A stretch of DNA of 64,000 nt, taken from Alphaproteobacteria bacterium (lineage in GTDB: Bacteria > Pseudomonadota > Alphaproteobacteria > RF32 > CAG-239). Where the stretch lies: contig SUUY01000001.1 in the NCBI GenBank assembly GCA_015062285.1, positions 94,622-158,621 on the forward strand, written 5' to 3'. Made by a program: the position numbers and the translations under genes. The notes under the pieces are model-generated. The model was given only the letters and a program-made list of their open reading frames with translations, was not told the DNA's origin and did no database searches. This document shows positions 1 to 64,000 of the stretch, one piece after another (the first letter of the stretch is position 1; every line of letters starts with the position of its first letter).

Positions 1-523
1 ATAATACAACCTGACCATCAGCATTGTCATTGGCGGCTACGCACACATATTTACCATTTTCTGTGCAGGTTTCTGCCAAAGCAACAACATTTTGATATGA
101 GGCACCGATAACTGCCGCCATACCTCCAACACCAACGGGAACAGCTTTTTGCATAGCATCGCCGCGGGTGCGGAGCAGTCTTGCCGTATCAGCCAATGAA
201 AACACTCCGGCTGCACAAGCAGCGGAATATTCACCCAAAGAGTGACCGGCAACAAAACTTGCATGATTGGTGATATCTATATTAAATTCTTTTTTCAAAA
301 CATTAACAACAGCCAACGAATGAGCCATTAATGCCGGTTGGGCATTAGAGGTTAAAGTTAGTTCTGCTTCAGGACCTTCGGTCATGAGTTTGAACAAATT
401 TTGATTGAGAGCATCGTTAACTTCGTTAAATACATCTTTAGCCGAGGTAAAATTATCGGCAAGTCCTTTTCCCATGCCTACAAATTGCGATCCTTGGCCG
501 GGAAAAACAAAAGCGTTAGTCAT
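1..523 (-). CDS. fabD: malonyl CoA-acyl carrier protein transacylase, N-terminal portion (gene continues past window start)
   Basis: Minus-strand translation from ATG (complement of cat at 521-523) reads MTNAFVFPGQGSQFVGMGKGL...FVAGHSLGEYSAACAAGV, carrying the FabD GQGSQ and GHSLGE active-site motifs; open to position 1. Confidence 0.8.
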   Translation of the reverse strand, partial: MTNAFVFPGQGSQFVGMGKGLADNFTSAKDVFNEVNDALNQNLFKLMTEGPEAELTLTSNAQPALMAHSLAVVNVLKKEFNIDITNHASFVAGHSLGEYSAACAAGVFSLADTARLLRTRGDAMQKAVPVGVGGMAAVIGASYQNVVALAETCTENGKYVCVAANDNADGQVVL

Positions 524-681
524 ATAATTATCCTTGTTATTAAAACAACGATTTTAGGTTTATACTTCAAGTGCAAAAAGTCAAGTTTTAAAAGCCTTTT
601 ATCCGCGGTTTTGTTAAGAGAATATTGATAATTAGCTGCTATTATTTCGGTAATTGTTTTTTTATTTATAGGTTAGGACTT

Positions 682-2937
682 ATGGCAAAGCAAAAGAAAA
701 AAACGTGGTGGAAAAATATAGTTGCAATTTTATTTGGGACAATATTGCTTTTGTGGACTGGCAGTTTAGTGACAAGTTGCTTGTTTTATGATGTTTTTGA
801 TGCCGGATTTAATAATGTTAATTCACGCCCGATTACAAACTTGTTAGGATTGTATGGAGCCAAAAGTGCAGATGCAATTCTTACTTGGTGGGGCATTTCG
901 TTGGTGATATTTTTAGCTGCACCTTTGGTTTGGAGTGTTGAGCTGATACGCAGGAAAGAACTGCTACATAAGTATTGGAGGTTTTTGGCATTTGGCTTAG
1001 GTGTGGTTTGCTTATCAATATTTATGGAGCTTACTTTATCTTATGTGAATGGTTTTAGAGTGGGTGGAAATGTCGGAAAATTTTTAGCTGTTCAATTTTT
1101 GAATTTAGCTAATAGGTTATGCTCATTTGCTTACATAAGATATGTTTTGGCTACGATATTCGGTTTGGTTGCGTTGGTTTCTTTTAATTTGGCTTGCGGA
1201 GTTACGTTTAGCGGTTGGTTCAGATTGATAAAAAACGTGTGGAAGATGATTGTTGTTGTTGGTGGTGGGACAGTAGCTGTATTAGGAAATTTAAAAAATG
1301 TATTTTCCAATAGAAAAACAAAGCCAAAAGTTAAAAAGACTAAATCTCCAAAAGTCAGAAAAGAGCCAAAAATGAAAGAAGAGACTTTGGCCAAACCTAA
1401 AGAGACTATTAAAATAGCAAAACCCAAGCCGTTAGATGACGGATATGAGTTGCCGGATATTAATTTGTTATCTATGAACAAAGAAAAAACAGCTAATGTG
1501 AATCAGAAAGAATTGGAAAAGATTGCTGTCGAGTTGGAAGGTGTTTTGCAAGAATTTGGGGTGAACGGAAAAATTGTGAAAGTTCGTCCGGGACCGGTGG
1601 TAACACTATATGAATTGGAACCGGCACCGGGAACAAAAACGGCAAGAGTGATTGGCTTGGCAGATGATATTGCTCGTTCTATGAGTGCTGTTTCGGTGCG
1701 TATAGCCGTTGTTCCAGGGTCTAACACTATCGGTATTGAACTTCCAAACCCGAAAAGAGAGATTGTGTATTTGCGTGAATTATTAGAAAGCAATGATTTT
1801 GCAGATTCAAAGTCGGCCCTTACTATTACTTTGGGTAAAGATATCGGGGGTAAAAATGTTTATGCCGATTTAGCTAAGATGCCTCACTTGTTGGTAGCGG
1901 GTACAACCGGTTCAGGTAAGTCTGTGGGTGTAAATTCAATGATTATTTCATTGTTGTATAAAATGCGTCCTGATGAATGTAAGCTTATTATGATTGATCC
2001 GAAAATGTTGGAGTTTACCATGTATAACGGTATTCCTCATTTGTTGACACCGGTGATTACAGATCCGGCCAAAGCTGTGATAGGTCTCAAATGGGCAGTT
2101 AAAGAAATGGAAGACAGATATCGGGCTATGGCACAATTAAATGTGCGTAATATTACCGGGTATAACAAGAGATTGGAAGAATTACGAGCCAGCGGTGGTA
2201 AGGTGAGTAGAACAGTACAAACCGGATTTGATATGGAAACAGGAAAGCCGATATATGAAGAGCAAGAGCTAGATTTGACGCCATTGCCCTATATTGTGAT
2301 TGTGGTTGATGAAATGGCTGATTTGATGTTGGTGGCAGGCAAAGATGTGGAAGCGGCTATTCAACGTTTGGCACAAATGGCGCGTGCGGCAGGTATTCAC
2401 TTAATTATGTCAACACAAAGACCATCGGTTGATGTAATTACCGGTACAATTAAAGCTAACTTTCCAACAAGAATCAGTTTTCAGGTTACTTCAAAAATTG
2501 ATAGTCGTACGATATTGGGTGAGCAAGGGGCGGAACAACTTTTAGGTATGGGCGACATGTTGTATATGCCGGCAGGACAAAGGCCAAACCGAGTACATGC
2601 TCCGTTTGTAAAAGATAGTGAAGTTGAAAAAGTGGTTGAGTTTTTGAAAACCCAAAGAGAACCTGAATATGTGGAATCTGTGACAGAGGGTGAGTTATCT
2701 GATAAAAGTGGCGGTTCTGCGGTGTTTGACAGTGGTGATTTTGGAGCAGGGAGTAGTGATGATGACTTGTATCGTCAGGCTGTGCAAATTGTCCAAAATG
2801 ATAAAAAAGCATCAACCAGCTATGTGCAAAGACGACTACGTATAGGATATAACCGAGCTGCGTTAATTATTGAACGAATGGAACAAGAAGGAATTGTAAC
2901 TCCGGCGGATCATTCAGGACGAAGGGAAGTTATATAA
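682..2937 (+). CDS. ftsK: DNA translocase FtsK (N-terminal TM domain, Lys/Pro-rich linker, C-terminal FtsK/SpoIIIE motor with gamma domain)
   Basis: ORF-track 625..2937; likely start is the ATG at 682 (MAKQKKK); Walker A GTTGSGKS and conserved motor-domain blocks LLVAGTTGSGKSVGVNSMI...VIVVDEMADLM...RAAGIHLIMSTQRPS. Confidence 0.9.
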   Translation: MAKQKKKTWWKNIVAILFGTILLLWTGSLVTSCLFYDVFDAGFNNVNSRPITNLLGLYGAKSADAILTWWGISLVIFLAAPLVWSVELIRRKELLHKYWRFLAFGLGVVCLSIFMELTLSYVNGFRVGGNVGKFLAVQFLNLANRLCSFAYIRYVLATIFGLVALVSFNLACGVTFSGWFRLIKNVWKMIVVVGGGTVAVLGNLKNVFSNRKTKPKVKKTKSPKVRKEPKMKEETLAKPKETIKIAKPKPLDDGYELPDINLLSMNKEKTANVNQKELEKIAVELEGVLQEFGVNGKIVKVRPGPVVTLYELEPAPGTKTARVIGLADDIARSMSAVSVRIAVVPGSNTIGIELPNPKREIVYLRELLESNDFADSKSALTITLGKDIGGKNVYADLAKMPHLLVAGTTGSGKSVGVNSMIISLLYKMRPDECKLIMIDPKMLEFTMYNGIPHLLTPVITDPAKAVIGLKWAVKEMEDRYRAMAQLNVRNITGYNKRLEELRASGGKVSRTVQTGFDMETGKPIYEEQELDLTPLPYIVIVVDEMADLMLVAGKDVEAAIQRLAQMARAAGIHLIMSTQRPSVDVITGTIKANFPTRISFQVTSKIDSRTILGEQGAEQLLGMGDMLYMPAGQRPNRVHAPFVKDSEVEKVVEFLKTQREPEYVESVTEGELSDKSGGSAVFDSGDFGAGSSDDDLYRQAVQIVQNDKKASTSYVQRRLRIGYNRAALIIERMEQEGIVTPADHSGRREVI

Positions 2938-2941
2938 AATT

Positions 2942-2973
2942 AAAAGCCTCTGTTGAAACGACAGAGGCTTTTA
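2942..2973. terminator. bidirectional rho-independent terminator (ftsK / downstream minus-strand gene)
   Basis: 8-bp GC-containing stem GCCTCTGT / ACAGAGGC with 7-nt loop, flanked by A-run on one side and T-run on the other. Confidence 0.6.
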
Positions 2974-2999
2974 GGTTGAAGATCTAGTTTTTTAGAAAA

Positions 3000-3392
3000 T
3001 TATACGTCTATTGGCAGATGTATAACCTGGTCTTTAAATTCTTGATACAATTTTTTGCAATGATAAGATGCTATTCGGTACAGCAACATAGCAATAATTG
3101 ATAATACTATACATACATAAAAGAGGGCGAAGTTTCCTTTAATCATAAGAATAAAAGTAGGGATCACGAGAATGGCGAATATACTCATAATCACACCTCC
3201 ACCTACCAATCCACCGTAAATAATTAGTTTTTGTTCTTTTATGCTCGCATCTAGAGCATGTTTGCTTTTGGCATAGATATACATACCGCGCCATTTGGCG
3301 TAATAATTATATCCGCAATCTTCAGGGTATGCATCATACCGTGCATAGAAAGTTTCTTTTTCGTTCATAAAAAGCAGTTTAAAATAATTCAT
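3000..3392 (-). CDS. hypothetical small membrane protein (two predicted TM helices)
   Basis: 130-aa ORF with two long hydrophobic stretches; no recognisable family. Confidence 0.4.
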   Translation of the reverse strand: MNYFKLLFMNEKETFYARYDAYPEDCGYNYYAKWRGMYIYAKSKHALDASIKEQKLIIYGGLVGGGVIMSIFAILVIPTFILMIKGNFALFYVCIVLSIIAMLLYRIASYHCKKLYQEFKDQVIHLPIDV

Positions 3393-3536
3393 AAATAGGA
3401 TTAACAGACTTTGGAGTATAAATTAGTAGCATTTATTTAGCAAGATATTTATAAAGATTGAAAAGTCTTTATTAGTAGTAAAATACGCTTGCAAAAATAT
3501 AAAAAAAAGATTAGTAACAGAAAAACAAAATATGTT

Positions 3537-3628
3537 GGATGAGTGGCAGAGAGGCTGAATGCGCGCGACTCGAAATCGTGAATACGGGGTAACTCGTATC
3601 GGGGGTTCAAATCCCTCCTCATCCGCCA
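3537..3628 (+). tRNA. tRNA-Ser (anticodon CGA), long variable arm, encoded CCA
   Basis: Acceptor stem GGATGAG/CTCATCC, anticodon loop CTCGAAA (CGA), extended variable arm, T-arm GGGGGTTCAAATCCCTC, discriminator G then CCA; followed directly by a hairpin terminator. Confidence 0.85.
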
Positions 3629-3632
3629 TTAA

Positions 3633-3664
3633 AGAAAAAGCCTGTCCTTGTGGCAGGCTTTTTC
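3633..3664 (+). terminator. rho-independent terminator downstream of tRNA-Ser
   Basis: AAAAAGCCTGTCC ttgt GGCAGGCTTTTTCTTT hairpin with T-run. Confidence 0.6.
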
Positions 3665-3792
3665 TTTAATTTGAGGTGAGATGATTTGAATCCCCGATAA
3701 GAAGGGGGTTCACTACAAGACACAGGCATACGGGAGTATGCCGGTAGCCTTTAAGGCTAGTGTCGCAGAGGCAACTTAAGAGAAGCGAAAAG

Positions 3793-3860
3793 TAAATCCC
3801 TCCTCATCCGCCATTAAAGAAAAAGCCTGTCCTTGTGGCAGGCTTTTTCTTTAATCTGAG
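3793..3860. repeat. second copy of a ~68-bp direct repeat (first copy 3609..3676) comprising the 3' 20 nt of tRNA-Ser plus the terminator hairpin
   Basis: aaatccctcctcatccgccattaaagaaaaagcctgtccttgtggcaggctttttctttaat occurs twice with one mismatch in the trailing bases (ttgagg vs ctgagg), separated by ~117 bp of unique sequence; the second hairpin also terminates the minus-strand kef gene. Confidence 0.8.
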
Positions 3861-5803
3861 GATGCGGTTGCTTCAGTTTCTTTACCATCTGTTGATGTAG
3901 TTTGTTCTTTGTTTTCTTCTTTGTTGCGTCCGGCTAAATTAGTTAAAAACTGTTTTTCTATTTTCATATATTGATTAAACAGCCAACGTGACTGAAATAG
4001 AACAAAAACGGATATAGCAACCATAAAAATAGTAACGTTGTTGTTTTCTGTTAAAAATTGGTGGATAGCAATTACGATGAAAAACATCACAACCAATAGT
4101 CTAAAACTGGTTAGCAATATTAGAGGAAAGCGATTTAGTTTTTTTGCAGTCCATAATTTGAAATAAAGAGCCGCAATTTTTTGATTAGATACAAAAAAGT
4201 TGCGAGCATGTTCAATTTCACCGGTCATATGGCAAAAATCAAATTTTTCTTCTAATTTTTTGATGGCAGAAGGGTGGTTTTCATCGGTTGGCTTTTTGCG
4301 GCTTAATTTACAAGCGATAGCTGCTAACTTTTCTTTGAAATATACGGGTAGAACAGATTCCCAACCTATTAGGGCTTTTAGGAAAGGTGCCATAACAATG
4401 AGGGTTATAGAGGTGACTACTATTCTGGCGGGAATATTGGGTAAATATTCGTGAATGAATGGTTTTAAGAAATAATTAGATGCTCCCAAAATAGCAGACA
4501 ATATCATGGAAAATAAGACCATGCGAATGGTATAATTTCTAAACAGAAGTTTCCATCTTTTTTCTTCCATTTTAGTTTCATCAGCAAGAGATGTATTACG
4601 TTCAATATATTTGTTCAGATTTGAGGGAATTATTTTAACAATGCGTTTGTAGAACGGATCTGAGGCTTTGATCATCATAGGTGTTAAAAATGTTGTTATT
4701 ACCGAAACAGCAACAATTATTGGATAAATTTTTTCGCTTAAAACTCCTAAACTTAAACCTAAACTAGCAATAATAAATGCAAATTCGCCAACTTGAGCAA
4801 GAGAAAAACCTCCTTGAATTGATGTTTTTAGATTCTGTCCGGAATATAAAAAGCCAAAGCAAGAAAAACTAACCTTACCTATAATAACAATGAGTGTTAT
4901 AACAAATATCGGTCCGGCATAAGTAATAAACATCGCCGGATTAACCATCATGCCAACGGATACAAAAAATACTGCGCCGAAGAAATCTTTGATTGGTTTT
5001 AAGACGCTTTCTATACGATTGATAATGTCAGTGTCGGCTAATATTGAGCCCATAATAAATGCTCCGAGGGCTGATGAAAACCCTGTATAAGTGGCAAGCA
5101 ATACCATGCTGAAACACAAACCAATAATAGTTAAGAGTAAAAGTTCATCATTTAATAGCGGGGTTACTTTTTTTAGCAAAGTCGGAACCAAATATATTCC
5201 AGAGATAAAACATAGCACGAGGAAAAATACTAATTTTAGAGTGCTGACAATTAATTCTTCGCTATTGATATTGTTGCCTAAAGCAATAGTCGGAAGTAAT
5301 ACCAAAAGTAAAATGCCAACAATGTCTTCAACTACAAGCACCCCAAAAACCAGGTCGGTGAATTTTTGCTTTTTTACGTTTAGATCGTCAAAAGCTTTAA
5401 TTATAATGGTTGTAGAAGACATAGAAATCATGCTGCCCAAAAAGAAGCTGTCTATTACCGGCCAATCTAACAAAAGTCCGACGTTGTAGCCTAAAAAAAG
5501 CATAAATAAGATATTGGCCATGGCTGTAATCATTGCAGATTTGCCAACGTTTATCATTTTACTGAAGCTAAATTCGAGGCCGAGGCTAAAAAGCAAAAAG
5601 ATAACACCAATGTCTGCCCAAAGAGAAATATCTTCTTTATCGGTGATAGTAGGTAAAAAATTGAAGTGAGGGCCAACTAAAATGCCGGCCAAAAGGTATG
5701 CCAAAACGGTTGGTTGTTTAAGCTTTTTAAAGATAAGCGTAAAAATGGTGGCATAAATAGTAATCAGTGTTAAATCTATGATTAAGGCATGTATAGAATG
5801 CAT
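3851..5803 (-). CDS. CPA2-family monovalent cation:proton antiporter (Kef/NhaP-like) with long charged C-terminal extension
   Basis: 650 aa, ~12 TM helices, N-terminal AYLLAGILVGPH motif typical of Kef-type Na+/K+:H+ antiporters. Confidence 0.75.
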   Translation of the reverse strand: MHSIHALIIDLTLITIYATIFTLIFKKLKQPTVLAYLLAGILVGPHFNFLPTITDKEDISLWADIGVIFLLFSLGLEFSFSKMINVGKSAMITAMANILFMLFLGYNVGLLLDWPVIDSFFLGSMISMSSTTIIIKAFDDLNVKKQKFTDLVFGVLVVEDIVGILLLVLLPTIALGNNINSEELIVSTLKLVFFLVLCFISGIYLVPTLLKKVTPLLNDELLLLTIIGLCFSMVLLATYTGFSSALGAFIMGSILADTDIINRIESVLKPIKDFFGAVFFVSVGMMVNPAMFITYAGPIFVITLIVIIGKVSFSCFGFLYSGQNLKTSIQGGFSLAQVGEFAFIIASLGLSLGVLSEKIYPIIVAVSVITTFLTPMMIKASDPFYKRIVKIIPSNLNKYIERNTSLADETKMEEKRWKLLFRNYTIRMVLFSMILSAILGASNYFLKPFIHEYLPNIPARIVVTSITLIVMAPFLKALIGWESVLPVYFKEKLAAIACKLSRKKPTDENHPSAIKKLEEKFDFCHMTGEIEHARNFFVSNQKIAALYFKLWTAKKLNRFPLILLTSFRLLVVMFFIVIAIHQFLTENNNVTIFMVAISVFVLFQSRWLFNQYMKIEKQFLTNLAGRNKEENKEQTTSTDGKETEATASSD

Positions 5804-5919
5804 GTTTTTGTTTCCGTTTATTTAATTTATGTGGTAGGTGAGGATAACAAAAAAATATTAATTTTTCTTAAAATTTGTAGTATATAATAAGCTTTAATCT
5901 GGTTTATCTATGTGATTTT

Positions 5920-7155
5920 ATGAGGCACAAAATGAATGAAAATGCAAACTCTACTCCTCGGTCTTTGAGAATTGTGATTACTCTTATTGGAAGGAGAAAT
6001 GTTGGAAAATCATCTTTAATAAATTCAATTTGCGGACAAAATGTGTCTATCGTATCTGATGTTGCCGGAACAACAACAGATGCCGTTGCAAAATCATATG
6101 AATTATCAGGCCTTGGGGCCGTTACTTTTTATGATACTGCCGGATTGGACGATGAAGGAGATTTGGGACAACAAAGAATCAGTGCAACAAAAAAAGTTTT
6201 ATATAAAACAGATATTGCGGTGCTGGTAATTGGTACAGACGGCATACAGGAAAGCGATGCGGAAATCGTTAAAGATGTTAGAGAAATGAAGATTCCGTTA
6301 TTGGTTGTTTTTAACAAAACAGATATTTCAAGTCCCAAGGTGGAAGATAAGAAATGGGTGGAGCAAAATAATGTACAATATGTTGAAGTTTCTGCAGAAA
6401 AATCAGAAAACATAAACGTGCTAAAACAAAAAATTTCCGATATTGTTCCTGAAGATTTGAGGCAAGATCCTCTTTTGGCCGGCGACTTGTTTGCTGCGGG
6501 TGATGTTGTTGTGTTAGTAACACCAATAGATTATTCCGCTCCCAAAGGGCGTTTGATATTGCCTCAAGTGCAGGTTCTCAGAGAAATATTAGATAAAGGC
6601 GCAAAAGGGATAATAGTAAAAGAAACCGAATTGGAAAGTATATTGATGTTATTAAAGCAAAAGCCTGCTTTAATAATATCAGATTCACAGGTTATTATGA
6701 AAGTGGCAACTATTGTACCACAAGATGTACCTTTAACGACTTTTTCGATATTGTTTGCAAGAAATAAAGGGGATATTAGGGTAATGTATAGTGGGGCTTC
6801 AGCTATAGATGACCTGAAAGACGGGGACAAGGTTTTAATAGCCGAAGCTTGCTCACATCATGCTATGGAAGATGATATCGGAAAGGTGAAAATACCAAAT
6901 TGGTTAAAAAAATATACCGGAAAAAATTTGATGTTTGATTTTTGTCATGGTGGTGATTTTCCAGATAATTTAGAACAATATTCTTTAGTAATACATTGTG
7001 GAGCGTGCATGATAAACAGAACAGAAATGGTGAGAAGACTTAATGAATGTGTGCGCCGAGGAGTGAAAATAACTAACTATGGGGTAGTGATTTCTAAAAC
7101 TCAAGGAGTGTTGGAAAGAGTTGTGGAGCCATTAAAGATAAAGGAAAATATATAA
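5920..7155 (+). CDS. hydF: HydF-like [FeFe]-hydrogenase maturation GTPase
   Basis: N-terminal GTPase motifs G1 GRRNVGKSS, G2 GTTTD, G3 DTAG, G4 NKTD; central PKGRLILPQV...DSQVIMKVA block; C-terminal FeS-binding motif CSHH...x44-50...HCGAC with TNYGVVIS tail; collinear with characterised HydF proteins. Confidence 0.7.
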   Translation: MRHKMNENANSTPRSLRIVITLIGRRNVGKSSLINSICGQNVSIVSDVAGTTTDAVAKSYELSGLGAVTFYDTAGLDDEGDLGQQRISATKKVLYKTDIAVLVIGTDGIQESDAEIVKDVREMKIPLLVVFNKTDISSPKVEDKKWVEQNNVQYVEVSAEKSENINVLKQKISDIVPEDLRQDPLLAGDLFAAGDVVVLVTPIDYSAPKGRLILPQVQVLREILDKGAKGIIVKETELESILMLLKQKPALIISDSQVIMKVATIVPQDVPLTTFSILFARNKGDIRVMYSGASAIDDLKDGDKVLIAEACSHHAMEDDIGKVKIPNWLKKYTGKNLMFDFCHGGDFPDNLEQYSLVIHCGACMINRTEMVRRLNECVRRGVKITNYGVVISKTQGVLERVVEPLKIKENI

Positions 7156-7716
7156 ATGGCTTATGTTGTATATAGTATAGGTTGGTTAGCTATAATTTTT
7201 AATATATATTGGATTGTGAGCTTTGTTAAGAGTGGTTTTGGAAAATACCCACCATGCATAATTTCCTTTGGATTTGCAAAAAAAAAGGTGTTGGAGCAAG
7301 CTAAAAAATATATAAGAGTAAACAGTGGTATGCAGACAATTGTTGATCTGGGGTGTGGATGCGGAGATTTGTTGTTGCCTTTGGCAAAAGAATTTCCTCA
7401 ACACAGGTTTGTTGGTATAGAACGAGATATAATAGTATATTTTTTGGTAAAACTGCGTTCATTAAAATATAAAAATATAAAAATAATATGGGGTGATTTT
7501 TTGAATAAAGATTGGACACAATTTGATGTGTTTGTTTGTTATTTGGGAAATGAAATAGCTCCGTTTGTTGCAAAAAAGTTTCTCATAGAAGCAAAAGAAA
7601 AAGCAGTGCTTGTTTCGGAGGTTTTTGCAATGCCAAATTTATACGAAGTAGAAAAATTTGATATTAAAACCTGTAAGCTTCCCACGAATGTTTTTGTATA
7701 TAAGAAAATAAAGTAG
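7156..7716 (+). CDS. small class I SAM-dependent methyltransferase with N-terminal hydrophobic helix
   Basis: Motif I VDLGCGCGDL and downstream acidic motif II/III spacing; start codon abuts the hydF stop codon (likely co-transcribed). Confidence 0.5.
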   Translation: MAYVVYSIGWLAIIFNIYWIVSFVKSGFGKYPPCIISFGFAKKKVLEQAKKYIRVNSGMQTIVDLGCGCGDLLLPLAKEFPQHRFVGIERDIIVYFLVKLRSLKYKNIKIIWGDFLNKDWTQFDVFVCYLGNEIAPFVAKKFLIEAKEKAVLVSEVFAMPNLYEVEKFDIKTCKLPTNVFVYKKIK

Positions 7717-7717
7717 T

Positions 7718-9076
7718 TTAAGATTGTTCAAGCGTTTTGACTATTTCTTCTGTTACTTTTTTGGCATCGCCATACAACATTATGGTATTATCAGCAAAAA
7801 ACAGAGGATTTTCTACGCCGGAATAACCACTTGCAAGACTTCTTTTTACAAAAAATACGGTCTTAGCTTTTTCTACATCCAGAATTGGCATTCCGTAGAT
7901 GGGTGAGGAAGGATCGGTTCGTGCTAGCGGGTTGGTGATATCGTTAGCACCGATAACATAAGCTACGTCAGCTGTAGCAAATTCTCGGTTAATGTCTTCT
8001 AATTCAAAAACTTCATCATAGGGCACATTTGCTTCGGCCAACAAAACATTCATATGTCCGGGCATTCTTCCGGCAACAGGATGAATCGCATATTTAACTT
8101 CTACTCCATAACGATTGTGCAAATCATCGGCCATTTCTTTTAATACATGTTGAGCTTGAGCCACAGCCATACCATATCCGGGAACAATGATAACTTTGTT
8201 GGCATTTTCCATAATAAAAGCGGCATCTTCGGGGCTTCCGGATTTGGCGGTTTTGTCTGAAGAGTTAACTTGTGAAGTGTTTGTTTGTGTTCCAAAACCT
8301 CCAAGCATCACGCTAATAAGTGAGCGATTCATAGACTTGACCATAATATATGATAAAATTGCTCCGCTTGCACCAACAATCGCACCGACAATGATTAGAA
8401 CTACATTGTTAAGAGAGAAACCAATTCCGACAGCTGCCCAACCGGAATAAGCATTTAGAATCGATATGACTACAGGCATATCTGCACCGCCGATTGGTAA
8501 AACAAGCAAAATTCCTAAAAGTGTGGTAATAGCAGCAATATAATAAAAAATCAGAGGATTGTGGTTGATTATATAATAACCACATAGTGTTATGGTTGCT
8601 AAAGCAAATATCAGGTTTATAGCTTGTTGTCCCTTGAAAACAATTGCTTTGGCTTGAATAAGACCTTGCAGTTTGGCATATGCAATTATAGAGCCGGAAA
8701 AAGCAAGTCCTCCAATTACCAAGCCAATCAGATTGTTAAAAAATGAAGATGAGCCAGAAATTACTTCGACTAATGAAATTAAAACGGCAGACAAACCTCC
8801 TAATCCGTTAAAAATAGCAACCATTTGCGGAAGAGAAGTCATTTTTACTTTAAGGGCAAAGTAAATTCCGACAATGGCACCTAGGAAAATGGCTATTAAT
8901 GCATTGGACCAATTATAGTTGGGGTTTGATATAATTGTGGCTCCAATGGCGATAATAATTCCTAAAATGCCTAATGAGTTGCCTTTGCGAGCCGTTTGTG
9001 GAGAAGATAATCCTCTGATGCTGAAAATAAGTAGTATGGCGGAAATTAAATATGAATAAGATAGAAATACAGGCAT
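7718..9076 (-). CDS. pntB: NAD(P) transhydrogenase subunit beta
   Basis: 452 aa, multi-TM N-terminus and C-terminal NADP(H)-binding domain (VIIVPGYGMAVAQAQH...GANDITNP). Confidence 0.9.
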   Translation of the reverse strand: MPVFLSYSYLISAILLIFSIRGLSSPQTARKGNSLGILGIIIAIGATIISNPNYNWSNALIAIFLGAIVGIYFALKVKMTSLPQMVAIFNGLGGLSAVLISLVEVISGSSSFFNNLIGLVIGGLAFSGSIIAYAKLQGLIQAKAIVFKGQQAINLIFALATITLCGYYIINHNPLIFYYIAAITTLLGILLVLPIGGADMPVVISILNAYSGWAAVGIGFSLNNVVLIIVGAIVGASGAILSYIMVKSMNRSLISVMLGGFGTQTNTSQVNSSDKTAKSGSPEDAAFIMENANKVIIVPGYGMAVAQAQHVLKEMADDLHNRYGVEVKYAIHPVAGRMPGHMNVLLAEANVPYDEVFELEDINREFATADVAYVIGANDITNPLARTDPSSPIYGMPILDVEKAKTVFFVKRSLASGYSGVENPLFFADNTIMLYGDAKKVTEEIVKTLEQS

Positions 9077-9360
9077 TATTTTTTCTCCTTTTTCTTAAAC
9101 ATCAAAAGCATACGATGTGAAATGGCGAATCCGCCAAATATGTTTACAGATGCTAAGAATATGGCTAAGAAACCAAATATTTGTGATAAATTATCGTTTG
9201 ATGATTGTATAGATATGAGGGCTCCGACGATGACAATGCCAGATATTGCATTTGATACGCTCATTAAAGGGGAGTGAAGAGCCGGTGTTACGCCCCATAC
9301 TACAAAGTAGCCGATAAAACATGCTAAAATAAAAACAGTGATAAGAAAAAAAAGATGCAT
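9076..9360 (-). CDS. pntA: NAD(P) transhydrogenase subunit alpha part 2 (membrane segment, PntAB)
   Basis: 94-aa 3-TM protein between pntAA and pntB, as in the split alpha-proteobacterial pnt operon. Confidence 0.8.
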   Translation of the reverse strand: MHLFFLITVFILACFIGYFVVWGVTPALHSPLMSVSNAISGIVIVGALISIQSSNDNLSQIFGFLAIFLASVNIFGGFAISHRMLLMFKKKEKK

Positions 9361-10479
9361 TTATTTATTCTCCAAAAGATTGTGTCCGTTGTTGCAAATA
9401 CAAGTAGCGGAAATAATTTCATCATCAAAATTCAGATTTAATTTTAGTGTGGTTTTATCAACTATATTATACACAAAATTATATATATTTTGAGCAAATA
9501 GGCGACTTGCAGAGAAAGGAATTGCAGATGCTAAATTGCTATTGCCGATAATTTTGATGCCGTTTTTTTCAATAATGGCATTGTCTTGAGATCCCTCTAC
9601 ATTTCCTCCATATGCACTAGCCATATCAATAATTACAGAATTTTGAGGCATGTTTTTGAGCATTTGATAATCTATTAAAATGGGTGCCTTTTTTCCGGGA
9701 ATTAGAGCTGTAGTAATAACTACATCTGTTTGTTTTAAGGCTTCGGAAACGGCTTGTTTTTGAAGTTTTTGAAATTCTTTTGAAGTCTCTTTGGCGTATC
9801 CGTCTGAAGTTTCAGTGACCTCATCGGTTTTAATTTCTATAAACTTTCCTCCCAGAGATTCAACTTGTTCTTTGGTGTTTGGCCTAATATCTGAAGCAAA
9901 AACTTGCGCTCCCATTCTTTTGGCAGTAGCGATAGCTTGCAATCCGGCAACACCGGTTCCTAAAATTAGAACTTTGGCAGGAGATATTGTTCCGGCAGAG
10001 GTCATCATTAAAGGGGCAGCTTTAGGTAAAAAATTTAGTGCCTCTATAACAGCTTTGTATCCGGCTATATTGTTTTGTGACGATAAAATATCCATGCTTT
10101 GAGCTCGAGAAATGCGGGGTAGTAGGTCTAGAGCAAAACAGGTTAATTGTTTTTTTGCAAATTTTGAAATGTATGTTTTTTGAGCAAGTGCTTGAAAATT
10201 AGCAATGATGATTTGCGAGGGAGACAATAAACCTATTTCATCATCGGTAGGAGCATTGATTTTGATAACAATGTTTGCATCTTTAATGGCGTGTTTAGCC
10301 GATGGGCATATTTTTGCGCCGGATTTGGCATATTCTTCATCGCTAAATCCGGCTTTAACTCCGGCTCCGGTTTCGATATTAATGTTAAATCCGAGAGCTA
10401 AATATTTTTTGGTAATTTCCGGAGTGATCGCAACTCTGTTTTCATTTTTTAGGGTTTCTTTTATTACGGCAATTTGCAT
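9361..10479 (-). CDS. pntA: NAD(P) transhydrogenase subunit alpha part 1 (dI, NAD(H)-binding; alanine dehydrogenase-like fold)
   Basis: MQIAVIKE..., Rossmann motif LILGTGVAGLQAIATAKRMGA. Confidence 0.9.
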   Translation of the reverse strand: MQIAVIKETLKNENRVAITPEITKKYLALGFNINIETGAGVKAGFSDEEYAKSGAKICPSAKHAIKDANIVIKINAPTDDEIGLLSPSQIIIANFQALAQKTYISKFAKKQLTCFALDLLPRISRAQSMDILSSQNNIAGYKAVIEALNFLPKAAPLMMTSAGTISPAKVLILGTGVAGLQAIATAKRMGAQVFASDIRPNTKEQVESLGGKFIEIKTDEVTETSDGYAKETSKEFQKLQKQAVSEALKQTDVVITTALIPGKKAPILIDYQMLKNMPQNSVIIDMASAYGGNVEGSQDNAIIEKNGIKIIGNSNLASAIPFSASRLFAQNIYNFVYNIVDKTTLKLNLNFDDEIISATCICNNGHNLLENK

Positions 10480-10564
10480 TTGAAAATCCGATCTTAACTA
10501 TATATAAAACTAAGATTGAATATAATCGTTATTAATTAATTTAACAATTAGAAAGTGATGATTT

Positions 10565-11110
10565 ATGCGAGAATTATTTAATTTATTGATGATTTTTGCG
10601 AAAATAGGTTTGTTTACTTTTGGAGGCGGGTATGCAATGTTGCCACTACTGAAAGCAGAAACCGTGGATAAACGAGGCTTTTTGTCGGAAGAAGAGTTGT
10701 TGAATTTATATTCAATCGGTCAGTGTACACCCGGGATTATAGCAATAAATGTAGCAACATTTATAGGATATAAGCAAAAAGGGGTATGGGGTGCAATATT
10801 TTCTACGATCGGGATGATTTTGCCTTCAATGTTTATTATCATTTTAATAGCTTCAGTTTTGAAAATGTATATGCATAATCGCTATATAGCTTATGCTTTT
10901 GCAGGGATAAGGGTTTGCGTTATTGCTTTGATTGCCGATATTGTTTATGAGCTTTGGCGTAAGAATATAAAGACGTTTATTGATGTTACAATATTTGTTT
11001 TGGCGGTTTTAGTTTTGTTGTTTGCTGATATTAGTGCTGTTTGGGTTGTGATTTTTGCTGCATTAACCGCTTTGTTTGCCGAAGAGATAAAAAGGAAAAG
11101 AGCAAAATGA
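10565..11110 (+). CDS. chrA: chromate transporter ChrA, short-chain (SCHR) half 1
   Basis: GLFTFGGGYAMLPLL motif of the CHR family; 181 aa. Confidence 0.7.
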   Translation: MRELFNLLMIFAKIGLFTFGGGYAMLPLLKAETVDKRGFLSEEELLNLYSIGQCTPGIIAINVATFIGYKQKGVWGAIFSTIGMILPSMFIIILIASVLKMYMHNRYIAYAFAGIRVCVIALIADIVYELWRKNIKTFIDVTIFVLAVLVLLFADISAVWVVIFAALTALFAEEIKRKRAK

Positions 11111-11625
11111 CATATTTGTTGCTGTTTGTTGAATTTTTTAAGATAGGCCTGTTCGCAATAGGCGGTGGGCTGGTTACCGTTCCGTTTTTATTCGATCTTT
11201 CAGAAAAATATACTTGGTTTAGTGCTAAAGAATTGACAGATATGATTGCTGTGGCCGAATCGACACCAGGTCCGTTGGGGGTTAATATGGCTATATATGC
11301 CGGTTTTGGAGCAGGTGGAATATTGGGAGCTATTATTGCCGTTTTGGGATTGGTTTTGCCTTCGGTTGTGATAATTATAATGGTGGCTCGTTTAATGGAT
11401 AAATATCAATGTAATACCAGAGTTCAGGTGATGTTGCGGGGTATTCGTCCGTCCGTTTTGGCTTTGATTCTCTTTGCCGGATTGGAGCTGGCCAGAATTG
11501 CCGTTGTTGATGTTTTGGCAATTGTTTTGTTTTTGAGTTTGGTGGCGGCAATCAGGATTTGGCGGAAGAGCCCGATTTTTTATCTTTTTGTTTCTGCAAT
11601 ATTGGGAATTGTTTTGCAACTATAA
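11107..11625 (+). CDS. chrA: chromate transporter ChrA, short-chain (SCHR) half 2
   Basis: GLFAIGGGLVTVPFL motif; ATGA overlap with the preceding half (translational coupling). Confidence 0.7.
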   Translation: MTYLLLFVEFFKIGLFAIGGGLVTVPFLFDLSEKYTWFSAKELTDMIAVAESTPGPLGVNMAIYAGFGAGGILGAIIAVLGLVLPSVVIIIMVARLMDKYQCNTRVQVMLRGIRPSVLALILFAGLELARIAVVDVLAIVLFLSLVAAIRIWRKSPIFYLFVSAILGIVLQL

Positions 11626-11634
11626 TAAAATAAG

Positions 11635-11663
11635 TTGCAAAGCAATAAAAATGTACCTAAATA
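11635..11663 (+). promoter_or_regulatory. sigma-32 (RpoH)-like heat-shock promoter candidate upstream of hslVU
   Basis: TTGCAAA - 14 nt - CCTAAATA ~35 bp upstream of hslV start; the same bipartite motif precedes htpG. Confidence 0.4.
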
Positions 11664-11694
11664 GAAATTAGTGTTTAATATTTGGGAAAGTGTT

Positions 11695-12225
11695 ATGACA
11701 ACGATTTTATGTGTACGTCGAGGAAATGAAGTGGTTATGGCCGGAGATGGACAAGCTACTTTAGGCGAAGCGATTGTTTTTAAATCTAAGTCTATAAAAG
11801 TAAGAAGAATAGGTAATGGTAAGATTATTGCCGGATTTGCCGGAGCTGCAGCTGACGGGATAACTTTGATAGAAAGATTAGAGGCAAAATTGGAAAAACA
11901 TGCAAATCAATTAAAGCGTGCAGCAGTTGAATTGGCCAAGGATTGGCGTATGGATAAATATTTACGTCAGCTACAAGCTTTTATGATAGTATCTGATAAG
12001 GAAACATCTTTGGTGATATCCGGGACAGGTGAAGTTATGGAACCAGATGACGGAATTATCGGAATCGGATCTGGCGGAAACTATGCTATGGCTGCAGCAA
12101 AAGCACTTTATGAAATGCCGGATATGACATTGCAAGAGATTGCTGAAAGAGCAATGAAAATAGCCGGAGATATAGATGTTTATACAAACCACAATGTAAT
12201 TATAGAAAGAATTGGTGATGAGTAG
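11695..12225 (+). CDS. hslV: ATP-dependent protease subunit HslV
   Basis: [20 protein letters not shown] with the N-terminal catalytic Thr after Met; ORF-track start 11671 is upstream of the true start. Confidence 0.9.
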
Positions 12226-13525
12226 TTTTAGTCCTAGAGAAATCGTTTCAGAACTGGATAAATATATTATCGGACAGGCTGATGCCAAAAAAGCAGTAGC
12301 TGTTGCATTACGTAACAGATGGAGAAGAATGCAGTTGCCAGAAAAATTACGAGAAGAAATTGTGCCTAAAAATATTTTGATGATTGGTCCTACCGGTGTG
12401 GGTAAAACAGAAATTTCTCGCCGACTGGCAAAATTGGCAAAAGCTCCTTTTGTAAAGGTAGAAGCAACCAAATTTACTGAAATAGGTTATGTGGGAAGAG
12501 ATGTTGAAAGTATTATCAGAGATTTGGTGGAAATATCTTTGCATAATACCAGAAAAAATATGAGAAAAAAGGTTTGTGCCAAAGCGGAAGAAGGAGCAGA
12601 AGAAAGATTGCTTGGAGCTTTGGTCGGAAATAATGCCGGAGACGAAACAAAACAAAAATTCAGGCAAATGTTAAGGGAGAATAAACTTGACGACAGAGAA
12701 ATAGATATTTCCTTGTTAGATAATAGTAATTCTTCGATGCCGACAATAGATATTCCGGGTATGCCCGGTGCTTCTATGGGCATGATCAGTTTGGGTGATT
12801 TGCTCGGCGGCGGTTCGCAAAAATATAAAACAAGAAAATTAAAAGTTGCAGATGCTAAAAAGATATTGATTGACGAGGAATCGGATAAGCTTTTGGACAA
12901 TGAAACTATTACAGCAGAAGCCATAAAGGCAGTAGAAAACGATGGAATAGTATTTATTGATGAGATAGATAAAATTACCGGAAAATCAGAGGGCGGTAGA
13001 GCAGATGTTTCTCGTGAAGGAGTGCAAAGAGATTTGTTGCCGCTGATTGAAGGAACAACAGTTTCAACTAAATATGGAATGGTGAAAACAGATCATATTT
13101 TGTTTATATGTTCAGGTGCTTTTCATTTGGCGAAACCATCTGATTTGTTGCCGGAGTTGCAAGGCCGTTTGCCTATCAGAGTGGAGTTGCAGGCTCTAAA
13201 TCGAGGCGATTTTGTAAGAATTTTGACAGAGCCGGAAGCAAACCTTATAGAACAGTATGTGGCATTGCTTGGAACCGAAGGTTTTAATCTGCGTTTTGAG
13301 CCGGAAGCTATAGAAAAAATAGCAGATGTTGCTGTGGAAATTAATGAAAATGTTGAAAATATCGGAGCAAGGCGTTTGCATACGGTATTGGAAATTTTGC
13401 TGGAGGATATAAGCTTTAAGGCTACGGATTGCAGTGGGCAAGAAGAAGTTATAACTGCTCAAATGGTAGAAGAAAAACTCGGCAAATATACCAAAGCAAG
13501 TGATCTTTCGAAGTTTATTCTATAA
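12212..13525 (+). CDS. hslU: ATP-dependent protease ATPase subunit HslU
   Basis: AAA+ Walker [12 protein letters not shown]-domain insertion, C-terminal sensor region; overlaps hslV by 14 nt. Confidence 0.9.
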
Positions 13526-14610
13526 TGGCTTTTGGGATTTACATTCATTGGCCTTTTTGCCGGAGCAAGTGTCCTTATTGTGATTTTTATAGTAAGGTGC
13601 AGAAGAATGTGCCTCAAGATGCGTTGGTTAAAGAATATCTTGAAGACATAAAATATTATGCAGATAAGATTGGTAAAAGAGAGGTAACATCAATATTTTT
13701 TGGAGGTGGAACCCCGTCTTTATTGACGCCTTCAAATATTGAAAAACTCATAAATGAAGTTGCAAAAAATTGGCTGGTTGCCAATGATGTTGAGATTTCT
13801 TTAGAGGCAAATCCGAATACAAATAAGGATAATTTATTTAGAGATTTGCATAATGCCGGAATTAATCGATTGTCTTTAGGTATTCAATCTTTAAGAGATT
13901 CGGATTTGAAATTTTTGGGTAGAACTCACAGTGTAAAAGAGGCTTTGCAGTCGGTAGAAGAGGTATTGAACATTTTTGATAATCACTCTGCTGATTTGAT
14001 TTATGCTCGTCCAAATCAAAGTAAGTCAGAATGGGAAGATGAGTTAACGCAGCTTTGTAAATTTGGGTTTAAGCACTTGTCTTTATATCAGTTAACAATA
14101 GAAGAAGGTACGGTTTTTGCTAAGAAGGGAATTGAGGCAGTTGGCGAAGATGATGCTATTGAACTTTATAAAATTAGCGAAGGTGTTGTAGAAAGCTACG
14201 GGTATAAAGGGTATGAAGTATCTAATTATGCAAAAAGCGGCTTTGAATGTCGTCACAATAAGATTTATTGGCAAGGTGATGATTATGTGGGCATAGGAAA
14301 AGGTGCACACGGCAGATTGAGAATCGGAAATAAATTTTATGCAACAACACATCATCGGGTTTTTGAAGAAATAACCGGACATGAAAGAGCTGAAGAACTT
14401 GTTTTTATGGGGCTTCGTTTAAGAGAGGGAATAAACAAAAAATATTTTGAAAAATGCTGCGGTATAAAATTTGATGAGTTTATAGATAAAAAAATTTTAA
14501 GAGAACTGGAAAATCAAAATCTTTTGTATGTTACAGATCAAAGTATAAGAGCAACAGATGAAGGGATTTTATTGTTAAATCAAATAATAGAGCAATTAGT
14601 TTGTATGTAA
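13525..14610 (+). CDS. hemW: radical SAM family heme chaperone HemW (HemN-like, oxygen-independent coproporphyrinogen-III oxidase-like)
   Basis: CxxxCxxC radical-SAM motif CRSKCPYCDF near N-terminus, HemN C-terminal domain. Confidence 0.85.
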   Translation: MAFGIYIHWPFCRSKCPYCDFYSKVQKNVPQDALVKEYLEDIKYYADKIGKREVTSIFFGGGTPSLLTPSNIEKLINEVAKNWLVANDVEISLEANPNTNKDNLFRDLHNAGINRLSLGIQSLRDSDLKFLGRTHSVKEALQSVEEVLNIFDNHSADLIYARPNQSKSEWEDELTQLCKFGFKHLSLYQLTIEEGTVFAKKGIEAVGEDDAIELYKISEGVVESYGYKGYEVSNYAKSGFECRHNKIYWQGDDYVGIGKGAHGRLRIGNKFYATTHHRVFEEITGHERAEELVFMGLRLREGINKKYFEKCCGIKFDEFIDKKILRELENQNLLYVTDQSIRATDEGILLLNQIIEQLVCM

Positions 14611-14680
14611 AGCAGATAAAAAACTCTTTACATCTGGAAGAAATAGACTAAAGTTAGCTTGAAATTTAAACTTTTAAGAT

Positions 14681-14962
14681 ATGATAGAATATATTATTGT
14701 TATTGTCTGGGGTATAGTTACCTTGGGTATGTGGCTTTTGAGGAAGAAGCTTGGAAAGGGTGTTAAACACCTTTATCGGAAAACTCTTATCTTTAATATG
14801 TTTTGGGGAGCTCTGTGTTGGTCTATTATTTCGTTGCTAACCATTCCTGGAGATATGAAGATATTAATTCTTTCGGTGTTTATAGGAGCTGCTGTCGGTA
14901 TAATGGTGACGGTAAGTTTGTATAGTGTGGAAGAATTGGATAAAATTGAAAGGCGGTCATAA
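14681..14962 (+). CDS. hypothetical small membrane protein
   Basis: 93 aa, three hydrophobic helices; stop lies within a terminator hairpin. Confidence 0.35.
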   Translation: MIEYIIVIVWGIVTLGMWLLRKKLGKGVKHLYRKTLIFNMFWGALCWSIISLLTIPGDMKILILSVFIGAAVGIMVTVSLYSVEELDKIERRS

Positions 14963-14977
14963 GACCGCCTTTTGGCT
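14951..14977 (+). terminator. rho-independent terminator
   Basis: AGGCGGTC ataa GACCGCCT followed by TTTTGGCTTTT. Confidence 0.6.
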
Positions 14978-14985
14978 TTTAAGGT

Positions 14986-16011
14986 TTAAGCTTTTTTACC
15001 ATAAGAAAGGAGTTTGTTGCGAACAAATCCTCGTAATGAAACCTCAGGCCTTGCTCCATAATGGCTAATGATTTCGGCAGCGGCGATGGAGCCAATCATG
15101 GCGCATGTACCAAGACTACGTTCCTGCGTCATACCAAATAGGAATCCGGCGGCATAAAGGTCTCCGGCACCTGTGGTATCGACAACATTATCCAATACTT
15201 CGGCTTCAACAAAGGTTTTTATGCGACCGTTTACAACAACAGATCCGTCAATTCCTCGGGTTATTGCTGCAATTTCGACATGGGGTTTGATGAGGTCTAA
15301 GCTTTTATAAAAATCTTTTTCATCAAATAAGGCCTTTATTTCTTCTTCGTTAGCAAATAACACGTCTACATATTCTTTTATGAAGTTTAAGATAGCTTCT
15401 CGATTGCGACATATGCAAGTGGTGTCTGAAAGTGTAAAAGCAATTTTACGATTATATTTATGGGCTAATTGGCAGGCTTTGATTAAGGCTCCTTGGCAAC
15501 ATTCCGTATCCCACAAATATCCCTCGATATATGTGATTTTTCCGGCTTTTATAACTTCTTCGTCAATATCTTCCTCGGTTAAAAATGTTGCGGCGCCTAA
15601 ATAAGTGAACATTGATCTTTCTGCATCAGGGGTAACCAAAACGATACTGCGTCCGGTGACCGGCCCTTCGTTTAAGGGAATCGTGAAACAATCTACACCG
15701 GCGGTTCCCATGTCTCTGGTAAATTCTTGGCCGAGTTCGTCATCATGAACTTTACCGATAAAAGCAGGAGTACCACCAAGTGAGGCTATGCCGGCAACAG
15801 TATTGGCTGCAGATCCACCGGAAACTTCTCGTTCCGGAATAATATCTGAATAAATTTCTCCGGCGGTTTTGGCGTCTAATAGGGTCATGCAACCTTTAGG
15901 AAGGTTACGCTCTTTTAAGAATCCGTCTCCGACTTTTGCCATAACATCGACAATAGCGTTTCCGATACCAACAATGTCATAATATGTGTCACTCATTTTT
16001 TGATCTTTCAA
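14986..16011 (-). CDS. PfkB-family carbohydrate/nucleoside kinase (ribokinase superfamily)
   Basis: N-terminal GIGNAIVDV and C-terminal TGAGDLYAAGFL (DTxGAGD anion-hole motif) of the ribokinase/pfkB family. Confidence 0.7.
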   Translation of the reverse strand: MKDQKMSDTYYDIVGIGNAIVDVMAKVGDGFLKERNLPKGCMTLLDAKTAGEIYSDIIPEREVSGGSAANTVAGIASLGGTPAFIGKVHDDELGQEFTRDMGTAGVDCFTIPLNEGPVTGRSIVLVTPDAERSMFTYLGAATFLTEEDIDEEVIKAGKITYIEGYLWDTECCQGALIKACQLAHKYNRKIAFTLSDTTCICRNREAILNFIKEYVDVLFANEEEIKALFDEKDFYKSLDLIKPHVEIAAITRGIDGSVVVNGRIKTFVEAEVLDNVVDTTGAGDLYAAGFLFGMTQERSLGTCAMIGSIAAAEIISHYGARPEVSLRGFVRNKLLSYGKKA

Positions 16012-16072
16012 AATTAATATAATGCAACATATATATCATATAATGCTTAATATCTAGTATATATTTGCAACT

Positions 16073-16102
16073 AAAAAAGCCCTCTATGCTTAGAGGGCTT
16101 TA
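16073..16102 (-). terminator. rho-independent terminator for fdxA
   Basis: 10-bp stem AAGCCCTCTA / TAGAGGGCTT, T-run on the minus strand. Confidence 0.6.
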
Positions 16103-16123
16103 AAGATCTTTCAAAATAAAAGA

Positions 16124-16363
16124 TTATTCGTTGGCATTTGGCCAATTTTTAGCGTTGTCAGCGTTGAATTTAATTGTAGCTTCATCAGCTTCGTCGTCGC
16201 TAACAATAGCTTCTTGTGGGCATTCAGAAATGCATACGCCACAAGAAATACATGTGTCAGGATCAACTACCAATTGAGAATCGCCTTCACGGAAAGCGTC
16301 TACAGGGCATACGTCAACGCAAGATTTACATTTGATGCAAGCATCAGTAACAACAGATACCAT
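16124..16363 (-). CDS. fdxA: 2x[4Fe-4S] ferredoxin
   Basis: Two CxxCxxCxxxCP clusters (CIKCKSCVDVCP, CISCGVCISECP), 79 aa. Confidence 0.85.
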   Translation of the reverse strand: MVSVVTDACIKCKSCVDVCPVDAFREGDSQLVVDPDTCISCGVCISECPQEAIVSDDEADEATIKFNADNAKNWPNANE

Positions 16364-16439
16364 ATTAATTTACTCCAAATTTGGTTGTAATAAAATCAGC
16401 ACTAACAATAGACAATTTATGAAATAAATCAAGTACAAT

Positions 16440-16468
16440 CTTGCAAATGTTTAAAATAGTCCCTAAAT
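16440..16468 (+). promoter_or_regulatory. sigma-32 (RpoH)-like heat-shock promoter candidate upstream of htpG
   Basis: CTTGCAA - 14 nt - CCCTAAAT, close to the CTTGAAA-N13-15-CCCCATNT consensus, ~35 bp upstream of htpG start. Confidence 0.45.
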
Positions 16469-16501
16469 AAGCAGTAAATGTATTAGTTAGGAGAGTGTAT
16501 T

Positions 16502-18343
16502 ATGGCGGATAAAATCAATTTTCAGGCCGATGTGAGCAAAATGCTCAATATTGTGGTTAATTCTTTATATTCTGAAAAACAAATATTTTTACGTGAGCTT
16601 ATATCTAATGCTTCAGACGCTTGTGATAAGCTTAAATATTTGGCCTTAACCAATCCCGGAATTGCTACTCAATCCGGACAGATGAAGATTAAGTTGCTTC
16701 CTAATGCAGTGGAAAATACGTTGGTGGTTTCGGATAATGGAATCGGCATGAACAAAGAAGATTTGATTAATCATTTGGGAACAATAGCAAAATCAGGTAC
16801 GGCAGATTTTGTGAAAAATGCTTCAGATAACGGGTCGGCTGTTGAACTTATAGGACAGTTCGGTGTAGGTTTTTATGCCGCATTTATGGTGGCGGATAAG
16901 GTAGAAATAATTACTCGCAAGGCTGGAGAAGAACAAGCTTGGAAATGGGTCTCTAACGGTGTTGACGGTTTTGAGATAAGCAAAGCAAAAAGAGATTGTA
17001 ATGGTACGGACATAAAACTCTTTTTGCGTGATGACGCCAAAGACTATATTGATACGATATATTTGCGCCAGATTATACGTACATATTCTGATCACATAGG
17101 ATATCCGATAGTTTTGGATTTGGGAAAAGCCGGCGAAGAAACAGTTAACTCGGCTTCGGCCTTATGGACACGTCACAAGTCTGAAATAACAGAAGATCAA
17201 TATAAGGAGTTTTATCATCATATTTCTCATAATTTTGATGATCCGTGGATGACGCTTCATTTTAAGGCAGAAGGCAATATTGAATATACAGGATTGCTTT
17301 ATATTCCTACTCAGCCGCAATATGATTTATTTCAGCCTGACAAGAAAAACGGCTTGAAACTGTACGTTAATAAGGTGTTTATCTCTGATAAAGTTGAAGA
17401 GCTGATCCCTCATTATTTGCGATTTGTGCGTGGAGTTATTGACTCTGCTGATTTGCAGTTAAATATTTCTCGAGAAATGTTGCAACATAGTCCGCTGATT
17501 GAAAAAATTAAGACCGGTACAGTATCGAGAATCTTAAAAGAGCTGAAAAAACGTGCAAAAAATTATGATGATTATATGACTTTTTGGAAAAGCTTCGGTG
17601 TTGCCTTTAAGGAAGGTATTTATGAAGATTTTGGTAACAGAGAAGAAATTGCTTCATTGGCATATTTTGTTTCTACCAAATCCGGTGATAAACTTACAAC
17701 ATTTGATGAATATATTTCCAGATGTTCAGAGCAGCAAAAGGCCATATATTATATTACCGGTGATGATGTTAAGGTTTTGAGTAACAACCCGCAATTGGAA
17801 GCTTTTAACGAGAAAGGGATTGAGGTGTTGCTTTTGACTGATCCGATAGATGAATTTTGGCCACAAGTGCTTACAAAATATAAGGATTTTGCAATCAAAC
17901 ACATTACTCAGGCTGAGGCTGATATGGTTTGGGAGAGAAAAGAGAAAAAAGCAGACGAAGGAAGCTTAAAGAAACTTACCGATATGCTTACGGAAATGTT
18001 TAAAGATGAAGTAGGAAAAGTAACAACAACCGAAAAACTGACTAAATCTCCGGTAAGTTTGACGGTAGAAAACGGGCAGATGAGTTTGCATTTGGAACGT
18101 TTAATGCGTAATCATCAGCAACAGACAGCGTTTGCCAGCACCAGAATATTGGAGTTAAATCCCTATCACCCTCTAATAATAAAATTGTCGGATATGATGT
18201 TTGACGAAGCTAAAAAAAGTAAGGTTGAAGAGGTGGCAAAAGTGTTGTTGGATCAGGCAAAAATAGCCGAAGGTGAGCCGGTTAGCGATCCGTCATTTTT
18301 TAGTGAGAAAATGAGCGAATATATATTAAACGCCATTAGCTAA
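16502..18343 (+). CDS. htpG: molecular chaperone HtpG (Hsp90)
   Basis: N-terminal HATPase_c Bergerat fold motifs ELISNASDA, GTIAKSGT, GQFGVGFYA; 613 aa. Confidence 0.95.
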   Translation: MADKINFQADVSKMLNIVVNSLYSEKQIFLRELISNASDACDKLKYLALTNPGIATQSGQMKIKLLPNAVENTLVVSDNGIGMNKEDLINHLGTIAKSGTADFVKNASDNGSAVELIGQFGVGFYAAFMVADKVEIITRKAGEEQAWKWVSNGVDGFEISKAKRDCNGTDIKLFLRDDAKDYIDTIYLRQIIRTYSDHIGYPIVLDLGKAGEETVNSASALWTRHKSEITEDQYKEFYHHISHNFDDPWMTLHFKAEGNIEYTGLLYIPTQPQYDLFQPDKKNGLKLYVNKVFISDKVEELIPHYLRFVRGVIDSADLQLNISREMLQHSPLIEKIKTGTVSRILKELKKRAKNYDDYMTFWKSFGVAFKEGIYEDFGNREEIASLAYFVSTKSGDKLTTFDEYISRCSEQQKAIYYITGDDVKVLSNNPQLEAFNEKGIEVLLLTDPIDEFWPQVLTKYKDFAIKHITQAEADMVWERKEKKADEGSLKKLTDMLTEMFKDEVGKVTTTEKLTKSPVSLTVENGQMSLHLERLMRNHQQQTAFASTRILELNPYHPLIIKLSDMMFDEAKKSKVEEVAKVLLDQAKIAEGEPVSDPSFFSEKMSEYILNAIS

Positions 18344-18357
18344 ATTTTGAGATACAT

Positions 18358-18388
18358 AAGGAGGAGAAATCCTCCTTATATTATTTTT
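18358..18388 (+). terminator. rho-independent terminator after htpG
   Basis: AAGGAGGA gaaa TCCTCCTT hairpin followed by T-rich tract. Confidence 0.65.
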
Positions 18389-18482
18389 GGGGCTGAACTA
18401 AAATTGACTCTTGTCAAATGTCTTAAACTAAAGTACTTTTTATAAAAATTGTAAAAATATAAAGAGTTTTTAGGATAAGAAA

Positions 18483-20939
18483 ATGAGCAATAAAAGATTT
18501 GATGGAAAAGATAATTTTGCAGAATGGCAAAAAGAATGGGCTTTAGAAGATCGCTATAACTTTAAAAAGATTGAAAAGAAGTGGCAAGCTATTTGGGATG
18601 AGGAAAAGGCCTATAAGGTAGAAATAGATAAGAATAAAGAAAAATTTTATGCATTGGTTGAGTTTCCTTATCCTTCAGGGGCCGGGTTACACGTGGGACA
18701 TCCTCGTTCGTATACTGCATTGGACGTTATTGCTCGTAAAAAGAGAATGCAGGGTTTTAATGTTTTATATCCGATGGGCTTTGATGCTTTTGGTTTGCCT
18801 GCTGAAAATTATGCTATTAAAACCGGAGTGCATCCTGCTGTTTCTACCAAAGCAAATATTGAGAATTTTACCAAGCAGTTAAAGTCTTTAGGCTTTAGCT
18901 TTGATTGGGACAGATGTATTGATACATCTTCTCCGGAATATTATAAGTGGACCCAATGGATGTTTATAAAGTTCTTTGAAAAAGGACTGGCCTATAAAGA
19001 TAAGATTGCAATTAACTGGTGTCCGGCATGTAAAGTTGGTTTGGCTAATGAAGAGGTGATTAACGGCCATTGCGAACGTTGCGGTGCAGAGGTTATTCGC
19101 AAAGATAAAGAGCAATGGATGATTGCTATTACAAAATATGCCGACAGATTAATTAATGACTTGGACGGACTTGATTTTATTGATAGAGTTAAAGCTCAAC
19201 AGATTAATTGGATTGGTCGTTCTGAAGGTGCAGAGTTGGACTTTGGTTTTGGTGATGATAAGTTGACTGTGTTTACAACCAGACCGGATACAGCTTTTGG
19301 TGTTACATATATGGTTATGGCTCCGGAACATGAATTTGTGCAGAAATATATGGATAAATTTGAGAACCAAGACCAAATAAAAGCTTATGTTGAAGAAACA
19401 GCAAAAAAATCTGATTTGCAACGTACGATGGATGATTCAAAAACCGGTGTTGAACTTAAGGGAATTAAAGCAAAGAATCCGTTTACCGGAGCAGAAATAC
19501 CGGTATTTATATCTGACTATGTATTAACCGGATATGGTACGGGGGCTATTATGGCTGTGCCGGCCCACGATCAGCGAGATTATGATTTTGCTAAAGTGTT
19601 CGGTTTGCCGATAATTCAGGTTTTGGAAGGTGGCGATATTTCCGAAAAAGCTTGGGAAGAAGACGGAAACCATATAAATTCCGGTTTCTTAAACGGTATG
19701 AATAAAGAAGATGGTATGAAAGCCGCAATAAAATTTGCTGAAGATAACGGATTTGGTCGGGCAAAAGTTAATTTCAAATTACGTGATTGGGTGTTCTCTC
19801 GCCAGAGATACTGGGGTGAGCCAATTCCAATGGTTTATTGTGAGAAATGCGGTTGGCAACCAATTCCGGAATCTGAGTTGCCGTTAACATTGCCGGAAGT
19901 ACCCGATTATCACCCTAATGATGAGGGCGAATCTCCTTTGTCAAAAGCAGGAGACTGGTTGAATGCTACTTGTCCGAAATGTGGCGGACATGCTCGCAGG
20001 GAAACCGATACAATGCCAAACTGGGCGGGTTCTTCGTGGTATTTCTTGCGTTATTGTGATCCGCACAATGATAAGGAATTTGCATCAAAAGAAGCATTGG
20101 ATTATTGGATGAATGTGGATTGGTATAACGGAGGCATGGAACATACCACTTTACACTTGTTGTATTCTCGTTTTTGGCATAAATTCTTGTGCGATTGTGG
20201 TTTGGTTTCAACTTCAGAGCCATATAATCGCAGAACATCTCATGGTATGATTTTGGCTGAAAATGGCGAGAAAATGTCTAAATCAAGGGGTAATGTTATT
20301 AATCCTGATGATATTGTTGCGGCATATGGTGCAGATACATTCCGCTTGTATGAAATGTTTATCGGGCCTTTTGATCAGGTGGCAATGTGGTCAGAAGAAA
20401 GTTTGATGGGTGTGTATCGTTTTGTAGGCAAAGTATATAATTTGTTTAAGAAGGTATATACAGATGCTAAACCTACTGAAAATGATTTGCGTGCAATGCA
20501 TAAGTGTATTTTGGAGGTTACCGAACGTATTGATCAGATGAAGTTTAATACTGCCGTTTCCTCTTTAATGACTTATGTAAATTATCTTTCCGGCAGAGAT
20601 AAAGTTGCTCCGGAATTATTCTGTACGTTAGTTAAGTTGATGTGTCCGTTTACACCGCATTGGGCAGAAGAGATGTGGGCAAGATTAGGCTATTCTTCTT
20701 TGGTTGTGGCTGAAAGTTGGCCGGTTGGCGATGCTAAATTGGCAGAAGATACAAGGGTTACGTATGCTGTGCAGATTTGTGGCAAGGTTAGAGGAACAAT
20801 AGAAATGCCTAAAGATGCATCAAGAGAAGATGTTGAAAAGGCAGCTTTGGAACTTGAAAATGTGAAAAAACAAATTGAAGGAAAAGAAATTAAAAAGATT
20901 ATTGTGGTTCCAAATAAAATCGTAAATCTTGTGGTGTAA
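18483..20939 (+). CDS. leuS: leucine--tRNA ligase
   Basis: HVGH (HIGH) and KMSKS motifs, editing domain, 818 aa. Confidence 0.95.
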   Translation: MSNKRFDGKDNFAEWQKEWALEDRYNFKKIEKKWQAIWDEEKAYKVEIDKNKEKFYALVEFPYPSGAGLHVGHPRSYTALDVIARKKRMQGFNVLYPMGFDAFGLPAENYAIKTGVHPAVSTKANIENFTKQLKSLGFSFDWDRCIDTSSPEYYKWTQWMFIKFFEKGLAYKDKIAINWCPACKVGLANEEVINGHCERCGAEVIRKDKEQWMIAITKYADRLINDLDGLDFIDRVKAQQINWIGRSEGAELDFGFGDDKLTVFTTRPDTAFGVTYMVMAPEHEFVQKYMDKFENQDQIKAYVEETAKKSDLQRTMDDSKTGVELKGIKAKNPFTGAEIPVFISDYVLTGYGTGAIMAVPAHDQRDYDFAKVFGLPIIQVLEGGDISEKAWEEDGNHINSGFLNGMNKEDGMKAAIKFAEDNGFGRAKVNFKLRDWVFSRQRYWGEPIPMVYCEKCGWQPIPESELPLTLPEVPDYHPNDEGESPLSKAGDWLNATCPKCGGHARRETDTMPNWAGSSWYFLRYCDPHNDKEFASKEALDYWMNVDWYNGGMEHTTLHLLYSRFWHKFLCDCGLVSTSEPYNRRTSHGMILAENGEKMSKSRGNVINPDDIVAAYGADTFRLYEMFIGPFDQVAMWSEESLMGVYRFVGKVYNLFKKVYTDAKPTENDLRAMHKCILEVTERIDQMKFNTAVSSLMTYVNYLSGRDKVAPELFCTLVKLMCPFTPHWAEEMWARLGYSSLVVAESWPVGDAKLAEDTRVTYAVQICGKVRGTIEMPKDASREDVEKAALELENVKKQIEGKEIKKIIVVPNKIVNLVV

Positions 20940-20955
20940 TTTTTGAAAAGAGTTT

Positions 20956-21504
20956 GTGCAAATGAAAAGCTGTTGGGCAATTTTGGTCGTAGTGTTATTG
21001 GTTGGTTGTGGTTTTGAGCCTTTGTATGTGCAAAGAGACAAATCCGGAGATTGGTATTTTGGCGGTAAAACAGATACCTCTATTACAACAGAAATGGCGC
21101 AGATTAAAGTTGACCCGATAGCTAATCGTTTTGGGCAGATGATAAGAAATTCTCTATTGGATTTACTGACTCCTCGAGGTACACCAAAGAATCCAAAATA
21201 TCGATTGGAAGTTAAATTGATTAGTCGAAGTGTTGTACAGCAAGCAATGCGACGGGATATTACCGCAACCAATGAACGTATAACCTATAAAATGGGATAT
21301 CAATTGTTTGAAGGTAATAGAATGTTGTTAAGTGGTGATAGTGTTGCTTATGTAAGTTATGATATTATGGCTAATCCATATTCTACGACTACAGCTCAGA
21401 AAAAGACGGAAGCAGATGCGGCTAAAATATTAGCTAATGATATCGCATTAAGAATAGGAGCTTATTTTCATTCTCAACAGCATAATGGGGCTGATAATCT
21501 GTGA
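20956..21504 (+). CDS. lptE: LPS-assembly lipoprotein LptE (RlpB-like)
   Basis: Lipobox LLVGC, ~180 aa, located between leuS and holA (conserved proteobacterial synteny leuS-lptE-holA). Confidence 0.6.
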   Translation: MQMKSCWAILVVVLLVGCGFEPLYVQRDKSGDWYFGGKTDTSITTEMAQIKVDPIANRFGQMIRNSLLDLLTPRGTPKNPKYRLEVKLISRSVVQQAMRRDITATNERITYKMGYQLFEGNRMLLSGDSVAYVSYDIMANPYSTTTAQKKTEADAAKILANDIALRIGAYFHSQQHNGADNL

Positions 21505-22529
21505 TTTATAAGGCCGCTCAAATTGAAAAATATTTAAAAAAACCAGAAGCAAATATAAAAGCTTTTTTGGTATATGGTTCTAATGAGGGGTTGGTAGCAG
21601 AATATGTCAGAAAACTGATATTAACTGTGTCAAAAGACTTGTATGATCCGTTTTGTGTGGCTTATCTTAATGGTGCAGACATTAATTCCGATAGTGGTAT
21701 TTTAGCGGCGGAATATAATAGCCAATCTCTAATGGGCGGACGTAGGGTTGTGGTGGTGAAAGATGCTGATAATAATTTGACTAAGCATTTTAAAATACTA
21801 CTTGAAAATAACAACTCAGATACATTGTTGGTTGCACAATCTTCAAGTTTAAATAAGAAATCGTCATTGGTTTTATGGGCTGAAAAAGAAGATAATGTTG
21901 CGGCGGTGGCCTGCTATGAAGATCGGGATGAAGATATTTTTGCTACGGCACGGGCAAAATTTATTGAGTCAGGAATAACCATTAACAATGAAGCATTGCA
22001 ACTTTTGTGTGCAAGACTTTCAAACGATCGCAAGACGAATTTGGGTGAGATAGAAAAGCTGATAACCTATTTAGGAGATAAAAAAAATGTTACTCCTGAA
22101 GATATTAAAGCTGCAATTGCGGATCAGTCATCTTCTTCAGGAGAGGATTTGTGTTATTTTGCTGCCGGAGGTTATGCGGAAAAAGCGGTTGCATCATTGC
22201 AGAAAATGCTTAATGAAGGAGAGGAGCCGGTTTCAATTACCAGAGCTTTGACATATCATTTTAATCGTCTATTGATATGTATGGCAGAAATGGAAAATGG
22301 TCAAAATGCTGAAGTTGCAATGAAGAAACTAATGCCAAGAGTATTGTTTTATCGCGAGACTTCTTTTAAGCGACAGCTGAGTATATGGTCCAAGGATAGA
22401 TTATTTGGTGTTTTGGAATTGCTTTATAAATGCGAAAAAGACTGCAAAACAACCAATATGCCTCCGGTTGATGTGTTGGGGTATACAGTTTTACAAATTG
22501 CATCGGCAGCAGCAAAAATGTCAAGATAA
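21501..22529 (+). CDS. holA: DNA polymerase III subunit delta
   Basis: Position after lptE, size 342 aa, N-terminal LVYGSNEGL clamp-loader delta motif. Confidence 0.7.
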   Translation: MIYKAAQIEKYLKKPEANIKAFLVYGSNEGLVAEYVRKLILTVSKDLYDPFCVAYLNGADINSDSGILAAEYNSQSLMGGRRVVVVKDADNNLTKHFKILLENNNSDTLLVAQSSSLNKKSSLVLWAEKEDNVAAVACYEDRDEDIFATARAKFIESGITINNEALQLLCARLSNDRKTNLGEIEKLITYLGDKKNVTPEDIKAAIADQSSSSGEDLCYFAAGGYAEKAVASLQKMLNEGEEPVSITRALTYHFNRLLICMAEMENGQNAEVAMKKLMPRVLFYRETSFKRQLSIWSKDRLFGVLELLYKCEKDCKTTNMPPVDVLGYTVLQIASAAAKMSR

Positions 22530-22565
22530 AGGCCCAAGTTATTAGAGCTCGGGCCTTTAATTTGA
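22528..22565. terminator. bidirectional terminator between holA and DUF378 gene
   Basis: AAAGGCCC ... GGGCCTTT stem with long loop, T-run following. Confidence 0.5.
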
Positions 22566-22569
22566 TTGT

Positions 22570-22779
22570 TTATTTGTTGTTTACGGCTTCTTTGAGAGAA
22601 CATGCCGGAACAAAAATCATAGCCAAAGCTGATAAACCAACCAAAATATAGGTTATGCGACTTAAGACGCTGAATGGTCCGAACAAAAAGGCTACAAGAT
22701 CAAAGTCAAAAGCTCCGACCAGACCCCAGTTGATGCCGCCAATTATAGTTAGCACCAATGCTAAATTTCTCCAAAACAT
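22570..22779 (-). CDS. DUF378-family small membrane protein
   Basis: 69 aa, GINWGLVGAFDFDLV motif characteristic of DUF378. Confidence 0.55.
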   Translation of the reverse strand: MFWRNLALVLTIIGGINWGLVGAFDFDLVAFLFGPFSVLSRITYILVGLSALAMIFVPACSLKEAVNNK

Positions 22780-22825
22780 TTTTTATCTCCTTGTAAAAAT
22801 ATCTAATCCGATTATGATATAAGCC

Positions 22826-23560
22826 TTGAGTGAAGGCTTTCAAGTTGAAAGAAAAAAAGAAATGTATAGTGATAAATTTTTGACTTTTATAAAAATGTGG
22901 GAAGAAGAGTTTGCTATAGCCCGAAGTATTGATGAAAAAGTTTGTGAAGACAAGGATGGAAATCCAATTCCGTGGTATACGTATCCGGCAATAGAATATT
23001 TGGATCAGTTTGATTATAGTGATAAATCGGTATTCGAGTTTGGTTGTGGCAATTCTTCTAAGTTTTGGGCGGCAAGAGCCAAAAAAGTGGTGAGTATAGA
23101 AGATAATTTAAAGTGGTTTGAAAAATGGCAAACTGAGTTAGTTGCGCCGAATTTGCAAGTGCTGTGGCGAGATGAAGGTGAAATATATGAGAATGCTATT
23201 TTAGAAACAGATGAAAACTTTGATGTGATCATTGTTGACGGAAAAAGACGTGAAAAATGTTGTGAAACGGCGTGTAAAAGACTGGCAAAAGGCGGAATTA
23301 TAATTTTAGATGATAGTGATAGAATTAATACCAGTGAAGAATATCGGAAATCTGTGGCGATATTAAAATCTGCCGGCTTACTACAAGTTGATTTTTATGG
23401 TTTTTGCCCGATGAATAATTATACAAAAAATACATCATTATTTTTTAGCAGGGATTTTGATTTTAAGACTGTTGCTCCAATTCAACCAATTAACGGAATC
23501 GGTAATTTGTGGAGCATGGGAAGAAAGAATCGAAAAGAGTTTTATAAGAACAACAAATAA
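22826..23560 (+). CDS. putative class I SAM-dependent methyltransferase-like protein
   Basis: Motif I VFEFGCGNSSKFWA, acidic residue ~20 aa downstream (SIEDN), IIVDGKRR motif; exact start uncertain (several in-frame Met). Confidence 0.4.
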   Translation: MSEGFQVERKKEMYSDKFLTFIKMWEEEFAIARSIDEKVCEDKDGNPIPWYTYPAIEYLDQFDYSDKSVFEFGCGNSSKFWAARAKKVVSIEDNLKWFEKWQTELVAPNLQVLWRDEGEIYENAILETDENFDVIIVDGKRREKCCETACKRLAKGGIIILDDSDRINTSEEYRKSVAILKSAGLLQVDFYGFCPMNNYTKNTSLFFSRDFDFKTVAPIQPINGIGNLWSMGRKNRKEFYKNNK

Positions 23561-23564
23561 AAAG

Positions 23565-23594
23565 AAAACTCCGGAAATTTAATCCGGAGTTTTT
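23565..23594. terminator. bidirectional rho-independent terminator
   Basis: AAAACTCCGGA aatttaa TCCGGAGTTTT perfect hairpin flanked by A/T runs. Confidence 0.65.
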
Positions 23595-23622
23595 AATTTG
23601 TAATGGAGAAGATTTGTTCTGG

Positions 23623-23919
23623 TTATCTTGATTTTGTAACTTTTATTGTTTTGGGGAGCTCTTTAGGCTCTGGGGGCAAGTTGAGGTTTGCACCTTTTAC
23701 GTCAGCTTTAACCTTGCTATCTTTAACCAGTTCTTTGTTATACTCTGCTTTTAGGCGAGCATAAGATAAATTAAAATTCAAAGCACAATAGCGGTTTTCA
23801 GCAACGCCGTTTAAGCCCAAGCTGATAAAGTCCGGATCAAGTTTTAGGTTGAGTTTTGCAAGCGTTTCTTTTGTTCCGCCGCCCTCTACAATAGATTTAT
23901 AATCTTCTCTGTTAATCAT
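23623..23919 (-). CDS. hypothetical protein
   Basis: 98-aa ORF, no recognisable family. Confidence 0.35.
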   Translation of the reverse strand: MINREDYKSIVEGGGTKETLAKLNLKLDPDFISLGLNGVAENRYCALNFNLSYARLKAEYNKELVKDSKVKADVKGANLNLPPEPKELPKTIKVTKSR

Positions 23920-24109
23920 TGTTCTTCTCCATAAATAAATTTATCTCTTTTGTCTATTATCGCAATATAGTTTGCTTTTGTCAACCTTTAAAGTGCTAAA
24001 AACTGCAAAAATATTAGGCAAAAAAGTGTTTTTAGTGTTTTATTATTGCAAATAATAACCTATAATCTCTTAAAATCAACTTAATAAACATTTGAGCAGT
24101 TAATCAGTT

Positions 24110-25696
24110 ATGAGTTTATTTAGATCTGTTGCGACATTTGGCGGTTTTACACTGGTTTCAAGAATTACCGGTTTCTTTAGAGATATGGTGTTGGCTAATT
24201 TTTTGGGTGCAGGCATGGTTTCTGATGCATTTTTTGTGGCTTTTAAGCTTCCAAACTTGTTTAGATCTTTGTTTGCGGAAGGAGCTTTTACTTCTGCTTT
24301 TGTGCCAATGATGTCACAAAAATTAGTGAGCGAAACAAAAGAAGATGCTATCGGTTTTGCCGCCAAGGCGATATCTGTTTTGGCATTTGTATTGGGTGTC
24401 TTTGTGCTGCTTATGGAGTTGATTATGCCTTGGGTGGTAGAGGTTTTGGCTCCGGGGTTTGTTGATGATGCCGGAAAAATGGAGTTAGCTACGGAGCTTT
24501 CTCGCATTACGTTTCCGTTTTTGTTGTTTATTTCGATTGTGTCTTTTCAATCGGGAATCCTAAATTCTTTAGGTAAGTTTGCTGCTCCGGCTGCTGCACC
24601 GGTGATTTTAAATTTGATGATGATTGCATCGGTATTTTTGTTTGTGCCGTTTGGCGAAACACCGGCTCATGGAGTTGCAATCGGTGTAACAGTTGCCGGA
24701 TTTGTAGAGATTTTGTGGTTGATGTTCTTTTTGCATCGGCAAAATGTGTGGCTTAAGCCTGATTTTAAGGTGTTTGCTCTATTTCGTGATAGCAGTATAG
24801 TTACTTTATTTAAGCGAATTGCACCGGGGGTTTTAGGGGCCGGTGTCTATCAGATAAATATGGTGGTTGATACAATTTTGGTTTCTTTAGTTGGTACCGG
24901 AGCAATATCATGGTTGTATTATGCTAACAGGTTGCAGCAACTTCCGTTGGGGGTGGTTGGAGCTGCAATAGGAGTGGCTGTTTTGCCGGTGCTGTCAAAA
25001 AGCTTAAAAGAAAATGATGCGGAAAAGGCTTGTGAAATTCAAACCAAAGCAATGGAATATGGGGCTTTGCTTGCGATACCGGCAGCGGCGGCATTGATTG
25101 TTTTGGCAGAACCGACTATAAATATCTTGTTTCAACATGGAAAATTTGGAGCTTTGCAAACAGAAATGACTGCAAAAGCGGTAATTGCATATGCCATCGG
25201 TTTGCCTGCATATGTGCTGGTAAAGGCATTGGCACCAAACTTTTTTGCCAGAGGAGATACCAAAACTCCGGTTAAATATAGTATGGTTGTTTTGTTGACT
25301 AATTTGACTTTTGCGGTGATTCTAATGAAGCCTTTCGGACATGTAGGAATTGCAACAGCAACAACGATTGCGGCTTTTGTATCTTTGGGGCAATATTTAC
25401 TAGGGTTGAAAAAAAGATGTTTTTGGAATTGCCCTGTGCTTTTGACTAAGAAAATTGCAAAAATTGTACTGAGTTCAATATTTATGGCTTTGGTAATTTG
25501 TTGTGGTGAATTTTTGTTAAACCAAATGTATGGAGACTGGCTTGATTTGAATGTATATATGAAATTGGCTTGGTATTTATGTCTATGCGGAATTGGGCTT
25601 GTAAGTTTTGTGTTTGGAGCTAAAATACTGGGAGTGCTGAACATTAAAGATTTGGCAGATATGTTGTTGCATCGGAGAAGAAGACATGCAAAATAA
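24110..25696 (+). CDS. murJ: lipid II flippase MurJ (MviN)
   Basis: 528 aa, 14 TM, N-terminal FRDMVLANFLGAG...DAFFVAFKLPN MurJ signature. Confidence 0.9.
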   Translation: MSLFRSVATFGGFTLVSRITGFFRDMVLANFLGAGMVSDAFFVAFKLPNLFRSLFAEGAFTSAFVPMMSQKLVSETKEDAIGFAAKAISVLAFVLGVFVLLMELIMPWVVEVLAPGFVDDAGKMELATELSRITFPFLLFISIVSFQSGILNSLGKFAAPAAAPVILNLMMIASVFLFVPFGETPAHGVAIGVTVAGFVEILWLMFFLHRQNVWLKPDFKVFALFRDSSIVTLFKRIAPGVLGAGVYQINMVVDTILVSLVGTGAISWLYYANRLQQLPLGVVGAAIGVAVLPVLSKSLKENDAEKACEIQTKAMEYGALLAIPAAAALIVLAEPTINILFQHGKFGALQTEMTAKAVIAYAIGLPAYVLVKALAPNFFARGDTKTPVKYSMVVLLTNLTFAVILMKPFGHVGIATATTIAAFVSLGQYLLGLKKRCFWNCPVLLTKKIAKIVLSSIFMALVICCGEFLLNQMYGDWLDLNVYMKLAWYLCLCGIGLVSFVFGAKILGVLNIKDLADMLLHRRRRHAK

Positions 25697-26729
25697 AATT
25701 AAAGATGTATTTTTGAATTGGAAAAATAAGTTCAATACTTATAAAAGTAAATTGAACATAGAGCAAAAGTTAAAGAAACCAGAGGGTCTTATCGGCAATA
25801 TTGATACATGGCCTAAAATGGCAGCTGTTGTGTTATTGGGATTGTTTTTGTTGTATTATCCTTTGGGTGCTTTAATCAGTGAAAATATTGATACTACAAC
25901 AAGTTATGATATTGTGAAATACGGGCAAAAATCAGCAACTATTGATACAATATCTTTTCTGATTAAGCGAGAAGTATATCAAAAAAGCTGGACCCCTGCA
26001 TTGCCTTTTGTTTTTCCGGCTTCGTTGTTAGATAATATGCCGGCTTTTCAGCTTGGTGAAATTTCTGCAATGCGTGAAGTGGTAAAAGCATTTGTCGGCA
26101 TGCAAAATAAAGATATTTCAATTGATGAAAATACTCCTTTGAACGAGGCACAAAAATTGTTGCAATATCCGGGAACAATATGGATGTTCTCGCCGACGAA
26201 TAAATTGTTGCCGGTTCCATCTTCGAATAGCCAGTATCGTAAATCTAAAAAGCAGTTGGATAAATACAATAATATGTTGCAGGATGGTAGAGCATTTTTG
26301 GCATATTCCAAAAATGATTTGGGTAATGTTTTGAGAATATTGGTAGCAGATGTTTTTAAGAGCTCTAAGCAAATAGAAAACCACGTACGAGAATATAGCT
26401 CAGCTTGGATTGATAATGAAGCTGATGATGTATTTTATTTTCAAAAAGGAAAAATGTATGCATATTGTTTATTGCTGAAAGCTATGGGGCATGATTTTAA
26501 GGAAACATTGTTGCAAAATGAATTGTATGCTTTGTGGACAGCTTTGCAGAGAACGGTTGAAGATGCAGTTTTGCTTGCACCAAGTATTGTCAGAAATGCA
26601 AAATCAGATGGTATAATGTCTGCAAATCATTTGATAGTCATGAATTATTATACTGTAAAGTCAGCAATGATTATGCAGAGAATGCTGGAGATATTATCTG
26701 AACAGAAAAATAACGGAGAAACAAAATGA
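25686..26729 (+). CDS. hypothetical protein with N-terminal TM anchor (possibly DUF2333-like)
   Basis: 347 aa, single N-terminal hydrophobic helix; weak recollection of the DUF2333 family only. Confidence 0.35.
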   Translation: MQNKIKDVFLNWKNKFNTYKSKLNIEQKLKKPEGLIGNIDTWPKMAAVVLLGLFLLYYPLGALISENIDTTTSYDIVKYGQKSATIDTISFLIKREVYQKSWTPALPFVFPASLLDNMPAFQLGEISAMREVVKAFVGMQNKDISIDENTPLNEAQKLLQYPGTIWMFSPTNKLLPVPSSNSQYRKSKKQLDKYNNMLQDGRAFLAYSKNDLGNVLRILVADVFKSSKQIENHVREYSSAWIDNEADDVFYFQKGKMYAYCLLLKAMGHDFKETLLQNELYALWTALQRTVEDAVLLAPSIVRNAKSDGIMSANHLIVMNYYTVKSAMIMQRMLEILSEQKNNGETK

Positions 26730-27265
26730 TTATAGATACACAAATTACTCCTGATGAAAATGTTATGAATTTTTTTCCTCCTAAAGCTTTAATTAAGTCG
26801 GGCAAGGCGGAGTTTGTTGATACAAAATCATTGCGTAAGTCTCCTTTGGCTGAGCATATTTTTGACATTGGCGGAATTGTTTCGGTGTTTATTACATCTG
26901 AAATGTTATCTGTTACAAAAAGTAGCGATGCAACATGGGATGTAATAAAGCCTCAAGTTATGGCAGAAATTATGGATTATTTGTCGACCGGAGAGGAGGT
27001 TTTGCCGGACGATAATGAGAATAGCGATGTTGTGGCTCAAATTAAAGGATTGATTAATGCAAGAATAAGGCCTGCGGTTAAGCAAGATGGTGGCGATATA
27101 GTTTTTTGTGATTTTAAGGACGGAGTTGTTTGGGTTGAAATGCAAGGGTCTTGTAAAGGATGTCCATATGCAATGGTAACTCTTAAAGAAGGAGTTGAAA
27201 AAATTCTTAAAACCTATATTTCTGAGGTGCGAGAGGTGCGAAATATCGGATCATTAGAGGAATAG
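26726..27265 (+). CDS. Nfu/NifU-family Fe-S cluster scaffold/carrier (Nfu N-terminal domain + NifU C-terminal CxxC domain)
   Basis: C-terminal VEMQGSCKGCPYAMVTLKEGVEKIL matches the NifU-C CxxC motif; alpha-proteobacterial/mitochondrial Nfu1-type architecture. Confidence 0.8.
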   Translation: MIIDTQITPDENVMNFFPPKALIKSGKAEFVDTKSLRKSPLAEHIFDIGGIVSVFITSEMLSVTKSSDATWDVIKPQVMAEIMDYLSTGEEVLPDDNENSDVVAQIKGLINARIRPAVKQDGGDIVFCDFKDGVVWVEMQGSCKGCPYAMVTLKEGVEKILKTYISEVREVRNIGSLEE

Positions 27266-27269
27266 AAGA

Positions 27270-28190
27270 ATGTTTCGCTTGTTTTGGATGTTGTTATTTG
27301 CTTTTGTTTGGGCTAAACCTTTGGGGGCAACAGAGATTATTTTGGGAAAAATAAAAACAGCGCAACTGGAAAAGATTTTTGATTTTTATAACTATGGTGA
27401 AGAAAAAGGATATTTACAGGCGCGGTCATATAATTATCCGCCAATTTTTTGTAAATATTTTCCGATTGATTTTGACAAGATTACAGACGAAAAACGCAGG
27501 AATGCACTGTTTGTTAAGATTTTAGCCCCGCTTGCAATAAAACTTAATAATGAGATTATGGAAGAACGAAAAGAAATCTTAGAGATTAGTAATTGGTTTA
27601 AGCAAAATAAAAAAATATCTTTTAAACAAGAAAAATTTTTGGAAGATGAAGCAAAAAAATATGATGTGTTTACACGTTTGAAAGGGCATCAGCGAACAAA
27701 ATATATTTTAAGTGAGCTATTAAAAAAGGTTCATGTTGTTCCTCCTTCTATATTGATAACAGCGGCGGCATTGGAAACAAACTTTGGGAGCTCTCGAATT
27801 GTAAAAGAGGGAAATTCTTTGTATAAACAATTGGAGTGGCATACAAACAAAGGTTTGAAACCTATTGGTGAGATGGAAGATGATACTTATCGCATAAAAA
27901 TATATCCGGATATATATGCTTCGCTTCAGGAATTTGCCTTAAAACTGAACTCGGGTATACAATATCATAGTTTTAGAGGGTATAGAGATGAGATTTTGTG
28001 GCGAGGAACGCCACTTTTAGGTTCGGTTTTGGCTCCATATATGGTTTGGAATTCTCCATTAAAAAATTACGCCGGACTATTTGATTATACACTTGCGTAT
28101 TATGAGCTCAATATAATTGACAAATCTGTTTTGAATAGTAAAATGATATCAAGACCGTTGCCAAAAGAATTAAAAAAACTGCAAATGTAA
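27270..28190 (+). CDS. secreted peptidoglycan hydrolase, Bax/FlgJ-type glucosaminidase domain
   Basis: Signal peptide, then ILITAAALETNFGSSRIVKEGNSLY resembling the glucosaminidase (mannosyl-glycoprotein endo-beta-N-acetylglucosaminidase) E-S/T-G-W/F-G motif. Confidence 0.5.
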   Translation: MFRLFWMLLFAFVWAKPLGATEIILGKIKTAQLEKIFDFYNYGEEKGYLQARSYNYPPIFCKYFPIDFDKITDEKRRNALFVKILAPLAIKLNNEIMEERKEILEISNWFKQNKKISFKQEKFLEDEAKKYDVFTRLKGHQRTKYILSELLKKVHVVPPSILITAAALETNFGSSRIVKEGNSLYKQLEWHTNKGLKPIGEMEDDTYRIKIYPDIYASLQEFALKLNSGIQYHSFRGYRDEILWRGTPLLGSVLAPYMVWNSPLKNYAGLFDYTLAYYELNIIDKSVLNSKMISRPLPKELKKLQM

Positions 28191-28259
28191 CAAATGTGTC
28201 ACTGGATGTTTATGGGTTTTGGCTGTAAACTGAAATAATGGAAGAACTTTTTTGAGTGA

Positions 28260-29372
28260 GTGGCTATGAATAAAAAATATTTGACAAAGCAAGATGTTGA
28301 TGGCTTAGCTGCTCGTCCTCGTACAGTTAGCAAGGTATCTATAGCCGAAAAAGTGAGTGAATATTACATTGCCGGAGGGGTTACTCCGGTTGGTAAGAAG
28401 TTGGCAGAAGATATTTTCAGAATAATGGTTAGAGACGTAGAGATCAAAGTAAGAGAAGTTTTGGCCGATAGTCTGAAAGCAAGCAGAAGCCTTCCGCAAG
28501 ATATAGTGGCATCAATTATCAATGATGCAGATAGCGTTGCTGTTTCTTTTGTTCAGTATTATGCGGATTTGAGTAATGAGGATATGATTCGTATTTTGAA
28601 TATTCCAAGTTTGAGCAAACAAAAAGCTGTTGCTTCAAGAATGAATCTTCCCTCAGAAATTTCTCAATATATTGTTGACAGTTGTCCGGAAGAAGTTGTT
28701 GGTGTTTTGATTTCTAATGATAGTGCCAATATAACATTACCCACATATAATGTGATTTTGAAAAGATTTGAAAATCATGAAGATATCAAATCACGGTTAG
28801 TATATAGAAATGAATTGCCAACATCGATTATTGAAAAAATAGTAAATTCTTTATCTGAAGAATTAAAAAAACGATTGATGCTATCTCATAATCTATCTTC
28901 GGATATGGCTTGTGATATTGTTGAAGAAGTTAAAGAGAAAGCGACATTAAAAGTATCGGAAGATTATAGTTCTGATAGGCAAATTGAGGAGCTTGTGCAC
29001 CAACTCTATACTTCCAACAGATTGACTTCTAATTTAGTTGTGAGGTCAATTTGTATGGGTGATTTGAAATTTTTTGAATATGCCATTGTATACCTCTCTA
29101 ATACTCCGATAACAGAAGTAAGAAAAATATTGTTTAATTCTGCGGCCGATTTTATGGTGCGCAATTTGTTGCGTAAAGCATATATTCCCAAAACAATGTT
29201 TCCGGCTGTTTTTTCAGCATTAAAGGTTATTAAAGAAATTCATTTTGATTGTTGCAACAGCAATAGGAAATCGTTTGTTCATAAGGTTATAGAACGAATT
29301 TTGACATACACTCCGGATGGTGATGAGTTAAGTGAAGAAGATATTCGTTATTTGGTTTCAAAAATAAGCTAA
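28260..29372 (+). CDS. hypothetical protein (possibly DUF2336-like)
   Basis: 370 aa, helical, no catalytic motifs seen. Confidence 0.3.
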   Translation: MAMNKKYLTKQDVDGLAARPRTVSKVSIAEKVSEYYIAGGVTPVGKKLAEDIFRIMVRDVEIKVREVLADSLKASRSLPQDIVASIINDADSVAVSFVQYYADLSNEDMIRILNIPSLSKQKAVASRMNLPSEISQYIVDSCPEEVVGVLISNDSANITLPTYNVILKRFENHEDIKSRLVYRNELPTSIIEKIVNSLSEELKKRLMLSHNLSSDMACDIVEEVKEKATLKVSEDYSSDRQIEELVHQLYTSNRLTSNLVVRSICMGDLKFFEYAIVYLSNTPITEVRKILFNSAADFMVRNLLRKAYIPKTMFPAVFSALKVIKEIHFDCCNSNRKSFVHKVIERILTYTPDGDELSEEDIRYLVSKIS

Positions 29373-29432
29373 TTTTACGTTTTTTTTAATAATTTGTTGC
29401 CATACTGATATATATTTATCGGAGGTTTAAGT

Positions 29433-38879: not shown

Positions 38880-40979
38880 ATGAGAAATAATTTTGGCCTT
38901 AAATTGCTTGGTTTTGCTTTGTTTTTAACTGCTTGCAGTAAAGAAAGTCCTGAGTTGATTCCTTGTATGTGTGACGGAAGCGAATCTACATTGGGATTGT
39001 TTGATTGTATGTGTGAACCGGTTAAAAAGAAACCGGTTAAGAAATTTTCTTATTTGCAAGATACGCAGAAACCACGTTATCAGACTATAATTCTTGATGA
39101 TGAGCAACAAGATGCTTATTTGTATTTACATCAAAACAGAAATTCATTTGCTCCTATTAAGTTAGAATATGTTGATTTCAGAATTAAGAAAAATGGTGAT
39201 TATGACAATTATAATACCAAACTCGGAAATTATAAGTTCAGAATTTTCGGTTGTCGAAGAGAAAGCAAAAATGTCTTTTTGAATGAAGGCCGCGCAATGC
39301 AAAAAGATATGAAGTTTTTTGATGTGTTCTATGAGACAATGAATGATTTTTATCCGGTGGTGGTTGATAAGACAAGTCCGTATTATTTAAATTCGGACAG
39401 AATTGAAACTCCTGAATATCTTATTACAGCCGAAATTACAGATTATTTTATGAATATTTGCGATGAATTTGATTGGGAAAACATAAAGCAAAAGAAATTG
39501 CGTAGCGGTTCTTCGGAAATGACTGTTGTATGGCGCGTTATGAGCCTTGATAAATCGGAAGTGTATTGCAAAGGTATGACAACCGGTTATGGACAAGTAT
39601 CTGAAGCTGAACCTAAGGGTGAGACATTGTTGGTGGAAAGAGCTTTTGAAGATGCATTGTCTAAAGTTACGGAAATTCAATGTTTTAATTCGGCCTTAGC
39701 ACAAAGAGTCAGACCAGAAGAGTTGACAAGACAAAAAGCTTATTTGCAAGGGGTTGAACGCAAAAATAAGACTTTTGCCGGTCAATATGAAAAAGTGCTG
39801 ATGGGTGTAGATGTGTTGCAAAAGTGCGTGACCGATAAGGTGAAGATTCCGGCTCGTGGTGAAGTTGTTATGGAAAATGTTGTTGAGACTGTTTTAGAAC
39901 CGGTTGCTGATGTGGTTATGACAGATGTGGTTGAAACAGCTATTGAGCCTGTTGCAGATGTGATTACGGCAGAAGTAACAGAAACTTCTGCGGAGCCAAT
40001 TGCAAAAGCTATGAGGGTTTATGAAAATTCAGGATTTTTAGAATCTGATTCTTTGATAACTATAGATGAAGGTTGTCAGAAGATGATGGCTATTGATGAA
40101 AAGAGTCAGACGGTTATCACCAACATTACAGAGAAATTACCTGATAATGTAAATGTTGTGGAAGATTTTTGGGTTGATATTCCTTTGGATACGGAAGAAG
40201 AACTTATGGTTGAAAATAAAGAGATGATAGAAAGCTCTTTTGCAAGTATTGACAATAAGTTTTGTATAAAAAATAATCCTCCTTACGAAAATATGAAACC
40301 TCAGAACCTTTATAAAGTAAGAGCATCTGTTGTGTCTGTTGAAAATGCAGATGGGGTTAAAGGGTCAGGTTTGATTATTGCAGATAATTTGATTTTGACA
40401 TCTGCGGATCTGATAGTGAAAGACAATAATAATTTTAAGGTAAAGACAATTAATGGTAAGGAAATGACTGCTGCAGCATTGAGGGTTAATCCAAACAAAA
40501 ATGTTGCAGTGTTAATGTTAAGTGAACCTACGAAATATTCTCCTTTGCCACTTTCTTTAGAATTGCCCGAAGTCAATAAAGATATTTTGATGACCCTCGG
40601 ATTACTTGATTTGGATAAAGAGGGAGAGGGTTATTTGGACAACGAAGGAAAAGTAATAGGATATCGTTGGAGCGAAGATGGTGAAGCAGAAATTATTGTG
40701 GACACCTTTGTTCAAACAGTTAGTCTTGGCGGAGCTTTGATTGACAGCCACGGAAACATTGTCGGTATAGCTCATAAGACTAAAAAAACAGATGAGACTC
40801 CAGATTTGTTTATTCCGATAGAAACAGCATTGAAAAGTTTAGGATTGGAAATTTGCGGAAGAGAGTTTGAAACCAGAAAGCCGGTAGGATTTAAGGTTAA
40901 AGAAACTCCGTTAGCTGATGCGATAGATGCATCTGAAGACAAAACACCTAAACCAATGAAATCAGAAGATAAGAAATAG
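38880..40979 (+). CDS. lipoprotein with central tandem 16-aa repeats and C-terminal degenerate trypsin-like (S1/DegP-like) domain
   Basis: Lipobox LTAC after MRNNFGLKLLGFALF; repeats VVETVLEPVADVVMTD/VVETAIEPVADVITAE; C-terminal GSGLIIADNLILTSADLIV...VSLGGALIDSHGNIVGIAH resembles protease His and Ser blocks but His is replaced (D) and Ser is displaced. Confidence 0.45.
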   Translation: MRNNFGLKLLGFALFLTACSKESPELIPCMCDGSESTLGLFDCMCEPVKKKPVKKFSYLQDTQKPRYQTIILDDEQQDAYLYLHQNRNSFAPIKLEYVDFRIKKNGDYDNYNTKLGNYKFRIFGCRRESKNVFLNEGRAMQKDMKFFDVFYETMNDFYPVVVDKTSPYYLNSDRIETPEYLITAEITDYFMNICDEFDWENIKQKKLRSGSSEMTVVWRVMSLDKSEVYCKGMTTGYGQVSEAEPKGETLLVERAFEDALSKVTEIQCFNSALAQRVRPEELTRQKAYLQGVERKNKTFAGQYEKVLMGVDVLQKCVTDKVKIPARGEVVMENVVETVLEPVADVVMTDVVETAIEPVADVITAEVTETSAEPIAKAMRVYENSGFLESDSLITIDEGCQKMMAIDEKSQTVITNITEKLPDNVNVVEDFWVDIPLDTEEELMVENKEMIESSFASIDNKFCIKNNPPYENMKPQNLYKVRASVVSVENADGVKGSGLIIADNLILTSADLIVKDNNNFKVKTINGKEMTAAALRVNPNKNVAVLMLSEPTKYSPLPLSLELPEVNKDILMTLGLLDLDKEGEGYLDNEGKVIGYRWSEDGEAEIIVDTFVQTVSLGGALIDSHGNIVGIAHKTKKTDETPDLFIPIETALKSLGLEICGREFETRKPVGFKVKETPLADAIDASEDKTPKPMKSEDKK
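39879..40022 (+). repeat. three tandem imperfect 48-bp repeats inside the lipoprotein gene
   Basis: gttgttgagactgttttagaaccggttgctgatgtggttatgacagat / gtggttgaaacagctattgagcctgttgcagatgtgattacggcagaa / third degenerate copy. Confidence 0.7.
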
Positions 40980-40996
40980 TTTGTCTTTGATAAATG

Positions 40997-41030
40997 AGCA
41001 GCTCTTATGAAAATAGGAGCTGCTTTTTTG
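40997..41030 (+). terminator. rho-independent terminator
   Basis: AGCAGCTC ... GAGCTGCT stem followed by TTTTTTG. Confidence 0.55.
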
Positions 41031-41126
41031 TTGGGGAAAACTTTGGGGATAAAACATACACAGGCTTGCGAATCAACTAATGCTTATTTAAATGTTAACT
41101 ATAGGTTAATTTTAAGGGCATGAGAG

Positions 41127-41534
41127 ATGGAAGAATCTGAATTTGTTGTTAGTCAAACCGATGGAATTACTGTTTCGGCATGTCCTGTGTTGGTAGATGG
41201 TTTTGCTCCAAGCGGTTTTATGTGGGGCTATTATCTTTGTATTGAAAACAATACCGATCAAAAAATTCAGCTTGTAGGTAAAGATTGGAATATTACAGAT
41301 GAAAACGGAAACTCCTATAATGACAGTTCTGTAGGGTTTAAAGGCGAACTTCCGGAGTTGGAACCAGGGGAATATTTTGAATTTACATCAGAAACTACCT
41401 TAAATGTTCCAAATGCTGTGTTTTATGGCTCTTGCAAGTTTTTGAGCGAAGGGCAAGAAAAGGTAAAAGAAATCCGGATACCGACATTTAGTTTATCGGT
41501 ACCCGGTAAAAAGAATGTTCCAACTCTACATTAA
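41127..41534 (+). CDS. apaG: ApaG-domain protein (DUF525)
   Basis: ~125-aa ApaG fold signature: YYLCIENNTDQKIQLVGKDWNITDENG...GELPELEPGEYFEFTS...GSCKF. Confidence 0.75.
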   Translation: MEESEFVVSQTDGITVSACPVLVDGFAPSGFMWGYYLCIENNTDQKIQLVGKDWNITDENGNSYNDSSVGFKGELPELEPGEYFEFTSETTLNVPNAVFYGSCKFLSEGQEKVKEIRIPTFSLSVPGKKNVPTLH

Positions 41535-42193
41535 TAGTATGTCGGAGTTATCGGTTTGTTGATAACATACATGTTTAAGCTCTTATATATGTTATCGCTC
41601 ATTTTGATGTTAAACTCATCAAACAATTTATTTACCATACCATGCCAATATTGTTCTTTTTCAGCGATGTCAGTATCTGCCGGTATTGCCAATTCTCTCC
41701 ATGCTTCAACATTGGTTGATGCTTGAGACATGTTATCCAAGTCTGTAATGCGGATGGTGATGATTAAGTTAGCACGATAACGAATGCGATCATTGTTGAA
41801 AATTTGATTGTCGCCTTTTTCTATTTCTTCGGTAACGCCGGCATCTTTAATTACAACTTCTGCAACTTTGCGACTAGAGTAATCGGCAGCTTTCAGACGG
41901 TCTTGAGCCCATAATTTAGCTGATTTTTCGATTGATACAGGAAACAGGTGTTCAACATGCGGACGAGTGAATGTTGGAGTAAACTCAGAAACAATATTTA
42001 TCTTGTTTACACTGAGCTGAATAGGTTCTTCAGTATTGTAGCGAGGTTCGGTATATTCTGGCAATTCATCTTCTGTTTGAGGAAATATAGTAGAGCAGGC
42101 AGAAATAAAAAATCCTAAAATCGCTAGAGGTAGAATATTCTTAAATGTTATCATGTTTTTTGTCCGTTTGTTGATACGAAAAAAGAAGCTCAA
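41531..42193 (-). CDS. hypothetical lipoprotein (probable true start at Met-14, ~42154)
   Basis: Lipobox FISAC after MITFKNILPLAILGF; the ORF-track N-terminal 13 aa would overlap the hslO terminator hairpin. Confidence 0.4.
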   Translation of the reverse strand: MSFFFRINKRTKNMITFKNILPLAILGFFISACSTIFPQTEDELPEYTEPRYNTEEPIQLSVNKINIVSEFTPTFTRPHVEHLFPVSIEKSAKLWAQDRLKAADYSSRKVAEVVIKDAGVTEEIEKGDNQIFNNDRIRYRANLIITIRITDLDNMSQASTNVEAWRELAIPADTDIAEKEQYWHGMVNKLFDEFNIKMSDNIYKSLNMYVINKPITPTYY

Positions 42194-42208
42194 AGATGTG
42201 AGCTTCTT
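42181..42208 (-). terminator. rho-independent terminator after hslO
   Basis: 10-bp stem AAGAAGCTCA/TGAGCTTCTT with T-run on the minus strand. Confidence 0.55.
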
Positions 42209-42242
42209 GATAATACAAAATATTGATTAAAAACTGGTTAAA

Positions 42243-43166
42243 CTATTGTTTGCGAAATTCTGCAGGATCGAAAACGTAAGTTTCGTTACAAAAATTGCAG
42301 GTGGCTCTGATTTTGTTGTTCTCGATTATGGAATTAATCTCATCTTCAGAAAATGTTTGAATAGTGTTTGATAGTTTTTCTTTTGAGCATCGACAGCCAA
42401 ATTTGTAATCGCGGCTGTGTGATATTTGCAAGTTGTTACCATGAAACAGGCGGTGTAGTATTTCTTCAGAGCTGAGATCGGCATTGAATACTTCATTTTC
42501 GTTTAGACTTTGCATGAATATTTTAGCTTCATTCCATATTTCAGCAAGTTCTTCTTCTGTGCAAGAAGTGCTGATTGCCGGCATTTTTTGCAGCATGATA
42601 CCGCCTACACTCCAAGAACAACTTTCTCCTTGAGGTACGTGTACAAACAGTTTCAGGTCGGTATCAATTTGTTCGGATTGCTTAAAATAACGCAAAGCGC
42701 ATTCAGCCAAATTTTTGCCTTGGAGATCAACGATTCCCTGATATAGCTCTGTGTTTTTGCCTTGGTCAACGGTGAAAGCAAGGTGTCCCCCTCCAAGCAA
42801 GTGAGGAGTTGCTTCAATTTCTCCACTTGTTTTTCTTAGTTCTTGAGCATGTTTTAGGCGCTCTTCATCAAAGCGAGCACAAGCTCTTATTTTGCCGTCA
42901 GAAGTAATGTCTACCACAACCAAGTTTACAACACCGTTGCTTTGAATTTGAAGCGTAAAAAGACCATCATATTTTAATTGACTTGCAAGCATAGCTCCCA
43001 ATACAGTGCATTCGGCAACGACAGATGCAACGGGTAAAGGATAACAATGTTTGTTTAATATAGTATTTATCACTTCATTTAAGCGAATAAAGCGACCTTG
43101 ATATACTCCGTTTTCAATGAAAAAAGATACACAATTATCAAAATTTATTTTCTTTGGGGTAGGCAT
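42243..43166 (-). CDS. hslO: redox-regulated chaperone Hsp33
   Basis: C-terminal zinc centre CRCS...CNFCNETY and N-terminal Hsp33 fold, 307 aa. Confidence 0.9.
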   Translation of the reverse strand: MPTPKKINFDNCVSFFIENGVYQGRFIRLNEVINTILNKHCYPLPVASVVAECTVLGAMLASQLKYDGLFTLQIQSNGVVNLVVVDITSDGKIRACARFDEERLKHAQELRKTSGEIEATPHLLGGGHLAFTVDQGKNTELYQGIVDLQGKNLAECALRYFKQSEQIDTDLKLFVHVPQGESCSWSVGGIMLQKMPAISTSCTEEELAEIWNEAKIFMQSLNENEVFNADLSSEEILHRLFHGNNLQISHSRDYKFGCRCSKEKLSNTIQTFSEDEINSIIENNKIRATCNFCNETYVFDPAEFRKQ

Positions 43167-43200
43167 GTTTGTTTTTTCCTTATATAATTTACATTATTGA

Positions 43201-43779
43201 ATGATGTATAATCCGATTAAAAGGAATTTTCAAGTGATAGAACAAGAGCAACATATAAAAAAAACAAAACACCTGAGAAAAATGACACAGCAACGTCTTA
43301 AAAACATTGCTCTTTATTATCTTAAACGGTTTGATTCTTCGGTAGCAAATTTGCGTTTGGTGCTGCAGAGAAGAGTAAATGATTATGCATATCATGTTCC
43401 TGATTTTGCGAAAAGTGATGCTTATGACTGGATCGAAACAATTCTGTCAGATTTTATGAATGTAGGGTATTTGAATGATTCGCGGTATGCTGAGATGAAA
43501 ATTAAATCATATATTTTAGCAGGGAAATCAGTGCGTTATATTCAAAGAAAACTTAAAGAAAAAGGAATTGATGAAAATCTTACTGATCAACTGATTACTC
43601 AGCAAAATTTTGATCCGTTTGATGCAGCTATAAAACTTGCCCGTAAAAGAAAAATAGGACCATTTAATCCCAATGAATGTCTTAGAAAAGAGCGCCGTAA
43701 TAAAGAATTGGCAATCTTGGTTCGAGCCGGTTTTGATTATGATGTGGCTGTAAGAGTTTTGGATTCTACGGATTATTAG
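43201..43779 (+). CDS. recX: recombination regulator RecX
   Basis: QRLKNIALYYLKRFDSSVANLRLVLQRR three-helix-repeat RecX pattern, 192 aa. Confidence 0.75.
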   Translation: MMYNPIKRNFQVIEQEQHIKKTKHLRKMTQQRLKNIALYYLKRFDSSVANLRLVLQRRVNDYAYHVPDFAKSDAYDWIETILSDFMNVGYLNDSRYAEMKIKSYILAGKSVRYIQRKLKEKGIDENLTDQLITQQNFDPFDAAIKLARKRKIGPFNPNECLRKERRNKELAILVRAGFDYDVAVRVLDSTDY

Positions 43780-44708
43780 TACCAAATTTTGTTTAAGTAT
43801 AGCCCACATGCCGGAGCGGTAGGGCCGGCTTTGCGACGGTCTTTTGCTTCAAGAATGGTTTTGATGTCGGAAGGTGAAATGCTCTTATCTCCTACCATTT
43901 TCAATGTTCCTACAATGTTTCTTACTTGGTGGTGTAAGAAAGATCTTGCTTCAACCTCAAACACGATTTCATCGCCTTTTTTATAAATATCTATTTTATC
44001 CAAAGTTTTGATAGGTGACTTGGCTTGACAAGCTGCGGCTCTAAAAGAGCTAAAATCGTGATTACCTAATAGGTGTTTTGCACCCTCTTGCATAGCGTTA
44101 ATATCTAGTTCTATAGGGACCCACCATACTCTGTTTTGCTCAATAATTGCCGGAGAACGGCGATTTAAGATTCGATATATATACCCTCTTTTTTGGGCAG
44201 AGAATCGAGCATTAAATTCAGAACTAACTTTTTCAACATTCAAAACAACAACAGGAGCATTTTGTTCTCTTAAATGAAAGTTTATAGCATCTCTTAGCTT
44301 CCAATCTTCTATATCCCTTTCTAAATCAAAGTGAGCTACCTGTCCCAAGGCATGGACTCCTGCGTCGGTTCGTCCGGATCCTTGTATTTCTATAAATCGA
44401 GTTTTGGCGGAAGCCTGCAGCGTTGATCCGCTGCTCGGATCCTCACGTACGTCTATGTACGCTCCGGTCCTGTGCTGCGTGTCAACATCTTCATTCTTCA
44501 CTTCAAAACTCGATTTGTGATCTTGTATGGTTTTGGCAGAAGCATGCGGCGTTGGTTCTGTTTGAGGTTTTATTTTGCTGTTTATATTATTAGGCAGCAA
44601 TTTATTAACAGCGTTTTCTAAATATTCTTGAATACTTGGGCCATCTAGTTGGCGTTGCCAACCAAGAGTATTGGTTCCGTCGTATTCGATAGTAATTTTG
44701 TATCTCAC
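43776..44708 (-). CDS. truA: tRNA pseudouridine(38-40) synthase TruA carrying a ~65-aa in-frame insertion
   Basis: MRYKITIEYDGTNTLGWQRQ and GSGRTDAGVHALGQVAHFD catalytic block; ~65 extra residues between them relative to canonical TruA. Confidence 0.85.
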   Translation of the reverse strand: MRYKITIEYDGTNTLGWQRQLDGPSIQEYLENAVNKLLPNNINSKIKPQTEPTPHASAKTIQDHKSSFEVKNEDVDTQHRTGAYIDVREDPSSGSTLQASAKTRFIEIQGSGRTDAGVHALGQVAHFDLERDIEDWKLRDAINFHLREQNAPVVVLNVEKVSSEFNARFSAQKRGYIYRILNRRSPAIIEQNRVWWVPIELDINAMQEGAKHLLGNHDFSSFRAAACQAKSPIKTLDKIDIYKKGDEIVFEVEARSFLHHQVRNIVGTLKMVGDKSISPSDIKTILEAKDRRKAGPTAPACGLYLNKIWY

Positions 44709-44780
44709 GTTTGTTCTTTCAAAAAAATAGGGGACATAAGTAACTTATGCCCCCTTATATTTATTTTGGCAAGAAAACTT

Positions 44781-45827
44781 TTATTCTGCCGCAATTTTGG
44801 CATATTGATCGTTGTCTTGAGACAAGAATCCTAGTTTTGCTTCAATTTTCCAAATAATCTTAAGAGCATTTAAGGCGTCTTCTCCGCTGATTCTGGGCGT
44901 TTCTTTGCCTTTAACACAATTTAAGAAATGGGTTAATTCTGATTGTAAGGGCTGGCTGGTTGGAATAAACAGCTGTTCGGAACAACCTTTGAGACCATAA
45001 CGCATCCAGTCGGGAATATTGTCTTGTTGCACAAAGGGCATACGACCTTGAGAACAAACATTAATACTTTGATTGATGAAATCCATGTCAATATAATTAG
45101 TGTCTGTTGTGACACTGAGAGTGCGTACTCTAGATTGAGTGATGCGACTAGATGTTATGTTGGCTGTAACTCCGTTTTCAAAACTCAATAAAGCACTAAT
45201 ATAGTCTTTTCCGCTAGGGCTGTGTTTAGTTTTTACTGCGGAAGCTTGTACATCAACAACCGGTGATTTTACAAGAGAAAGTATTACTTCTACATCATGT
45301 ATCATCAAATCCATTGCAACGTCAACGTCTGTAATACGTCCGCTGGCAGCAGACATGCGATTAGCCGAAAGAGAACAAATTTTAGAGTTATCAGCTAAGA
45401 GCTTGTGCATTTGTTCAACAGCAGGGTTGAATTGCTCGACATGACCAACCAAAAGGGTCACATTGTTTTTCTTTGCGGCATTGATAAGCTTCAAGCATTG
45501 TTCTTCTGTGGTGGCTAGGGGTTTTTCCATTAAGCAATGGATGCCTTTATTTAAGAAAAATTCGCCAACCTCGGCGTGGGTTACAGAAGTTGTAACAACG
45601 CTAACGGCATCTACCGTAGTGGCAACTTCTTCCAGCGAAGAGAAAGCTTTGATTCCAAACAAATCAGCAGCAGCTTTTGCGGCTTCCGGATATATGTCAT
45701 ATACACCGACCAAATCTACTCCTTGCAAATTTTTGTAAGTTTTGAGGTGGTTTTTACCCATCATACCGGCACCAATAACTGCGACCTTTATATTATTAGA
45801 CATGTTTTTTACCCCTAATTGGTTCAT
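44781..45827 (-). CDS. Gfo/Idh/MocA-family NAD(P)-dependent oxidoreductase
   Basis: N-terminal Rossmann IKVAVIGAGMMGKNHL and EKP motif (CLMEKPLA). Confidence 0.8.
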   Translation of the reverse strand: MNQLGVKNMSNNIKVAVIGAGMMGKNHLKTYKNLQGVDLVGVYDIYPEAAKAAADLFGIKAFSSLEEVATTVDAVSVVTTSVTHAEVGEFFLNKGIHCLMEKPLATTEEQCLKLINAAKKNNVTLLVGHVEQFNPAVEQMHKLLADNSKICSLSANRMSAASGRITDVDVAMDLMIHDVEVILSLVKSPVVDVQASAVKTKHSPSGKDYISALLSFENGVTANITSSRITQSRVRTLSVTTDTNYIDMDFINQSINVCSQGRMPFVQQDNIPDWMRYGLKGCSEQLFIPTSQPLQSELTHFLNCVKGKETPRISGEDALNALKIIWKIEAKLGFLSQDNDQYAKIAAE

Positions 45828-45900
45828 TAAAATTAATTTTGATTTACATATATCAATAAATTTGGTAAAAAGCTTTTAAATTCTTGTTACACTTTGTTAC

Positions 45901-47655
45901 ATGAGGAAAATTAGAATGGTAAGCATTAGATTATATAGGTTTTCTGCTTTGTTAGCAGTGTTTGTTTTGGCTGCTTGCAGCATTTTGGGAGGAAAAAACG
46001 AATCTAGCGGAGGAACGGGGATGTTGGTTGTGGATACAAATCCCGAACCTATAAAAAATAAGTTAAATGTTTATGATTCTATGGCGAGAGCGACTAAATA
46101 CAACATAGATGCCGAAGGTAGAAATCTTTATCGTAAAATAAATGGTGATGCACCTCTGTTGGAAAAAGGGATAGAAAACTATGTAAATACTCTGAATAAA
46201 AGTGATAACAGGCTGCAGAAAGCTGCAGATGCGTTAGATTTTTCAATCGTTTATGCTACAGTTGTTTTGAGCTCCAATAATGTTTTTGCCGATAATTATG
46301 TTTATGAAACCGCAGCGAGAAATTTGGCGCTGGAAGCTATTGAAGCTCATCAAAAAGCGTGGTTTGCGAAGAAAAATGAACGGTCTGTTGAAAAATGGGT
46401 ATCTCAAGAGCAAAAAATCATAGACAATATTGATGGTAAGGAAAAGAAAAACGGTTCTTTGACGAATGAAGAATATGATTATAGAAAAAATCAGATCGTA
46501 GCTTTGATGCGTTTAAAAGAGTTAAGGGATAGCTTGAACGCAGAAGCTATTGCGTATGCGGATTTAATCAGATCTGATCCGGTGAATCCTGATTTAGAGG
46601 GCAGAAAATTTTATGCTTTAGAAAACTTTGATGATGATTACAGTGTTGTGCTTTTTCAAGAAACTGCATATCGTAATAGGAAAGAGTTTGCTTTGGCAAA
46701 AGAGATTGAAGATTCTTTGTCTTTTTCTCAATTGCGCAGAAACGTGAGTGGTAGGTATTCTCCGGTGTCTAGGCTTGATGTAAACGGAAAGACTATTGAA
46801 CATGATATTTATGAAGATGAGTTGTACCGAAAAGCAATGGCAATTGCGAATGATTTGGTAGAATCTACCAATGCATACAAAAAATCTAGAGTTCCAGCTG
46901 CAGACTATTTGAGAGTTAGCGCTTTTGAAGATTTGGGTGTGGCTGTATTGACACAGGTAGAGGTTTATTACCAGTTGGTTATGCAGGCTGATGTAACTTA
47001 TGCGAAGACAGCAAAAGCATATGATAATATTAAAAAAGAAATCAGACGGTTAGAAAAAATCAGACGAATGACAAATGACGAAAAATTGGCGCTGTTTAAT
47101 GCAAAAATAACGGCTCTTAAGCTTGAAAAGCAAAAAGCAAAAATTAGCGCAGAAAGAGCAAGAGCTTTAAGAGCATTGTATTTTAGCGGAGGCCTTTCTC
47201 CTTTTAAAACAAATATGTTGAGACAGAGTGACAAAAAAGTGTCCGAAGAATTGCATAAGTCGTTTAATTCTGATCTTTCAGTAATGTTGGCAGGGTTAAA
47301 TGAACCGGTAAAAGAACCTCCTTTGATAGAAATGGAAAAGGGATGGGCACAAAAACCAAACTGGCTTGAAGATGTGGTTTCGTATGATAAGGAGGCAACA
47401 TATTTATCGCCAAAATTTGATTCTTTAAAAAAGACAATGCAACTTGGTGCTTATTTAAGTCAAAAAAGCGCAGAAGAAGATTGGAGGTATCTGTCTGCAA
47501 AATATGCAGAGTTAAATATTTATAAGCCGGTGTATGAAGTGACAACCGTAAATGGTAAAGAGTGGCATCGTTTGATTATAAAAGCAGAGGCCGTGGATTT
47601 GTACAATCTGTGTGCAATGATTAAAAATCATGGCGATGATTGCTTATTAAGATAG
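45901..47655 (+). CDS. lipoprotein with coiled-coil region and C-terminal SPOR (septal peptidoglycan-binding) domain
   Basis: Lipobox LAAC; C-terminal MQLGAYLSQKSAEEDWRYLSAKYAEL...GKEWHRLIIKAEAVDLYNLCAMIKNHGDDC fits the SPOR fold signature (QxGAF, W, RL/RV, conserved Cys pair). Confidence 0.5.
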   Translation: MRKIRMVSIRLYRFSALLAVFVLAACSILGGKNESSGGTGMLVVDTNPEPIKNKLNVYDSMARATKYNIDAEGRNLYRKINGDAPLLEKGIENYVNTLNKSDNRLQKAADALDFSIVYATVVLSSNNVFADNYVYETAARNLALEAIEAHQKAWFAKKNERSVEKWVSQEQKIIDNIDGKEKKNGSLTNEEYDYRKNQIVALMRLKELRDSLNAEAIAYADLIRSDPVNPDLEGRKFYALENFDDDYSVVLFQETAYRNRKEFALAKEIEDSLSFSQLRRNVSGRYSPVSRLDVNGKTIEHDIYEDELYRKAMAIANDLVESTNAYKKSRVPAADYLRVSAFEDLGVAVLTQVEVYYQLVMQADVTYAKTAKAYDNIKKEIRRLEKIRRMTNDEKLALFNAKITALKLEKQKAKISAERARALRALYFSGGLSPFKTNMLRQSDKKVSEELHKSFNSDLSVMLAGLNEPVKEPPLIEMEKGWAQKPNWLEDVVSYDKEATYLSPKFDSLKKTMQLGAYLSQKSAEEDWRYLSAKYAELNIYKPVYEVTTVNGKEWHRLIIKAEAVDLYNLCAMIKNHGDDCLLR

Positions 47656-47724
47656 ATATAGATTGTCAATCTTTGAAAATTGGTGTATTATAGACGGAGT
47701 GCTGGCAGATATATGGTGTGATCG

Positions 47725-64000: not shown

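What the first reader, a model, noticed from the sequence alone, without database searches (positions are those of the whole stretch)
5920..7716. Bona fide HydF-like [FeFe]-hydrogenase maturase GTPase, apparently orphan, fused in an operon with a small SAM methyltransferase
The 411-aa protein is collinear with HydF. It has an N-terminal GTPase domain (G1-G4), a conserved PKGRLILPQV / DSQVIMKVA dimerisation block and the C-terminal FeS ligand motif CxH...HCxxC (CSHH ... HCGAC). No hydA/hydE/hydG is present in the window. The only radical-SAM gene here (13525-14610) carries HemW/HemN signatures, not HydE/G. The immediately abutting gene encodes a ~186-aa membrane-anchored class I methyltransferase. 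This implies either an [FeFe]-hydrogenase system encoded elsewhere, which would be unusual for a low-GC host-associated alpha-proteobacterium, or a repurposed HydF-like scaffold working with a methyltransferase.
Basis: partly seen in the sequence, partly recalled or inferred. Interest (0 to 1): 0.65.

Follow-up and report, generated by a model that had tools for sequence, protein, structure and literature searches.

The report
Ordinary HydF beside a lysine methyltransferase
This is a normal, already annotated hydrogenase-maturation GTPase (HydF) of an anaerobic gut alphaproteobacterium; it looks orphaned only because this lineage scatters its hydrogenase genes, and the small neighbouring gene is a membrane-anchored protein-lysine methyltransferase that sits beside HydF in only some relatives.

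Summary
Bases 5932-7155 (+) encode a 407-aa canonical HydF: TIGR03918 scores 543 bits against a cut-off of 325, it matches solved HydF structures at E about 1e-108, and the G1-G4 and CxH-45-HCxxC motifs are intact and invariant in homologues. NCBI already names it HydF (MBE6444534.1). Bases 7156-7716 (+) encode a 186-aa methyltransferase that starts on the base after the hydF stop codon. No hydA, hydE or hydG lies in the 64-kb window.

The "orphan" reading is probably an effect of the window. The host belongs to the gut order RF32 (family CAG-239). In every related locus I read, hydF stands apart from a full hyd cluster. Relatives with the same HydF lineage do carry partners. One (L097) shares this window's gene order and has a group B [FeFe]-hydrogenase and a sensory-type hydrogenase two genes away. 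Two others (L095, L092) have hydE 0.4 and 6.3 kb from hydF. I could not read the rest of this organism's own genome.

The methyltransferase belongs to the archaeal aKMT protein-lysine methyltransferase family, with an added N-terminal membrane helix like mitochondrial FAM173 enzymes. It follows hydF in 4 of 15 related contexts, so it is not an obligate partner. The finding is ordinary and interest is low.

The parts
5932..7155 (+). hydF: [FeFe]-hydrogenase H-cluster maturation GTPase, 407 aa. The mechanical ORF starts at 5920, but 5932 is the likely start.
   Evidence: TIGR03918 543 bits against cut-off 325. Pfam MMR_HSR1 + HydF_dimer + HydF_tetramer. PDB HydF entries 3qq5, 5lad and 5kh0 match at E 2e-108 to 7e-103 over the full length. 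100% identical to NCBI MBE6444534.1, which NCBI names HydF.
5922..5925 (+). GAGG ribosome-binding site, 6 nt before ATG 5932.
   Evidence: Read directly from the sequence. Supports the 407-aa start used by the public gene calls.
5989..6012 (+). HydF G1 / P-loop GRRNVGKS (residues 20-27). The other GTPase motifs are G2 TTTD at 6070-6081, G3 DTAG at 6133-6144 and G4 NKTD at 6313-6324.
   Evidence: Coordinates. G20, N23, G25, K26, S27, T47-D50, D68-G71 and N128 are invariant in 23 homologues, and D131 is conserved in at least 90%.
6535..6573 (+). Conserved SAPKGRLILPQVQ block of the HydF dimerisation domain. DSQVIMKVA lies at 6682-6708.
   Evidence: A203-Q212 and Q214 are invariant in alignment A1. 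Pfam HydF_dimer covers residues 186-284 of the 411-aa ORF.
6850..6858 (+). CSH: the first half of the [4Fe-4S] ligand motif (C307, H309).
   Evidence: Invariant in 23 homologues. Aligns with the CTH of Thermotoga HydF structures.
6994..7008 (+). HCGAC: the second half of the ligand motif (H355, C356, C359), 45 residues after CxH.
   Evidence: C356 and C359 are invariant and H355 is conserved in at least 90%. Coordinates.
7141..7145 (+). AAGGA ribosome-binding site for the methyltransferase gene, inside the 3' end of hydF.
   Evidence: Read from the sequence. The hydF stop TAA is at 7153-7155 and the ATG at 7156. No terminator-like site lies between the genes.
7156..7716 (+). 186-aa membrane-anchored protein-lysine methyltransferase of the aKMT / FAM173-like family. 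It has a transmembrane helix at 7162-7227, a pre-MTase motif GKYPPCIIS at 7240-7266 and SAM motif I DLGCGCG at 7345-7365.
   Evidence: The family profile matches Sulfolobus aKMT 5fa8 and 5jwj at E 2.7e-25 and 1.1e-23, end to end. The AlphaFold2 model has pLDDT 94.1, and its top Foldseek hits are aKMT 5fa8/5fad with TM 0.80. Only generic methyltransferase Pfam models match. NCBI MBE6444535.1 is named 'methyltransferase domain-containing protein'.
3851..5803 (-). Context gene: Na+/H+ exchanger family membrane protein, divergent from hydF. It is a conserved left neighbour in part of the lineage.
   Evidence: Pfam Na_H_Exchanger. 76-79% identical orthologues hold the same position in L003, L005, L007, L010 and L097.
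7718..9076 (-). Context gene: pntB (NAD(P) transhydrogenase beta subunit), convergent with the methyltransferase gene, one base between the two stop codons. pntA lies at 9076-10479.
   Evidence: Pfam PNTB. It is the conserved right neighbour in L003, L005, L007 and L010; in L097 a 152-aa gene lies between the methyltransferase and pntB.

Best explanation
The locus encodes a canonical HydF. HydF is the GTPase scaffold that holds a [4Fe-4S] cluster on the CxH...HCxxC ligands, receives the 2Fe precursor built by the radical-SAM enzymes HydG and HydE, and passes it to apo-[FeFe]-hydrogenase. The host is an anaerobic gut alphaproteobacterium of order RF32 (family CAG-239). In this group the hyd genes are scattered round the chromosome, so hydA, hydE and hydG most likely lie outside this 64-kb window.

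The gene that starts on the base after the hydF stop is a separate protein, probably co-transcribed. It is an aKMT-family protein-lysine methyltransferase tethered to the membrane by one N-terminal helix, the same layout as mitochondrial FAM173A/B. Its substrate is unknown and is most likely unrelated to H-cluster assembly. The adjacency to hydF is an old arrangement in this HydF lineage that most members have lost.

Shown here: the identity of both proteins, the motifs, the gene order and the pattern in relatives. Inferred: that hydA/E/G exist in this genome, that the two genes are co-transcribed, and that the methyltransferase acts on lysine.
For: HydF identity:
- TIGR03918 scores 543 bits against a cut-off of 325, and three HydF Pfam domains match.
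- Solved HydF structures match over the full length at E about 1e-108.
- GTPase and FeS-ligand residues are invariant across 23 homologues.
- dN is 0.19-0.27 while synonymous sites are saturated, which indicates purifying selection.
- NCBI already names this protein HydF.

Dispersed system in the lineage:
- hydF stands apart from a hyd cluster in all 16 loci of this HydF lineage that I read.
- L097 has HydF 66%, Na/H exchanger 79%, methyltransferase 54% and PntB 68% identical to the window's, in the same order. Just beyond the exchanger it carries a group B [FeFe]-hydrogenase (TIGR04105, 526 bits against cut-off 450; TSCCP, PCxxK and ExMCCxGGC motifs), a 594-aa sensory-type hydrogenase and a PP2C phosphatase.
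- L095 (HydF 63%) has hydE 359 nt after hydF, and L092 (62%) has hydE 6.3 kb upstream. Both score 376-383 bits on TIGR03956 against a cut-off of 255.
- A HydE search returned 120 clusters at 77-86% identity. The few that carry a source name are called Alphaproteobacteria, Rhodospirillales or Acetobacter sp..
- Published gut alphaproteobacterial genomes carry HydE, F, G and HydA with non-consecutive accession numbers (PMC4967309).
- RGIG4207, which carries a HydF of this lineage, is classified RF32 / CAG-239 / genus 51-20.

Methyltransferase:
- The aKMT profile match is E 2.7e-25 and runs end to end, including YPPFVPS against VPYVPT and DLGCGxG. The fold match has TM 0.80.
- The family has 143 representatives below E 1e-10, and the best-scoring ones are mostly 185-195 aa with the same N-terminal helix.
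- It follows hydF in only 4 of 15 contexts of this lineage, with no pseudogene remnants in the rest. It appears in none of about 80 other HydF or HydG loci.
Against: - I could not show hydA, hydE or hydG in this organism's own genome. The species is missing from the genome collection (best hit 73%).
- Its HydE was not among the 120 best hits to a relative's HydE. None of the ten HydE clusters I looked up (six of them with an NCBI accession on record) belongs to the MBE644... accession series of this genome.
- A low-GC HydG motif scan of metagenomes found no member of this lineage.
- The hydF-methyltransferase pair recurs in four lineages down to 39% methyltransferase identity, in two different flanking contexts. 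That is more than a single chance insertion and leaves room for a functional link.
- In this window the methyltransferase motif reads PPCIIS, where the family consensus is PPFVPS.
Confidence: 0.78

Rival explanations
1. True orphan. This species has lost hydA, hydE and hydG and keeps HydF as a relic or for another GTPase / FeS-scaffold role.
For: No partner gene lies within -10 kb to +58 kb of hydF in this organism. No HydE from this genome's accession series turned up. RF32 genomes are reduced, about 1.6 Mb (PMC8199421), so pathway loss is plausible.
Against: All catalytic and ligand residues are intact and invariant. dN is far below the saturated dS. The identical protein sits on 20 assembled contigs from different samples. 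Relatives with the same HydF lineage and the same synteny carry HydA or HydE. I know of no HydF function outside H-cluster maturation.
Confidence: 0.1
2. HydF and the methyltransferase form a functional module. Either the membrane-anchored lysine methyltransferase modifies HydF, the hydrogenase or its redox partner, or it tethers maturation to the membrane.
For: Stop and start codons abut, with an internal ribosome-binding site and no terminator. The pair is kept in 4 lineages of this HydF clade, including the basal P0074, across two different flanking contexts. The methyltransferase is under purifying selection, with dN/dS about 0.28.
Against: The pair is absent from 11 of 15 contexts of the same HydF lineage with no remnant, and from all other HydF loci searched, about 80 in Desulfobacterota, Clostridia, PVC-group bacteria and the second alphaproteobacterial HydF lineage. 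The three other gene pairs are separated by 37-82 nt, not abutting. The methyltransferase family is far more diverse than this HydF clade, with 143 representatives at the 50%-identity level below E 1e-10. Established H-cluster maturation needs no methyl transfer.
Confidence: 0.08
3. The neighbour is an RNA methyltransferase (KsgA/Dim1-like or TrmB-like), not a protein methyltransferase.
For: The single sequence hits archaeal Dim1/KsgA structures (E 1.7e-5), NCBIfam TrmB (36 bits) and KsgA (27 bits), all far below their cut-offs. The third-best profile hit is the Salinibacter 'RNA methyltransferase' 5bxy, at E 5e-13.
Against: The family profile prefers aKMT by 12 orders of magnitude and aligns end to end, including the N-terminal VPYVPT-type motif. 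A transmembrane anchor is atypical for rRNA or tRNA methyltransferases. The protein is too short to carry the RNA-binding C-terminal domain of KsgA.
Confidence: 0.07

Closest known systems
HydF of Thermotoga neapolitana, T. maritima and Thermosipho melanesiensis (PDB 3QQ5, 5LAD, 5KH0); NCBIfam TIGR03918
   Same: The three-domain layout is the same: GTPase, dimerisation and FeS-cluster/tetramerisation domains. G1-G4 and CxH...HCxxC are present. The alignment is collinear over about 390 residues at E about 1e-108.
   Different: Nothing structural differs. Only the gene context differs: hydF stands alone here, between a Na+/H+ exchanger gene and pntAB, not in a hydEFG cluster.
Desulfovibrionaceae hydG-hydE-hydF clusters (for example L017, L019-L021, L027)
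   Same: These are the nearest HydF sequences outside the gut alphaproteobacterial clade, at 57-61% identity.
   Different: There hydF closes a TM1266 - hydG - (aspartase-like) - hydE - hydF cluster. In the RF32 lineage the cluster is broken up.
Gut metagenomic Rhodospirillales-like alphaproteobacteria with dispersed HydE/F/G and [FeFe]-hydrogenases ('Azospirillum sp. CAG:239', 'Acetobacter sp. CAG:977'; Degli Esposti et al. 2016, PMC4967309)
   Same: The same kind of host, and maturase and hydrogenase genes with non-consecutive accession numbers, which suggests they are not clustered.
   Different: I could not link those genomes to this HydF lineage. None of their accession numbers appeared among the clusters I looked up. 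They may carry the second alphaproteobacterial HydF lineage, which is 45-49% identical.
Archaeal aKMT (Sulfolobus islandicus, PDB 5FA8 / 5JWJ), a broad-specificity protein-lysine methyltransferase
   Same: A small seven-beta-strand methyltransferase. The profile match is end to end at E 2.7e-25, including the N-terminal VPYVPT-like motif and DLGCGxG. It is the best fold match, with TM 0.80.
   Different: The bacterial protein has an extra N-terminal transmembrane helix. Its substrates are unknown. This copy reads PPCIIS where the family consensus is PPFVPS.
Mitochondrial FAM173B/ATPSc-KMT and FAM173A/ANT-KMT
   Same: The architecture is transmembrane domain, then pre-MTase motif, then methyltransferase domain. 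They are described as aKMT homologues, and aKMT itself is said to have homologues in alpha-proteobacteria (review PMC9006661). Because the sequence came from memory, this is a lead and not a test.
   Different: The targets of the eukaryotic enzymes (ATP synthase subunit c Lys43, ANT Lys52) are not established for bacteria. No orthology analysis was done.

Membership tests
HydF ([FeFe]-hydrogenase maturation GTPase) | Scores above the curated cut-off of the equivalog model over its full length | tested here: met
   TIGR03918: 543.4 bits against 325.55, model positions 2-392 of 392.
HydF ([FeFe]-hydrogenase maturation GTPase) | N-terminal GTPase domain with G1-G4 motifs | tested here: met
   GRRNVGKS, TTTD, DTAG and NKTD are present. 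They are invariant in 23 homologues, except the final D of NKTD, which is conserved in at least 90%. Pfam MMR_HSR1 at 1.4e-21.
HydF ([FeFe]-hydrogenase maturation GTPase) | HydF dimerisation and tetramerisation / FeS-cluster domains | tested here: met
   PF18128 at 4.5e-41 and PF18133 at 4.7e-50, both over their full model length.
HydF ([FeFe]-hydrogenase maturation GTPase) | [4Fe-4S] ligand motif CxHx(44-53)HCxxC | tested here: met
   C307-S-H309, then 45 residues, then H355-C356-G-A-C359. It aligns with the ligands in 3QQ5 and 5LAD and is conserved in close homologues.
HydF ([FeFe]-hydrogenase maturation GTPase) | Co-occurrence in the same genome with hydE, hydG and an [FeFe]-hydrogenase | not testable with these tools
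   The partners are absent from the window, and this genome is not in the genome collection. In relatives of the same HydF lineage, group B HydA plus a sensory-type hydrogenase (L097) and HydE (L092, L095) lie on the hydF contig. HydG was not seen in this lineage.
HydF ([FeFe]-hydrogenase maturation GTPase) | GTP hydrolysis, binding of the 2Fe precursor and activation of apo-HydA | not testable with these tools
   This needs biochemistry.
aKMT / FAM173 protein-lysine methyltransferases (neighbour gene) | Seven-beta-strand fold with SAM motif I (DxGxGxG) | tested here: met
   DLGCGCG at residues 64-70. AlphaFold2 model pLDDT 94.1. Top Foldseek hits are aKMT 5fa8/5fad with TM 0.80.
aKMT / FAM173 protein-lysine methyltransferases (neighbour gene) | End-to-end sequence homology to characterised aKMT | tested here: met
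   Profile of 45 family members against 5fa8: E 2.7e-25, profile positions 35-188 against chain residues 6-157. The single sequence alone gives only E 6e-4 to 9e-3.
aKMT / FAM173 protein-lysine methyltransferases (neighbour gene) | Conserved N-terminal (V/P)P(Y/F)VP(T/S) 'pre-MTase' motif | tested here: inconclusive
   The family consensus YPPFVPS aligns with aKMT VPYVPT, but this copy reads YPPCIIS.
aKMT / FAM173 protein-lysine methyltransferases (neighbour gene) | FAM173-type transmembrane anchor ahead of the pre-MTase motif | tested here: met
   Hydrophobic residues 3-24 are modelled as one helix (2-25). The best-scoring family members listed show the same hydrophobic N-terminal stretch.
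aKMT / FAM173 protein-lysine methyltransferases (neighbour gene) | Lysine N-methylation of a defined protein substrate | not testable with these tools
Clustered hydEFG / hydA operon | hydE, hydG or hydA adjacent to hydF | tested here: not met
   None lies within -10 kb to +58 kb of hydF in this organism.

The most novel reading that the evidence does not exclude
The hydF-methyltransferase pair may be an ancestral two-gene unit of this RF32 HydF lineage. In that reading a membrane-anchored, FAM173-like lysine methyltransferase (a bacterial relative of the mitochondrial ATP-synthase-c and ANT methyltransferases) modifies HydF, the hydrogenase or its electron partner, or places maturation at the membrane. 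That would link an anaerobic hydrogen-metabolism gene to a methyltransferase family that survives in mitochondria.
Probability: 0.07. Interest if true: 0.6.

Novelty: already known. Interest (0 to 1): 0.2.

Why it matters
As given, the finding matters little. The gene is a correctly annotated HydF in a group of gut alphaproteobacteria already reported to have dispersed hydrogenase and maturase genes. The useful result is negative: a stand-alone hydF in a 64-kb window is the normal state in this lineage and should not be read as an orphan or repurposed scaffold.

Two small by-products may interest specialists. First, RF32 gut alphaproteobacteria carry two distinct HydF lineages, and the one here is closest to Desulfovibrionaceae HydF. 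This bears on arguments about an alphaproteobacterial origin of eukaryotic hydrogenase maturases. Second, these anaerobes encode a transmembrane-anchored aKMT-type lysine methyltransferase with the domain layout of mitochondrial FAM173A/B, and in some of them it lies directly after hydF.

Tried and rejected
1. Exact look-up of the 411-aa ORF found nothing. The 407-aa form is the public gene.

2. I searched for this organism's HydE using the HydE of a distant alphaproteobacterial genome (L009). The hits were 60-66% identical, unnamed or named for non-alphaproteobacterial groups (e.g. Geobacter-type), and none belonged to this clade.

3. The single genome-collection scan, with HydF as query, showed the species itself is absent (best 73%). 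I therefore could not scan its genome for hydA/E/G.

4. The single metagenome scan used a HydG motif written in low-GC codons (GIGTYQCFQExYH). It gave 30 loci, but their HydFs are only 44-51% identical to this one, so none belongs to this lineage.

5. The last protein search used the HydE of relative L092. It returned 120 clusters at 77-86% identity, but none could be tied to this genome's accession series.

6. I matched HydF and HydE hits by identical 'longest contig' length. Two matches proved real when read (63,162 bp for L092 and 60,539 bp for L095). One was false: on the 15,421-bp contig, L097 has no radical-SAM gene. The two remaining coincidences (25,227 and 14,067 bp) are unverified and are not used as evidence.

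7. Two scans of viral contigs for the relatives' HydA and HydE found nothing usable.

8. The supplementary hydrogenase table of the ruminant genome paper (Table S28) is not held as text. Only the taxonomy of RGIG4207 could be taken from it. A literature search for 'CAG-239' plus 'hydrogenase' found no paper.

9. tblastn for methyltransferase pseudogene remnants downstream of hydF in relatives that lack the gene found none.

10. A Foldseek search of the AlphaFold database was unavailable.

11. The first tree attempt timed out. The tree is a simple neighbour-joining tree without support values.
Full report
**What is there**

The ORF list shows a 411-aa ORF at 5920-7155 (+) and a 186-aa ORF at 7156-7716 (+). 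They lie between a divergent Na+/H+ exchanger gene (3851-5803, -) and a convergent pntB (7718-9076, -).

The first protein matches Pfam MMR_HSR1, HydF_dimer and HydF_tetramer. It scores 543 bits on the NCBIfam HydF equivalog TIGR03918 against a cut-off of 325, covering nearly the full model (positions 2-392 of 392). It aligns over about 390 residues with the three solved HydF structures (3QQ5, 5LAD, 5KH0) at E 2e-108 to 7e-103.

- G1 GRRNVGKS, G2 TTTD, G3 DTAG and G4 NKTD.
- SAPKGRLILPQVQ and DSQVIMKVA.
- CSH, then 45 residues, then HCGAC.

In an alignment with 22 homologues at 48-80% identity, the GTPase residues and C307, H309, C356 and C359 are invariant, and H355 is nearly so.

The likely start is ATG 5932, not 5920. 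A GAGG lies 6 nt upstream of it, and the public gene calls use it. The 407-aa product is 100% identical to NCBI MBE6444534.1, which NCBI already names HydF, from an 'Alphaproteobacteria bacterium' metagenome-assembled genome. The same protein was seen on 20 contigs of up to 615 kb.

**The window holds no partner genes**

A six-frame scan for H-cluster motifs and radical-SAM motifs found only the HydF ligand motif, a HemW-type radical-SAM gene (13525-14610; Radical_SAM + HemN_C) and a small ferredoxin. Family searches of the window's other large ORFs gave housekeeping functions: LeuS, LptE, HolA, MurJ, an NfuA-like protein, TypA, L9, a YifB-family ATPase, Hsp33, RecX, TruA, an MgsA-type AAA+ ATPase, AsmA, L10 and an ABC transporter. 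So the observation 'no hydA/E/G here' is correct.

**Who the host is, and how hydF sits in its relatives**

The nearest HydFs, at 59-80% identity, come from gut and rumen alphaproteobacterial genomes. One of them, RGIG4207, is classified RF32 / CAG-239 / genus 51-20. A neighbour-joining tree, without support values, places this gut clade next to Desulfobacterota HydFs, which are 57-61% identical. It lies far from a second gut-alphaproteobacterial HydF lineage at 45-49% identity.

I read 16 distinct contexts of the first lineage. hydF is never inside a full hyd cluster. Its neighbours vary:
- Na/H exchanger and pntAB in L001-L008, L010 and L097.
- feoB in L011 and L012.
- lpxK-kdtA-DUF374 in L013-L016 and L095.
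- lpxA-lpxI-lpxB in L092.
- A LysR-family regulator gene in L094 and L096.
- A 583-aa ORF upstream, and the methyltransferase plus a 1266-aa ORF downstream, in L093.

By contrast, Desulfovibrionaceae keep a TM1266 - hydG - hydE - hydF cluster.

**Relatives do have the partner genes**

- L097 (NCBI JAZUOP010000021.1, GC 37%) has the same order as the window: Na/H exchanger (79% identical), hydF (66%), methyltransferase (54%), pntB (68%), pntA and chrA, with one extra 152-aa gene between the methyltransferase and pntB. Immediately beyond the exchanger it carries a 486-aa hydrogenase that scores 526 bits on the group B model TIGR04105 (cut-off 450), with TSCCP, PCxxK and ExMCCxGGC motifs. Next to that lie a 594-aa sensory-type hydrogenase-like protein (Fer4 + Fe_hyd_lg_C + PF04060), a SpoIIE/PP2C phosphatase and two small 2Fe-2S thioredoxin-like proteins.
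- L095 has hydE convergent with hydF, 359 nt after it. L092 has hydE 6.3 kb upstream. Both pass TIGR03956, at 383 and 376 bits against a cut-off of 255.
- A search with the L092 HydE returned 120 clusters at 77-86% identity. Most carry no source name; those that do are called Alphaproteobacteria, Rhodospirillales or Acetobacter sp..
- Degli Esposti et al. 2016 had already listed HydE, HydF, HydG and two hydrogenase types, with non-consecutive accession numbers, in gut metagenomic alphaproteobacteria (PMC4967309).

HydF here is also under purifying selection: dN is 0.19-0.27 while synonymous sites are saturated.

Taken together, the most likely reading is an ordinary, dispersed system. I put about 85% on hydA/E/G lying elsewhere in this genome. 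I could not prove it. The species is not in the genome collection, and three attempts to reach its HydE or HydG failed. HydG was not seen in this HydF lineage at all.

**The neighbouring methyltransferase**

The hydF TAA ends at 7155 and the ATG follows at 7156. An AAGGA lies 10 nt upstream, and there is no terminator-like site between the genes. They are two proteins, probably on one transcript, and not a fusion.

The single sequence hits only generic methyltransferase models, and hits TrmB and KsgA models far below their cut-offs. An exhaustive search found a family with 143 representatives below E 1e-10. The best-scoring ones are mostly 185-195 aa, and all of those listed begin with a hydrophobic helix followed by a GKYPPFVPS-type motif.

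A profile of 45 members matches the Sulfolobus protein-lysine methyltransferase aKMT (5FA8, 5JWJ) end to end at E 2.7e-25 and 1.1e-23. YPPFVPS aligns with VPYVPT, and DLGCGxG aligns with DLGCGDG. The AlphaFold2 model has pLDDT 94.1 and shows a helix at residues 2-25 ahead of a seven-beta-strand domain. Its best structural matches are aKMT, with TM 0.80.

A review states that aKMT has homologues in alpha-proteobacteria. It also states that the mitochondrial enzymes FAM173B (ATPSc-KMT) and FAM173A (ANT-KMT) consist of a transmembrane domain, a pre-MTase region and the methyltransferase domain (PMC9006661). The protein here has that layout. I count that as a lead only.

**Is the pair meaningful?**

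The methyltransferase follows hydF in four lineages of this HydF clade:
- This organism.
- The P0005 group (HydF 73%, methyltransferase 54% identical).
- L097 (HydF 66%, methyltransferase 54%).
- The basal P0074 / L093 (HydF 61%, methyltransferase 39%), which has different flanking genes.

It is absent, with no pseudogene remnant, from the 11 other contexts that have readable downstream DNA. These include L010, whose HydF is 73% identical. An HMM of the family finds it in none of the other roughly 80 HydF or HydG loci fetched.

The simplest reading is an old adjacency that has been lost repeatedly. The two genes are co-located but not mutually dependent. A functional link is not excluded, and I give it under 10%. 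No methyl transfer is known in H-cluster assembly.

**Verdict**

The protein is a real HydF with a membrane-anchored methyltransferase next to it. The 'orphan' status is most probably an effect of the window in a lineage that scatters its hyd genes. A hydrogenase system is not unusual for these gut alphaproteobacteria. The 'repurposed scaffold with a methyltransferase' idea has little support.

The locus is already annotated and of a known kind, so interest is low. The one side observation worth recording is that anaerobic RF32 alphaproteobacteria encode FAM173-like, membrane-anchored aKMT homologues, sometimes directly after hydF.

Noticed in passing
L097:2154-7144 (NCBI JAZUOP010000021.1): This relative shares the window's synteny. 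It carries a compact block next to the Na/H exchanger gene: a 2Fe-2S thioredoxin-like protein (81 aa), a 594-aa sensory-type [FeFe]-hydrogenase-like protein (TACP in place of TSCCP, plus PF04060 and a C-terminal extension), a SpoIIE/PP2C phosphatase, a second 2Fe-2S protein (86 aa), and a 486-aa group B [FeFe]-hydrogenase. It looks like an H2-sensing regulatory unit paired with a catalytic enzyme.
   Followed up: partly
window 7156-7716, and alignment A3: The small methyltransferase belongs to a family (143 representatives below E 1e-10) of transmembrane-anchored aKMT homologues with the domain layout of mitochondrial FAM173A/B (ANT-KMT, ATPSc-KMT). No Pfam or NCBIfam model specific to this family matched; only generic methyltransferase models did.
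   Followed up: partly
L010-L016 compared with L031-L054 (genome-contig hits): Gut and rumen alphaproteobacterial genomes carry two distinct HydF lineages. One (59-80% identical to this HydF) is closest to Desulfovibrionaceae HydF. The other (45-49%) in one case (L038) has hydG directly after hydF, and that HydG resembles those of Lentisphaeria and Verrucomicrobiota. This suggests at least two separate acquisitions.
   Followed up: partly
L011:7617-9503 and L012:7617-9503: In two relatives a feoB ferrous-iron transporter gene lies just upstream of hydF on the same strand. A short ORF on the opposite strand (9538-10056) lies between them and overlaps the hydF start.
   Followed up: no
window 16127-16369 (-): A 79-aa 2x[4Fe-4S] ferredoxin gene lies about 9 kb from hydF. 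It is a possible electron partner for a hydrogenase or PFOR. A 'short ferredoxin' is listed among the anaerobic-metabolism proteins of gut alphaproteobacteria in PMC4967309.
   Followed up: no
window 47725-51231 (+): A pentapeptide-repeat protein (381 aa) is followed by a 785-aa protein with a type IV secretion coupling-protein (TraG/VirD4-like) domain. The surrounding region is otherwise housekeeping and has no other conjugation genes.
   Followed up: no
window 1-64000: GC skew is positive in 31 of the 32 two-kb windows (cumulative +6.5) at about 36% GC, and most large genes are on the + strand. The window therefore seems to lie wholly on one replichore, with genes co-oriented with replication.
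   Followed up: no
window 31929-33761, 45901-47655 and 60600-61538: Three sizeable ORFs (610, 584 and 312 aa) match no Pfam or NCBIfam family at the thresholds used. A 621-aa ORF without any family match also follows hydF in relatives L014-L016.
   Followed up: no
window 55964-56464 (+): A 166-aa ORF matches only the C-terminal part of the ATP12 (F1-ATPase assembly chaperone) model. It may be a short or truncated form.
   Followed up: no
(method note): Matching proteins by identical 'longest contig' length is unreliable. HydF P0036 and HydE P0435 both list 15,421 bp, yet the contig that carries P0036 has no radical-SAM gene.
   Followed up: yes

Follow-up and report, generated by a model that had tools for sequence, protein, structure and literature searches.

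The truA gene and its insert

We analysed a 64-kb stretch of DNA, called the window below, in which truA, the gene for tRNA pseudouridine38-40 synthase, carries an insert. The two features are as follows.

43776..44708, minus strand: truA, an ORF of 310 aa with a GTG start, the host gene
44394..44573 (edges ±12 nt), minus strand: the whole in-frame insert, approximately residues 46-105, delimited by the insert-free orthologues P0013, P0014 and L005

The truA product is matched end to end by both PF01416 (E = 2e-40) and TIGR00071 (185.7 bits against a cutoff of 142.85), with the reading frame unbroken and the catalytic GRTDAGVH loop retained. In the alignment with E. coli TruA (1DJ0), residues 5-38 and 108-308 match on the two flanks of the insert, and 69 residues stand in place of a 5-residue loop. 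The net gain over the insert-free orthologues of 249 aa is about 61 aa, in accordance with an earlier note on this DNA, which had claimed an oversized TruA with an extra segment in frame. The range given there, 44400-44594, does hold the insert but is slightly shifted from its extent of about 44394-44573. The structure model that the note had also called for, made with AF2, is confident for the TruA core and gives pLDDT values of 24-32, well under 50, at residues 43-103, where a loop of low confidence is placed between the helix 26-35/40-43 and the next strand. As shown by modelling, the insert is a predicted disordered surface loop of about 60 aa, which would leave the pseudouridine synthase fold intact.

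The 123-nt palindrome

The insert is composed of a linker, a partial copy of the right arm (R'), a spacer of four codons and a complete palindrome, with the following parts.

44394..44516, minus strand: imperfect palindrome of 123 nt, the RPE-1-type unit, residues K65-F105
44424..44483, minus strand: conserved core of about 60 nt, GACACGCAGCACAGGACCGGAGCGTACATAGACGTACGTGAGGATCCGAGCAGCGGATCA, coding for DTQHRTGAYIDVREDPSSGS, the part matching RPE-1
44445..44462, minus strand: apical stem-loop GCGUAC-AUAGAC-GUACGU, codons A83-R88, invariant as DNA in 13 truA copies
44530..44554, minus strand: R', a direct-repeat copy of the right arm of the palindrome, lying upstream of it, 22/25 identical

The length of the palindrome is divisible by 3, and the frame analysis shows that the reading frame in use is open. 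Its terminal arms form a perfect inverted repeat of 13 bp (AAATCGAGTTTTG/CAAAACTCGATTT), and a GGA/GA internal loop and a CC/GG helix adjoin the apical stem-loop. The short inverted repeats listed in the earlier note are real, being parts of this single long palindrome. Folded as RNA, the palindrome has a minimum free energy of -54.0 kcal/mol (z = -7.4; 0 of 200 shuffles as stable), so that the RNA fold proposed in the note as a check comes out in its favour; folded as DNA, it has z = -4.8. The conspicuous G+C richness is likewise borne out, with 50.4% in the palindrome against 36.8% in the whole window, which places it in the top 0.9% among 123-nt windows, and with 54-55% in the 100-nt windows at 44350-44499. 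The internal direct repeat that had also been claimed covers 25 nt (44401-44425 and 44530-44554) and is identical at 22 of them, where none is expected by chance; the encoded peptides are PTPHASAKT in R' and STLQASAKT in the right arm. R' is the remnant or the seed of a second tandem unit.

The flanks of the palindrome, CAC and ATA, show no target-site duplication, the direct repeat of 25 nt being internal to the insert. Reading the sequence directly, we find no terminator-like U run after the hairpin, and Rfam at a relaxed threshold, searched with 44200-44800 and eight related loci, gives no family for the element. The same scan returned chance-level matches, together with an unrelated WsnRNA46-like palindrome in a Rickettsia locus.

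Homology to the Rickettsia element RPE-1

RPE-1 was reportedly described by Ogata et al. in 2000 and 2002. To our knowledge, protein-coding palindromes have been seen since 2000 as a curiosity of Rickettsia, and we know of no account of how they move or why their hairpin is retained.

A profile of the insert peptides finds entries named 'palindromic element RPE1 domain-containing protein' from Rickettsia and Ca. Tisiphia (E = 2e-9), and hhalign of the insert against the Rickettsia RPE-1 peptides gives a probability of 98.8% (E = 4e-17). On the DNA level, the central 60 nt (44424-44483) are identical at 53 positions to the Rickettsia RPE-1 copy in locus L061, with which the insert DNA shares 76% identity over 97 nt. 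Over the 70 columns outside the search pattern, the window agrees with the consensus at 43 for Rickettsia, at 41 for Holosporales and at 39 for Bdello/Rhodospirillaceae, against a null of 16-17 ± 3.6. TIGR01045, the RPE1 model, matches residues 76-96 of TruA below its cutoff of 30 bits, both for the whole protein (26.2) and for the insert segment alone (29.6); the cutoff is passed by the related copies in Holosporales gyrA (36.6), dapD (47.0) and a yfiH-like gene (36.5), and in hemW of Ca. Scatocola (30.1). The earlier note had spoken of DNA resembling a Rickettsia palindromic element; these comparisons indicate that the insert goes beyond resemblance and is a homologue of RPE-1.

The insert shares with RPE-1 the nature of a hairpin-forming palindrome (about 120-150 bp there, 123 nt here), the in-frame position within housekeeping genes with translation into a tolerated surface peptide, the peptide core TE(H/R)RTAAYIDVRED-STG, and the DNA core. 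It differs, apart from its score just under the model cutoff, in the following. The host lies outside Rickettsia and Rickettsiales, its relatives being gut MAGs named Ca. Scatocola, which the NCBI taxonomy places in Rhodospirillales; the outer arms are unrelated, with ASAKTRF/KSSFEV here and LSKLAYREEFEG/STYKLPLEVEF in Rickettsia; the copies per genome are few, in truA, hemW and rnpA of the relatives and only one in the window; and the unit is laid out here as 1.3 tandem copies of variable dose. For R. conorii, a review summarises 44 RPE copies in genes (PMC10969869), and RPE-1 interrupts truB of that species, the gene of another tRNA pseudouridine synthase (PMC3733652).

The description of such elements in the literature as a 'unique feature in Rickettsia' is not upheld by our results, since the relatives with this TruA are MAGs from mouse, chicken and human gut, and copies above the TIGR01045 cutoff also occur in one Holosporales MAG. 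The host range of the RPE-1 family is widened to the essential genes truA, hemW and rnpA of uncultured gut alphaproteobacteria, and further by the gyrA and dapD copies of the Holosporales MAG. In the literature that we covered, which is incomplete, there is no report of RPE-1 outside Rickettsiaceae or of a link to RSA or ERIC. As to annotation, TruA proteins of 297-348 aa in these MAGs represent neither mis-calls nor a new domain.

Copies in other genes and mobility

The same module is present in frame in the unrelated proteins HemW, RnpA, RNase H, GyrA, DapD and PutA, and the frame is always the one giving AYxxVRE. The window itself has an empty site for comparison.

13525..14610, plus strand: hemW, 361 aa, an ORF whose N-terminus is without extension (empty site)

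In relatives, the HemW N-terminus carries the element (L077, 449 aa; L106, 565 aa; L037), and two to three genes are occupied in some of them (L025 and L106 on one contig, and L089). The earlier note would have been weakened by the lack of both palindromic structure and further copies: the palindrome is confirmed by computation, but blastn (word size 7), pattern searches and the six-frame HMM detect no second copy within the 64 kb of the window. A protein search with the insert peptide of the window gave no match and missed even its source protein, so it carries no weight.

Ca. Scatocola faecipullorum has both a truA and a hemW copy on one contig, with 89.8% identity over 205 nt; between two congeneric species, the identity of the truA copies is 77.8%. 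In this one relative, the comparison shows sequence exchange between copies in different genes, by transposition or gene conversion. Among the clustered ORFs within 2.5 kb of about 120 copies, we find no candidate for a mobilising gene, no associated transposase and no RAYT-like or tyrosine-transposase cluster; the clusters consist of generic families and a ribosomal-protein operon. A search for carriage by phages gave only three pattern matches in IMG/VR, and real phage records gave none. Plasmid carriage was rejected, as the sole match is an Aeromonas chromosome mislabelled as a plasmid.

The element is like a MITE in being small, non-coding by itself, bounded by terminal inverted repeats and dispersed in related genomes. 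However, the termini of MITEs are conserved, because they are bound by the transposase, and their centre is variable, whereas the present element has an invariant centre and termini that change but remain complementary; the 13-bp terminal inverted repeats are the most variable part across copies. The element also differs from MITEs in having no target-site duplication, and no parent insertion sequence was found near the roughly 120 copies. With REP and CGTC-tagged repeats, RPE-4 and RPE-6 included, it shares the form of short palindromes that may lie inside ORFs and have cross-phylum relationships (PMC3733652), and a REP is known to interrupt truA of S. maltophilia (Di Nocera et al. 2013, PMC3733652). 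But REPs are units of 20-40 bp that end in a GTAG or CGTC tag and often go with a RAYT transposase, whereas the present unit has 123 nt, no terminal tag, and its conserved part at the apex.

History of the insert in truA

At one and the same position in truA, the orthologues of related gut MAGs contain 0, 0.3, 1.3 or 2.3 copies of the element. Their TruA proteins measure 246-348 aa, some being without the insert and others having a partial, single or double one. Complete arrays of 2.3 copies are found in P0053, P0056 and L111, and the partial remnants of P0017, P0031, P0116 and P0119 are sisters of full copies. The layout R'-L-apex-R recurs in all insert-bearing truA orthologues and in hemW of L077. 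The synteny around truA is the same with and without the insert. In the core tree, which is a crude neighbour-joining tree of a single protein, orthologues that lack the insert, or have it truncated, branch among those that bear it; the closest TruA core orthologues are without insert, and the insert subtypes A (KSGFGEEN...) and B (NDFSEAY...) belong to two different clades of the TruA core.

Because the copy dose varies in this way at one and the same site, the orthologues suggest a single old insertion with later deletions and tandem duplications. An RPE-1-type repeat would have entered truA in frame, in the loop leading from helix alpha-1 to the strand before the GRTDAGVH loop, in the ancestor of a clade of gut alphaproteobacterial MAGs, and would have been inherited vertically since then. 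The number of 123-nt units may have shifted to 0.3, 1.3 or 2.3 by slippage or unequal recombination between R' and R, and in some lineages the element may have been removed completely through hairpin- or repeat-mediated deletion. A non-autonomous palindromic repeat of the RPE-1 family in truA, with a history of this kind, is the best explanation of the locus and in our view a highly probable one. The earlier note had taken a segment of equivalent length in other TruA proteins as speaking against an inserted element; related TruA proteins do carry such a segment, so the objection holds in form, but what they carry is the same element, apparently inherited at the same site. The truA orthologues provide a natural series at a single site, with gain, change of dose and clean loss.

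Instead of a single ancient insertion, there may have been several independent insertions at a hotspot in truA, or repeated overwriting by gene conversion from other copies in the genome. This is rather unlikely, although it would fit the arms of subtypes A and B, which are unlike at most positions, and the synonymous sites, at which the element has diverged much less than the gene. Also in its favour, a truA and a hemW copy of the same genome resemble each other more than the truA copies of sister species do, and the N-terminus of hemW is likewise occupied in several lineages. However, position, frame, orientation and the R'-L-apex-R layout are the same in all orthologues, the two subtypes track the TruA core tree, and the four remnants stand beside full copies, as decay in place predicts.

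Constraint on the hairpin

The 13 orthologous truA copies have 34 base pairs, 15 of which show compensatory double changes, and 97.1% of the cells are paired, against 84.8% after shuffling (reached in 0 of 500 trials) and 34-43% with a slid partner. At third codon positions, the identity rises from 47% in the truA core to 75% in the element and 86% in the apex, and among identical residues the codons are identical in 51%, 90% and 97%, respectively. The apex is identical as DNA in all 13 copies, third codon positions included. Since pairs change in compensation and synonymous sites are conserved, the constraint seems to act on nucleotides rather than on the protein. Judged from these alignments, it is the nucleic-acid hairpin that is shown to be conserved, not the peptide, and the constraint would be located above all in the tip. 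Alternatively, the conservation of synonymous sites could come not from selection but from recurrent insertion or conversion, which would make the copies younger than the gene.

The hairpin may be kept because the host has co-opted it within truA as a signal acting in cis, as RNA or as DNA, for mRNA stability or processing or for the binding of a conserved factor. Such a role would agree with the compensatory changes that keep the pairing, with nucleotide-level conservation inside a coding region, and with the apex described below, invariant across phyla amid a variable loop and arms; intragenic ERIC elements and QMITE1 can also carry ORFs, according to a review of MITEs (PMC10969869). We nevertheless hold it to be improbable. 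Several close lineages have lost the element entirely with truA otherwise unchanged, neither an Rfam match nor a terminator-like U run is found, and an apex serving the element's own propagation predicts the same conservation.

A lineage-specific protein insertion, serving as linker or interaction loop and kept by amino-acid selection with the palindrome incidental, is a very unlikely reading of the segment. The motif (S/D)TER(R/K)xAAYxxVRE(D/E)xSTG is indeed common to all insert-bearing orthologues, and the frame has stayed open through long evolutionary time. Against this stand the share of identical codons, 90-97% in the element compared with 51% in the truA core, and the tolerance of repeated losses and dose changes. 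In addition, intergenic copies of the same DNA with stops in that frame occur in Burkholderiales, Eubacteriales and E. coli. For the GC-rich phyla, a frame that runs without stops for 150 aa or more is no usable test of coding, as chance alone yields long open frames in them. We reject a functional protein domain in view of the conservation of codons, the disorder predicted for the region and the homologues between genes. There is a negligible chance that the insert is a product of faulty assembly or binning, for instance of a chimeric contig: assemblies do break at repeats of this family (L089 and L110 have N runs inside tandem copies) and P0131 looks chimeric, but the 310-aa TruA is found with identical sequence on 10 contigs from independent runs and in one NCBI MAG, and orthologous inserts come from dozens of separate assemblies.

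A wider family of hairpin repeats

Hairpin repeats with the apex CCG-GAGCGTAC-loop-GTACGTGAGGA are also present, in multiple copies, in Holosporales, Beta- and Gammaproteobacteria, Bdellovibrionales, Nitrospirota and others. This apex is constant across phyla, with loop and arms variable. By blastn, the window is linked to Aeromonas (E = 1e-6) and Salmonella (E = 2e-4). We give about an even chance to the reading that RPE-1 is one branch of an old multi-phylum superfamily of hairpin repeats of 120-150 nt. Its mark could be a near-invariant apex, made of the CC/GG helix, the GGA/GA internal loop, a 6-bp GCGTAC/GTACGT stem and a free loop, and its arms could vary freely provided that pairing holds. 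Its putative members were seen in Rickettsiales, Holosporales and the gut Rhodospirillales-like alphaproteobacteria, where copies inside genes survive in frame. Further ones were seen in Burkholderiales along with other Betaproteobacteria, in E. coli, Salmonella and Aeromonas (the neglected repeat that is probably 'RSA'), and in Bdellovibrionales, Nitrospirota, Rokubacteria/Methylomirabilota and termite-gut Eubacteriales. If such a superfamily exists, the apex would be a putative recognition module for a widely conserved protein or for a mobilisation machinery.

ERIC (IRU) is possibly a member too. It is an imperfect palindrome of 127 bp, and its apex GGAGCTTAC-ATAA-GTAAGTGAC is laid out like GGAGCGTAC-N6-GTACGTGAG. 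The covariance model aligns with it in register, as the second-best match in 49 kb, at a score that is not significant (9.9 bits, E = 2.3), and we take the resemblance as a lead, not as evidence of membership. Likenesses to the 23S sarcin-ricin loop, to domain V of group II introns, to attC and to dif-type 11-6-11 sites were also considered and rejected, as nothing was found in their support.

The covariance model R1, built without enterobacterial sequences, has the E. coli repeat as its sole match in 48 kb (31.2 bits, E = 1.8e-5). The repeats of E. coli and Salmonella have the apical module AACCGGAGCGTAC-loop-GTACGTGAGGATTGCGAGCAC in common with the present element, and the E. coli repeat also has the helix, the GGA/GA internal loop and the 6-bp stem, in a hairpin of about 118 nt. 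It differs in being intergenic (for example between nuoL and nuoM, or beside ryhB) and not in frame within genes, in having a loop of 4-5 nt rather than 6, and in its unrelated arms. The repeat is found in all 5426 of 5426 E. coli genomes, at 5-8 places per genome with a median of about 5. If the link to E. coli holds, the conserved tip would become testable in a model organism, for factor binding, RNA processing or mobilisation. The E. coli repeat is probably the old 'RSA' family, a name that we assign from size and copy number only; RSA (= BEE95) has 150/151 bp and 6 copies in K-12 (Table 1 of PMC5172473).

The insert in truA is a homologue of RPE-1

The features of the window considered here are as follows.

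Features of the window
43776-44708, minus strand: truA, the ORF of a 310 aa TruA
44394-44516: the element, an imperfect palindrome of 123 nt with perfect 13-bp terminal arms
44530-44554: R', a second copy of the right arm (R), upstream of the left arm
13525-14610, plus strand: hemW, beginning right after hslU, without an N-terminal extension

The TruA of the window matches Pfam PF01416 and TIGR00071 (the TruA equivalog) along its whole length, and in the alignment with E. coli TruA (PDB 1DJ0) residues 5-38 and 108-308 align, leaving 69 residues against 5 in E. coli. The net gain is about 61 aa relative to the closest insert-free orthologues (249 aa). An earlier note on this sequence had described the insert DNA as rich in G+C, in short inverted repeats and in an internal direct repeat, and had likened it to Rickettsia palindromic elements inserted in frame; both the finding and its interpretation hold. 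The G+C content of the insert is 54-55% in 100-nt windows, and that of the palindrome is 50.4% against 36.8% for the whole window, within the top 0.9% of 123-nt windows. The short inverted repeats all turn out to be parts of the single long palindrome, and the direct repeat spans 25 nt with 22 identical (44401-44425 and 44530-44554, the latter being R'). As RNA, the palindrome folds with -54.0 kcal/mol (z = -7.4; 0 of 200 shuffles fold equally well), and as DNA with z = -4.8.

With a profile built from the insert peptides of eleven TruA orthologues (alignment A2) as query, the search retrieved small NCBI entries named "palindromic element RPE1 domain-containing protein" with E down to 2e-9, from Rickettsia endosymbionts and Ca. 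Tisiphia. TIGR01045, the NCBI model of the RPE1 domain, matches residues 76-96 of the window TruA with 26.2 bits and the excised segment with 29.6 bits, both just below the curated cutoff of 30. Profile-profile comparison of the insert with twelve Rickettsia RPE-1 peptides gives a probability of 98.8% (E = 4e-17), and in DNA an RPE-1 copy from the Rickettsia endosymbiont of Pyrocoelia shares 76% identity with it over 97 nt, with 53 of 60 positions identical in the centre. On these grounds the insert is a homologue of RPE-1, beyond being merely RPE-like; RPE-1 is a known kind, of which this element is a divergent member, in a host lineage and a gene that are new for it. The Pyrocoelia endosymbiont locus with that copy (L061) carries, at 4022-4165 and 7837-7955, further long palindromes resembling Rfam WsnRNA46 (Wolbachia sRNA 46) with 42-52 bits, under the gathering score of 65.3, and these may represent another RPE family related to the Wolbachia 'sRNA'.

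In the AlphaFold2 model (38-sequence alignment) the TruA fold is confident, and residues 43-103, with pLDDT of 24-32, are predicted to form a disordered loop joining helix alpha-1 to the strand that runs to the catalytic loop. The peptide is probably neutral for TruA function.

Conservation and exchange at the nucleotide level

Over 132 nt, thirteen distinct copies from truA can be aligned free of gaps (alignment A3), and for these RNAalifold gives a hairpin with 34 pairs, 15 of them having compensatory double changes. Standard pairs are formed in 97.1% of the cells, against 84.8% in shuffled alignments (0 of 500 reach the observed value) and 34-43% when the partner is slid. Several pairs occur with three pair types, so the covariation is more than a single difference between the two arm subtypes, A (KSGFGEEN...) and B (NDFSEAY...). 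Synonymous sites are conserved as well.

Third-position identity, and use of the same codon among identical residues
truA core: 47%, 51%
Element: 75%, 90%
Apex (the conserved hairpin tip): 86%, 97%

Together with the pairing, this codon-level conservation shows either constraint on the nucleotides or a process homogenising them. On a single contig of Ca. Scatocola faecipullorum, the copies in truA and hemW share 89.8% identity over 205 nt and differ hardly at all within the palindrome; between two Scatocola species, the truA copies reach 77.8% identity. This likeness within one genome indicates that intragenomic copies exchange sequence, by transposition or conversion.

History of the insert in truA

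Among the best 120 homologues the length of TruA varies from 246 to 348 aa, and in the alignment this variation is confined to a single insert site, with the following classes.

Classes of truA
No insert
Right arm only: P0031, P0119
Truncated units: P0017, P0058
1.3-unit, the common form (R', linker, left arm, apex, right arm): 297-312 aa
2.3-unit tandem arrays: P0053, P0056, L111

The window belongs to an uncultured alphaproteobacterium. The genomes with the insert are gut MAGs, namely Ca. Scatocola (chicken; placed in Rhodospirillales by NCBI), mouse-gut bins, and Hadza and Nepali human-gut bins. The gene order GFO/IDH oxidoreductase, truA, recX, hsp33 is identical with and without the insert. 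When the TruA cores are placed on a neighbour-joining tree, proteins with the insert occur in nearly all subclades, and empty and truncated ones are nested among them; the nearest relatives of the window TruA (P0013, P0014, P0021 and P0045) are all empty, and P0017, P0031 and P0116 have full copies as their sisters. The arm subtypes track this tree, with A and B in separate clades. The simplest reading, drawn from a crude single-gene tree, would be one old insertion into truA followed by vertical descent and repeated deletions. Between R' and R, slippage or unequal exchange may then have changed the dose, together with hairpin-mediated deletion.

Occurrence of the module in other genes

When 1.84 billion representative proteins were searched exhaustively by HMM, 106 matched, among them HemW-type radical-SAM enzymes, RNase H, RnpA, a DapF-like protein, a 5'-3' exonuclease, a phage tape-measure protein and typical Rickettsia proteins. 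In-frame copies are found in hemW (loci L037, L077 and L106) and rnpA (L089) of organisms related to that of the window; in a Holosporales MAG they are in gyrA, dapD and a yfiH-like gene, and in a Rickettsiales MAG in putA. Every long-ORF copy in the alphaproteobacterial groups uses the AYxxVRE frame, and the three Holosporales copies score above the TIGR01045 cutoff (36.5-47.0 bits).

Within the 64-kb window, blastn, pattern search and six-frame HMM find no second copy. The hemW of the window starts directly at its own N-terminus (12 residues, not shown), so this site is empty, and the element in truA may be a lone survivor. In related genomes the HemW N-terminus carries one to three copies. 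Tandem copies in rnpA of a mouse-gut MAG (L089, 1531-2070), and likewise inside another ORF (L110), run into N stretches; the repeat breaks short-read assemblies, so that the copy numbers of MAGs are probably underestimates. The predicted 115-aa protein P0131 joins the first 17 residues of a DUF559-like ORF (upstream of hemW), the element and the catalytic part of TruA (compare L106 and L025), and is either an assembly chimera across two repeat copies or a real recombination between hemW and truA copies.

A second GC-rich segment of about 50 aa (PPLNVKGRLGGVYTSPELCENED) is located directly upstream of the element in some truA (L008, 10001-11038; L108) and likewise upstream of a hemW copy (L106). 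This segment is made up of short hairpins, for example CCTCCCCTTAA/TTAAGGGGAGG, and may be a further small palindromic module travelling with the element. Elsewhere in the window, at 3628-3670 and 3813-3855, two identical 43-nt hairpins lie 185 nt apart, with perfect 17-bp stems (AAAAAGCCTG...CAGGCTTTTT) resembling a bidirectional terminator; a terminator-like element is duplicated locally here.

A possible wider family of hairpins

The apical pattern GCGTAC-N6-GTACGTGARGA-N22-CAR, scanned in one genome per GTDB species, occurs in at least 119 stretches, with about 4 chance matches expected in 2 x 596 Gb. Among the matches listed are Rickettsia and other Rickettsiales, a Holosporales MAG (at least 13 copies), Burkholderiales MAGs (at least 13 loci in one of them), a peat Betaproteobacterium (at least 13 copies), Bdellovibrionales, several Nitrospirota MAGs (at least 6 loci in one), Rokubacteria and Methylomirabilota, termite-gut Eubacteriales, and Chlorobi. 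The arms are lineage-specific, and nearly all copies form hairpins of 120-180 nt. Conservation reaches past the bases fixed by the pattern, CACGGAGCGCAGAACCG-AGCGTAC...GTACGTGAGGAT-CGAGCACCG being common to the alpha, beta and Bdellovibrionales families.

Agreement of the window element with lineage consensuses at 70 columns outside the search pattern (null 16-17 +/- 3.6)
Rickettsia: 43/70; among 127,640 positions only the true site reaches this value
Holosporales: 41/70; likewise only the true site among 127,640
Bdello/Rhodospirillaceae: 39/70; likewise only the true site among 127,640
Nitrospirota, peat Betaproteobacterium, Rokubacteria: 26-27/70; p about 0.001-0.004, ungapped
Eubacteriales: 24/70; not significant
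Burkholderiales: 21/70; not significant

The membership of Burkholderiales and Eubacteriales is supported by the apex and the hairpin only. None of their copies lies within a long ORF, and in-frame survival therefore looks like a trait of AT-rich, host-associated alphaproteobacteria. Hairpin copies are also seen in the nusG-rplK-rplA-rplJ intergenic spacers of three lineages far apart, at a betaproteobacterial (L056, two copies in opposite orientation), a Nitrospiria (L098) and a Pseudomonadota MAG locus (L080); this may be a coincidence or reflect a preference for operons with high transcription.

A hairpin repeat of E. coli

In plasmid and phage collections, blastn of the 123-nt element gives only two matches, both mis-filed chromosomal records: one in Aeromonas caviae (87% over 53 nt, E = 1e-6) and one in a Salmonella contig beside ryhB (L133, 121-164; E = 2e-4). 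All 5426 of 5426 complete E. coli genomes contain the Salmonella core, with a median of about 5 places per genome; these copies are intergenic, for example in the nuoL/nuoM spacer of E. coli C (L135, 201-261). A covariance model of the hairpin family built from non-enterobacterial copies only (R1) has this nuoL-nuoM site as its sole hit in 48 kb of E. coli (31.2 bits, E = 1.8e-5). The E. coli copy is a hairpin of about 118 nt with the apical architecture of the family, and the repeat shares its apical module with RPE-1. By size and copy number the repeat is probably the little-studied RSA (BEE95), which has 6 copies of 150/151 bp in K-12 (PMC5172473). The apex of ERIC, GGAGCTTAC-ATAA-GTAAGTGAC, looks similar in design and aligns with R1 in register at just 9.9 bits (E = 2.3), and a relationship with ERIC is a lead only. 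For the putative wider superfamily and its link to E. coli, which stand on sequence statistics, no description was found in the literature searched.

Movement and recognition

Neither target duplication nor a terminal tag was found for the element, nor a recurrent transposase among the neighbours of its copies. The apical pattern is rare in viruses, occurring in only three IMG/VR contigs (L130-L132). Phages host the element occasionally and do not look like its main vehicle; the in-frame copy in the phage tape-measure protein is P0212. The stem and internal loop of the apex are invariant, the loop sequence is free and the arms need only to pair. Such a pattern would argue that a protein, or an activity that processes RNA, recognises the hairpin tip; MITEs follow the opposite logic, based on terminal repeats.
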